Assembly: GCF_044704955.1 (NCBI RefSeq)
Contig: NC_091990.1
Span: 156,612,001 to 156,676,000 of the forward strand
Source: Pristiophorus japonicus
Taxonomy: Eukaryota
DNA: 64,000 nt
Reading direction: 5' to 3'
The notes below the pieces were generated by a model. It made no database searches. It saw only the letters and a list, made by a program, of their open reading frames with translations, and was not told the DNA's origin. This document shows, one piece after another, positions 1 through 64,000 of this stretch (its first letter is position 1; every line of letters starts with the position of its first letter). The position numbers and the translations under genes were made by a program.

Positions 1-460
1 CATCCTCTGTGGCTCCGAAAAATCAATTAAGTTTGAAGTCTCATTACTTCAGGTTTTGAATTTTTCAGGGAGATTTTAAAAATATCAAATTTTTTTTTTT
101 AAATTCTCCTTACTTTTTTCCTTTCTGTCTCTTTTACTCTCTCGCTTAATTCAATCTTTTGTTCCCTCTCTTTATTTCTCTTTCTGTACCTGATTTGACA
201 TTGGATTCACCCCTTTAATTCACCCTTCACCCTCCTTCTCAATCCTTCCTGTGTTTACTTCCCAATTCTTCAATCAGATTAGTTCAGTAGACAGCGGGTT
301 TATTGATCGGTTCACTCAGGTCCCAGGTGCCCTGTTTCCTTTGCTATGCTGTTATCAGCTGGCACTTTCAGCAACTTTGTGGCCAAATATATTTGGAGCA
401 GAGGCAAGTCTAACTAATAGCAGATGCCATTAGATGCCCTGCTACAGCAAGTTCTTGCCT
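1..460. mobile_element. Partial old non-autonomous DNA transposon (Harbinger-like MITE), truncated by the window edge
   Basis: Reverse complement of 1-180 resembles 7006-7165 (AGATTG..TTAAG.GAGA..., AATT.ATTTT..GCCA); ends in a TIR-like CAAGTTCTTGCC. Confidence 0.4.
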
Positions 461-531
461 AATATTTAAAGTAGTACTATTATTGAAAAAACATGTTACC
501 CTCAGCTTTAGTCATAGTGGGGAGTGTCATA

Positions 532-1602
532 GGGCCCAAGTTTCCACAAGAAAAAAAACGGGCGCCCCTCCGAGCTGGGCGCCCGTTTTTCGCGCCTAAA
601 ACACGCCTAAAAAAATTCTCGGTATTCTCCACCGACTTACAGGTCCTGTGGCACTCGGCGCAGCCAGCACGAGCTGTGGGGTGGCGGAGCCTTGTCCCTG
701 CGCTGAAAACAGTGCCGGGACCTCTGCACATGCGCGCTACAGTCGGCACGCAAGTGCAGTAGCTCCAGGCGCCGAACTGTGTGGGAGGGGCCCGAAGCAC
801 GCAGCCCCTAGCCCTGGCCCAATGGCCTCACTGGAGCTGTGTGAATGAGGCTCCTCCCACGGCCAGCTCCTGCTCCCCGCCCGACCAGACCCGACCCCCG
901 CTCCCCCCCCGACACCCGTTCCTCTTCCCCGACCCCCCCTCTCTTCCCTCCCCTCCCCTCCCTCCCTCCCTCTCCCTCCCTCCCTCTCTCTCCTCCCTCC
1001 CCTCTCTCTCCTCCCTCCCCTCTCTCCTCCCTCTTTCCCTCCCCCTCTCCCTCTCCCTCCCTCTCCCCTTCTCTCTCTCCCCTCTCTCCCTCTCTCTCTC
1101 TCTCTCCCTCCCTCTCTCGCTCAGCGGCACGAACAGCTGCAGAATTCTCCCTGGCTGAAGCACTTTCACACAGGTAGGAAGATGGTTTATTTAATCTTTT
1201 CTTGGCTTATAATTGTTTATTCAGGTTGGATTTATTTGTAGAAGTATAAATAAGGATTTATTGTCGAATTTAATGAGTTCCCTTCCCCCCCACCTCGTTC
1301 TGGGTGCCTAATTTGTAACCTGCGCCTGATTTTTTAATGTGTAGAACAGGTTTTTTCAAAAATCTTCACTGGCGCCATTCTACTTTAGTTTGGAGTACAT
1401 TTTCACTGTGGAAACTTTCAAATCAGGCGTCAGTGGCCGGACACGCCCCCTTTTGAAGAAAAAATTCTGTTCTAAACTAGAACTGTTCTACCTGACTAGA
1501 ACTGCAGAAAAAAAAATGTGGAGAATTGCGATTTCTAAAATAGTCCGTTCTCCACCAGTTGCTCCTAAAAATCAGGCGCGAATCATGTGGAAACTTGGGC
1601 CC
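532..1602 (+). mobile_element. PIF/Harbinger-type non-autonomous element (MITE), copy 1
   Basis: 17-bp perfect TIR GGGCCCAAGTTTCCACA; 3-bp TSD ATA (529-531 / 1603-1605); internal CT-rich tract. Confidence 0.9.
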
Positions 1603-1829
1603 ATAGAGACTGCAGTTCAGACAACAAAATAATGCTGCAATGCAATTGCACAGAAAAATGAAACTGGGGGGAAAGGTTTTGCATAATATGATTGGTGAAT
1701 TATTAAAATAGAAAATAACAAAATATTCTATCCTAAAGCTCATCTGCAATTCCATGTGTTAATCCTGGAAGGCAAGTTGAAATTCTACTCCATAGTGTTC
1801 CATAGTTGTTGATCTAACAGTTGCTGTAC

Positions 1830-1957
1830 CTTGTTTTTGGTCATTGCTCCAACAATCAGCGGGCACACCATTCCAGATAGTGTTCCCACACCATTGGAAA
1901 TCCCCATGAGAATACTGGCATATCTTGGTGCTATATCCAGATGGTTAACATTGAAAC
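1830..1957 (-). CDS. SLC17A6: VGLUT2-like exon 11 ([42 protein letters not shown]); final exon is outside the window to the left
   Basis: Within ORF 1785..1994; TTTAG acceptor, GTACAG donor; 128 nt. Confidence 0.95.
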
Positions 1958-2286
1958 CTAAACAGAAAGTAAAAAAGGGGTTATGAAAATGCATGTGTTG
2001 GAATGTAGACTAAATAATTAATTGGGGAATCAGACAATGAATTGCTTTTCAGTCTAAGGTAAAACTACTAACTGAGTGTATTTCTTATGCAAAATAGGAA
2101 TTAAAAGAACTGTTAAACTAATAACCAAATCTAACATGCACAGATGTAAAATTGATTTGCACTCTTTGAGCTTGCAGGGGACAAATTTTGTTTATCAGAT
2201 TTGGTTCATTAAAACTCAGTAACCATGGATGAACATTAGGTCGCACACAGTCTACAAAAATGATTTCCTTGGCAATGCAACATAAT

Positions 2287-3660
2287 GGGCCCAAGTTTCC
2301 ACACAATAAAAAACGGGCGCCCCTCCAAGCTGGGCGCCCGTTTTTCGCGTCACAAAGTGCGCCTAAAAAAACCCTCCGTATTCTCCACCTCCCTGCAGGT
2401 CCTCTGGCCCTCGGCGTGGCGCAGCAGGAGCTGTAGGGGGCGGAGCCAGGTTCCTGCACTGAAAACAGTGCCGGGACCTCTGCACATGCGCGCTACAGTG
2501 GGCACGCAAGTGCAGTAGCTCCAGGCGCCTGAAACTGTGTGGGAGGGGACCGAAGCACGCAGCCCCTAGCCCTGGCCGAATGGCCTCACTGGGGCTGCGT
2601 GAATAAGGCTCCTCCCATGGCCAGCTCCTGCTGCCTGCCGACTCCCGCTCCTGCTTTCCCCCCCACCCCCCCCCTCCCCCTGGACCCAACCCGACCCATC
2701 TGCCGCTGTCGCTGCCGCTCCTGCTTCCCCCCCGGACCGGACTCGACCCGACCCGACCCGCCTGTCGCTGCCGCTCCTGCTCCTGCTTCTCCCCCGCCCC
2801 CCCCCGGGACCGGACCCAACTCGACCCGTCTGCGTCTGCCGCTCCCGCTCCCACCCGACTCGACCCGACTCTACTCCCGCCCCCCGCCCCCGCCCCCGGA
2901 CTGGATCCGACCTGACCTCCCCCTCCCCGACCTCCCTCCCCCCCCCAACCTCCCTCCCCCCCCTCCCCGACCTGACCTCCCTCTCTCTCCCTCCCTCCCT
3001 CTCTCTCCCTCCCTCTCCCTCTCTCTCCCTCTCCCCCCCCCCCACCCCGCTGACCCGAACCGAACCTCTCTCCCCGACCCGACCCAATGCCACCTACCTC
3101 TGGTGCTGGGGTCGGGCCCTGCCCGAAATCTCGGGCCCGGCCCATTCAGCCTTCGGTCCCGATGGCAAACCGCTTCCTAAAGGCCTGCCTGAAGAACTTT
3201 CACACAGGTAGGAACATGGTTTATTTAATCTTTTCTTTGCTTATAAATTTTTATTCAGGTTGGATTTATTTGTATAATATTTGTATAAGTATAACTAAGG
3301 ATTTATTGTAGAATTTAATGACTTCCCTTCCCCCCCTCCCCCCCTCGTTCCCTACCCCTAATTTGTAACCTACGCCTGATTTTTTAATGTGTAGAACAAG
3401 TTTTTTCAGTTCTACAAAAATCTTCACTTGCTCCATTCTAAGTTAGTTTGGAGTACGTTTTCACTGTGGAAACTTTGAAATCAGGCGTCAGTGGCCGGGC
3501 ACGCCCCCTTTTGAAGAAAACATTCTGTTCTAAAGTGGAATTGTTCTAACTGACTAGAACTGCAGAAAAAAAAATGTAAAGAATTGCGATTTCTAAGATA
3601 GTCCGTTCTCCACCAGTTGCTCCTAAAAATCAGGCGCAAATCATGTAGAAACTTGGGCCC
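2287..3660 (+). mobile_element. PIF/Harbinger-type MITE, copy 2 (same family)
   Basis: TIR GGGCCCAAGTTTC; TSD AAT (2284-2286 / 3661-3663); arms nearly identical to copy 1, longer C-rich middle. Confidence 0.9.
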
Positions 3661-4002
3661 AATAATTCAATCATCCTCTCATAAGGCTAGCCCAATACAC
3701 AGTCTCATTAACTCAGTAATATTCTCCTCATACAAATAATATGCTGTTCCACAACATCATTAAGCATTTTGATATGGAAAATTGGGAAATCTGTAGATAT
3801 GTAAAAGACGCAGTTCCTGGTATTCAGAAAATGTAGAATAAACTTTTATAGATAGAAATATAGTTAACAAAAGCAAATTATTGCAGCTTTTGGAAATCTG
3901 AAATATAGTTAGCGTTGGTTAAGATAGAAATGGTCTGGCTGACAGTAGGTTAGAAAAATAATATCAGTTTGCTTTGTCGGATGTTTTACAATATTGTCTT
4001 AC

Positions 4003-4113
4003 CTGATATAGCAAAACCGCTGAAACCAACAGCCATGACAAGGAATGAAATCGCAACCCCTTTGTTTTGTGAGTAGCCTACCACAAGAAGAAATGTTGCT
4101 TCCAAACCAAAAC
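4003..4113 (-). CDS. SLC17A6: VGLUT2-like exon 10 ([37 protein letters not shown])
   Basis: Within ORF 3986..4216; AAG acceptor, GTAAGA donor; 111 nt. Confidence 0.95.
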
Positions 4114-4274
4114 CTTCAGGAAAAATGAAATACAAGTAGTTATGTTTCAGAAGAGAACTTTTAATAATTCTGGTTTTATGATATTTATGATTTATACTCA
4201 GCACCAAATGGTTCACCTCCTGACATCATGATGCTTCTCTACTGTTTATAACAACAGCAACTTCCATTTATATA

Positions 4275-4790
4275 GCTCAAGTCAGAGTATGACACAGTAC
4301 TCATCACTTGCCTGGATGGGTACAGCTGCAACAACACTCAAGAAACTTAACTCCATGCAGAATAAACCAGTTCACTTGATCGGTGCCCCTGTCAATGAAC
4401 TCAATATCCATCCCCTCCACAACCAGCACACTGTGGCTGCAGTATGTATTATCTACAGGATGCACTGCAGCAATTCAGCAACTTTACTTCAACAGTAGTT
4501 CTCAGCCTCGTGACCTCTACCAGCATGAAGAAGGAGAGCAACAATGGAGTGGAAACACCTTCACTTGCAAGTTCCCCGTCCGATTCACACATCATCCTGA
4601 CTTGGACCAGTGTTCTTTCACCATAGCTGGGTCACAATCCTGGAATTCCCTACCAAACACCATTGTGTGAGCACCGTCACCACACGGTCTACAGCAATTC
4701 ACGAAGAAAACCAACCACCACCTTCTCAGAGCAACTAACAATGGGCAATAAACCTGGTCTTCCCATCGTTACCCACATCCTGAGACCAAC
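4275..4790 (+). mobile_element. Old 3' fragment of a CR1/L2-group LINE (same family as 9985-10830)
   Basis: YSSLAWMGTAATTLKKL peptide and 3' end ...GGGCAATAAA...CCCACATCC. Confidence 0.7.
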
Positions 4791-5583
4791 TAATTATATA
4801 TGTAGTCATAAGTAAATTGAGAAGGAAACAAACTTGCATTCATACAGCACCTTGTTGTGTCCTTAGAATATCTCAAAGTGCTTTACAACGAATAAATTAC
4901 TATTTAAAGTGCTGTCACTGATGTTATGTAGCAAATATGGCAACCAGTGTGTGCTTAGCAAAGACCCACAAACAGCAAATGTAATAAAGTACTAATCTGA
5001 GGTATTCAGATGATGTCATGAACCACAATATCATAATTTGAATGGATACAATTAGGAACAAAGGAGTTGAATTATTGATTGGTTACTTTTGCTCAACCTT
5101 ATTTTTTGTAATACATATTACAGTTAACTTATATATTTCATATTATTATTGCTATGTTGCAGCAATGGTGAGTGAATAATTACAGAAGGTGTTTACATTT
5201 TTTTAATAAGGTAATAACTATAGAATACAATACCACTTGATTCAAAACAGGTACAATAAAATAATATTAAATCTCAGAAGCAAAATTATGGTATAGTATA
5301 TATTATAAAGCAATTTAAATAATCTCCAATAAAATTTCTGCAGGTAAAACAATGATTTAATATGGATAAATGCGAAATAGCTGAACCAAAAGTATCACAG
5401 GCACTGTAGATTTTTGATGAGGTGGAAAGGGGTTAAAATATCTAAGCATTTCCTTTGTGCTTCACTAGTTTCATATCAATTACCAGCAAAATTAAATGGA
5501 TCTTTAAGGATCTAATTCTATCATGGGCAAATATTAATTGGTTAAAAACACAATCTTAAAGATCGCTATGTTATTAAAGTAAT

Positions 5584-7491
5584 GGCCCGGAATTTTCCGT
5601 CAGTGGCGAAGGAACGGCATTCGCCATTCACTACGCGGGCAGTTGCCCACAATGTTTTTGTGGGCTTTAGAGCGCAGACCTGCTCTAATTCAACATCTGT
5701 TTCAGCCCGGTGCCCACTACAGGGGATCTGTGGTGTCTGTGAGCAGGTAAGAAACAGCAAGGCTCTTCAATCAATCAGGTTGAAGAAGCCTCACTGAGAC
5801 TCGCGGAGTCAAAACCAGGAACTATAAAGCAAGAAATATAAATTAGATTTAAATGATGTAATGCAAAATAAAGGCCCCAAGTTTCGGCCCGCGCCGAAAA
5901 TGCCGCACCTCCGAGCTGGACGCCTGTTCTTCGCGCCTAAAAGTGCGCTAGAAAAAAACTTTGATATTCTCCGGCTCCTCGGAGCTCGATCTCAGCTTGG
6001 CGCGGCGCGCTCTTCACAGCGGGGGGGCGGAGCCAAACACTCGCGCCAATTCTGTAAGTAGTGGGGGGCGGGTTCAGTTTAAATGAGCCAACGTGGTGCT
6101 GGCAACCCTGCGCGTGCGCGTTGGAGCGTGCGCGCATGCGCAGTGTCAAACAAACATTGGCACTCGGCCATTTTTAAAAGGACTCGTCGAGCCACTGACG
6201 CCGCCCCTTAAGCGTGGCCGAATGGCCTCAGCCCCCTTGAAAATCTGCGTGCGTCTGGTGTTGATCCTTCGGCTGCCAGCCAGCCACTGACGCCGCTCCT
6301 ATCCCATGGCCGAATGGCCTCAACCCCCTTGAAAAGCTGCGTGCCTCCGATGTTGATCCTTCGGCTGCCGGACAGCCACGAACAGAATGAAGGCCTGCCT
6401 GCAGCACAGCAGCTCAGCTCGAAGGCTGCTTGCTGCCGCTGTTGGGGCTGCCGTCGAGACACTGACGCCACACCCCTGCCTGTCTCCAACATGAAAGGCC
6501 TGCCTGAAGCACAGCAGCTCGAAGGCTGCTGATGTTTCACACAGGTAGGAACATGGTTTATTTAATCTTTTTTTTTGCTTATAAATTTTTATTCAGGTTG
6601 GATTTATTTGTATAATATTTGTATAAGTATAACTAAGGATTGATTGTAGAATTTAATGACTTCTCTTCCCCCCCCCTCCCCCCCCACCTCGTTCCCTACG
6701 CCTAATTTGTAACCTGCGCCTGATTTTCTAAAGTGTAGACAAGGTTTTTTCGAGCGTACAAAAATCTTCACTTACTCCATTCTAAGTTAGTTTGGAGTAA
6801 GTTTTCACTGCCGAAACTTTGAAAACAGGCGTAAGTGGCCGGACACGCCCCCTTTTGAAAAAAAAATTCTGTTCCAAAGTGAAACTGTTCTAACTGACTA
6901 GAACTGGAGCAAACTAAATGCCGAGAATTTGAATTTCTAAGATACTCCGTTCTACACCAGTTGCTCCAAAAAATCAGGAGCAACTGAGGCCGAAACTTGG
7001 CCTAAAGATTGGGAAATACAGATTGGTTTAAGTGAGACAAAATAGACAAGATAGAAAAAGTTTTTTAAAATACTAATTTTTTATTTTTTTAAACCTCCAA
7101 CACTAATTTTCTTCTTAGGGAATGCGAGTACACACTTGAACAATTAAATTTTCAGTGCCAGAGTGGTTTTTAAGCAGTAATTCTCACTTATCATACTGTT
7201 AAAAACTCATTCCCTCCTGAATGCACCAGCCCTAACTTTTTCAACTGTTTTTCGTGCGGAACTAATAGGCAAGTACCCCAAGTTCAGTGCTGAGTCTATC
7301 GGCAAGGGCTGCAACACCACATCCTGTGGAGGAATGGGCTATCTCTGACAGAAACCTCTGGATTTGCACGTTTAATTGCGTATGTTGGGACAACAGCAGT
7401 TGCAGTCTGATTTACCACGTTATAACAGTGAGTGTTGTTAGCCTCACCGATATTGCGCCTGTTTGGCACCCAAACCTAAAGTCTCCAGGCC
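5584..7491. mobile_element. Older Harbinger-like MITE split by copy 3
   Basis: Degenerate TIRs GGCCCGGAATTTT / AAAGTCTCCAGGCC; interior related to 1-460. Confidence 0.5.
5873..7002 (+). mobile_element. PIF/Harbinger-type MITE, copy 3 (related subfamily), nested in an older MITE
   Basis: TIR GGCCCCAAGTTTCGGCC / GGCCGAAACTTGGCC; right arm homologous to copies 1-2; TAAA on both flanks (exact TSD ambiguous). Confidence 0.8.
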
Positions 7492-8305
7492 ATTACTTTA
7501 ATAACATAGCAATCTTTAGGATTGTGTTTTAACCAGTTAATATTTCCCCATGATAGAATTAGATCCTTTAAAAATCTGTTTAATGTTGCTAATAATTGAC
7601 GTGAAACTGGTGAAGCACAAAGGAAATGCTTGGATATTGAAACCCCTTTCCACCTCATCAAAAATCTGACATTATCATTCAACCCACTGGCAATATTGGC
7701 TCGATTCTGAAGATGGTCAGCTGCTACTGTCCCGACTGTCAGTGCCATCCTAACTTTGCTTTCTCTTTCCCCTAGGTCCTTTTCAGCAGCCAGAGCCTGC
7801 AGAAGAAGAATCTTAGGGTTTCCATCACATTTCCAGTGACGTTAAGACACGGAGCAGCTCTGAGCAAATTCCCAGCTGACAAGAAAATGTAGATTCAGAG
7901 AAATAAAGGTGAAGGGAGGTGCAGTCTTCAAGAAGAAAGTTCTGCACTCAATTGGTTCACACAAAACCCTTTGTAAGAGATTCTTGAACTAGCAAGCCTG
8001 GCATCCAGTATTTTATTTTGAAATTCTGGGTGAAAAGGGTGCCCAATACAATATATTGATCTCCTGTGCTAAGCTGAAATGCCAGTGGGAAACATACATC
8101 AAAAAAAATTCAATGCTATCAATCTTATGATGCCACTGACACAGTCTTGGTACAGCTTGGGGCAATTTCAAACCTTCAGTGCTGAACTAGAGATTGTTAT
8201 TGTTACTGTCAGTCTTTTACTTTGCTACCAATTGCAACTCTTCACCTACATTAAACAGACTGAACTCTACCTTGTTGTCTTACTTTGCCGTCCGTGAGTG
8301 TAAGA

Positions 8306-9358
8306 AATAGAATCATAGCAATTTACAGCATGGAAGGAGGTCATTTTGGCCCATCATGTCCGCACCAGCCTAATCCCACTTTCCAGCTCGTGATCCATAA
8401 GCCCTGTAGGTTACGGCACTTTCAGTGCACATCCAAATATTTTTTAAATGTTGTGAGGGTTTCTGCTGCTACACCCTTTCAGGCAGTGAGTTCCAGACAC
8501 CCACTACCCTCTGGGTGAAGAAATTTCCCCTCCTATCTCCTCTAAACCTCCCCCCCAATTACTTTAAATCTATGTCCTCTGGTTGTTGACCCCTCTGCCA
8601 AGGGAACCAGGTCCTTCCTATCCACTTTATCCAGGCCCCTCATAATTTTATACACCTCAATCAGGTCTCCCCTCAGCCTCCTCTGTTCCAAAGAAAACAG
8701 ATCCAGCATCTACAATCTTTCCTCATAGCCAAAATTCTCCAGTCCAGGCAACATTCTTGTAAATCTCCTCTGCACCCTCTCCAGTGCATCTTTTCTGTAA
8801 TGTGGTGACCAGAACTGCACACAGTACTAGGGCTGCGGCCTAACCAGCGTTTTATACAGTTCAAGCATAACCTCCTCGCTCTTGTATTCCATGTCTCGAC
8901 GAATAAAGTCAAGTATTCTATATGCCTTCTTAACTATCTTATCTACCTGGCCTGCTACCTTTAGGGATCTGTGGACCTGCACTCCAAGGTCCCTTTGTTC
9001 ATCTACACTTTTCAGTGTTGTACCATTTAATGTGTATTCCCTTGCCTTGTTAGACCTCCCCAAATGCATTAGCTCACACTTACCGGATTGAATTCCATTT
9101 GCCACTGTTCCACCTACCTGACCAGTACATTGATATCTTCCTGCAATCCACAGCTTTCTTCTTCATTATCAACCACACAGCCTATTTTAGTGTCATCTGC
9201 AAACTTCTTAATCATACCCCCAACATTCAAGTCTAAGTCATAATATATACCACAAAAAGCAAGGGACCCAGCACTGAGCCCTGCGGAACCCCACTGGATA
9301 CGGCCTTCCAGTCACAAAAACACCCATCAACCATTACCCTTTGCTTCTTGCCTCTGAG
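8306..9358 (-). mobile_element. CR1 LINE, 5'-truncated, degraded
   Basis: ORF 8827..9105 KCELMHLG...RDLGV...LYKTLVRP; FADD region near 9190-9200. Confidence 0.85.
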
Positions 9359-9652
9359 TACGAATGTGCTTCGAACCTTTGAATATGTTTGGACTCCAGA
9401 GGTTGAACTTCAAAAGAATAATCGATAGTAGAAAATATTCTTTTCACTCTTACTGCATGTCCTTTAACTCATATGTGGAATGCAATAGCTCCCAACATTA
9501 TAACCTGCACAACATTATCAAGAATTATACACTATTGTTTGGTTATGTATTCTGATGACTATACCCACTGTTATATTGTAGGTGTAGTCTGAATGAATAT
9601 GCCTAAAAATGTATAAGTATCTTCATGAAATCTAAAAAAAATGGAGACGTAC

Positions 9653-9785
9653 CTCCACAGTTCATTATCTTCCTGACATTTGTAGTTGAAAGTATCCTCT
9701 TAGTTCTGAGGTAGTCCGCGATCTGTCCACCAATGGGTACTATAATTGTCATGACAAGATGGGGCAAAGCTGATAGCATACCCAC
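9653..9785 (-). CDS. SLC17A6: VGLUT2-like exon 9 ([45 protein letters not shown])
   Basis: Within ORF 9603..9863; TCCAG acceptor, GTACGT donor; 133 nt. Confidence 0.95.
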
Positions 9786-9984
9786 CTGGAATAGTAAAAT
9801 GTAATAGTTAAAGGCAACAGGGAATACGATTTGTTCTGCTGTATCCTGTGCAGAGAGAGACATAAATTACTGGAATTAACATTGAAAATTCTCTCGAACA
9901 AGGTAGCCCAGGAAAAACTATCTGAGATCAAATCTAAAATAGTCAACAGGATTCTGAGAGCAACAAGGTTATCTTCAAATAATG

Positions 9985-10830
9985 GAGCAGTCCATGCCCC
10001 CATACAGCAGGACTTGGACAACATTCAGGCTTGGGCTGATAAGTGGCAAATAACATTCGCGCCCACAAGTGCCAGGCAATGACTATCTCCAACAAGCGAG
10101 AGTCTAATCACCGCCCCTTAACATTCAATGGCATTACCATCGCCAAATCACCTACCATCAACATCCTGGGGATCACCATTGACCAGAAACTTAACTGGAC
10201 CAGCCACACAAATACTGTGGCAACAAGAGCAGGTCAGAGGCTGGATATTCTGAGGCGAGTGACTCATCTCCTGACTCCCCAAAGCCTTTCCACGAACTAC
10301 AAGGCACAAGTCAGTAGTGTGATGGAATACTCTCCACTTGCCTGGATGAGTGCAGCTCCAACAACACTCAAGAAGCTCGACACCATCCAGGACAAAGTTC
10401 AATTGGCACCCCACCCACTGCCTTAAACATTCACTCCCTCCACCACCGACATACCGGGGTTGCAGTGTCTGCCATCTAAAAGATGCACTGCAGCAATTCG
10501 CCAAGGCTTCTTCAACTGCACTTCCTAAACCCACAACCTCTAGCACCGAGAAGGATAAGGACAGCAAGCACATGGGAACACCACCACCTCCACGTTCCCC
10601 TTCAAGTCACACACCATCCTGATTTGGAAGCATATCGCCGTTCCTTCATCGTCGCTGGGTCAAAATGCTGGAACTCCCTCCCTAACACTACTGCGGGAGT
10701 ACCATCACCACACAGACTGCAGCAGTTCAAGAAGGTGACACACCATCATCTTCTCAAGGGTAATTAGAGATGGGCAATAAATGCTGGCCTTGCCAGCGAT
10801 GCCCACATCCCGTGAACGAATAAAAAAAAA
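9985..10830 (+). mobile_element. CR1/L2-group LINE 3' fragment
   Basis: QQDLDNIQAWADKWQITF...ILGITIDQKLNW RT C-terminal peptide; ends AATAAA plus A-run. Confidence 0.85.
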
Positions 10831-11483
10831 CACTAGAAGATTTTTCTTGAACAACATGCAGCTCTCAATTGGTGAAAACAATGCAGTGGAAAAAAATAAC
10901 AGAGACAAGAAAGATAATTTCACTAAAGAAAAAATAAAACAGTTTCTAACTTCACCAACTGCTGCAGCGGAAAGGGAGGGAAGGGCATGGGTGAAAGGTG
11001 GATGAACTCTGATAAACGTAGCACATGCTGCATGTCTATTCCAGGAATCTGCTGGAGATTTTGATGTGTTGTACATTCAGACCGAGTTATGAATGTCTGT
11101 GGGAGAGCTGAACAACAAAAGCCACGCAAACCTAAATATGCATTAAGAACCGCTCAGCTCTATTGTTTTAATTATAAATGTGTGACAGAGCTTTTCACTT
11201 GTAAACTGTTTTCCTACAAGGCTTGCAATGTCTATTAAAAAAAAATCAACATAATGTCTCGTAGCTAAATCTCTAATGGCAGCTGATCATTATTCCGCCA
11301 TTCACACCCTATCTTGATGAATGTTTTTCTAACTCCGGCCATTACCATTTCAATTCGGCCCATCATTCCTTTTGTCTCTCTAATCTCTCCTGCCTTGCAC
11401 CCTATCACAGACCTTCCCTTTTGTTCTTTCTTCCCCTCCCCCTTTTAGTACTTGTTAAGAATCTGTTCTTTTCGAACACTCTC

Positions 11484-14076
11484 ATAGAAACATAGAAACA
11501 TAGAAAATAGGTGCAGCAGCAGGCCATTCGGCCCTTCAAGCCTGCACCAATATTCAATAAGATCATGGCTGATCATGCAACTTCAGTACCCCACTCCTGC
11601 CTTCTCTCCATACTCCCTGATCCCTTTAGCCGTAAGGGCCACATCTAACTCCCTTTTGAATATATCCAACGAACTGGACTCAACAACTTTCTGTAGTAGA
11701 AAATTTCACTGGTTCACAATTCTCTGGGTGAAAAAGTTTCTCCTCATCTCGGTCCTATATGGCTTACCCCTTATCCTTAGACTGTGACCCCAGTTCTGGA
11801 ATTCCCTAACTTCGGGAACATTCTTCCTGCATCTAACCTGTCCAATCCTGTCAGAAGTTTATATGCTTCTATGAGATCCCCTCTCATTCTTCTAAATTCC
11901 TGTGAATATAAGCCTAGTCGATCCAGTCTTTCTTCATATGTCAGTCCTGCCATCCCGGGAATCAGTCTGGTGAACCTTCGCTGCACTCCCTCAATAGCAA
12001 GAATGTCCTTCCTCAGATTAGGAGACCAAAACTGCACACAATACTCAAGGTGGGGTCTCACCAAGGCCCTGCACAACTGCAACAAGTCCTCCCTGCTCCG
12101 ATACTCAAATCCTCTTGCTATGAAGGCCAACATGCCATTTGATTTCTTAACTGCCTGCTGTACCTGCATGCCTACTTCAAATGACTGATGTACCATGACA
12201 CCCAGGTCTCGTTGCACCTCCCCTTTTACTAATCTGTCACCATTCAGATAATAATCTGCCTTCCTGTTTTTGCCAACAAAGTGGATAACCTCACACTTAT
12301 CCACATTATACTGCATCTGCCATGCATTTGCCCACTCACCTAACCTGTCCAAGTTACCCTGCAGCCTCTTAGCATCCTCCTCACAGCTCACACTGCCACC
12401 TAGCTTAGTGTCATCTGCAAACTTGGAGATATTACATTCAATTCCTTCATCTAAATCATTAATATATATTGTAAATAGCTGGGGTCCCAGCACTGAACTT
12501 TGTGGTATCCCACTAGTCACTGCCTGCCATTCTGAAAAGGACCCGTTTATTCCCACTCTTTGCTTCCTGTCTGCGAACCAGTTCTCTATCCACGTCAATA
12601 CATTACCCTCAATCCCATGTGCCTTAATTGTGCACACTAATCTCTTGTGTGGGACCTTGTCAAAAGTCTTTTGAAAATCCAAATACACCACATCCACTGG
12701 TTCTCCCTTATCCATTCTACTAGTTACATCCTCAAAAAACTCTAGAAGATTTGTCAAGCGTGATTTCCCTTTCATAAATCCATGCTGACTTGGACCTATC
12801 CTGTCACTGCTTTCCAAATGCGCTGCTATTACATCTTTACTAATTGATTCCAGCATTTCCCCCACTACTGATGTCAGGCTAACCGGTCTTTAATTCCCTG
12901 TTTTCTGTCTCCCTCCTTTTTTAAAAAGTGGGGTTACATTAGCTACCCTCCAATCCATCGGAACTGACCCAGAGTCCATGGAATGTTGGAAAATGACCAC
13001 CAATGCATCTACTATTTCTAGGGCCACTTCCTTCAGTACTCTGGGAATGCAGACTATCAGGCCCTGGGGATTTATCGGCCTTCAATCCCATCAATTTCCC
13101 TAACACCATTTCCTGACTAATAAGGATTTCCCTCAGTTCCCTCAGTTCCACCTTCTCTAGTATTTTCGGGAGGTTATTTGTGTCTTCCTTAGTGAAGACA
13201 GAACAAAAGTATTTGTTCAATTGGTCTGCCATTTCTTTGTTCCCCATTATGAATTCTTCTGATTCTGACTGCAAGGGACCTACATTAGTCTTCACTAATC
13301 TTTTTCTCTTCACATATCTATAGAAGCTTTTGCAGTCAGTTTTTATGTTCCCTGCAAGCTTACTCTCATATTCTATTTCCCCCCTCCTAATTAGACCCTT
13401 AGTGCTCCTCTGTTGAATTCTAAATTTCTCCCAGTCCTCAGGTTTGCTGCTTTTTCTGGCCAATTTATATGCCTCTTCCTTGGATTTAACACTTTCCCTA
13501 ATTTCCCTTGTTAGCCAACGTTGAGCCACCTTCCCCGTTTTATTTTTACGCCAGATAGGGATGTACAATTGTTGTAGTTCATCCATGTGCTCTTTAAATG
13601 TCTGCCATTGCCTATCTAACATCAACCCTTTAAGTATCATTCTCCAAGCTATCCTAGCCAATTCATGTCTCATAACATCGAAGTTACCTTTCTTTATTTC
13701 AGGACCCTAGTCTCTGAATTAACTGTGTCACTCTCCATCTTAATTAAGAATTCTACCATTTTATGATCACTCTTCCCCAAGGGGCCTCGCATGACAAGAT
13801 TGCTAATTAATCCTCTCTCATTACACATGACCCAATCTAGGATGTCCTGCTCTCTAGTTGGTTCCTCGACATATTGGTCTAGAAAACCATCCCTTATACA
13901 CTCCAGGAAATCTTCCTCCACAGTATTGCTACCAATTTGGTTAGCCCAATCTATATATAGATTAAAGTCACCCACGATAACTGCTATACCTTTATTGCAC
14001 ACATACCTAATTTCCTGTTTGATGCCATCCCGAACCTCACTACTACTGTTTAGTGGTCTGTACACAACTCCCACTA
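11484..14076 (-). mobile_element. CR1 LINE, 5'-truncated ORF2 (endonuclease C-terminus + RT)
   Basis: ORFs 13694..14083 (VVYRP, GDFN, SDH), 12939..13673, 11777..12865 (YLDFQK, PQ.S.LGP, FADD); (GTTTCTAT)n tail. Confidence 0.95.
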
Positions 14077-14089
14077 CTCCCACAACTCC

Positions 14090-14126
14090 AGTTCTGATGA
14101 AGGGTCATCTACCCAAAACGTTAACT
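14090..14126 (+). ncRNA. Degenerate type I minimal hammerhead ribozyme motif (probably inactive)
   Basis: AGTT-CTGATGA-A-GGGT/CATCT/ACCC-AAAAC-GTT^AACT; GAAA core reads AAAA. Confidence 0.5.
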
Positions 14127-14604
14127 CTGCTTTCTCTCCACAGATGCTGCCTGACCCACTGAGATTTCCAGCATTTTCTGTTTTTATTCCAGAAACCAGC
14201 ATCCACAGCATTTTGCTTTTGTAATAATTAGAGTTACTCGTTTTTAAAAATCATATTCAGCCCTCGTCTTTCATACTCGTGCGTAGTTAACCTGGCAAGA
14301 AGGTAATAAGTTAAGAGTTCAGCATGCAGGACTAACAATTTGTGTAGAAAGAGATACCAGATATGAATTTACAACAAGGTGGCATCAGATCTAAAATAAA
14401 TGGAGATCTTTTATAAAAAGATTTGGGATATTACCAAAAAGGTGCATCAACAAATAAGCTGTGACTATACAACACATTTTAGACATGATTTTCAGTTTTG
14501 CTGGAATCCTGGTGCAATTTTGGTGCAGAAGTTCGATCTGCCCCAATGGTCCAATCCTGACCGATTTTCTGGGGTCAAAGTAATTACCATATTTTAGATG
14601 AAAG

Positions 14605-15069
14605 AACAATTTGCATTTATATAGCGCCTTTTACAAGCTCAGCACATCTCAAAGTACTTTACAGTCAATGAAGTACCTTTGAAGTGCAGTCACTGTTGTA
14701 ATGCAGGGACTAACAGCAGCCAAATGGCAAACAACAAGATCCCACAAATGGCAATGAGATCATGACTAGATAATGTGGGGTTTTTTGTGATCGAGGGATG
14801 AATATTGGCCAGGCCACTGGGGAGAACCCTTCCCGCCCCTACTCTTCTTCATGTAGTGCCATGGGATCTTTTATGTCCACCTGAAAGGGCAGACAGGGCC
14901 TTGGTTCAACTTCTTAACCAAAAGACGGCACCTCCAACAGTGCAGCACTCCCTTAATGCTGCACTGAAGTGTCAACTTGGATTATGTGCTCAAGTCTTTG
15001 GAGTGTGACTTGAACCCGCAACTTTCTGATTCAGAAGTGAGAGTGCCACCACTGAGCCAAGGCTGACAC
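14605..15069 (-). mobile_element. tRNA-derived Deu-domain SINE (SacSINE1/AmnSINE1-like), near full length
   Basis: A-box TGGCTCAGTGG and B-box GGTTCAAGTC; Deu core GGAGGTGCCGTCTTT...AAAAGATCCCATGGCACTA; L2-like tail GGCGCTATATAAATGCAA. 3' fragments also near 4830-4985, 24435-24537 and 25883-25992. Confidence 0.8.
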
Positions 15070-15586
15070 CTATATGAGGTGTGCTTCCTGCCTCAGTCAG
15101 GGTGCCTGTGTGGGGGTAGAGAGAAGGAAAATGGCTATAGCAGGTTGCAGGTACCTAACACAGAGCAGCTTGGCTGGAAGCCTCCAGAGCTGGCCTCAAT
15201 TTTCAAAAAGACAATTCTGTCTTAGCCTATGTTATTAACTGTATGAGCTGAGAGACAGTACTTCAAATTTTAAACACCACATTCCCCCACAGAGGTAGAA
15301 AACCTGGATGCCAGGAATGCACAGGGCACTCCTAGATGTTATCATAGCATTATTGAAAGGAAATCCGATATATGACATATTCCGTTGGAGTGTCTTTGTC
15401 ACTACTACATTGGCTACAAGATGAGCGAAGAGATTTCTTACTGACTTTTGTCTACATTTAAACCCAGGAAGTAGAGATTAACAGCATTGTTCTAACCACA
15501 GTCTCCTCTATGAAGTGACTGTATGAAACAGAACTGGGCAAATTGTCTATCCTGTTATGAACATCACCACTCAGAATTAAAGTTAC

Positions 15587-15736
15587 CTTGCTGATTTCAA
15601 ATCCGAACACTTCCTCAAAGTAGGCAGGTTGGCTAATCAGTAGCAAGTAGAAAGTCCAGCTTCTACAGAAGTTTGCCACAATTATTGCATAGACTGGCAT
15701 AGAGGTAAAGAACTTTCTCCATGGTGTCTTGTATTT
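15587..15736 (-). CDS. SLC17A6: VGLUT2-like exon 8 ([50 protein letters not shown])
   Basis: Overlaps ORF 15458..15700; TTTTAG acceptor, GTAACT donor; 150 nt. Confidence 0.95.
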
Positions 15737-15872
15737 CTAAAAAAAAGTACAAACCTAATCAAATTTTAGTCACTGTTAAATTGGGGTGTGCACCAGTCAA
15801 TTTTATTACATCGAGTCCATTTATGAATCAAATTCCATTCACTGTGATAAAATCAGAAAATGGTATCACACC

Positions 15873-15982
15873 CAATCCTCCCTCTAAGCTGCGTGCCTGC
15901 ACCACCACGCAGCAATCGGGAAGGTATCGCACAGGCCGCTCACAAGCTGTTCCCTCTAAGATACCGCATGCGGGGAACATTG
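15873..15982. mobile_element. Small hAT-like MITE (~110 bp)
   Basis: Imperfect TIR CAATCCTCCC / GGGGAACATTG; internal repeat TCCCTCTAAG; possible decayed 8-bp TSD (5/8 match). Confidence 0.35.
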
Positions 15983-16669
15983 ACCAGAACTAGAGTCCGT
16001 GAGGAAGAAGTCCTTGCCTTTCCTCCAAATCCATTGACCGACTACACGTGCTAATAGCCTGCAGATTAAGACCTCCGTACATCTAACCAACTGATTTTTG
16101 TAAAACAAAATGGTAAATATATGTTGGCTAATGGAAGTATCAAATGATCAACAACAAATTTACACAAAGATTTTTTTTTACAAGCTTGGAACATGACTAT
16201 TTAATTACCAGCTGGCTGCTCTACACTATTGCTTTTAACAGGTGAAAACTAATAGAAAATGGCAGAAACTCAGTTCTACCTCAACTGTTTTTGTCTTCTG
16301 TTATTTATAAGTTATTTTGGGAAGAACCTTCATGCCGCTGTGGTGAGCAAATCACCAATTCTCTGGCAAATCAAAACGGTGAGAAATAAATATCATCGTC
16401 ACATTTTGATTATTTCATTCCAGAGCTGTAATTTTTTAATCTTTTTTCTAAATAATGACTTTGTGATCAACTAATCGAATAATTACTATAGAATCTTACC
16501 ATTTAGATGGGTTTTTTTGATGTCTGAAGATACAATTTCAAGTTTATTTTTCTTCTCATTCTAATTGAATTGCTATTAATAAATAAAGCCCCGTACTCTC
16601 AGAATGTAATAAGTAGGTAGAATTATAGTGTTATGTTAATATTATGCTGGGTACTATTCTTCTTTAGTC

Positions 16670-16895
16670 TGCATTGGTCCTAGCCTCTGGAATTCCCTCC
16701 CTAAATCTCTCCAACTCTCTACTTCTCTTTCCTCCTTTAAGTCTGTCCTTAAAACCTACCTCTTCAAACAAGCTTTTGGTCATCTGCCCTAATATTTCCT
16801 TATATGGCTCGGTATCAATTTTTTTTCAATAACACTCCTGTGAAATGCCTTGGGATGTTTTATTATGTTACAGGTGCTATATAAATGTAAGTTGT
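16670..16895 (+). mobile_element. L2 LINE 3' end
   Basis: CTCTGGAATTCCCTCCCTAAA...GGTGCTATATAAATGTAAGTTG, same as the 3' end of the 18620 element. Confidence 0.75.
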
Positions 16896-17494
16896 TATAT
16901 AGCAATAACACTGCTTAATGATAAATAACCAAGATTAAAAACTATAATCTATGTTGAAATATAAAATATCTTGTGGGTAGAATCCATGTCCCAGTATTCC
17001 ATTGGACAGTGTGTTGCTATAACAACTTATTGTGACAAAGAACCAGGAAGTTGTTCTTTTGTAAATGTTTGGTGTGCTATCAAATACCTTTCATTCTGCT
17101 AAATCAATTTTTAAAGACTCAGAAATGCCAAGTTTTCTATATTTTGGCTACTGCAAATGTCATTCCTGCACATCTTGTGTCACAGTGTAGCAGTTCCAGA
17201 ATTATAGCAACTCAAAATGTACAACATCACATGTTTGGCATCTTACACTGAACATAAATCCACCTTAAGGAGATCAACTCACACCATTAAAACATTTTAT
17301 ATCCATCAATCAGTATAAAGCGAACCTTTTAAATGACTACGTTAAGGTAATAGAAAATATCCATACAATCTGTTACACCAGCTTCAAGTTTCTAATGTTA
17401 GGCAAGAGCTATTGGAAAAGTCAGGATATTTTCTTCTCATCAAAAATTTCAACAGCCAGTGAAAAGAGTTTTGTCCACATTTTGAATATGTGTT

Positions 17495-17635
17495 GAACTG
17501 TGTGCAGAACTCAGTGTATATGTTTAAGTATGTAAGGGCAGAGCTCTGTATGTATGTTCCTGTATGTAAGTATAAAGCTCTGTACTTGTGTTAAAATATG
17601 TATGCTTAAAGCTCAGTACATATTTTAAAATACCC
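17495..17635. repeat. 34-bp degenerate minisatellite, piece 1
   Basis: CAGAGCTC-like motif at 17505, 17539, 17573, 17607. Confidence 0.75.
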
Positions 17636-17639
17636 CTGT

Positions 17640-18527
17640 ATAAGAACATAAGAAAAAGGAGCGGGAGTAGGCCATATGGCCCCTCAAGCCTGCTTTACCA
17701 TTCAATAAGATCATGGCTGATTTACACAACTCCACTTATTCACCTTATCCCCACATCCCTTGATACTCTTAGTGCCCAAAAATCTATCGATCTCAGTCTT
17801 GAATATGCTCATCGTCTGAGTATCCACAGTCCTCTGGGGTAGAGAATTCCAAAGATTCACAACTCTCTGAGTGAAGACATTTCTCCTCATCTCAGTCCTA
17901 AATGGTCAACGCCGTATCCTAAAACTGTGCCCCCTGGTTCTAGATTCTCCAGCCTGGGGAAACAGCCTCTCAGCATCTACCCTGTCAAACCCTCTAAAAA
18001 TTTTAAATGTTTCAATGAGATCAGCTCTCATTCTTCTAAACTCCAGAGAATATAGGCCCATTCTACTCAATCCTTCCTCATAGGACAGCCCTCTCATCAC
18101 AGGAATCAATTTAATGAACCTTTGTTGCACCCTCTCTAAGGCAAGTATATTCTTCCATAGGTAAGGAGATCAAAACTGTACACAGTACTCCAGGTGTGGT
18201 CTCACAAAGGCTCATTATAATTGTAGAAAGTCTTCCTTACTTTTATACTCCGACCCCCTTGCAATAAAGGCTAATTTGCCTTCCTAATTGTTTGCTGTAC
18301 CCGCTTGTTCAATTTCTGTGATTTGTGTACAATGACCCCCAAATCCCTCTGCATACCAAGATTTACTAGACTCTCACTTTTGAAAAATATATTCTGCTTT
18401 TCCTTCTTCCTAAAAAGTGGATAATTTCAGACTTCTCCACATTATATTCCATCTACCATCTTCTTACCGAATTACGTTGCAGCCTCTTTGCGTCCTCCTC
18501 ACAACTTACATTCCCATCTAACTTTGT
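17640..18527 (-). mobile_element. CR1 LINE 3' fragment
   Basis: ORF 17906..18130 (GLSYEEGL..GLYSLEFRRMRADLIE); ATAAGAAC-type tail. Confidence 0.9.
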
Positions 18528-18620
18528 AGTATGAATCTGCAGAGCTTGGTACACATGTTAAAGTATGTATGCACAGAGCTCAGTACACACTTCGAAGTAT
18601 GTATACACAGAGGTCAGTGT
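18528..18620. repeat. 34-bp minisatellite, piece 2
   Basis: CAGAG motif at 18540, 18574, 18608. Confidence 0.75.
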
Positions 18621-19364
18621 AATGATATGCTATGTGACTATGACGGTGGTAAACTATCCCTCATCCTGCTTGACCAGTCTGCAGCCTTTCACACAGTTGT
18701 TCACACCATCCTCCTCCAATGCCTCCCCTCCATCATCCAGCTGGGTGTGACTGCCCTCGCATGGCTCCATTTTTATCTATCCCATCATAGCCAGAGAATC
18801 ACCTGCAATGGCTTCTCAACCTGCTCCCACACCATTATCTCTGGTGTCCCCCAAGGATCTATCCTTGGTCCCTCCGATTTCTCATCTACATACTGTCCCT
18901 CAGTGACATCTTCCGAAAACACGGCGTCATTTTCTATAAGTATGCTGATGACACCCAGCTCTACCTCACCACCACCTCTCTCAACCCCTCCACTGTCTCT
19001 AATTTGTCACACTGCTTGTCCAACCTCCAATACTGGATGAGAAGAATAAATATTGGGAAGACCAAATAAATTGTCTTTGGTCCCAGCCACAACCTGCATT
19101 CCCTAGCCACCGACTTCATCCCTCTCTCTGGCAACTATCTGAGGCTGAAGCAGACCGTTCGCAACCTTAGTGTCAAATTTCACCCTGAGATGAGCTTCCG
19201 CTCCATCATAAAATCTGCCTACTTCCACCTCCTTAGCATCGCCCAACTCTTCCCCACCCAGCTCATCTGCTGATGAAACGTTCGTCCATGCCTTTGCTAC
19301 TTCTAGACTTGGCTACTCCAATGCTCTCCTAGCTGGCTTCCCATCTTCCACCCTCTGCAAACTT

Positions 19365-20084
19365 GGGCCTAGAAATTGGCCTCCTCAGCGATTCCCGTTA
19401 TTGCTTCCAGGGGGTGATAATGGGACGCTAACCACTTACTAACCAGGCGCTGCAAGACGAACAACTCCCGCTAACTTCAGCAGGAGGTTTGCGGCAATGG
19501 TAGGACATTTTACCCCGATCTCCTTCATCCCGGAGATTGTGACATCATTGCCATGCATATCGCCTCAGAAGTACTCGGACCCGAACTTCGGTTCCATCCC
19601 CTGCAGCATCGCCGGACGAAAACACCGGATGCTGTAGGTGACGTTGATCGGGAGGCGGGGCACTTCGGGGGCAAAAATTAAAGGTGAGGAGGCTGAAGTT
19701 AAAAAAAAATTCAAAAGTGGTGGTTCTTATTTTTTTTAGATTCCTCTTCGGCTGCAATCGATCAGCCTGGAACTCTGCTGCAGTGCATCAGGCTGATCGG
19801 GTCGGATCGTGGCTGCAGTCGGGAACCAGGTAAGTGGTTCCAATACAGGGCTTACAGCGATGGCCCTTCCCTTTACGGGAGAGAAGGAACCTCCGAACAT
19901 GGCAGCGCTGCACGGCCCAGTGTGCAGCGTTGCACAACTACCTCCCCGCCTGCATCCGATTGTGCTGCAGGAAGGATGTGGAGCACTTGATTTAGCACTT
20001 TACTTCCTTCCTGGAGCGCAAACACCACATTTTTTCAAAGTTGACATTTTTTCAACTTGTAAAAGCGCTCTCAAATTTCTCCCT
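19365..20084. mobile_element. Harbinger-like MITE inserted in the L2
   Basis: CTT TSD (19362-19364 / 20085-20087) restores L2 AAACTTGAGGTC; degenerate TIR GGGCCTAGAAATT / AATTTCTCCCT. Confidence 0.65.
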
Positions 20085-20535
20085 CTTGAGGTCATCCAAA
20101 ACTCTGCACCAAATTCTGTACACCCATCTCCCCTGTGCTTGCTGACCAAATTGGCTCTCGGTCCAGCAACGCCTCAATTTTAAAATTTGCATCCTTATTT
20201 TCAATTTGTCCATGGCCTTGCCCCTCCCTGTCTCTGTAACCTCTTCCAGCGCTCTGAGATCGCGGCGCTCCTCAAATTATGTCCTCTTGTGCATCCCCGA
20301 TTTTAATCGCTCCACCATTGGTGCATGCCTTCTGCTGCCTCGGCCCTAAGCTCTGGAATTCCCTCCCTAAAACTCTCCGTCTCTCTAACTCACTCTCCTC
20401 CTTTAAGATGCTCCTTAAAACGTACATCTTTGACTAAACTTTTGGTCATCTGTCCTAATATCTCCTTATGTGGCTCAGTGTGAAATTTTATTTGATAACG
20501 CTCTTGTTAAGTGTCATGGTATGTTTTACTATGTT

Positions 20536-22635
20536 ATAGAAACATAGAAAATAGGTGCAGGAGTAGGCCATTCGGTCCTTCAAGCCTGCACCACCATTCA
20601 ATAAGATCATGGCTGATCATTCCCTCAGTACCCCTTTCCCGTTTTCTCTCCATACCCCTTGATCCCCTGAGCCATAAGGGCCATATCTAACTCCCTCTTG
20701 AATATATCCAATGAACTGGCATCAACAACTCTCGGCGGTAGGGAATTCCACAGGTGAACAACTCTCTGAGTGAAGAAGTTTCTTCTCATCTCAGTCCTAA
20801 ATGGCTTACCCCTTATCCTAAGACTGTGTCCCCTGGTTCTGGACTTCCCCAACATTGGGAACATTCTTCCCGCATCTAACCTGTCCAGTTCCGTCAGATT
20901 TTGGACGTTTCTATGAGATCCCCTCTCATCCTTCTAAACTCCAGTGAATAAAGGCCCAGTTGATCCAGTCTCTCCTCATATGTCAGTCCAGCCATCCCTG
21001 GAATCAGCCTGGTGAACCTTCGCTGCACTCCCTCAATAGCAAGAACGCCCTTCCTCAGATTAGGAGACCAAAACTGAACACAATATTCCAGGTGAGGTCT
21101 CACCAAGGCCGTGTACAACTGCAGTAAGACCTCCCTGCTCCTATACTCAAATCCCCTAGCTATGAAGGCCAACATACCATTTGCCTTCTTCACCACCTGC
21201 TGTACCTGCATGCCAACTTTCAATGACTGATGAACCATGACACCCAGGTCTCGTTGCACCTCCCCTTTTCCTAATCTGCCGCCATTCAGATAATATTCTG
21301 CCTTCGTGTTTTTGCCCCCAAAGTGAATAACCTCACATTTATCCACATTATACTGCATCTGCCATGCATTTGCCCACTCACTTAGCCTGTCCAAGTCACC
21401 CTGCAGCCTCTTAGCATCCTCCTCGCAGCTCACACCACCACCCAGCTTAGTGTCATCTGCAAACTTGTAGATATTACACTCAATTCCTTCATCTAAATCA
21501 TTCATGTATATTGTAAAAAGTTGGAGTCCCAGCACTGAGCCCTGCGGCACTCCACTAGTCACTGCCTGCCATTCTGAAAAGGACCCGTTTATCCCGACTC
21601 TCTGCTTCCTATCTGCCAATTAGTTCTCTATCCATGTCAGTACATTACCCCCAATAGCATGTACTTTGATTTTGCACACCAATCTCTTGTGTGGGACCTT
21701 GTCAAAAACCTTTTGAAAATCCAAATACACCACATCCACTGGTTCTCCCTTGTCCACTCTGCTAGTTACATCCTTAAAAAATTCCAGAAGATTCGTCAAG
21801 CATGATTTCCCTTTCATAAATCCATGCTGACTTGGACCGATCCTATCACTGCTTTCCAAATGCGCTGCTATTTCAGCCTTAATGATTGATTCCAACATTT
21901 TCCCCACTACTGATGTCAGGCTAACTGGTCTATAATTACCCGTTTTCTCTCTCCCTCCTTTTTTAAAAAGTGGTGTTACTTTAGTTACCCTCCAGTCCAT
22001 AGGAACTGATCCAGAGTCGATAGACTGTTGGAAAATGATCACCAATGCAGCTACTATTTCTAGGGCCACTTCCTTAAGTACCCTGGGATGCAGACTATCA
22101 GGCCCCAGGGATTTATCGGCCTTCAATCCCATCAATTTCCCGCCTAATAAGGATATCCTTCAGTTCCTCCTTCTCACCAGACCCTCGGTCCCCTAGTACA
22201 TCTGGAAGGTTATTTGTGTCTTCCTTCGTGAAGACAGAACAAAATTATTTGTTCCATTGGTCCGCCATTTCTTTGTTCCCCATTATAAATTCACCTGAAT
22301 CCAACTGCAAGGGACCTACATTTGTTTTCACTAATCTTTTTCTCTTCACATATCTATAGAAGCTTTTCCAGTCATTTTTTATGTTCCCAGCAAGCTTCCT
22401 CTATTACTCTATTTTCCCCCTCTTAATTAAACCCTTATTCCTCCTCTGCTGAATTTTAAATTTCTCCCAGTCCTCAGGTTTGCTGCTTTTTCTGGCCAAT
22501 TTATATGCCTCTTCCTTGAATTTAACATTATCCTTAATTTCCCTTGTTAGCCACGGTTGAGCCACCTTCCCCGTTTTATTTTTACTCCAGACAGGGATAT
22601 ACAATTGTTGAAGTTCACCCATGTGATCTTTAAAT
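20536..22635 (-). mobile_element. CR1 LINE, 5'-truncated, inserted in the L2 tail
   Basis: ORFs 22404..22622, 21620..22135, 20894..21619, 20625..20864; (GTTTCTAT)n tail. Confidence 0.95.
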
Positions 22636-22670
22636 TTATATAGGTGCTATATAAATGTACGTTGTTGTTG

Positions 22671-22990
22671 TGTTAAAGTACAGAAGCTCAGAGCTCAGTG
22701 CTAAAGTATGTATGCACAGAACGTATTGTATAAGTTAAAAATATGAAGGCCCAATATTCAATGCATGAATTTAAGTACGTATGCAAAAATCTTGGTGCAC
22801 ATATGTAAGAACAGATCTCTGCACATGTACTTCAGTATCGAAGTCCAGAGTCCTGTGCCCATGTTTCAGTATGTTGGACCAAATTTCTGTACATGTTTAA
22901 GTACATAGGTGCAGAGCACAAGGGACTTATAAAGTATGTATATAAAAGGTTCAACAAATGTGATTTTGTTTGCACAGAGCTTTGTGAATA
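22671..22990. repeat. 34-bp minisatellite, piece 3 (more decayed)
   Basis: Recurring AAGTATGTATGCACAGAGCTC-like units. Confidence 0.6.
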
Positions 22991-23075
22991 TCTTTGAGTA
23001 ATTTTACACACATTTGTATTTGTGTTTAATTAACTGAGATATATCTAAAAAATATACAGAATGAAATGTCCATAC

Positions 23076-23218
23076 ATCTATTCCTCCAACAAGGCTGGCA
23101 CTTTCACCAATGCTTTCTTCAATGTAGATACGCTCCTCGTCTGTGATAGTTGGATGTGCTGCAGGACTTTCGTAGGATACCAGAATCCAGAACATATACC
23201 ACACTATTCCAAAAGATC
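23076..23218 (-). CDS. SLC17A6: VGLUT2-like exon 7 ([47 protein letters not shown])
   Basis: Overlaps ORF 23004..23204; TAG acceptor, GTATG donor; 143 nt. Confidence 0.95.
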
Positions 23219-24824
23219 CTAGTCCAAAAAAAAAGTTACATATGAAATAAACTATATAGAATCAGAAGTAAGATGCTTTCATTCAAAATGCCATTGATCT
23301 CCAACAGAACAATTACTCGTTATTCAATATCTTACTATTCAGTTATTATGTGGCATAAATAGTTTTTAATATTTGCAAAAAAATGAATTATTTAACACAG
23401 AATGAGTATATGAATGCTGGAACTCTGAGCTAAGAACAGAAAATGCCAGAACTGTACAGCCAGGCAATCAATCGCTGAAAGGGGAACAGCAGGTTAATAT
23501 TCTAAGGGTAGATTTTTTCAATCCTCACACATGTGGCAAAGTATCTCACACGTCATGAGAGCGCATTGGAAGATCATGGAAACAATCGTGAGCACAGACC
23601 TTCTGATGTAGTACCTTGCGGTAAATGCTAACCAATTTTTCACTGACAGAACTGCTGTACAATTTCAGATGTTCCTGAGAGTTTTTCACTGGCTTACTTA
23701 AAACATTTATTTTTGAAATTTATGTATTTAATAAAAAGCAGTGTTAAAAATTATGCTGATTTTAGGAACAGATGGTACCATTTTTCATTCATCTCATTAA
23801 TTTATTTGCCAAATAAGAACATATATTTCAAAGGAGTAAATTGTATTTTGCCTAATAATCTTAACTCAAATCTACTGGACATTAGTTTGTGCTGTGCCAA
23901 ATGAAGATTGAGATTGAGGGTTTAATTAGCCAGCTGCGACTGAATTGGACCATAATAAGAATTTGGTAAATTATTGCTAACCCATTACATCTTAGAAGAC
24001 TTTTGTACCTCAACTAATTGTTTTAGTAGACTTATATTTGTTTACTTGACTATTTATAGTTCCCCTAGCCAACATCTGTGGTTGAATCTACTAGCACATT
24101 AAACATTATGACATTATCAATGTATCTGAAATTGAGATTAACTATCCTTATTTGAAACCAAGAATTCTATATCCAAGTTATATTTGATATCATTGCATTG
24201 CTATATCCTGCTGTTTTGTTCCAGTCAGATGTTGCCCTTGATCCCATAACCTCTCAACCAATTACAAAAATGTTGCCATGCATACTTATATGCGTAAGAG
24301 ATGCTCTAATCTAATAACATCCCAGGATAATAATCTAAATATACATTGGTGGCAGAAACTTCACCCAATGGCAGCTTATATTGTACAATTGCCCTCAAGG
24401 TAATGTTATTTATATTTTTGGAGTAAGAATATAAAGAAAGACTTGCATTTATATCGCGCCTTTCACGATCAACGGACATCTCAAAGTGTTTTACAGCCAA
24501 TTAAGTACTTTTGGAGTGTAGTCATTGTTGTAATGTGACTCACGTACCTTCCTAATAACCCCTATATTAGGGAGTTACCCATTACTTCAGATTTACATGA
24601 TATGGTTTTTAGTTCTAACAATATTTAAAGGACCATGGGGGTCATTTTCAATTTATCGCCAGAATGTAAACTGGTGTTATGGGTTAAGAATCCATTATAG
24701 AAATTTCCCAATTTGTCTTTCCATTGATTTCATGAAGAAAGATGGGAGTTCCCATCCACTTTGAAGAACAAATTTGATTATATTTACTATATTGGCTATT
24801 ACATGTTCTAAAATAACACCTCAA

Positions 24825-25652
24825 ATCATAGAATCATAGAAGGAGACTATTCGTCCCACTGTGCCTGTGCTGGCTCTTTGAAAGTGCTAAACAATTAGTA
24901 GCATTCTCCCACTTCCCCATAGCCCTGTAAATTGTTCCTTTTCAAGTATATATCCAATTCCCTTATGAAAGTTTTGAAAGTTACTATTGAATCTGCTGCT
25001 GCCACCATTTCAGGCAGTGCATTCCAGATCATAACAACTTGCTGCATAAAATAAATCTCCTCTTCTGGTTCTTTTGCCAATTATTTAAATCTGTATCCCC
25101 GGTTACTGATCCACCCATCAGTAGAAACAGTTTCTCTTTATCTACTCTATCAAAACCCCATATAATTTTGAACACCTCTATTAAATCTCTCCTTACCCTT
25201 CTCCACATAACTAAAGTTCCTCATCCCTGGTACCATTCTAGCAAATCTCTTCTGCATTCTTTCCAAGGCCTTGACATCCTTCCTAAAGTGTGGTGCCCAG
25301 AATCGCACACAATGGGGTGGAACTTAATCTTTGGTGGTGGCACTAAGTAGATGGTATTGAATTGGCCGCCCACTATACCCCCCACCAGATAGTCAGTTCC
25401 ATTCACTTCATTAGAACTGAATATCAAGTGAGGCATATAATAGGCAGCCAATTCCGTGCTGCCCATTTAGGCAGCCAATTCAATGTCCCTCATGTTGTCC
25501 TACCATTCAAGATGAATTTCTACCGCAATACTCCAGCTGAGACCTAACCAGTGATTGATAAAGGCTTAGCATAACTTCCTTGCTTTCATACTCTATGCCT
25601 TTATTTATAAATCCAAGGCCCGTATGCTTTTTTAACTGTTTTACCAACTTGC
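24825..25652 (-). mobile_element. Old CR1 3' fragment interrupted by a MITE
   Basis: ATCATAGA-type tail; WNALP...RELDIYL peptide (ORF 24895..25080). Confidence 0.75.
25314..25526. mobile_element. 213-bp Harbinger-like MITE
   Basis: TSD AAT (25311-25313 / 25527-25529) restores CR1 CACAATACTCC; TIR GGGGTGGAACTTAATCTT / AAGATGAATTTCTACCGC. Confidence 0.75.
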
Positions 25653-26111
25653 AAATATAGACTTAAAAATAGCTCCATTATTAATCTTTTAAGTAATTTG
25701 CCAGATTATTTTTTTAAATAATACGGGAACTGATCGCTTTTGTGTAATAAAAGTTCATAACAATCTAGGATTAGTAAGTTATTTTGCAGGTTATCAGTAC
25801 TGTATTTTCAGAAATGCAATGTTTATATTGATAATCATATTAATGATTAAACAACAAAAGTAAAATAAATTACTATTTTATGAAAGAAAGACTTACATTT
25901 TTACAGAGCCTTTCATGACCACCAGATGTCTCAAAGCGCTTTACAGCCAATGAAGTACTTTTGAAATGTAATCACTGTTGTAATGTGGGAAATGTTATTT
26001 TATTTTAATAAAAGAAACTAGTGTTCTTTGGTGTATTGAAGCTTATTGGCCGATATGTATTTAAGGCATGTTGGTCAGCAATTATCTGCTTCACTGGAAT
26101 ACAGAACCTAC

Positions 26112-26198
26112 CATACACATAAAACACGGAGGGCCATCCAGTGTATTGCACTAGAATCCCAGCTAAAGGCATGGCAATTACAGCTCCAGCATAAGAAC
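26112..26198 (-). CDS. SLC17A6: VGLUT2-like exon 6 ([29 protein letters not shown])
   Basis: Hand translation; CTTGCAG acceptor, GTAGGT donor; 87 nt; intron 5 is only 115 nt. Confidence 0.95.
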
Positions 26199-26313
26199 CT
26201 GCAAGAAGATCAATCTCAAATCAACAGGCAAGTATGACCCCATTCAAAGGTTGCACTTCAGCAACATTTTATCCATTTTTTAAAAATTACAGGAGAAACA
26301 AAAGGCTAATTAC

Positions 26314-26401
26314 CACAAAATGAGGTGGTTGCCAGCCTGCTTCTCTCTAATGGTGGAGCCCATTTACTCCATATGCCATGGCAGGCTGGATACGTGACTC
26401 C
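26314..26401 (-). CDS. SLC17A6: VGLUT2-like exon 5 ([30 protein letters not shown])
   Basis: Hand translation; TTTGCAG acceptor, GTAATT donor; 88 nt. Confidence 0.95.
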
Positions 26402-27097
26402 CTGCAAACACACATCATTTATGTTTTTACACAGAGGGTGAGTGTAATTTGTTATCAGTCATCTAAGTAAAAATCAATACATTTACTCTTTTTAAATTAT
26501 TGATACAGATGAAATAGAGAAATCAGCAGTCGAAAATTTTAAGAGATGTGAATGTATCTTGCAGTTCAGTTACTATTATATTTCTACCCAAGAACACAAC
26601 TATATCTCGAGTTTACATTTCCTTTTTTTGTCAACAGACCTGCGTGTAACCAGATATCTGTATTCCTGCAAAAAATTCTGCAAGAGCCAATTGAATCATA
26701 ATATTAATTAAAATATATGCATGTAGTTAAAGCTAATAGTTGCCAATGAGTTCAGAAACATGACAATATATAATCGGTAATAAAACGTCAACAATTCGAA
26801 GATAAAATTAACAAAAAGACTGAAAATGCTGCAATTATTAAATGAAAATATAACCGGCTGGAAACACACAACAGGTCATTCAACATCTATAAAGAGACAA
26901 AACAGGTGTGTTATGATGTTTGGGGAGTAAAGCCTTCATCAGTTTAAACTGGTAATGGGCATAAAGGGCAAACTGTAGAATAATGTCTGAGGGAGTGTAA
27001 TTTTTTTCCAGACCTTACTACATTGTATTGTGAGCACTCTGTGGGCTTCTGTGAATTAATCGATGTTGCTCCAATTACCCGGGAGATTCAAACATAC

Positions 27098-27212
27098 CTC
27101 GACCAGTCCCTGCAGGATCCTGATGAACATCACGAAACCATAGTGCACTTTAGCTGCAGATGGGATGAGCATATTGAAAGTGGAGGTGAGAAAGATGGCA
27201 GCGCCAAACACT
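27098..27212 (-). CDS. SLC17A6: VGLUT2-like exon 4 ([38 protein letters not shown])
   Basis: Within ORF 27056..27259; TTTCAG acceptor, GTATGT donor; 115 nt. Confidence 0.95.
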
Positions 27213-28784
27213 CTGAAACAGAGCCACAGAAATATCCTCATTATACACATTCTCCTCACAGACGTTCATTAACTCTTTCCAATATTGCTCTCTGAGACAC
27301 ATTCCTTCAGGTCAAGATATTTCACTCGGTCGCGCCCAATATTCTTCACAATGACTATTTCCATCACTTTGTACAAATGCACTGGGGTTTCTGCATGGTG
27401 GTCGTTCTAAGGGGACTGTTAGGACGTATTGTTACCAGACTGAATAGCAGATAAATTAGGTAACAGATTTTAAAATGTTTCAATATTCTGTAGTTAATAG
27501 CGACTGAACAGCGCCTGAAGCTGTTTCGTGCCGCACATACAATCCTTATATAAAAATTGAGTTTTCTTTAGCTTTTCCAGTTTAGTTTATAACGCGGCTT
27601 CTCACAGACTACACAAGACTGATTCAATCAGCGTTGCTTTTAACATTGTCTGAGGAAAAGTAATGTAATTGAACCAAGGAATTCGTAATTGTCTACCAGG
27701 TCCTCATGTTGCCGTGTTATCCAATTATCCCTTTCACCCACAGTTTCAATATTGCCAAATCAATGGCGTTAAACGAGTAAGTAATCCTTAACATCGATGC
27801 TTACATGTGTCATCTGGGTTACTATTCAATTAATAAATATCACAATAATGAATAATATCATAACAATAATAATGAATATCATAATAATTGCGCACTGCGT
27901 TTTATTTGGTTCCCTTAAACCATATCTGTTTGAGTGCTATGTGTGTGCGATGATGGAGGGCCCAGGTTATAACTTCACATTCACTGTATCACCATTGCAA
28001 ACCTGCACTCACTTAAAGCAGAGCTCCTGAAAACAATCCATTTGAAATCTGCACCCAGCTCCTTGAAGTTTCATCGGTGATTCAGATAATACTTTCCCAC
28101 AGCTGAGACCACTGGCGAATGGGTTATTACCCCAACCCCCACCAAAAAAAAGAAATCTCAGAGTGAATCATTCAAATTGTAAAACCGATCTAATTATCTG
28201 AAATGTAAATTGAACGGGTTTCGAACATATGGCGTCGCAATATTAAAAATTAAAAAGGAAGTGGACCTCAAAGATCCTAGATGTTTAATCTGTGCAACAG
28301 GAATACATTTTTAACAGCTCAACGTGTACTTCCACAAAGCTTTTGAATGGAATACATAGAAGGCAAATTGGGAGCCAGATGGGCCCTAATATATAAATAA
28401 ATGTATATGCTCAATCAAAACTCATTGGCAGATGGTTCAAATTCCTGCTGAATGGGCAGCTCCTGTGCAAAATGAAAGCTGCATTCTGATGAACGATTTA
28501 TTTATACATAAATGTATTTTATTTCTACTATAGTGCAGTGAATTCGGAAACGTGGCCAGACCAAAGTCTCCCCCAATTTCAACATAGGAATCCAATGTAA
28601 AAGCATAATCCCGATATCAATTCTTGGTACCTTACCTATGTTTCGATATTCAATTTATTGTTTGAATGTATTTAACCGTACAAACTATTTGTGGTTAAAA
28701 TTGTGTTGAGTTTGCTCGAACCGTGAGATCAGCAGTTTGCTTTGTGAATAAGCCAATTAATCTAGAAATATGTAGATGGCTAAG

Positions 28785-28872
28785 AGGAGAGACAGAGAGA
28801 GATAGATAGATAGCTAGATAGCTAGATATACAGCCAGACAGACAAGCAGACAGACAGAGAGATAGATAGATA
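28785..28872. repeat. Compound (GATA)/(GACA) microsatellite
   Basis: Read directly from sequence. Confidence 0.85.
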
Positions 28873-31796
28873 TGCCTTGTCGTGATAAGTTTCACGCCTT
28901 GCTTATTTTATGAGATTGGGCTAAATGTCATGAAATTTATAGAATCAAATATTTTCATTTTAGCGGTTGTGTATTTAATATGGTGCTCTGTGTTTCTAGT
29001 CAGTAATTGTAATTAAAATGGCAATTTAAGCGAGGCACATTGGATGGCCGGCCGGTGCTGCACCTGTTCACATCAAGCCCAGCAATACCGCAGGGACAGT
29101 GACTGCCGAGAGGGCGAGTCTTTCGGGGTAAATTGCAATCTTGTTAACATGCTCAGGTTGCTTCCACGCATACTGTACGTAGCCTGGGGAACCAACTACA
29201 GAGCTAGAGAGACGAAAATCGGATAAAATAACCGAGCGAGCAAGGAACCATTGCCTCGGTTCCTTTGTGATTTGAGGCAGACTGAAAGCCTCCCGGGATA
29301 GTCTCCATCACAGAAATTACAGCAACAAACCTCCGAATACAGGATAAATAGCGTGGAATACAACGCATTGCTTCCATGGTAAATGAAATAAAACCATGTC
29401 CATCTCTCTCACTTCTAGAAAGACAAATCAAACGAGAATACCAGAGAAAGGGAACTAGACTGTTCCATCCTTATACACTGAAATAAAATTAAGTTTGTAA
29501 TTTAAATTTCTTTTGATCTGACATGAATATATATATTCTGCAAACAAATATGTTGCCTCATAAACTCGCAGCCTAATCTCAGTGACTGATGATCTTTGGA
29601 AATATCCAATAAATATGTAAATACTTTTCTGGCGTCAGTGGACAGTAAATCTTTACACCGGCGACTAAATAATTAATGATAATGAATTAATATATTCATT
29701 GGTGATGTGGGGCTGCAGCTTTTCCATCTCTACGGCAAAGCATCAAGGAGTAGAACGATTCCCGTGCCATCTCGGCGCCCTAATCTTTTACAAATATATT
29801 CTAATCCTAACGTGACCTGGCGACGTTACATGCCAAGAAATCGAACTGAGCTCTTTTTCTAGAATGACACTGAAAGAAAAAGACAGTTCTAACAATCATT
29901 TCTTTACAATCTTAAACTGATAGTGCGATCTTATATAATTATGACATAACATGTAAATCGCGCACTAAGAGTGAAGGTAGGCTGACACGGGGAACTTCTG
30001 TACATATTATGCTACAGTCACCTGTAGCAACTACAAGGTCCAGCAGTAATTCAACACCTTTATACAGGAAAGTCAATTCGATGTAGGCACATTGTTAGAC
30101 ATTATCGCCGTGTTCTGCTAACTTAGGTTTTCTCCAAACTACACTCTGGAACAGATTATTACCTCTGCTGATCTAACCCCCGCCCCAAGGTCGCCTGCCT
30201 TACTATTAATGCGCACTATATACTAAAGCTTCTGCATTTCATTAAATGGGATCAAGAGGCCGGATAAGCTTTTCGACCAACCACAATGGTTATTATTACT
30301 GCACCGGTAAGTTGTTTTTTTTAAACCCACTCAGGATGCAATTGTAGTGCACTCATGGTGTGAGACTGGTACATGTTTGGGTGCATGCCCATCAGATAGA
30401 CCAGAGTTTTACTGTCTCTCCATTCAGCTCTGAAAACGGCCGCTCGCTCACCAAAGGTGCAAAGACCATTGATCTGGTCGTGATGGTGCACACACGAACG
30501 AACGAACCTTGGTTTAGAATGGTTTTCTAAAATTCGTTTGAATTGTATGATCTTCTATAACCGATACATTCTATAGCTCACATCTCCGAGATACTCGTCT
30601 ACTTTTTTAGTTTAATATTTGAGTAACTTGTTCATATGACATCCTGTTTCTAAATGAAATACACGAAAAATGATTTGAATAAATTATTGGAATATATATC
30701 AATATATTCCATAAGTGAAATTGTATGTAGTTTAAATAAGAAAACATTATTTAAAAAAGGAAGTAATCCTAGAGAATTTAATATTATTTCCCCGTTTCAT
30801 ATTTATCGATATTTATTATATATACACTTTTTGTCTTTTCACTACTGAAAATGACTGAACAGTAACAATTCACTATATAATGAATAACAGCAGTGTCTCA
30901 TATAAGTGATTTTTAAACTGGCTTGTAACTTCTGTTTGTATATAAGGGATCAATGACCAGCGATTTCATGCAACATGTGTAAGAAAGCCCCAAATCATTG
31001 CCTTTCTTTAAAGTGCTTTGATCACAGTAACTTGCACCTCGCACTGTTCACCATAACCCTGTCCACAAGCGAGAATATATGAGCAACAATTGGAATCCAC
31101 CCTCAGCACGATCTAAAATGGTTATAAAAAGGGAATTACATACCATGATACTAATAAATGGTAAATACATCTGAAATTGAGATTTAATTGCTGGACTACT
31201 CAAAAGATTTGTTCTCAAGTTTACTGAAGCTTTTTTAGGTCCACAGGGATTTTTTGTTAGAATATTAGCAAAAAAATGAGTAAACAATTGCGTGATACTA
31301 ATAGAAAATAGTACGGTACTTGTACGACTAATCTTCGTCTTAGTCCAATATAAAGTGTGCTGCCTGAAATTAACAATGGATTTTTTCCTTGTTAAGGACT
31401 GTTATGTCTTTGTTAAAAGCTAATGGAGATTGATTGTGCATCATGACATGGGGAGAGATAACTCAAATTCAGAACTTGAGGACGTTGTCTGAAGGAAGTA
31501 AGCATCTCTGTCATTTTATGTTTGGGAACTGCAACATAACTGTTCATTTATTTAGATTTCTAATAAATTGAGTTTGGATCTGACTCTAACTCAGTTGGTG
31601 ATCAGTATTTTCATCTTATCTTGATTGTACTTGTGAAGTACATCAAGACAAATATGGACTCACTCTGATGACATCAGGATGGAGGAAATGATCTTTGCAA
31701 TTTATCACAGTCACGTATAGCAACATGGTTGCAAGTTGATGTGTGAAAATATGATTACAGAGCTCAGCTTTAGATTCCGGGCTGTTCGAAGAAAAG

Positions 31797-31863
31797 GACG
31801 ACCGACCGACCGACCAACAGACAGTCAGACAGACAGAACAGACAGGCATTCATTCATTCATTC
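31797..31863. repeat. Compound (GACC)/(GACA)/(ATTC) microsatellite
   Basis: Read directly from sequence. Confidence 0.8.
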
Positions 31864-34299
31864 CCATTTATTTCAGTGAGAAATACCAAAACTAGAAAAT
31901 ACAGCAAAAAAGAAAGGAGAAGCATGATATAGAGAAAAAGAAAGATAAACTAATAGTATAACTGGTTGGGATGAGGAGGGTGATGTATTAAGAAACTTGA
32001 TGAAATTACTAAATAAGAATCTAATAATAGGAATCATTGCAATGTTGTTCCATTTCACTATTTATGCTAATATAGTACTGGCACTTGTTAGTTATGCATG
32101 GGAAAAGCAAAATAATGTGATATGAGTTCATGTAGTTGGCTTGAAATATTTAGGTTGGTTGTGCCTGTGATAAGACAAGATTTGTCAGTAATCAAAATAA
32201 ATTTGCTGGCGATGTTGGGATAAATAAATATGTGTGTGTGCAAACTTGAGATCTAGATCAATAATTTAATATTGTGGTGGACAAAACAGAAACAACATAA
32301 GAAAAGGAAACCTCTATTGGGGGGAAAAAAGCACAGCAAAGGACAGAACATTTATGAGGAGTTTCTGACTATGTTTTGCGTGTAATGGCATGATCAGGAT
32401 GAAGCGTTAGAAAAAAGATTTGTATATAAAAGATTCTGCTAGCTCAACCACCTACAAACTAATTTTAGATTAAATATTTGAAACTACTTGTGAATGCAAG
32501 CATGTGTTTTGTGTGCGTGTATGTGTGAGTGTATATGTCTGTGTTGTGTGTTGGTCTGTTGTGTGTTGATATGTGTTTTTGGCAGGAAGGAGTTGGAAAC
32601 CTGAATGATGCTTGAAACTACACGGTGGGATAATAAACAACTGCTTTATGCATTTATCTGAAATTTCTCCCATCGCTCTTTTAGTGGAGGTGTTTTAAAT
32701 GGTTTAATGCTTATGTTCAAAAATATAGGCATTCATATCTATTATTTCATTATAATTTCAGGTTCCAAGTGCTTTCTTGTCCCTTCACCTCACACCTGTG
32801 GTTTTGAAGTTTGCAAAATAAAAATGTTGATGTGCATCTTCCTCTTTTAATTATTTTCATTGTCCATCTATTTAACAATTGATATTCTTGCTCTTTATTT
32901 TTCATAAGAATGGGGGAAGGTACTTTCAAAAATATGCTTCTAGTTCATGATAAATGTCAGCACAGATACGTAGATGTTAAAAAATTAAGTTATTTATAAA
33001 AGCACAATAATGAAAGATTTGATATATGCTTTAACATGTCCCTTTGTTAGTTGTATAAATATCTCAACCAATTGCCTATCTGCAATAGCATGTTCTTTTA
33101 TCATGAAATAATTCTACCAGTGGCCTTTGCCTTTGTTTATAAAATGTGGTTCATTCTTCTGAGTCCATACATGGAGTTGTTTACTGCTTTTATTGGGCCA
33201 TGACAATGATGGAGGAGGTTAATAGATAAGCTTTTGTTCTTCTTCTATATTCAATCTTCCTGTTTTTCAAAATGATGAGCATAATTGTGATGTGACAATT
33301 TTTGAGTAACAAACAGTGATCTGGGTTTTAGCTAATTGAACCAATTAGCACAGAAGTAGATGATGGAAATCTTACTATGGGCCTTGGTGGCACACTGGGA
33401 TTTTCTTTATTTTCATGAAACCTTTATAGACAAATAATATACACTCCACAATTGGCTGAATGAAGTTTCCATCATTTACACCAGTTTGTTGGCTATTTAG
33501 CTGCTTGAGTGGGACATTAGTTTTATTAGAATTCCCACTAAAAATAGTGTTTCATAAAATTGCCCATGGGGAAATTGCACGAATAGCAACCATTAAAATA
33601 CAACTTTTACCCCCACCCTCTTTAACGTTTTAATGAATCACACATGGCAGTCTATGTGTTATTCTATGTATGACACCTTGTGTTAGCTCTGTTATGTCTT
33701 TGTCATCAATGGATTAGTATAATTTATCAAGCTGCAGCAATCATGTATCATGTATTAATATCTAGGTTTGGAGCTCATAGACAAAAAAAGAAAAGAATCA
33801 TGGGAGTGATTGTCAGGTGGAAATATTATTCCAGATTTCAGATGACATTAATAACTACATCAATTGTGCTTTTGTGGTTTATCATGTCACTTAAAACATT
33901 CAAATTAGATTACAGCCAGGTACTGATCCCCAATCATCCCTTAGTCTCCATGTAATTAATTAAAATGTCAAATATAATACCGGATTTCTAGCTATAAATA
34001 TGCTTCATTTATACTGAATTTAACTTGGACGAATTATTATAGTTTCAAATCCTGTGTTTCCGATCCAAAACACACGAGTTCAGCGAATGACCCTTTGAGA
34101 ATGGTTAAGCTTGAGGGTATAAGTTAATTAGTTCTATTGAGAATGTATTTGTACATCTGACTCAACTACTTTAAGCGGCTATTACCCCACCCCCCGCCGC
34201 CCCATAGCATAGGTTCATTGGTGCTAGCTTGGGCACAAAGGCGATAGTTCCCTTTTCCAGGTGACAAAAGATTTATTGTAAGGAAGGCATATGAGTTGT

Positions 34300-34520
34300 G
34301 GAGGCCGGAAGGCTGTCTTAAACTTTCTTCGGGCCCAGTGGCGGAAAATCTCTGCGTTGTAAAATTACGCATGATTATACTGTTCACATGCTACCAATCC
34401 GGAACCGGAAGTATAATCCGTTTTCTATCTCATTCGCAAACCGGAAGGGGCTTATTAGAAGTTTTTGATTGGATAATGATGCACTGTGCCATGGATAACG
34501 TCACGGGGAGGGAGGGTCAC
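34300..34520. promoter_or_regulatory. Promoter-like motif cluster in intron 3
   Basis: CCGGAA x4 (34305, 34399, 34405 CCGGAAGT, 34441), CCAAT 34394, ATTGG 34468, X-box-like GTGCCATGGATAAC 34486-34499. Confidence 0.4.
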
Positions 34521-37093
34521 TTGGGATTCAAGCGAGGGGCATCACATTGAAATGTAAAGAGCAAAAATTGTATTTTAAAGCTAATCACAACGTTGCTTCT
34601 ACCTCTTGGGGATAGGTACACAAGAGGAAGAAGATGACAAGATACCAGTGGTTTATGAATGAACTAATTTGTACAAATTCATCATTTGTGGGTGTTGGTA
34701 GAGTGGAATGGAATTGCTCAATGTGAATTTACGAAAAAAAGGTTCTGCATATTGCGAAATAATCTGAAATTTGAATATCTCAATAATACCAATGAATGAT
34801 GGATACATTTAAATATCATATTCCAAATATGATACTGCCCTTTGTTCTGTGTTGTAAACAAGCAGAAGGTACACAAACGCACCGTGAATATACTCTACAT
34901 GTTTAAAGCACAATTCATATTTTCGTTGCAAAAATTGTTTTAAAGAACAAAATCGTATATTTATTCCACTTAATACTGCCCCCACTCGCCCCGCAGATTA
35001 ATATTGTCACATAATCTAGCATACGACCCGTACTGGTATAACAGAACATGTCAGCTGGACATCCCATTCATAATCAGTGAAAAAAAGCATGGCCATGAAC
35101 AATAAAGAGGAACTATCTCAAATTTAAATATAAGCGTTTGTTTTCTTAAGATTCGGTACTTCAAGAGCTATTTTTCAAACCTAATTGAATCTTGTATGAT
35201 TATTGGTATCATGTAGTATTTCTGTTTTGCTGACGTTACATTTAAATGTTATTCCACGGGTAACTGTTACGTATAAAGCTGAGCACTTCTTGGTAGAAAC
35301 AAGTGCAATGTTTTTTTTTGCAAGCTCTAAGTATCTAAAATGCTCCAGTGAAAGGTTTGGGTAAGCGTGCTTCAATTGGCCCGAACCTGGGACGAAAGAT
35401 TAATACATTGTTTTGATTTAAGTGTTTCGGTTCCCATGGAATTTCTTCGCAGCGATTAGTGAATATGTCTGGGCATGTTGGGAAATGTGTGTGAATTTTG
35501 TTTCGCTGAAGCCATTTCCCAAGTTTACTATAATTACCGTAAAAAATAGACGAATTGAGGTGGGGGCATCGACGGATGTTTGCTGTGCGCATATCCAGGG
35601 TACCTTATATCATCAGATTGGATACAGTTTATTGTGAGGAGTTCTCTTCAAGTTATGCCCCATCAGAGCTATTATACGAATAGGGGTATCATAGATAGTG
35701 CAGTCAATCTGCAATTGCCAGGTGACAGCGAATATTGCCACAGCAAAAAGAATTAGTCGGTTACCGTTTGTTGGAGATAATATGCTAAAAACTCAAGTTT
35801 AGAATTGTGCAGGCTGGAGGGCACGTGTACCTCGAATCTCTAGCAGTGCCGCTTTAACATGCTGGGGTTTATATAACAGACTGAGACTGGCGGGTATCAA
35901 TAATTTCCAACAGCTGCTTTAGTGAACAAAGCCAACAAGAGATTGCAAATCGTGACAAGAACCCTCATAGTTTGTTACAACCTCCTGGATTTGACTAACG
36001 AGGTAACAAGTAGTTACCCTGCAGGAACAGTCACCTTTGTTTAATCCGTGAAACTCATCACGAGTCTTGGTCTGGATCTCAACTCCGCCTATTTTCCACG
36101 GGGGACAGATTAAGGAATCCGGCATCGCGGTGTTACAAATGGTCTTCTGCTAATTGAGACAGACCGACCCCCCACCCCAGCTAAAAAAAATAATTGTAGC
36201 GAAATTGTTGGACAATGAGAATTCCCTCCGTACACAACCCCTGACATGACATCCGTTGCTTTAATATCTGATTTCACGATGTCTACCTGAATGTTTACCT
36301 CATAAAAACGTAGTATCGAAAATACGAGATTGTAACACGTTCAATCATAAAATAATTTCAGCGATTCCCCCCCCCCTCTTAAAAAGTCACATTTTGAGAT
36401 ATTTTCTGTGAAGTGAAGAGAAAAACTGTCCTCAAAATCATCGAGATTTGGCCGTTTTTGTAAACTCATTCTTGCACACAAACTCGTGCATATAGTCATT
36501 CCAAAGGACGTTTTGAAGTTCCCTGCTACATCGTCAAGTTGTTATTGCGCTCCAGTGATTGTCTTACAGAGCCTATATTCAGACACATGCAGCATTTAGA
36601 AAGATATCTCAGCGAAAGGGCCAGCTCGTTGGAGTAGAAGTTAAAAGGACGTGTCAAACACGCGCCCGTTTGCAGTTATTCTGAAAGTGAAACCAACTAT
36701 ATTTGCAAGAAATAATCCATTTGAAATTAGATAATCGCTCACAGATTGCAATGCTAAAAGTTCAATCACACCACATTCCAATAGGACAGCGATATTAATG
36801 ATTCATTCCGATAAGATTGGGATGTATGTTATATGATGTAAGGCGGATATATGAATATGTAAAGCACTTGGAAATTCTATCATAGACGAGTTAACGATTT
36901 ACGCAGTATTTTTGACAATTTGAGGCTTGTGTTTTTACAAATGTGTGCATGCATTCTTACAATTGTACCCCAACTATTTCCTGTATCTAATTCACATGGA
37001 CGTTGGAAACCCCTTTTCCATTGTTCCCAAACAATTTACGATCCAGTAACCAGTAATGTGTCAATGCATTTAACACCCAGTCCGCATGTATTA

Positions 37094-37266
37094 TACAGAA
37101 ACAGGCCATTTGGCCCAACCAGTCATTGCCGGCGTTTATGCTCCACTCCAGCCTCCTCCCGTCTTTCTTCATCTAAATCTATCAGCATAATCCTCCATTC
37201 CCTTCTCCCTCATATGATTATCTAACTGCCCCCTTAAATGCCTCTATACTATTCGCTTCAACCACT
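37094..37266 (-). mobile_element. Short CR1 3'UTR fragment
   Basis: ACAGGCCATTTGGCCC...TATCTAACTGCCCCTTAAAT, typical of the CR1 3' ends elsewhere in the window. Confidence 0.65.
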
Positions 37267-38667
37267 GTGTTGTCACTAAGTAAAATTGTAGAAATACTGC
37301 AAGGTTTACAAAATGTCTGCAGTAAAGACAATACGGATTGAGAATGCAGCTCCCTGCCACCTCTTAATAAAATTGGAGGTGGAGGATTAAACTATTTAAC
37401 ACGTTTTATCAGTATAAAATAAATGACACTAGCTGCTATGTAAAGGGCTTGCCTGACAGTTCAACATGGTTCGATCTCAGAAGGGGGACGTTTTGAAACA
37501 TGGTGGATATTGCTACTTTCAGAAATTCGCCCAGCAACAAATCGCTTTCAAATTACAACTTTCTCTTTCTCAGGTAATTATCCAGGCTGGATCTTGTCGC
37601 AATGTTACGCAAACCATCTCGCTCCCCCCGCAACATCGACACTGATCACGTTCTTCTGCAGCTGAAGTGCATGACATTTTGCACGGCGGAGACGTTTGAT
37701 ATGCGATTGAATATATTGCTCATAATGAAATTGGGCCCGTTTTCTAGAGTGGGCTGGACGGGCGCTAGGAGCCAGTCGGCACAGTGCGTGACTCGGATTG
37801 AGATGAACTAGGGTTCAATCTCAGGGGATCTAATTATCAGGTTGGATGAAACCCCCTGTGTACCGCAATATTAGCAGGCACCATAGAAACAGATCTTCCA
37901 CAACCTGCTCCCCAACTCGGCTCTATATCTGACACAACATGCAGAATATTACCCGTCTCTCACAGCCCTCTGTTATTGCTTCAAAGAGCGTCAATCAGGA
38001 GTGGGATCTGTCTGAAAATCCTCTATTCAGTTAATTCATAAACTTGTCACGAAATTGATTGCTTAAACTACTACATTTGGCATAAAAAAATAAAATATTT
38101 AAAGCATGAAGAATGTGAATTTGGAAGATAAATTAAAATTAGTCCAATTGCCTAATATATTCTATTCTATTATATGATTACAACCGTTTTTTAAAGCTCG
38201 TGTGGATGAATTGAATTTGAATGAATCAGATATCGATTGTTTTCCCTCATAGTCCAACTCCAGTGTTGATGGTCCCCACATCAAGAATGCGCGGGAGGGT
38301 TTGTGAGATCCCGATTTCTATTTGCCAATAAGCTAAGTTAAAAATGTTAAAAAGTCAAATACCTTCTACGGTCAAAATTAGTTCGTTAAATAAGGATTAA
38401 AATTTGTCAAAAAAAGCACTCTGGGTGTATGTGTTGCAATTGTCGAGTTTCACTTAGTTTTCCATCATTCAGTAATGTAGCGTTTAGATTTAATGCCTTC
38501 TCCGTTCAAAATAATCTGCTTAGAATTCGAAATATTTAATTTATAAAATAAAAATCGAATGCATATTGTAACAATTTGCAGTCGGCTATTTTCCGTTTTT
38601 TTGCATTAATGGCGCCAGGTTTGCACATCAAATTGCTACGTTTTCTTTTCCACGTTAGGTATTTTAC

Positions 38668-38786
38668 CTGTTTGCTGCCAATCTAGACGCTATGTAACCT
38701 CCAGGGATCTGAGTGACGATATATCCCCAGAAAAAGGAACCGTGAATCATTCCCACAGTCTCGGGGTCCCAGTTAAACTTCGCTTT
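38668..38786 (-). CDS. SLC17A6: VGLUT2-like exon 3 ([40 protein letters not shown])
   Basis: Hand translation; polypyrimidine tract plus AG acceptor, GTAAAA donor; 119 nt. Confidence 0.95.
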
Positions 38787-39275
38787 CTTGAGGAAAAGGG
38801 GGAAAAAAGGGGGGGAAGAAGAAAGTGCAGGTCAAATTATATAATAATGAAACGGGAATTAATCTTTCAGATATATTTAGGAAACGAAGATAGTCATATG
38901 CACCCCAAATGATCGATCACGGGTTTTAACCTTCGGACTGCAGTTACTTAATGATGTGGGATCTGTTCACCGTAAGCCGGTAGCAGGGAAGGGTGAAGGA
39001 TACAGGGTGAAGAGCAAGGTTTGATCCCAGTTGGGCCTAGATATAATTCTTTTGGCATGTTCAAAGGGGTGTAGTTTTCGTAGAAGTAAAAGAAAAACAC
39101 AGGAATAATCAGACATTTCTCCAAGAATTATTTTACTTTTTTTTAGCCTTGGAACTAATTATCCAACATTTATCATACTAAATATAGAAGATTAAAGCGA
39201 GAGTTGTCATGCTGTAGGATTTAGCTGAATTGCACGGAGTGTTTAGAATCCAGAGTAACGGCGTGCCCTCCTCAC

Positions 39276-39528
39276 CTTCTTAATGATTGTATTTCCGTGG
39301 TGGGTGGTGCTGTTGTTGACCATGTCCACGATGGCCACGCCAAGATTACACCTGATCCCGAAGGAGATACAGAAGCCCAGTCCGCTCATGATGGCGATGA
39401 TGTACCTGCGAGGCAGGCCGAAGCAGGTACAGTCGCAGAGCGGCGGTTTCTTCGGCCGGACTTCCTGCACCCTTCCATCCTCGGTCAGCTCGATGTTTTC
39501 TCCAGGCTGTTGCCTCTTCTCCAGGACT
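39276..39528 (-). CDS. SLC17A6: VGLUT2-like exon 2 (VLEKRQ...[54 protein letters not shown])
   Basis: Within ORF 39243..39539; CAG acceptor, GTGAG donor; 253 nt; phase matches exon 1. Confidence 0.95.
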
Positions 39529-41326
39529 CTGCACCACAAAAATCACATTCAGTCAGGAGAAACATTTCAAGCCTTCACTGCTGCTCGCGTCTACCGAAAG
39601 GAGCTATTTGTGAAATTAAGAAACGGACATCTTTCTGTTGTGCTATCTTTGCGGTCTTAATGTTTGCAATTCGCAGTGCGGGTGCATTGATGTAGGATAG
39701 TGTACTTGTTTTGTTACTGTTAAATATTCGTAAAATATATCACATTAACCCGACAAGGACTAAGATGCATGCCCACAATATATTAGTGTAATGTTATATG
39801 GACACATAAGCCTAGAATACAAACTATATATAATTATCATTCGGATTTTTTTAGTTTTATAAACGCGCACCTAAAATAATATGTTTATGTGTATGCGGGT
39901 GTATTTTAGAGCGCACGATATATGTGCTTTTGTGAAGTTTATTTTTCAAGTAAACGCCTTACTTAAGTGTACAGTAAGTGTTTGTTGCATGATATAAATT
40001 CGCTAAAATGAAAACGACACTCATTGGTAAAAAGATAATCTGGAAGAACGTATATTTTGACTCAGTTTAATACCAATACAGAAATAATATTTGATCACTC
40101 TGGTCTAAATGTGGTTTTATTGTGGGGGCAATGTTAATAGTATTGGTAGAAAACAAGTAGCTAATATGTAACATAACGCGGAGAAATACCGAATGAAAAT
40201 GTTGATTTCCTAGGCTTCAAAAGCTGTTGCTGTGTTTGATCGCAACAATAGGTAGGGGCTTTAGCTCAACTAATATTACAACCATGTTTCAATATTAAAA
40301 AGTACAGTTCTTGTCGCTAACTTTACTAATTAGCCAAAATATAATCAACTGTGATTAAAAAATGTTAAACACCTATATATACAATTAGACAAAGAAGGTG
40401 ATGTTTGAGTGTGAAAAACTATACAGAGATTAACCTGACAATAATTGATTAGTACGTCAAGTAAAGCCTGAGGTTAAGACAAAGCATATTAAAAAGCATA
40501 TATTTACCAAACACAGTTTTTTGAACATCAAAGATGTCCAAGCCATTGCACTTTTCAATTAATCACGTAAATAAACTGAATTAACTTTACTTTTTAAAAC
40601 ATTGACTATTTACAACGCAAAGGTCTACATCAAAAATAATATTCGATTTGGAAACAAAAACGCTTGCATAATTGTTATTTTGATAGAAAGGCACAGTGAT
40701 GTATAAATTATTAAACAGGTCGACATGTACGTAGCGCTGTGGATTAATGCACAAAGACGCGCCAAATGCAAAAGCAGACATCTCGTCCGATATTAATTAT
40801 TTACACGTCCCACGGCTGATTCCTAAGGTGGAGATTACACTCAGGGGCTCCAGAACAGGAATGTAACACTAGAAGTCAATTTTTCAGACCAAAAGAAAAC
40901 TCGCGTTTACGATGGACTCTTAAATAACCCGTGAAAAATCCCACCAAAATGTTTCATTTCGCATTGTAGTAGGTCATAGTAAATATGACAGCAATCGTGA
41001 TTGAAAGGGACAAAAATGTAAGCAGCCATATTAAACTCACTGCACTCTGAGTCCTATTAGCTGAAAAAGCTAAATAGGTAAGTATGGGGGGAAAGGGGGA
41101 GCGAAAGAGGGTTGAGTGATAGAACATCACGTACATACATCTATGTGGCAAACATTTTTGATTATTCTACAGTCTTAATAATTTCATACATTTATTATCA
41201 ATATTTGCATTTAATAACGTTTCCAGAGATCATTTAGAAAACCCCTTTGTACAATGACATGCATCCCCGGGAATTTTAAACCCCTTTTATTAATCATACA
41301 TTGACAAATATTGTTAGGAGTCTTAC

Positions 41327-41412
41327 CTGTACAGGTGGCTAAGAGACTTCCCAGCAAAATTTTTGATCCCCTCCTTGCTCGGAGCAAAGACCCGTTCCTT
41401 AACAGTATCCAT
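41327..41412 (-). CDS. SLC17A6: Vesicular glutamate transporter 2-like, coding exon 1 ([29 protein letters not shown])
   Basis: ATG at 41412, GTAAGA donor after 41327; 86 nt. Matches the VGLUT2 N-terminus ([29 protein letters not shown], recalled) far better than VGLUT1. Not in the ORF track because it is short. Confidence 0.9.
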
Positions 41413-41699
41413 ACCCTCCAGAAGGTGCTCAGGTATACACTCTTACGAAAGTGTCATGCTAGAAATAATGACTGTTCATTAGAATTAATTTGGTAGAAGG
41501 ATCAAGTGCTCTCAAGCTGCAGAGGAGCGTACGACTCCTACATGGGAACTGATACGGTGCTGCGATTCGAAGTTCAAAGAGGAAATGAGAAAGTCTTATT
41601 TGGCTGCCCGCACCCAACCACTGAAGATTCAGAAACAGCCATGATGTTTAGGCAATCCTGCTTCAGAAATGTATTGTTCCTGTGCAAAAAAAATAAATC

Positions 41700-42120
41700 C
41701 TGTGCTGTAGCCTGTAAATCGCAGCTACTAAAGTCTATAAATATGCAGGACTTTTCCGTCGCCTGCAGAGGCAAAACAAAATTACCTGGCACAATCGATT
41801 GTTGGAGTAGTTTGCACGGGAAAGTGGCGGGCGGCGTGTTCAGCACCTTGGACAGTAACAGCGCGCAACTGAAGTGCGCTGCAACAAGCGGCTGTCGGTT
41901 AGATCGTCAATTTTCACTGGGATTTGACCGGATTTCAACAAATCCCTCACTGTCACCAGGCTCTTTCTTGGGTTGTGGGTGCTATGGAAACGACATCAGA
42001 GATTCGATCATCTCGCCACAGGTTTTCCGGCTGTATCGCTGCCTCACGGAGCTTGGAGTTTATTAAAAATTGACAAGTTTTCTTTCAATTCCCATGTGCT
42101 CTCCCCCCTGCTGACGTAAG
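41700..42120 (-). promoter_or_regulatory. Probable proximal promoter of the VGLUT gene
   Basis: CpG-retaining; TATA-like TATTTATA on the minus strand (41736-41743), GC-rich GGCGGGCGGCG (~41826), RE1, X-box-like GGTGCTATGGAAAC (41978-41991), CRE-like TGACGTAA (42112-42119). TSS not determinable from sequence. Confidence 0.5.
41839..41859 (+). promoter_or_regulatory. RE1/NRSE (REST binding site)
   Basis: TTCAGCACC-TT-GGACAG-TAAC: both canonical half-sites with the canonical 2-bp spacer, about 430 bp upstream of the ATG of a neuronal gene. Confidence 0.8.
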
Positions 42121-43897
42121 TCTCACCCCTGGCATTCATTCCTAGCCTTGAATGGATCTGGGTCCCAGGTTCCTCTTGTACTAAAGCTGTTGATTTATTG
42201 CATAGACACGAAGACTACAGCACACGTTCCTGGCCTCTTTATCCTTATATATATAACAAAAATCAGTAGTATCACATATTTTGCAAAGGGATGACTATCC
42301 TTACACAATGCAGCACGTTATACACAGTTCCTTAATTGAAATATTCGTTTTCAGATATTCAAAATTATCCCATTGAGACCAAAATACTGATTTGAATATG
42401 ACATTTAAAACAACAATTTCTAAGAACTTAAGATTTAAGCCCCCTTTTTAATTGCAAAAATATGACTTTGCATTCGAATGATTTTTTTAAGCAAAAATCG
42501 AAGACTTTAAATGCTATCATAAGATCAAACATGTTGCCGCACTAATTAACAGGGTGATATCGGTTGATTGAAGGCTAACTCTTTATGGTCCACGTCTCCG
42601 CCTGGTGGTCCACACTGACACTGCTCAGACTTAAGAAGACTGGGAAGAAATGCTATGATGGAATTAAATCGGAGCTGCCTTTTCTATCAGATTTTTAAGC
42701 AGATTTCGATATAATTCCACTTTTGACATATGAAAGAAAGGATTACATGATGCTTTTCATAAACACATTTTAACTCTAAAAACTGAAATTACAAACACAG
42801 TTATTGCATATTTGTATATTGATTCTTCTTCCGCAGATAAATAGTGTTACAACTGTTGTCATAATATTCTTTATTTTAATCCCAGAAATAGTGTGAACTC
42901 CGTACAGTAATGTGTGTAACATTCCAAGTTATATACCTGCAATACGCATAGTCATGAAGAACGTTATTTGACTTGGCTACAGTCAGTTCTATATTTCACC
43001 ACATGTCTAAGTAAAAATGAAATATTTACTTCTACATCGATTCTGACAGTTTGTCAATGTTGTTTAAGCAAAACATTTTTTGAAATAATTCTTAACCTTT
43101 TCGAACACCAGGGCTGAGCATGTAAACCGAAAGTATTGATTGAATCTCTACTGCAGCAAAAGTTTGAAGAAGTTTTGAAGTCCAAAAACATTCTAATAAT
43201 TACAGCCCTTTATGAATGATACATCTTTGGCAAGTCCTGTCAATAGGTAAGGTTGTTTGAAAATACACCATCCCATGTCCTTCTCCTCCTCCTTTCAAGA
43301 ACTAGAGGCCATAGTCTCAGAATAAGGGGTCGGCCATTTAGGACTGAGATGAGGAGAAACATCAGAGGGTGGTGAATCTCTGGAATTCTCTACCCCAGAG
43401 GGCTGTGGAGGCTCATGGCTAGACTTTCCATTATTGTGCAGATCACCCAAAAATGGGCGTTATTTCCAGCGTTAGCGTTTATTATGGATTTTGAGATTGC
43501 CGGATTATCACCCATTTTCAAACCCGCTAGTTTCCATTTTATAATTTGTGCGTTAGCAGGAGCAATGTGAAATGGGCGTTAGTGGGTTTTTTGTTTTGTC
43601 GTAAAATGTCGGTGTCCATAGCAACACCATAGCAATTGTCTTTTCCTGCATTTCAGGAGGTCAGGGGTCATCAACAGCAGAAGAGGAGAGAGAGAGAGAG
43701 AGCAGAGAGGAAGAGAAAGCTTGTGTGGGTTTTGTGACTATTGCTGTCTAGGTGTGTTTGGTTTGTTTGGTGACTATTGTAGGATTTCTTTGAAGAATAC
43801 TCATTACTGTTGCTAGTGAGTCCAGTGAGAGAGAATTTATTGAGACAGATATATAGAAATAGAATTTAAGACATATCTGTCAGAAAAATTGAAAAAA

Positions 43898-45660
43898 ATG
43901 GAGGGCATGGAGGAGGTGAGAGGTGGAGGAGGCTGGTGAGGACAATGATTTGGGTGAGGTTGGAGAGGAAGTGGAGATGGGAGGTAAGAAAAGAGCCAGG
44001 CAGTTCTCGGATGAGGCAAATGCTGCCCTCCTACAGGAGGTCGAGTTACGTTGGGCCCAATTGACCTTGGGTGGGCGTGGGAAGCCAACCCCGAAGGTAT
44101 ACCAGAAGATCTGGGCCGAAATTGCTGAGGTGGTGTCGTTGGTGACACATGAGGTCCGTGAGGGCAACCAGTGCCGCAAGCACTGGAACGACCGTGTCAG
44201 TTCTGGCAGAGTAAGTATTACATGTACTTATATATTTATATAATTGGAATTGTAAGTGTAATGAGGCAATAAATTCAGATCTGATGTATTGCAGTTAGAC
44301 CGGTAACGTTTTACTCAAATCCTACGTTTCCGGTGTACGTGTTTAGCTTAATAATGATAATGATAATAATAATCGTAATAATAATATTAGTAATATTAAA
44401 TTATAACATAGTAATGTGCTATATGTGTTATATCAGTATCTGTGACAGTACCTAGCAATGATCTTACACAATGATCTTATGCCATATCGTACTGTTGTCA
44501 CCTTTTGCAGAAGAAGCTTTCGAAGAATAGGGCTGAGCAGCGGCGATGGGTGGCGACCCACCAGTGATATGTGAGCTTACAGACATCGAGGAGCGGGCGC
44601 TAGCAGTAGGGGCATCCACAACCGGTCGGCCATTCGTGCAGCAGCAGAACCTGTTGTTATGCCACGTGAGTAAAGTATAAACCATTGTGTGATGTAAAGT
44701 CAATAGATGCCACACCCACTCATATCCGTATAATATATGATTGATGATTGATGAACGTGTTATGTAATTAATGATGAGTTCATGAAAATCATTGTAATGC
44801 AGATTTTGATTATGTTCATTAAATGTGATGTCTTTGATTATTTTTACAGCGGTAGTGCTGCTCTCGTGCATATGCTGTGTGTAGTGTTTGAATTCCCCTG
44901 TGACCCCAGCACCCTCTTCTCCTCTAATTACCTCATTTATGTTTTCTAGCTCAGCCAAGAGCGCAGTACCGAGGCAAGGTGCGGATCCGTTGGCAGCAGT
45001 GGATCGTGCTTCTGGTGTTGAGAAGCCCCGCATATTGCCCATTGAGCTGCAGGTTATCCTGTCCACTGAGGACAGTGAGTAGCTGGAGGAGGAGCCTGCA
45101 GCAGCAACAGCAAGAGCAACCACACCACTTATTGCAGTGTTACTGCGGCCATGTTTTCCTTGCCGTGGAGGTAGCGGGCCCAAGCACTTTGCCACAGGGC
45201 ATCCCAAATGTCTCCATGCCGGCGCCGACCCCACAGAGGATGGTTCGGCGCAGTAGGACTGCTCCACGATTGGTAGATCTCAGCGGGGACAAGGTAAATT
45301 TGTCCAGGAGGATTATTGAGATTGGTCATCAGCTCCTCCAGGCAATGGGGGGGTCTATCCGAACAGATGGCCACACTATCCGCAAATATGAACGAGAAAA
45401 TTACGCGGATAGCGGTAGCCCTGGAGGTGACAGCCAAGAACACTAGTGCCGCACCCCCATTGCCAATGACACATGCGAGCCAGGAGGAAGCTGTTGCTTC
45501 TAGCTTGGAGGATGTTTCCTCTATGGGAACGTCCTCTCCATTATCCGGTCAAACAGTGGATCTGCCGTCATCCATCCCAATGAAGCAGTGCTTGAGGAGC
45601 ACTGCGGCAAAGCGGCTTGGAGTCAGGAGGGGAAGGGGAAGGGGTGAAAAAGAAACTGAG
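43898..45660 (+). pseudogene. Harbinger Myb/SANT-like DNA-binding protein gene, three exons, frameshifted
   Basis: RARQFSDEANAALL...KIWAEIAEVV...REGNQCRKHWND; GTAAGT donor 44211, TTTTGCAG acceptor 44510 (KKLSKNRAEQRR), GTGAGT donor 44666, TTTTCTAG acceptor 44949. Confidence 0.8.
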
Positions 45661-45902
45661 GTGCATGGTTGCAGGTATGGATGGAGTTGGAGTTCTTACA
45701 CTATCTTGGACAAAACTTGTTTGTTGTTGCTGCTAGTTTTTCAATGTTGGGAGGGTTTGGGAAAGGGGGAGGGGGAGGGGTGCCTTATTGTATTTGTTGC
45801 ATTTGTATTTGCATTTGTGTTATTGGAAATGTTATAAATTTGTTGTGGGGTGGGGGTACTGTTGTGTTTTTTTGAGTAACAATAAATAATTAGAAATGTT
45901 AC

Positions 45903-48900
45903 TGTTATATATGTGGACTTGTATTTACTCTGTACAGCCATCAGAGGGAGACCCAAGGGATCCGATAATCACTTGGGAGCACAGGTATTTAAGGAGGCTT
46001 CACAGGTTGGAGAGGCACTCTGGAGACCTGCAATAAAAGACTAGGGCCACACTTTACTTTGAGCTCACAGGGTTCAGTCTGACTCTTTCTCCATACACAA
46101 CAACTGGCGACGAGATACAGATAGCGAACCCAAAGATGCAGAGAACAGTGGGCATTCTGGAGAAATTCTCGGAGGGAGATGATTGGGAAACTTTTGTGGA
46201 GCGACTCGACCAATACTTCGTGGCCAACGAGCTAGATGGGGAAGAGAGTGTTGCCAAATGAAGGGAGATCCTCCTCAGCGTCTGTGGGGCACCAACATAT
46301 GGCCTCATGAAGAATCTGCTCTTTCCAGTGAAACCCACGGAGAAATCATACGACGATTTGTGCACAGTGGTCCGAGAACATTTGAACCCGAAGGAAAGCG
46401 TTCTGATGGCAAGGTATCAGTTCTACACCTACAAAAGGTCTGAAGGCCAGGAAGTGGTGAGTTATGTCGCCGAGCTAAAAAGCCTTGCAGGACATTGCGA
46501 ATTTGAAGGACATTTGGAGCACATGCTCAGAGACTTTTTTGTACATGGCATTGGCCACGAAACCATACTTCGCAAACTTTTGACTGTAGAGAACCCAACC
46601 TTGAGTAAGGCCATAGCAAAAGCCCAGGTGTTCATTGCCATGAGTAACAATACGAAGCAAATCTCTCAGCACACAAGTGCTGCTACAAGTACTGTGAACA
46701 AAGTGATGTTGTTTTCGAATCGTAACGTACAGGGCAGGTCACACATACTTGCAGCTGCACGTCCACAGATGACTCAGAGTCCACCATCAAGGGTGATGAA
46801 TGCTGGGCCATTAACACCTTGTTGGCGCTGCGGGGTGATCATCATTTCCATTCATGCCGATTCAAAGAGTATGTTTGCAAGGACTGTGGAACAATGGGAC
46901 ACCTCCAACGAATGTGCAGGCAAGCTGCAAAGCCTGTTAAACCTGCAAACCACTATGTTGCAGAGGAGGACAGATCCATGGAGGATCACAATGAACCAGA
47001 GCCTCAGACCGAGGAGGCAGAGGTATATGGGGTGCACACATTCACCACGAATTGTCCCCCGATAATGCTGAATGTTGAACTAAATGGACTCCCGGTGTCA
47101 ATGGAGCTGGACACAGGCAAGAGCCAGTCCATCATGGGCAAAAAGATTTTCGAAAGGTTGTGGTGCAACAAGGCCTCAAGGCCAGTCTTAACTCCAGTTC
47201 ACATGAAACTAAGAATTTACACGAAAGAACTGATTCCTGTAATCGGCAGTGCTACCATAAAGATCACCTACAATGGAGCGGTGCACAAGCTACCACTTTG
47301 GGTGGTACCGGGCGATGGTTCCACACTGCTCGGCAGGAGCTGGCTGGGAAAGATACGCTGGAACTGGGACAACGTCCGACGCTATCACCCACTGATGACA
47401 CTTCGTGTGCCCAGGTCTTAAACAAATTTCCTTCACTGTTCGAACCAGGCATCGGGAAATTCTAAGGAGCAAAAGTGCAGATCCACCTAATTCCGAGGGG
47501 GTGACCCATCCATAACAAGGCGAGAGCAGTACCGTAAATGATGAGAGAAAGGGTAGAGATCGAGCTAGACCAGCTGCAACGAGGGGGCATCATTTCACCG
47601 ATAGAGTTCAACGAGTGGGCCAGTCCTATTGTCCCAGTCCTCAAGGGAGACAGCACCGTTAGAGTCTGTGGCGATTACAAAGTAACTATCAATCGTTTCT
47701 CCCTGCCAGACCAATACCCACTACCAAAGGCTGACGACCTCTTTGCAATGCTGGCGGGTGGAAAGACATTCATGAAGCTGGATCTGACTTCAGCCTACAT
47801 GATGCAGGAACTGAAGGAATCATCGAAGGCCCTCACCTGCATCAACACGCACATAGGTCTTTTTGTTTATAACAGATGCCTATTTGCAATCGGATCAGCG
47901 GCGGCGATATTCCAGAGAAACATGGAAAATTTACTGATGTCGGTCCTGCATACCGTGGTCTTCCAGCATGATATCTTGGTCACAGTTCGGAACACAGTCG
48001 AGCACCTGCAGAACCTGGAGGAGGTTGTTAGTCTACTCAACCGCTTGGGGCTCAGGTTAAAATGCTTGAAGTGCGTTTTCCTGGCGCCTGAAGTGTAGTT
48101 CTTGGGAAGGAGGATTGCAGCGGACGGCATCAGGCCCACCAACGCGAAGACGGAGGCAATCGAGAACGCACCGAGGCCACAGAACGTGATGGAGCTGCGG
48201 TCATTCCTAGGACTCTTGAACTACTTTGGTAACTTCTTACCGGGTCTCAGCACCCTGCTAGAACCACTACATGACTTATTATGAAAAGGGGGCGAATGGT
48301 TTTGGGGCAAAAGCCAAGAAAATGCCTTTGTAAAAGCGAGAAAATTGTTACGCTCAAACAAATTGCTTGTGTTGTATAATCCATGTAAGCGTTTGGTACT
48401 AGCATGTGATGCGTCGTCATATGGCATCGGGTGTGTATTGCAACAAGCTTATGATTTTGGCAAACTGCAACCGGTTGTTTATGCATCCAGGAGTCTGTCT
48501 AAGGCTGAGAGAGCCTACAGCATGATTGAAAAAGAAGCATTAGCGTGTGTCTATGGGGTAAACAGAATGCATCAATACTGTTTGGGCTAAAATTCGATTT
48601 GGAAACTGACCATAAGCCACTTATATCCCTGTTTTCCGAGAGTAAAGGGATAAATACCAATGCATCAGCCCGCATCCAGAGATGGGCGCTCATGTTGTCC
48701 GCATAAAACTATGCCATCCGCCACAGGCCAGGCACAGAAAACTGTGCCGATGCTCTCAGTAGGCTGCCATTGCCTAGCACGGGGGTGGAAATGGAGCAGC
48801 CCACAGATCTAGCCATAGTTATGGAAGCATTTGAGAATGAGCAATCACCCGTCACTGCCCGGCAGATCAAAACCTGGACAAGCCAAGGCCCCTTATTATC

Positions 48901-50459
48901 GCTAGTCAAAAGCTGCATGCTTCACGGGAGCTGGTCCAGTATCCCAGTGGAAATGCAGGAAGAGATAAAGCCATCCAGCGGCGCAAAGATGAAATGTCTA
49001 TACAGACAGACTGCCTTCTGTGGGGCAATCGAGTAGTGATCCCCAAGAAGGGCAGCAACACCTTCATCAATTACCTCCACAGTACCCACCCAGGCATCGT
49101 AATGATGAAAGCGATAGCCAGATCCCACGTGTGGTGGCCCAGTATTGATGCGAACTTAGAGTCCTGCGTTCACAGATGTAATACATGCTCGCAGTTAAGC
49201 AATGTACCCAGGGAGGCGCCGCTAAGTTTATGGTCTTGGCCCTCCAATCCGTGGTCTAGGGTACACGTCGACTATGTAGGCCCGTTCTTGGGTAAAATGT
49301 TCCTTGTGGTTGTCGACGTGTACTCCAAGTGGATTGAATGTGAGATAGCACGACTGCTGCCACTACTGAAAGCCCGCGGGCCATGTTTGCCACACACGGC
49401 TTACCCGATGTCCTGGTGAGTGACAACGGGCCATGTTTTACCAGTGCTGAGTTCAAAGAATTCATGACCCGTAACGGGATCAAACATGTCACATCTGCCC
49501 TGTTTAAACCAGCGTCCAATGGTCAGGCAGAGAGAGCAGTGCAAACCATCAAGCAAGGCTTGAAGAGGATAACTGAAGGCTCATTGCAGACTCGCCTATC
49601 CCGAGTCCTGCTTAGCTACCGCATGAGACCCCACTTACTCACTGGGATCCCACCTGCTGAACTGTTCATGAAAAGAGCACTTAAGACAAGGCTCTCCTTA
49701 GTTCACCCCAATCTACATGAACAGGTAAAGAGCAGGCGGCTTCAACAAAGTGCATACCATGATAGCGCAAATGAGTCACGCGAGATTGAAATCAATGATC
49801 CTGTATTTGTATTAAATTATGGACAAGGTCCCAAATGGCATCCCGGCACTGTCATGGACAAGGAGGGGAGCAGGGTGTTTCGGGTCAAACTTTCAAATGG
49901 ACTCATTCATCGGAAACACTTGGACCAAATCAAACTCAGATTCACAGACTCAGATTATCCTGAGCAACCCACCTTGGACCCTACCTTTTTTGATCCCCCA
50001 ACGTACACACCAGTGGCAACCGGCACCACGGTTGACCACGAAGCAGAACTCATCATCCACAGCAGTCCAGCAGGGCCCAACACACCAGGCAGCCCAGCAA
50101 GGCCAGCTGCACAGCAGCCCAGCGAGGGCCCAACAAATGATTCAACAACACCAGCTTTCACACCGAGACGATCAACCAGGGCAAGAAGGGCCCCAGATTG
50201 ACTCACATTGTAAATAGTTACACTATTGACTTTGGAGGGGGCAGTGTTGTTATATATGTGGACTTGTATTTACTCTGTACAGCCACCAGAGGGCTCATCC
50301 CCTGGAGTCCCAAGGGATCCCATAATCCCTTGGGAGCACAGATATTTAAGGAGGCTTCACAGGTTGGAGAGGCACTCTGGAGACCTGCAATAAAAGACTA
50401 AGATCGCACTTTATTTTGAGCTCACAGTGTTCAGTCTGACTCTTTCTCCATACACAACA
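45903..50459 (+). mobile_element. Ty3/Gypsy LTR retrotransposon (Mag-like), full length, decayed
   Basis: LTRs 45903-46102 and 50248-50459 (TG...CA); 5-bp TSD GTTAC; PBS TGGCGACGAG (46105-46114); PPT GGAGGGGGCAG; gag-PR-RT-RH-IN order. Confidence 0.95.
46136..50201 (+). pseudogene. Gypsy gag-pol with multiple stops and frameshifts
   Basis: Two zinc knuckles (CWRC..HHFHSC, CKDCGTMGHLQRMC), protease LDTG, RT FQHD (YxDD broken), RNase H CDASSYG, integrase HHCC, VDY, SDNG, NGQAER. Confidence 0.9.
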
Positions 50460-50659
50460 GTTACCATTATTTTTTTTAAATTTAACATAACATTGTTGTG
50501 CATTTTCTCAGATAACTGTAACATTAAACAGTGGCAATTCCTTACCATGAAAGGGGATAATTAAACATAACTTAAATCAACTTTAACTGTCACCAAGGTA
50601 ATGCACACCATTCATGTATGAGCTGCAGACACAGCAGTCTTGCAGCTGTGAAAATACCA

Positions 50660-51872
50660 GCAATGTTACTTCCAGCAAAGTGTTCATTTATGAGTTGCTG
50701 ACGTAACAGTCTTGCAGCTATGTAGCCACCACGGGCCCTTTCCTGCAGTCTAAGGGAGGGGCGGGGGCATGGCTTCATTGTCAGCCTGATTGTCTGCCCC
50801 GAGGGTCATCATCTACCTTCTCCTCTTCCTCTCCTAAGGTGAACCAGCAGTCCCTTCTGGCAATTCCTACCCCCTCCTGATAGCCAAGTTATACAGCAAG
50901 CAGCACACCACCATGAATTGAGCTACCTGCTCAGGGTGATATTGCAACTCGCCTCCTGAGTGGTCCAGGCATCTAAAGCGCTGCTTAAGCACTCCAATTG
51001 TATTTTTGATGATATTGCGTGTGGCTATGTGGCTTTTGTTGTATCGCTTCTCAGCTTCTGTCTGGATCTTACGCAGGGGGGTCATCAGCCAGGTGGCGAG
51101 TTCATATCCTTTGTCACCAAGCTTCCAGCATTGACCTTGTGGCTGACTGGTAAACATGTCAGATACAGCGCTCTCACACAGGATGTGAGCATCATGGATG
51201 TTGCCTGGAAATTTGGCATTTACTGCCATTATTATTTGTTTGTGGTCGACAAGGAGTTGCACACTCAGGGAGTGGAATCCCTTTTTGTTCTGAAAAACCT
51301 CTGCATCCTAAAAAGGTGCTTGCATGGCGATGTGTGTACAGTCTATTGCTCCCTGCACCTTGGGGAAGTTTGCTATTCTCGAGAATCCTAGAGCCCTCTC
51401 AGTCTGTGCCTCCCTTGTCATAGGGAAACTTATAAAATCCATCCTGCGTGCGTAAAGGGCTTTAGTCACCTGTCGAATGCAGCAATGTGTGACGTGCTGA
51501 GAGATAACGCAAATGTCACCAGCTGAGGCCTGAAAGGAGCCCAATGCATAGAAGGAAAGTGCCACAGTTACCTTGACCTCAACAGACAGTGCGGTCCTGA
51601 TGGTGCTATTAAGCTGTAGATCTCCCCTAATGAGCTGGCATATCTCACTGATGATCTCCTTCCGGAAGCGCAGTCTCCAAGCCACGTGTTCTCGGACAAG
51701 ATCAGTTAAGACCGCTTCTTCCTGTAAGTGCGTGGGTGTAAGTTCTCCTCCCACTCCTCAGTCTGCCACCTCTTTGATTGGGCACATAATGCTCATCAAT
51801 ATACCTTGTCCCATCTCTAGTCTGCAGCATGTGAGTAGTCATCAATACAGGCTGAGAAATTACAGACCCCAT
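50660..51872 (-). pseudogene. Harbinger (HARBI1-like, DDE_Tnp_4) transposase, disrupted
   Basis: ORFs 51308..51754 and 50867..51262 are one frame split by a TAG at 51308-51310; GAIDCTH, NKKGFHS, HDA, GDKGY, LKQRFRCL motifs. Confidence 0.9.
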
Positions 51873-52997
51873 TACAATAACAATCAGTATTATACCTATT
51901 CTTCATAAACAATAAATTTACCTACTCAAACTCATAAAATAAATTCAATTTGTCCACAGTAAGATAAGATCTTTGTTCAAATTTTCAAATCACCTTAAAA
52001 TAATTCCAGATTACATCAAAACTCCCCAGAACTTGAAGCAGCCTTTTATATGAAAGGTCCTCTGATTTACACAATGGCGTCCATACCACTGGGTTAAGGT
52101 CAGGTGAGTGCAGCTTTTTTTCAGCATTTTTTTTCGGTGAGTGGTATTTTCGGTGATATATGGGCGATATGCCGAAAGTAACGCTCACCGATATTATGGC
52201 GTTAGTCGTGTTTATTCTGAGCCTTTACAGCAAAAAAAAAATGGGCCGGCGGTTTTATTAATTCTCAGCATTAACTAGATGCCGAAAGTAACGCTGGGCA
52301 ATAAGTGAGTGCTAAATGGGTGTTACTTTCCATTTTTTTGTGAAATGGGTGATAAATGGGCGTTATACTTCATCTCAGCATTAAAATGGATGGTAAGTGG
52401 GCGGTAGTGATGCAAAGCTGATGGAAAGTCTAGCCCTATGTCTTTGAATATATTCAAGACAGAAATCAATAGATTTTTGGATATTAGGGCAATCAAGGGA
52501 TATGGGGATAGTGTGGGAAAGTGGAGTTGAGGTAAAAAAATCAGCCATGATCTCATTGAATGGCGGAGCAGGCTCGAAGGGCTGAATGGCCTACTCCTGC
52601 TCCTATTTCTTATGTTCTTACGTTTTCCCTTTATTTGAAATCAAGACTCATTATAATAGTCTCCTAACCATTCTTTCCCAGGAAACCAAAAACAGTGGAA
52701 CTCCATACATTCCTTAGTCTTTCCCTCCTTCTACAATGTACAGACTATTAAAAACTAGGCTCAGCATCACCTTATCATTAACAAAGTGACCAGAGCAAAA
52801 TTGGGTTCATTGGCATTTGATGTCCAAAAGGAACTTTTAAGGATCACTTCTGACTGACAGTGCTCTTAGCTGCTGCAATTTCTTGCTGGACTTTGTCAAC
52901 AGAACCAGGAATCAGAAGTGGTATCAGTTGTTTCATTTTGCCAAAAATCTTTTTGCAGTCCTCAACACTGGATGAATCAACAGAAGCAACTGTACAA

Positions 52998-55900
52998 CCC
53001 AACTTTAACAAAGGAGACTACAAAGGTATGAAGGCAGAGTTGGCGAAAGTGTACTGGGAAAATAAATTAAGGTGTGGGACAATTGATGAGCAGTGGCAGA
53101 CATTTGAGGAGATATTTCATAACTCTCAACAAAAATATATTCCAATGAGAAGGAAAGACAGTAAGAGAAGGAATAACCATCTGTGGCTAACTAAGGAAAT
53201 AAGGGATGGTATCAAATTAAAAACAAGGGCATACAAAGTGGCCAAGACTAGTGGGAGGCCGCAGGATTGGGAACATTTTAAAAGCCAGCAAAGAATGACT
53301 AAAGAAATAATAAAGAGAGGGAAGATAGATTATGAATGCAAACTAGCACGAAAAATTAAAAAAATAGTAAGTTTCTACAGGTACATAAAAAGAAAAGAGT
53401 GACTAAAATAAATGTTGGTCCCTCAGAGGATGAGACTGGGTAATTAATAATGGGGAACAGGGTAATGGCAGAGACTTTGAACAAATATTTTGGATCAGTC
53501 TTCATAGTAGAAGACACTAAAAACACTCCTATAGTGGATAATCAAGGGGCTATAGGGAGGGAGGAACTTAATACAATCACTATTACTAAATAAGTAGTAC
53601 TCAGTAAAATAATGGGACTAAAGGCAGACAAGTCTCCTGGACCTGATGGTATGCATCTTAGCGTCTTAAAAGAAGTGGCTGCAGAGATAGAAGATGCATT
53701 CGTTGTAATCTACCAAAATTCCCTGAAGTCTGGGGAGGTCCCAGCGGATTGGAAAACTCCAAATGTAATGCCCGTATTTAAAAAAAGGAGGCAGACAGAA
53801 AGCAGGAAGCTATAGACCAGGTAGCCTAACATCTGTCGTTGGGAAAATGCTGGAGTCCATTATTAAGGAAGCAGTAGCAGGACATTTGGAAAAGCATGAT
53901 TCAATCAAGCAGAGTCAACATGGTTTTATGAAAGGGAAATCATGTTTGACAAATTTACTGGAGTTCTTTGAGGATGTAACAAGCAGGGTGGATATAGAAA
54001 CATAGAAACGTAGAAAATAGGAGCAGTAGTAGGCCATTCGGCCCTTCGAGTCTGCACCGCCATTCAATATGCATGGCTGATCCTCTATCTCAACACCATA
54101 TTCCCGCTTTTTCCCCATACCCCTTGATGCCTTTTGTTTCTAGAAATCTAACCATCTCCCTCTTAAATATATTCAGTGACTTGGCCTCCACAGCCTTCTA
54201 TGGTAGAGAATTCCACAGATTCAACACTTTCTGAGTGAAAACATTTCTCCTCATCTCAGTCCTAAATTTCCTACCCCATATCCTGAGACTGTGACCCCTT
54301 GTTCTAGACTTCCCAGCCAGGGGAAACATCCTCCCTGCATCCAGTCTATCCAACCCAGTCAGAATTGTATATGTTTCAATGAGATGTCGTCTCATTCTTC
54401 TAAACTCTAGTGAATACAGGCTTAGTCGACCCAATCTCTCCTCGTATGACAGTCCTGCCATCCCAGGAATCAGTCTGGTGAACTTTCGTTGCACTCCTTC
54501 TATGACAAGTATATCCTTTCTTAGGTAAGGAGACCAAAACTGCACACAATACTCCAGGTGTGGCCTCACCAAGGCCCTGTATAACTGTAGTAAGACATCC
54601 ATGCCCCTGTACTCAAATCGTCTTGCAATGAAGGCCAACATGCCATTTGCCTTCCTAACTGCTTGCTGCACCTGCATGTTTGCTTTCAATGACTGGTGTT
54701 CAAGGACACCTCTGTACATCGACACTTCCCAAGCCATCACCATTTAAATAATATTTTGTCCTTATGTTTTTCCTACAAAAGTGGATAACTTCTCATTTAT
54801 CCATGTTATACGGCATCTGCCATGTGTTTGCCCACTCACTCAACCTATCTAAATCACCTTGCAGCGTCTTTGCATCCTCCTCACAACTTACAATCCCACT
54901 TAGTTTTGTGTCATCAGCAAACTTGGAAATATTACATTTGGTTCCCTCATCTAAATCATTTATATATATATTGTGAATAGCTGGGGCCCAAGCACTGATT
55001 GGTCCCTGTGGTACCCCATTAGTCACTGCCTGCCACCCTGAAAAAGACCCATTTATTCCTACTTTCTGATTCTTGTCAGTTAACCAATTTTCAATCCATG
55101 CCAATAAGGGATGTGGTGTATTTGAATTTCCAGAAGGCATTCGATAAGGTGCCACATAAAAGGTTACTGCACAGAATAAACTTCCCGGGGTTGGGAGTAA
55201 TATATTAGCATGGATAGAGAACTAACAGAAAACAGAGAGTTGGGATAAATGGGTCATTTTCCGTTTGGCAAACGATAACAAGTGGGGTGCCACAGGGATC
55301 GGTGCTGGGGCCTCAACTATTTACAATCTATATTAATGACTTAGAAGAAGGGACCGAATGTAATGTAGCCAAGTTTGCTGATGATACAAAAATGGTGGGA
55401 GAGTAAATTGTGAGGAGATCACAAGATATCTACAAAGGAATATAGATAGGCTAAGTGAGTGGGCAAAAATTTGGTAGATGGAGTATAATATGTGAAAATG
55501 TACGGTTATCCACTTTGGCAGAAAAAATAGAAAAGCAAATTATAATTTAAATGGAGAAAAATTGCAGAGTGCTGCAGTACAGAGGAACCTGGGGGTCTTT
55601 GTGCATGAAACACAAAAAGGTAGTATGCAAGTACAGCAAGTAATCAGGAAGGCAAATGGAATGGTGGCCTTTATTGCAAGGGGGGGTGGAGTATAAAAGT
55701 AGAGAAGTCCTGCTACAACTGTGCAGGGTATTGGTGAGGCCGCACCTAAAGTACTGCATACAGTTTTAGTTTCTGTATTTAAGGAAGGATATACTTGCAT
55801 TGGAGGCTGTTCAGATAAGGTTCACTAGGTTGATTCCGGAGATGAGGGGCTTGACTTATGAAGATAGGTTGAGTCGGTTAGGTCGATACTCATTGGAGTT

Positions 55901-56310
55901 CAGAAAAATGAGAGGTGATCTTATCGAAACATATAAGATAATGAGGGGGCTCGACAAGGTGGATGCAGAGAGGATATTTCCACTCATAGGGGAAACTAAA
56001 ACTAAGGGGTCTACGCTCAGAATAAGCGGCCACCCATTTAAAACTGAGATGAGGAGGAATTTCTTCTCTCAGAGGGTTGTAAATCTGTGGAAGTCTCTGC
56101 CCCAGAGAGCTGCGGAGGCTGGTTCATTCAATATACTTAAGGCGGAATTAGGCAGATTTTTAACGATAAGGTAGTAAAGGGTTATGGGGAGCGGGCAGGG
56201 AAGGGGAGCTGAGTCCATGATCAGATCAGCCATGATCTTATTGAATGGCGGTTCAGGCTCTAGGGACTGAATGGCCTACTCCTGCTCTTATGTTCTTATG
56301 TTCTTATGTT
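52998..56310 (+). mobile_element. CR1 LINE, 5'-truncated, interrupted by an antisense CR1
   Basis: ORFs 52860..53402 (3' part), 53612..53815, 55800..56174; (TTCTTATG)n tail. Confidence 0.9.
53994..55103 (-). mobile_element. CR1 LINE 3' part inserted antisense in a CR1
   Basis: ORFs 54793..55155 and 54198..54743; ATAGAAAC tail at ~53994. Confidence 0.9.
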
Positions 56311-56669
56311 TGCTTGCCCAAGGATTTTTGAGTAAATTAGAACATAGAAGACTAGCTCCAACACATAAAGTCGTGTTATCCTCTGGATTTATAGATGACC
56401 ATATAACACAGAAATCACAGTTGTGGGCAGTTGACCTTTTAGATCTTATTAAGGATTTGGTTCAAGTAGACTATAGAAGATAAAAATTAGAACATTGATA
56501 CAAAATTGTTTATAATGTCTTTCAAATGCATATGGCTCTAAATTAAATGTATCAAGTTTCAATCTTTTCTAAAAAAACTATAATTTTGTTTTGGAACACC
56601 TCTGCCGATATTTATTTTTTGTTGTATTTTTCCCCTTATCTTCCCTCCACTTAGAAGGCACAATCTTGT

Positions 56670-57000
56670 TGGGTTCAGTTCCATGAATGCTGGCAGTCCT
56701 CAAGGCATCTTATTAAAATAGCCTAGACAGTGCGTGTCAGACTCAGTCACAAAGGGAATCACAGCCAAACCAGATCTTGTCAAAACAGATGTACTTTCAA
56801 GCAAGAGTAAGTAGAGAGCAAGCAGCAGTGGGAAGCTTGGCTGACTTCCTAACCCAATGGTGTTGAAGCCAATTTTAATGCTCTAATTACTGTACCTGCT
56901 GAGATCAATTAGCTCAGGCAAGACCAGGAGTGAAATCTGTGACCTGCTAATCTGCATGGCTTAGTACTATGCATAGTGCTGCCTTTGCACACTGGAACCT
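56670..57000 (-). mobile_element. Highly decayed ancient SINE-like element
   Basis: Minus strand CTGAGCTAATTGATCTCAGC...AATTGGCTTCA resembles a recalled old vertebrate tRNA-SINE core; family not assignable. Confidence 0.3.
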
Positions 57001-57167
57001 TAGATGGCTAGTAGTAACATTCTTGAGGTTGGCTCCCCAATGAATGCCAGCAAGCCCATTGGATTACAGCAGACCATAATAAACCATGATAACAATGGGG
57101 GTAAAATTAATTTTGGATTATTCATTCAGTTTTCAGGTGAAACTGATCTTATTGCACACAAGCACAC

Positions 57168-59722
57168 GGTAATCTACATATTGATTGGGCTAACCAAACT
57201 GGTAGAAATATTGAGGAGGAGGATTTCCTGGAGTGTATAAGGGATGGTTTTCTAGACCAATATGTCGAAGAACCAACTAGAGAGCAGGCCATCCTAGACT
57301 GGGTCTTGTGTAACGAGAGAGGATTAATTAGCAATCTGGTCATGCGGGGCCCCTTGGGGAAGTGACCATAATATGGTAAAATTCTTCATTAAGATGGAGA
57401 GTGACACAATTAATTCAGAGACTAGGGTCCTGAACTTAAAGAAAGGAAACTTCAATGGTATGAGACATGAATTGGCTAGGATAGACTGGAGAATGATACT
57501 TAAAAGGTTGACGGTGCATAGGTAATGGCAGACATTTAAATATCACATGGATGAATACAACAATTGTACATCCCTGTCTGGCATAAGAATAAAAAAGGGA
57601 AGGTGGCTCAACTGTGGCTAACAAGGGAAATTAGGGAAAGTGTTAAATCCAAATAAGAGGTATATAAATTGGCCAGAAAAAGCAGCAAACCTGAGGACTG
57701 GGAGAAATTTAGAATTCAGCAGAGGAGGACTAAGGGTTTCATTAGGAGGGGGAAAATAGAGTATGAGAGTAAGCTTGCAGGGAACATAAAATCTGACTGC
57801 AAAAGCTTCTATAAAATATGTGAAGAGAAAAAGATTAGTGAAGACTAATGTAGGTCCCTTGCAGTCAGAATCAGGTGAATTCATAATGGGGAACAAGGAA
57901 ATGGCAGACCAATTGAAACATAGAAACGTAGAAACATAGAAAATACGTGCAGGAATAGGCCAATCGGCCCCTCGAGCTTGCACCATCATTCAATAAGATC
58001 ATGGCTGATCATCACCTCAGTACCCCTTTCCTGCTTTCTCTCCATACCCCTTGAGACCCTTAGCCATAAGGACCATATCTAACTCCCTAATTGAACAAAT
58101 ACTTTGGTTCTCTCTTCACTAAAGATGACACAAATAACCTCCCAAAAATACTAGGGGACTGAGGGTCTAGCGAGTAGGGGGAACTGAGGGAAATCCTTAT
58201 TAGTCAAGAAATGGTGTTAGGGAAATTGAAGGAACTAAAGGCCGATAAATCCCAAGGGCTGATAGTCTGCATCCCAGAGTACTGAAGGAAGTGGCCTTAG
58301 AAATAGTAGATGCATTGGTGGTCATTTTCCAACATTCCATGGACTCTGGTTCAGTTCCTATGGATTGGAGGATAGCTTATGTAACCCAACTTTTAAAAAA
58401 AGGAGGGAGAGCAAAAACAGGGAATTATATGCTGGAATCAATTATTAAAGATGTAATAGCGGCGCATTTGGAAAGTAGTGACAGGATCGGTCCAAGTCAG
58501 CAGGGATTTATGAAAGGGAAATCTTGCTTGACAAATCTTCTGGAATTTTTTGAGGATGTAACTGGTAGAGTGGACAAGGGAGAACCAGTGGATGTGATGT
58601 ATTTGGACTTTCAAAAGGCTTTTGACAAGGTCCCACACAAGAGATTAGTGTGCAAAATTAAGGCACATAGTACTGGGGGTAATGTATTGATGTGGATAGA
58701 GAACTGGTTGGCAGACAGGAAACAAAGAGTGGGAATAAACGGGTCCTTTTCTGAATGGCAGACAGTGACTAGTGGGGTGCCACAGGGTTCAGTGCTGGGA
58801 CCCCGGCTATTTACAATATACAGTAATGATTTAAATGAAGGAATTGAATGTAATATCTCGAAGTTCGCAGATGACACTAAGCTGGGTGGCAGTGCGAGCT
58901 GCGAGGAGGATGCTAGGAGGCTGCAGGTGGGCTTGAACAGGTTAGGTAAATGGGCAAATGCATGGCGGATGCAGTATAATGTGGATAAGTGTGAGGTTAT
59001 CCACTTTGGTGGCAAATACAGGAAGGCAGATTATTATCTGAATGGTGACAGATTAGTAAAAGGGGAGGTGCAACGAGACCTGGGTGTCATGATACATCAA
59101 TCATTGAAGGTAGGCATGCAGGTACAGCAGGCAGTAAAGAAAGCAAGTGGTATGCTGGCCTTCATAGCGAGGGGATTTGAGTATAGGAGCAAGGAGGCCT
59201 TACTGCAGTTGTACCGGGCCTTAGTGAGACCACACCTTGAGTACTGTGTGCAGTTTTGTACTCCTAATCTGAGGAAGGATGTTCTTGCTATTGAGGGAGT
59301 GCAGTGAAGGTTCACCAGACTGATTCCCGGGATGGCAGAACTGACATATGAAGAAAGACTGGATCGACTAGGCTTATATTCACTAGAATTTAGAAGAATG
59401 AGAGGAGATCTATTAGAAACATATAAAATTCTGATGGGATTGGACAGGTTAGATGCAGGAAGAATGTTCCCGATGTTGGGGAAGTCCAGAAGCAGAGGTC
59501 ACAGTCTAACGATAAGGGGTAAGCCATTTAGGACCGAGATGAGGAGAAACTTTTTCATTCAGAGAATTGTGAACCTATGGAATTCTCTACCATAGAAAGT
59601 TGTTAAGGCCAGTTCTTTAGATACATTCAAAAGGGAGTTAGATGTGGCCCTTATGGCTAAAGTGATCAAGGTGTATGGAGAGAAAGCAGGATTGGGGTAC
59701 TGAAGTTGCATGAGCAGCCATG
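57168..59722 (+). mobile_element. CR1 LINE, 5'-truncated
   Basis: ORFs 58291..59307 and 59332..59595; 3' end cut within the 3'UTR by the next copy. Confidence 0.95.
57918..58088 (-). mobile_element. 171-bp CR1 3'UTR inserted antisense, with 7-bp TSD
   Basis: AATTGAA duplicated at 57911-57917 and 58089-58095; ATAGAAAC tail. Confidence 0.85.
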
Positions 59723-61391
59723 ACATTCTGGAAATACTAGGGGACCGAGGTTCTAGCGAGAAGGAGGAATTGAAGGAAATCCTTATTAGTCAGCAAATTG
59801 TGTTCGGGAAATTGATGGGATTGAAGGCCGATAAATCCCTGGGGCCCGATAGTTTGCATCCCAGAGTAATTAAGGAAGTGGTCCTAGAAATAGTGGATGC
59901 ATTGGTGATCATTTTCCAACAGTCTATTGACTCTGGATCAGTTCCTATGGACTGGAGGGTAACTAATGTAACACCACTTTTTAAAAAAAGAGGCAGAAAG
60001 AAAACAGGGAATTATAGACCATTTAGCCTGACATCAGTAGTGGGGAAAATGTTGGAATCAATTATTAAGGATGAAATAGCAGCGCATTTGGAAAGCAATG
60101 ACAGGATCGGTCCAAGTCAGCATAGATTTATGAAAGGGAAATCATGCTTGACAAATCTTCTAGAATTTTTTGAGGATGTGACTAGTAGAGTGGACAAGGG
60201 AAAACCAGTGGATGTGGTGTATTTGGACTTTCAAAAGGTTTTTGACAAGGTCCCAAACAAGAGATTGGTTTGCAAAATTAAAGCACATTGTATTGGAGGT
60301 AATGTACTGAAGTGGATAGAGAACTGGTTGGCAGACAGGAAGCAGAGAGTCAGAATGGCAGGCAGTGACTAGTGGGGTGCCGCAGGTTTCAGTGTTGGGA
60401 CCCCAGCTATTTACAATATACATCAATGATTTAGATGATGGAATTGAGAGTAATATCTCCAAGTTTGCAGATGACACTAAACTGGGTGGCGGTGTGAGCT
60501 GTGAGGAGAATGCTAAGAGGCTGCAGGATGACTTGGACAGGTTAGGTGAGTGGGCAAATGCATGGCAGATGTAGTATAATGTGGATAAATGTGAGGTTAA
60601 CCACTTTGGTGGCAAAAACACGGAGGCAGAATATAATCTGAATGGCAGCAGATTAGGAAACTTAGGCAACGAGAACCGGGTGTCATGGTACACAGTCATT
60701 GAAGGTTGGCATGCAGGTGCAGCAGGCGGTGAAGAAGGTAAATGGCATGTTGGCCTTCATAGCTAGGGAATTTGAGTATAGGAGCAGGGAGGTCTTGCTG
60801 CAGCTGTACAGGGCTTTGGTTCGGCCTCACCTGGAATATTGTGTTCAGTTTTGGTTTCCTAATCTGAGGAAGGACGTTCTTGCTATTGAGGAAGTGCAGC
60901 GAAGGTTCACCAGATTAATTCCCGGGATGGCAGGACTGACATATGAGGAGAGACTGGATCGACTTGGCCTGTATTTACTGGAGTTTAGAAGAATGAGAGG
61001 GGATCTCATGGAAACATATAAAATTCTGATGGGACTGGACAGGTTAGATGCAGGAAGAATGTTCCCAATGTTGGAGGAGTCCAGAACCAGGGGTCACAGT
61101 CTAAGGATAAGGGGTAAGCCATTTAGGACCGAGATGAGGAAAAACTTCTTCACTCAGGGTTGTTAACCTGTGGAATTCTCTTCTGCAGAGATTTGTTGAT
61201 GCCAGTTTGTTAGATATATTCAAGAGGGAGTTGGATATGGCCCTTACGGCTAAAGGGATCAAGGGGTATGGAGAGAAAGCAGGAAAGGGGTACTGAGATG
61301 AATAATCAGCCATGGTCTTATTGAATGGTGGTGCAGGCTCGAAGGGCTGAATGTTCTATTCCTGCACCTATTTTCTATGTTTCTATGTTTC
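59723..61391 (+). mobile_element. CR1 LINE, 5'-truncated, fused in tandem to the previous copy
   Basis: ORFs 59710..60372, 60365..60574, 60699..61166; (TTTCTATG)n tail. Confidence 0.95.
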
Positions 61392-61689
61392 AAGCATCTA
61401 AACATGACATGGAGGCAGGCTAGCAGACTTGTAGAGAAATGGGTGATGGGTTCTGCAATATTGGGGAGAAGATGTGTTATTAGAAGGTGGACAACATTGC
61501 AGAGGAGGAAGAATGATCTTGGTAATGAAAGCATGTGGTGGAAGAAGTACGGCTCAATGTTGATTGTTGCCTACCTCTTTGCATGGCACCCAGAAAAATT
61601 AATGTGGTTAAGGCCTGAAGAATGGAGGCATTGGCAAGATATGAAGATGATGGCATCTGTTTTGTTGATAATAAACTGGATGAATTTTT

Positions 61690-62165
61690 GGCTTATCAAG
61701 TCCTAAAGTTAGGCATGGAGAGCAAAGTACAAGAACAGCCAATGGACATGTGGAGGAGCTGAAGAATTCAAGCTGAGTGCCATTAGCAAATATCTGGAAA
61801 CTTACCCATTGCTTCCAAATGATGTCACCAAGGAGCAGTATAGGAGTAAATAAAGTGATCAATGCTCGGTGGAAAAAATTGTGCAGTTGAATGAAAATAA
61901 ACCATTTCAGTGTATTCTTTATGATTGGTTTGAGTGGAACCAGAAGAGGGGAGTGTCATGGAGGTAGATTGCAGAGAGAAAGGTTGGCGATGGAAGGGAT
62001 GCTGGATGGTATCAAAAACAGAAAGTTCAAGGACAATGGGAGACAGTAAATCACACAAGTTGATGTACAGCATGTCAGTTGTGGCTTTGACCAAAGCCAT
62101 GGATGGTGTGAAAGCAACATTAGAGTTCTCTCAAACAAGGAGTGATGGGAAAGATTGCATATAGC
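61690..62165 (-). mobile_element. Old L2-like RT fragment
   Basis: ALVKATTDML...IVLELSVFDTIQH resembles L2 ALVKVTND...LLDLSAAFDT. Confidence 0.55.
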
Positions 62166-62613
62166 GCTGAAATTACATCAATATTGAAAATCTGAATATC
62201 ACGACGACTAATTGTTTAAAAATTGTTCAACCTATCCTGTAATGCTGAATAAATTAGTTTACAATTACAGTAATGGACATCAAAACATAACTTTCACTAA
62301 AAGTGTTCCAGGCGCGCAAGATTCAATTTAAGCATTGCTCACAAAACTAGACATGATTGTGATTTATGCACATACAAGTATGTTTTGCTTTTTATGTGGG
62401 ATTCTAGTTTTTGGCACATTTTCTGAGTACTGATTACAAATTTATGATGATTTATTGCCAGAGTTGGTACATGTACAGTTTTGGATTAGGGAGTCTAGTT
62501 TTTTGATCAGGTTGGTCAGAATATTCTAAAATGTAAACTTTGCACCAAAATGTTCTCTTTTTAAGTAATTTATTTCTCCCATTTAATTCTATGTTGCAAC
62601 AGTTATTTACTGT

Positions 62614-64000
62614 GGGCTCAAAATTGGCCAGGAGTTGCTCCATTTTCTTTGGAGTAACTTGATTTTTCTGCAGTGTCTTAAAAATCCACATTTTACACAT
62701 TCAATTTGCGCCAGTGTAAGTGAGTTCGTTAAGATTTTTTTTCAAGTTTTTTTTTCAAAAGGGGGCGTTACCAGCCACTTACGACCATTTTGGCCATTTA
62801 AGCCACTTTGGCTAGCTAATAGTTACTCCAAACTAACTTAGGCTAGTGTATGTGGCCACTTGTGGCCGCTTGTGAAAATCCTTGTGGAGAGTTAAGAAAT
62901 CACCGTAGGTAGTGGGTACATTGGAGGCCAGCAGAACTTAATGACTTGACTAAAGAATGTGAATAGGATCAAAGAGCTATACAGGACATCATATGACAAA
63001 CTTCGCAAAGTTAATTTACTATACAACAGAAGCATTCATGGAAGCTTAAACTACAAAAATAAAAGTAGTAAAGAGACAAAACATATTTACGTGATTTTTT
63101 CAAAATATCCAAATAAAAAATAGAAGTAAGTCCTACCCTACCTTCATCTGTAGCCCGGGAACATTACAGATTAATATAAACACTGACAGCAGCCAGTGAC
63201 AATCAATCAAACCAAGTGAAGATCCAGAATGGGGATTGCTTCTGAATGAATCCTCCCAGCGACGCAGCAAGTCCAGATTCCAGTCCCAGGGATCATCACT
63301 TTGGGATCAGCCTCAGGCTTGGGCTGATGAGTTTGAGGATGATTCTCCTTTTTCAGCAATGTTTGCTGGGCTGTAACCAGATTTCTTCTCTCCTCCTCTC
63401 TTCTTCCACCTAACGGTACCGATGACCAGAGCAATCAGGGCGACGGCAGCAATCACAATTCCAACAGTCAAAATGAGATTTGTTCCCTTTGGAGATCCGG
63501 GAGTCACTCGGAACGTCCCGTCCCAGTCTTGGTTCTTCACTCCTATGTTGTCACTCTGCTCATACTGACAGGAATAGGTGGCTCCATCCTCGGACTCGAT
63601 CTCAGCCCATCTTGTCAGCTGGTAGATTCCATCGTGGTTGGGCAGGATGCCATTGGATTCCGTGTCCGTGATCGGCTCGTGATTTCTCAGGAGGGTGACT
63701 TTGGTATCACGAGGGTAAAAGCCCGTGACGAGGCAGGAGAGTTAGGTCGGTTTATGGCCACTCGGCCTGGGATAGGGACGGGACACACACAGAGATGCTG
63801 GGGGCGAGGAACTATTGCGCATGCGCGCACACTCCAACGCGCATGTGCAGACATCCTGGCACTGTTTTCAGCGCGGGACACTGACTCCGCCCCCGACTCA
63901 ACTGGCCACGCTGCGCGAAGACCCGAGAGAGGCCAGACAGCGGCCAAAATCGGGACGTCTTTTTTTAGGCACGTTTGGAAACGTAGAAAAGTTGTGCAAA
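62614..64000 (-). mobile_element. Harbinger-type non-autonomous element (diverged relative of copies 1-3, inverted) carrying captured gene cargo; far TIR just beyond the window
   Basis: End GGGCTCAAAATTGGCC; shares AGTTGCTCC, CAAAAGGGGGCGT, TTACTCCAAACTAACTTA and GCGCTGAAAACAGTGCC blocks with copies 1-3. Confidence 0.8.
63313..63741 (-). pseudogene. Intronless MHC class I heavy-chain fragment (alpha3 C1-set domain, connecting peptide, TM, cytoplasmic tail), 142 open codons, no ATG
   Basis: LSCLVTGFYPRDTKVTLLRNHEPITDTESNGILPNHDGIYQLTRWAEIESEDGATYSCQYEQSDNIGVKNQDWDGTFRVTPGSPKGTNLILTVGIVIAAVALIALVIGTVRWKKRGGEKKSGYSPANIAEKGESSSNSSAQA*. Confidence 0.85.

Follow-up and report, generated by a model that had tools for sequence, protein, structure and literature searches.

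How a piece of an immune gene came to lie in the centre of a DNA transposon, and whether it still codes for anything there, are the questions raised by the end of a stretch of 64,000 nucleotides, here called the window, from the genome of the sawshark Pristiophorus japonicus (assembly GCF_044704955.1, contig NC_091990.1, positions 156,612,001 to 156,676,000). A previous sequence-only reading of the window had described an apparently spliced fragment of an MHC class I gene, captured inside a Harbinger-type MITE and moved by it, with a reading frame whose intactness was taken to imply a recent event or constraint. The analysis presented here makes it likely that the locus is one copy, now decayed, of a very abundant non-autonomous TIR transposon, and that it belongs to a subfamily that was loaded with its cargo by capture and then multiplied (a Pack-TIR). 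The features on which the argument is built are collected in Table 1.

Table 1. Positions in the window of the class I cargo and of the copies of its carrier family.
Feature	Position	Strand	Remarks
Stop-free frame, 142 codons	63741->63316	-	Translation; TGA at 63315-63313, in-frame TAA at 63744-63742 directly upstream
Cargo, coding part and TGA	63313..63741	-	Second half of alpha3 (C1-set), connecting peptide, TM helix, cytoplasmic tail
Cargo, 3'UTR part, 151 nt	63162..63312	-	X5 contig alignment and direct reading; without poly(A)
Cargo start, 14 nt (..K P T followed by TAA)	63742..63755	-	A Gln codon has become TAA at 63744-63742, a nonsense change private to this copy
MITE copy A	532..1602	+	Perfect TIRs, TSD ATA, CT-rich low-complexity centre, no cargo
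MITE copy B	2287..3660	+	TSD AAT, CT-rich centre
MITE copy C	5873..7000 (end approximate)	+	Degenerate TIRs, TSD AAA, different centre
MITE copy D, 3' arm	62614..63161	-	Alignment and blastn to copies A-C; degenerate terminal repeat 62614-62629, GGGCTCAAAATTGGCC on the + strand
MITE copy D, 5' arm, reaching the window end	63756..64000	-	Alignment to copies A-C; contig joints resume at 63756

The class I fragment

The frame that first drew attention to this locus is stop-free over 142 codons, as had been described. Pfam recognizes in the 142 residues a C1-set domain (E=2.8e-12) that corresponds to profile positions 18-82 of 86; since the match begins at position 18, the first strand or strands of alpha3 are absent. 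The cysteine pair of this Ig domain (C3 and C58 of the frame) shows the spacing of 55 residues that had been read from the letters. The best solved relatives of the frame are the alpha3 domains of class I, MR1 and CD1 molecules, the top matches being 9qwj_B, a beta2-microglobulin-CD1c fusion (1.6e-13), and 6lup_A, an MHC class I protein (3.8e-13). The Ig part is followed by a hydrophobic helix, the residues WKKR and a tail with the end GESSSNSSAQA.

The cargo is like the classical-type MHC class I molecules of sharks (P0159 of P. japonicus, Q8HWH7 of Squalus acanthias and the solved 6lup_A) in the alpha3 signature CLVTGFYP, ILPNHDG.YQ and YSCQYEQS, in the TM helix, in WKKRGGEKKSGYS and in a tail that ends ..GESSSNSSAQA, and it is 77-82% identical to these proteins. 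However, it comprises residues ~210-355 of the parent only. The leader, alpha1, alpha2 and some 25 residues (~25) at the start of alpha3 are missing, and a nonsense codon is present. The start of the cargo corresponds to parent residue ~210 and is preceded by MITE sequence. A signal peptide, a start codon and the alpha1/alpha2 peptide-binding domains are absent from the window copy, and the cargo frame has no in-frame ATG (Met). The MHC sequence in the window is a fragment, not a gene. Its earlier identification as the alpha3, TM, cytoplasmic tail and 3'UTR parts of a class I gene lodged in a TIR MITE agrees with the Pfam match, with the solved relatives and with the identity of 81.7% to P0159.

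The carrier family and the limits of the cargo

Both flanks of the cargo belong, as claimed earlier, to the repeat family of copies A, B and C, as seen in a four-way alignment and when 62501-64000 was compared with the window by blastn. The TIRs of this family are GGGCCCAAGTTTCCAC, which we take to be PIF-like; they match 6 times in the window, where 0.5 matches would be expected by chance, and a count of 6 was not attained in any of 100 shuffles. The TSDs are of 3 bp and AT-rich, and the centre of the element varies from copy to copy, being CT-rich and of low complexity in A and B and consisting of other sequence in C. PIF/Harbinger elements generate 3-bp TSDs, typically TWA. The length found here fits, but ATA, AAT and AAA do not strictly match the canonical TWA, and the carrier is provisionally assigned as probably of PIF/Harbinger type.

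No autonomous partner (a DDE_Tnp_4 transposase plus a Myb-like protein) sharing the TIRs of the MITE was found within the window. A Harbinger-type DDE_Tnp_4 remnant lies at 50867-51262 and a Myb_DNA-bind_5 (Myb/SANT) ORF at 43923-44243; a TIR search of the window gave no MITE-type TIRs beside either of them. This Myb/SANT ORF provided the sole Pfam match among the ORFs scanned from 22.7 to 46 kb, and no neuronal gene, such as the one upstream of which the sequence-only reading placed the fragment, was found in the part examined. That part of the window consists mostly of transposable elements, including LINE reverse-transcriptase ORFs and an LTR element at ~46-50 kb, all recognised by eye.

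Logan contigs from four public P. japonicus runs were placed on positions 62600-64000. The kind of each run was guessed ('DNA?' for X1-X4 and '?' for X5, which comes from another sample and another study). The depth of these contigs is no copy number, and their loci are not given. In each DNA run, 110-163 contigs diverge exactly before 62614, into flanks that are unlike one another (agreement 0.37), indicating that 62614 is the end of a mobile element. The letters immediately outside it are ...ctgt. The 3' TIR of copy D is degenerate (10/16 by hand count), and its 5' end lies beyond 64000. The arms reach a summed contig depth of 1e4-1e5, and the segment 63808-63897 of the 5' arm is 80% identical to 2433-2522 and to 680-766. 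An apparent splice acceptor at ~63771, consisting of a polypyrimidine tract and AG, was considered as an intron remnant and rejected, since it aligns to copies A-C and is part of the MITE arm.

Among the contigs are cargo-free versions of the element, in which 63161 is joined to 63756 through ~24 other letters (GGCAGCGGGCCGGCCTGTGCGGTA and variants). Such joints occur in all four runs, in 2-3 contigs of each DNA run and in a single contig of X5. They delimit the cargo as 63162-63755, that is 594 nt, and comparison with them indicates that ~24 nt of the MITE were replaced by it. The empty element is ~860 bp long. The junctions proposed in the sequence-only reading, 63741/63742 and ~63141, had to be corrected by 14 nt and 20 nt, to 63755/63756 and 63161/63162. 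At position 63744, just inside the corrected border, all other contigs read G on the + strand, corresponding to a CAA codon (11-15 contigs per DNA run and 4 in X5). The TAA at 63744-63742 is therefore a private CAA>TAA change. P0159 reads IKPTQLSC at the place where the cargo starts, and the coding part of the cargo begins with ..K-P-T-Q-L-S-C likewise. Direct reading found neither poly(A), nor a LINE tail, nor a duplication flanking the cargo, so that the earlier statement that the cargo has no poly(A) and no TSD of its own holds.

The parental gene and its transcript

The frame was used in a HMMER scan of 1.84 billion representative proteins, and a second search added two proteins of P. japonicus. 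The best matches were shark class I proteins, aligned up to their C-termini. The most similar one, P0159, is a singleton of 355 aa from P. japonicus (UniRef100_UPI00398F448E) that is 81.7% identical to the frame over all 142 residues and through the C-terminus. It is followed by P0160, a cluster of six near-identical proteins of 355/380/385 aa from the same species (76.8%), Q8HWH7 of Squalus acanthias (76.8%), P0157 of Heptranchias perlo (75%) and P0001 of Heterodontus francisci (64%). The best solved relative of P0159 is the MHC class I protein 6lup_A (6.7e-99) and, by our own reading of its sequence, it appears to retain the classical residues that bind the peptide termini. The search for homologues of the 142-aa frame returned two proteins in its length band, none of them from a sawshark, and no annotated protein with a further copy of the cargo there.

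A maximum-likelihood tree built from the C-terminal 150 residues joins the fragment and P0159 as sisters (support 93/85), with the P0160 cluster branching next (84/74). Residues S49, K85 and K131 of the fragment are common to P0159 only, and its TM helix keeps the state of other species where P0159 has changed. These P0159-only residues, together with the older states of the TM helix, indicate that the fragment derives from an ancestor of the P0159 gene.

A contig of 663 nt from X5, with a depth of 935, is 89% identical to the window over 63160-63690 (57 mismatches and 2 gap letters in 531 nt). The differences between the two translate to the P0159 residues G98, V99, A105, V109 and K125. In the DNA runs, P0159-type letters at the TM and tail sites are present in 0-1 contigs, and for this reason X5 was taken as RNA and the 663-nt contig as the probable mRNA of P0159. 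This contig runs past 63160 into sequence that is not of the MITE, and the probable mRNA extends beyond both ends of the cargo. Its continuation past 63160 identifies the 151 nt after the stop codon as parental 3'UTR and implies that the 3' end of the mRNA is missing from the cargo. The ~170 bp of 3'UTR suggested earlier are thus confirmed in kind, and their length is reduced to 151 nt.

Absence of introns

The exon structure of class I orthologues can be followed through their isoforms. In the horn shark, two blocks are cleanly missing from some isoforms, namely the TM block (ARM..KRR) and GGEYKHSYSSANP (GGE..ANP), and in the sevengill shark the isoforms diverge right after WKKR and after SGYSPAN. 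These isoforms indicate that orthologues in two shark orders have introns at the alpha3|TM, TM|cyt1 and cyt1|cyt2 junctions. The equivalents in the window are at ~63522/63521, 63396/63395 and 63360/63359, and the cargo is continuous over all three. Since it is uninterrupted at three junctions where the orthologues have introns, the cargo represents processed sequence; the description of it as apparently spliced is borne out, with the isoforms as evidence. A second X5 contig (774 nt, depth 48.6) has the common continuation of the 3'UTR but matches the window only as far as 63368, close to the cyt1|cyt2 junction, which is a weak hint of an intron there in some gene of the P0159 lineage. A literature search gave no relevant work on intronless class I genes of sharks, and no sawshark genome paper.

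Probable multiplication of the loaded element

The cargo region is present many times in the DNA runs. Its summed depth is ~200-1200, made up of contigs with depths of 4-22 each plus one of ~200. Up to 22 distinct contigs cover a single site of the cargo in one DNA run, and the pieces listed are 82-86% identical to the window. Most of the cargo contigs listed span one or more of the three junction equivalents, and the longest span them all. At 63368/9, 63415/6, 63428/9 and 63449 they carry the letters of the window and not those of P0159; they consequently belong to one family with the window cargo and are not copies of the gene. Estimating the copy number from summed contig depth was dropped as too uncertain, and the distinct contigs were used for a lower bound only, which is of at least about 20 sequence variants of the cargo.

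The cargo contigs share subsets of substitutions. For instance, about half of the depth at 63549 has the letter of the window, and one contig of high depth is ancestral. These patterns point to subfamilies. The loaded element seems to exist in many diverged copies. Some variants are joined to the arms of the MITE by bridging contigs of two deletion forms, 63161->63257 (shorter side of 29-34 letters, 34 in X2) and 63527->63761 (shorter side of 44). No uninterrupted contig from an arm through a full-length cargo is present among the contigs listed, in which the pieces stop at 63160 and 63754. Some joints fall at the equivalents of exon junctions (63318->63398, 63310->63361 and 63527->63761), and these could reflect more than one templating event. 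The multicopy state of the cargo suggests that the loaded element has moved, in agreement with the earlier proposal that the captured piece travelled with its transposon.

Decay of the window copy and probable origin of the loaded element

The window copy differs by 11% from the parental mRNA and by 14-18% from its sibling copies, a ratio that would be expected from a burst followed by neutral decay, with a gene that evolves more slowly. Among the differences listed, the changes private to the window alter, by hand translation, the meaning of ~9 codons and are silent in 4. In the first group are T39I, which lies in the invariant DGTYQ motif, R71Q, G90I, I92T, A109T, V111R, P128I, a change of codon 66 and the Q>stop, which is codon 5 of the cargo. 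In a simulation at 7.5% substitution, the frame stayed stop-free in 31% of the trials (P=0.31). Given the number of copies that the genome has, chance would be expected to leave one of them with an open frame. The open frame of 142 codons is a chance survivor, and the window copy codes for nothing usable. The earlier view that the intact frame implies a recent event or constraint is not supported, given the identity of the siblings (82-86%), the mostly non-synonymous private changes, the nonsense codon, the lack of a Met and this chance probability.

In the history that we infer (a single capture followed by transposition, together with the repair mechanism and the template), a MITE of the sawshark lineage would have suffered a single break within its variable centre, and the break would have been repaired by template copying. 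The repair would have inserted the 594 nt of intron-free class I sequence of the P0159 lineage, from mid-alpha3 to 151 nt into the 3'UTR, in the place of ~24 nt of the element. The loaded element would then have been mobilised in trans and would have multiplied, and the loaded copies would have decayed neutrally afterwards.

Other explanations have to be weighed against this capture by a TIR element. The absence of introns and the truncation of the 5' part, frequent among retrocopies, could be due to a LINE-mediated retrocopy of a class I mRNA that landed in a MITE at this single locus, and LINE reverse-transcriptase ORFs, recognised by eye, are plentiful in the window. However, the cargo is surrounded by neither a poly(A) or LINE tail nor a TSD, the 3' end of the mRNA, into which the X5 contig runs on beyond 63160, is missing, and the insert has taken the place of ~24 nt of the MITE instead of splitting it. 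The cargo is moreover multicopy and has arm-linked variants. A plain retrocopy in a MITE was rejected on the missing tail, TSD and mRNA 3' end and on the replacement of MITE sequence, and we regard it as very improbable. Equally little credit is given to a functional or exonised module, either a cassette supplying TM and tail or a class I-like protein in truncated form, whose frame would be held open by selection. The 142 open codons have no indel with respect to the coding part of the parental mRNA, and an appreciable share of animal Pack-TIRs is transcribed, often as chimeras with flanking sequence (Tan et al. 2021, PMC8277862). Nevertheless, such a protein would lack a Met and a signal peptide, would have half an Ig domain and would be interrupted at codon 5 of the cargo, and the private replacements affect residues conserved in all relatives (T39I in DGTYQ, G90I and P128I). 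A stop-free outcome has a probability of ~0.3 for substitutions alone, with many copies to draw from. Selection on the frame was rejected on the non-synonymous private changes, the nonsense codon and the chance probability.

Once the capture by a TIR element is preferred, it has to be asked what was copied. We lean towards DNA, that is, towards an intronless copy (retrocopy or retrogene) of the P0159 lineage as template, because the formation of Pack-TIRs has been modelled in animals as DNA template switching (Tan et al. 2021, PMC8277862). The other candidate is the mRNA or cDNA itself: the gap in the MITE would have been filled from a spliced class I transcript, for example by a LINE reverse transcriptase, with no genomic retrocopy as intermediate, and the loaded MITE would then have spread. 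Several observations agree with such direct copying. The cargo is an internal part of a spliced transcript and has no poly(A); it clusters with P0159 and outside the six-member P0160 cluster; the probable mRNA of P0159 is highly abundant in X5 (depth 935); and the 774-nt contig of X5 hints at an intron near 63368 in a gene of the P0159 lineage. Against it, the capture modelled and surveyed in animal Pack-TIRs is DNA template switching, by gap filling or FoSTeST, and not copying of RNA (Tan et al. 2021, PMC8277862). Direct use of RNA or cDNA is possible and yet, in our opinion, rather doubtful. Its extended form, in which a single piece of class I mRNA was copied straight from RNA or cDNA into a transposon excision gap of the germ line and the resulting Pack-TIR was amplified until it numbered hundreds of copies, is clearly improbable. 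If true, this would be by far the largest Pack-TIR family of animals, and its copies in sense and antisense orientation would continually supply small RNAs, or exons for the TM and tail, that are related to classical class I.

Relation to other gene-capturing transposons and implications

Plants are well known for TIR transposons that capture gene fragments. In vespertilionid bats, Helitrons have captured and amplified gene fragments. The sawshark element resembles them in that a fragment of a host gene seems to have been multiplied by a DNA transposon of a vertebrate. However, capture in bats takes place by rolling-circle read-through into flanking DNA, whereas in the sawshark the centre of a TIR element has been replaced.

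A survey of 100 animal genomes found 370 Pack-TIRs, 87% of them hAT or Tc/Mariner (Tan et al. 2021, Nat Commun 12:4280, PMC8277862). Only 4 of the 370 were multicopy, and the example described had three copies (Tan et al. 2021, PMC8277862). The sawshark element is like these animal Pack-TIRs, and like the Pack-MULE and Pack-TYPE elements of plants, in having a fragment of a host gene in the centre of a non-autonomous TIR transposon and in having cargo-free relatives (Tan et al. 2021, PMC8277862). Further likenesses are the replacement of internal sequence of the element, as in gap filling or template switching, and the non-functional cargo. Both an identifiable parent in the host (P0159, 82% at the amino acid level; X5 contig, 89% at the nucleotide level) and the cargo-free element were found. 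In contrast to the animal Pack-TIRs surveyed (Tan et al. 2021, PMC8277862), the element of this cartilaginous fish has a carrier that looks PIF/Harbinger-like, an intron-free cargo of MHC origin and at least about 20 variants.

The ARF6 retrogene in MER20 is comparable in that intron-free cargo lies within a TIR element and that capture and retroposition are similarly hard to tell apart (Tan et al. 2021, PMC8277862). ARF6, however, is a nearly complete retrogene, whereas the sawshark cargo is an internal piece of mRNA without both ends, and this lack of both mRNA ends disfavours simple retroposition. The sawshark element is a Pack-TIR, and therefore of a kind already known; what is unusual about it is the Harbinger-like carrier, the intron-free cargo from an immune gene and the copy number.

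Since the window copy is dead, the understanding of antigen presentation is unchanged. A Pack-TIR of a cartilaginous fish that carries intron-free MHC class I sequence in many copies would, however, rank as unusually successful for an animal. Dozens or more of alpha3-TM-tail look-alikes would contaminate MHC gene counts, primer design and annotation in the sawshark and possibly in related squalomorph sharks. Being datable, the loaded element would also mark a point in the history of the class I genes P0159 and P0160, and it would serve as a natural experiment on the route, RNA or retrocopies, by which spliced sequence reaches transposons.

Mobile elements around the cargo

One LINE family with reverse-transcriptase ORFs is represented in the window by several copies in both orientations. 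These copies are mutually 88-93% alike, which shows that reverse transcriptase has recently had an active source here.

Autonomous Harbingers typically encode a pair of proteins, a DDE_Tnp_4-type transposase and a Myb/SANT-like DNA-binding protein. In the window, a remnant of the former and an ORF with a domain of the latter type lie ~7 kb apart, and the insertion of an LTR retroelement may have split the one from the other. Within the window, no TIRs of the MITE family carrying the MHC class I cargo adjoin either of them.

In MITE copies A and B, which belong to this family and lack the cargo, long CT-rich low-complexity arrays occupy the centre. Since these arrays hold the same position in the element as the cargo does in copy D, the middle of the family is hypervariable.

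Features of the window (positions in nt unless given in kb)
Feature	Position	Strand	E-value	Remark
LINE copy	11777-13673			reverse-transcriptase ORF
LINE copy	20894-22135			reverse-transcriptase ORF
LINE copy	54198-55155			reverse-transcriptase ORF
LINE copy	58291-61166			reverse-transcriptase ORF
Harbinger-type transposase remnant	50867-51754	-	9.5e-25	DDE_Tnp_4
Myb/SANT-like ORF	43923-44243	+	1e-05	Myb_DNA-bind_5
LTR retroelement	~46.3-50.2 kb			
CT-rich array	886-1173			centre of copy A
CT-rich array	2897-3090			centre of copy B
Whole cytoplasmic-tail coding part	63319-63397			replaced by 73 other letters in some DNA-run contigs
Last coding exon equivalent	63311-63360			skipped in some DNA-run contigs
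Alpha3 part	63528-63760			skipped in some DNA-run contigs

Representation and variants of the cargo

In run X5, whose kind is not on record, a contig matching 63160-63690, probably the mRNA of the classical-type class I gene encoding P0159, reaches a depth of 935, whereas cargo-like contigs range from 3 to 49. With the same reservation about the kind of run, the parental gene is thus strongly expressed, and the cargo copies are weakly represented at most.

In some contigs of the public runs guessed to be DNA, the ends of skipped or replaced stretches fall within 1-5 nt of the exon-junction equivalents of the cargo. This proximity may reflect chance, internal deletions, or the templating of cargo variants from other splice forms or paralogues.

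A gene model with a class I part in the horn shark

The Heterodontus francisci gene model XP_067865201.1 contains a class I alpha3-TM-tail of the cargo's lineage directly after an N-terminus that, judged by eye, resembles LINE ORF2 (..NVKGNPKAFFRHLN). Such an arrangement suggests that retroelement-linked fragments of class I genes are present in another shark as well.
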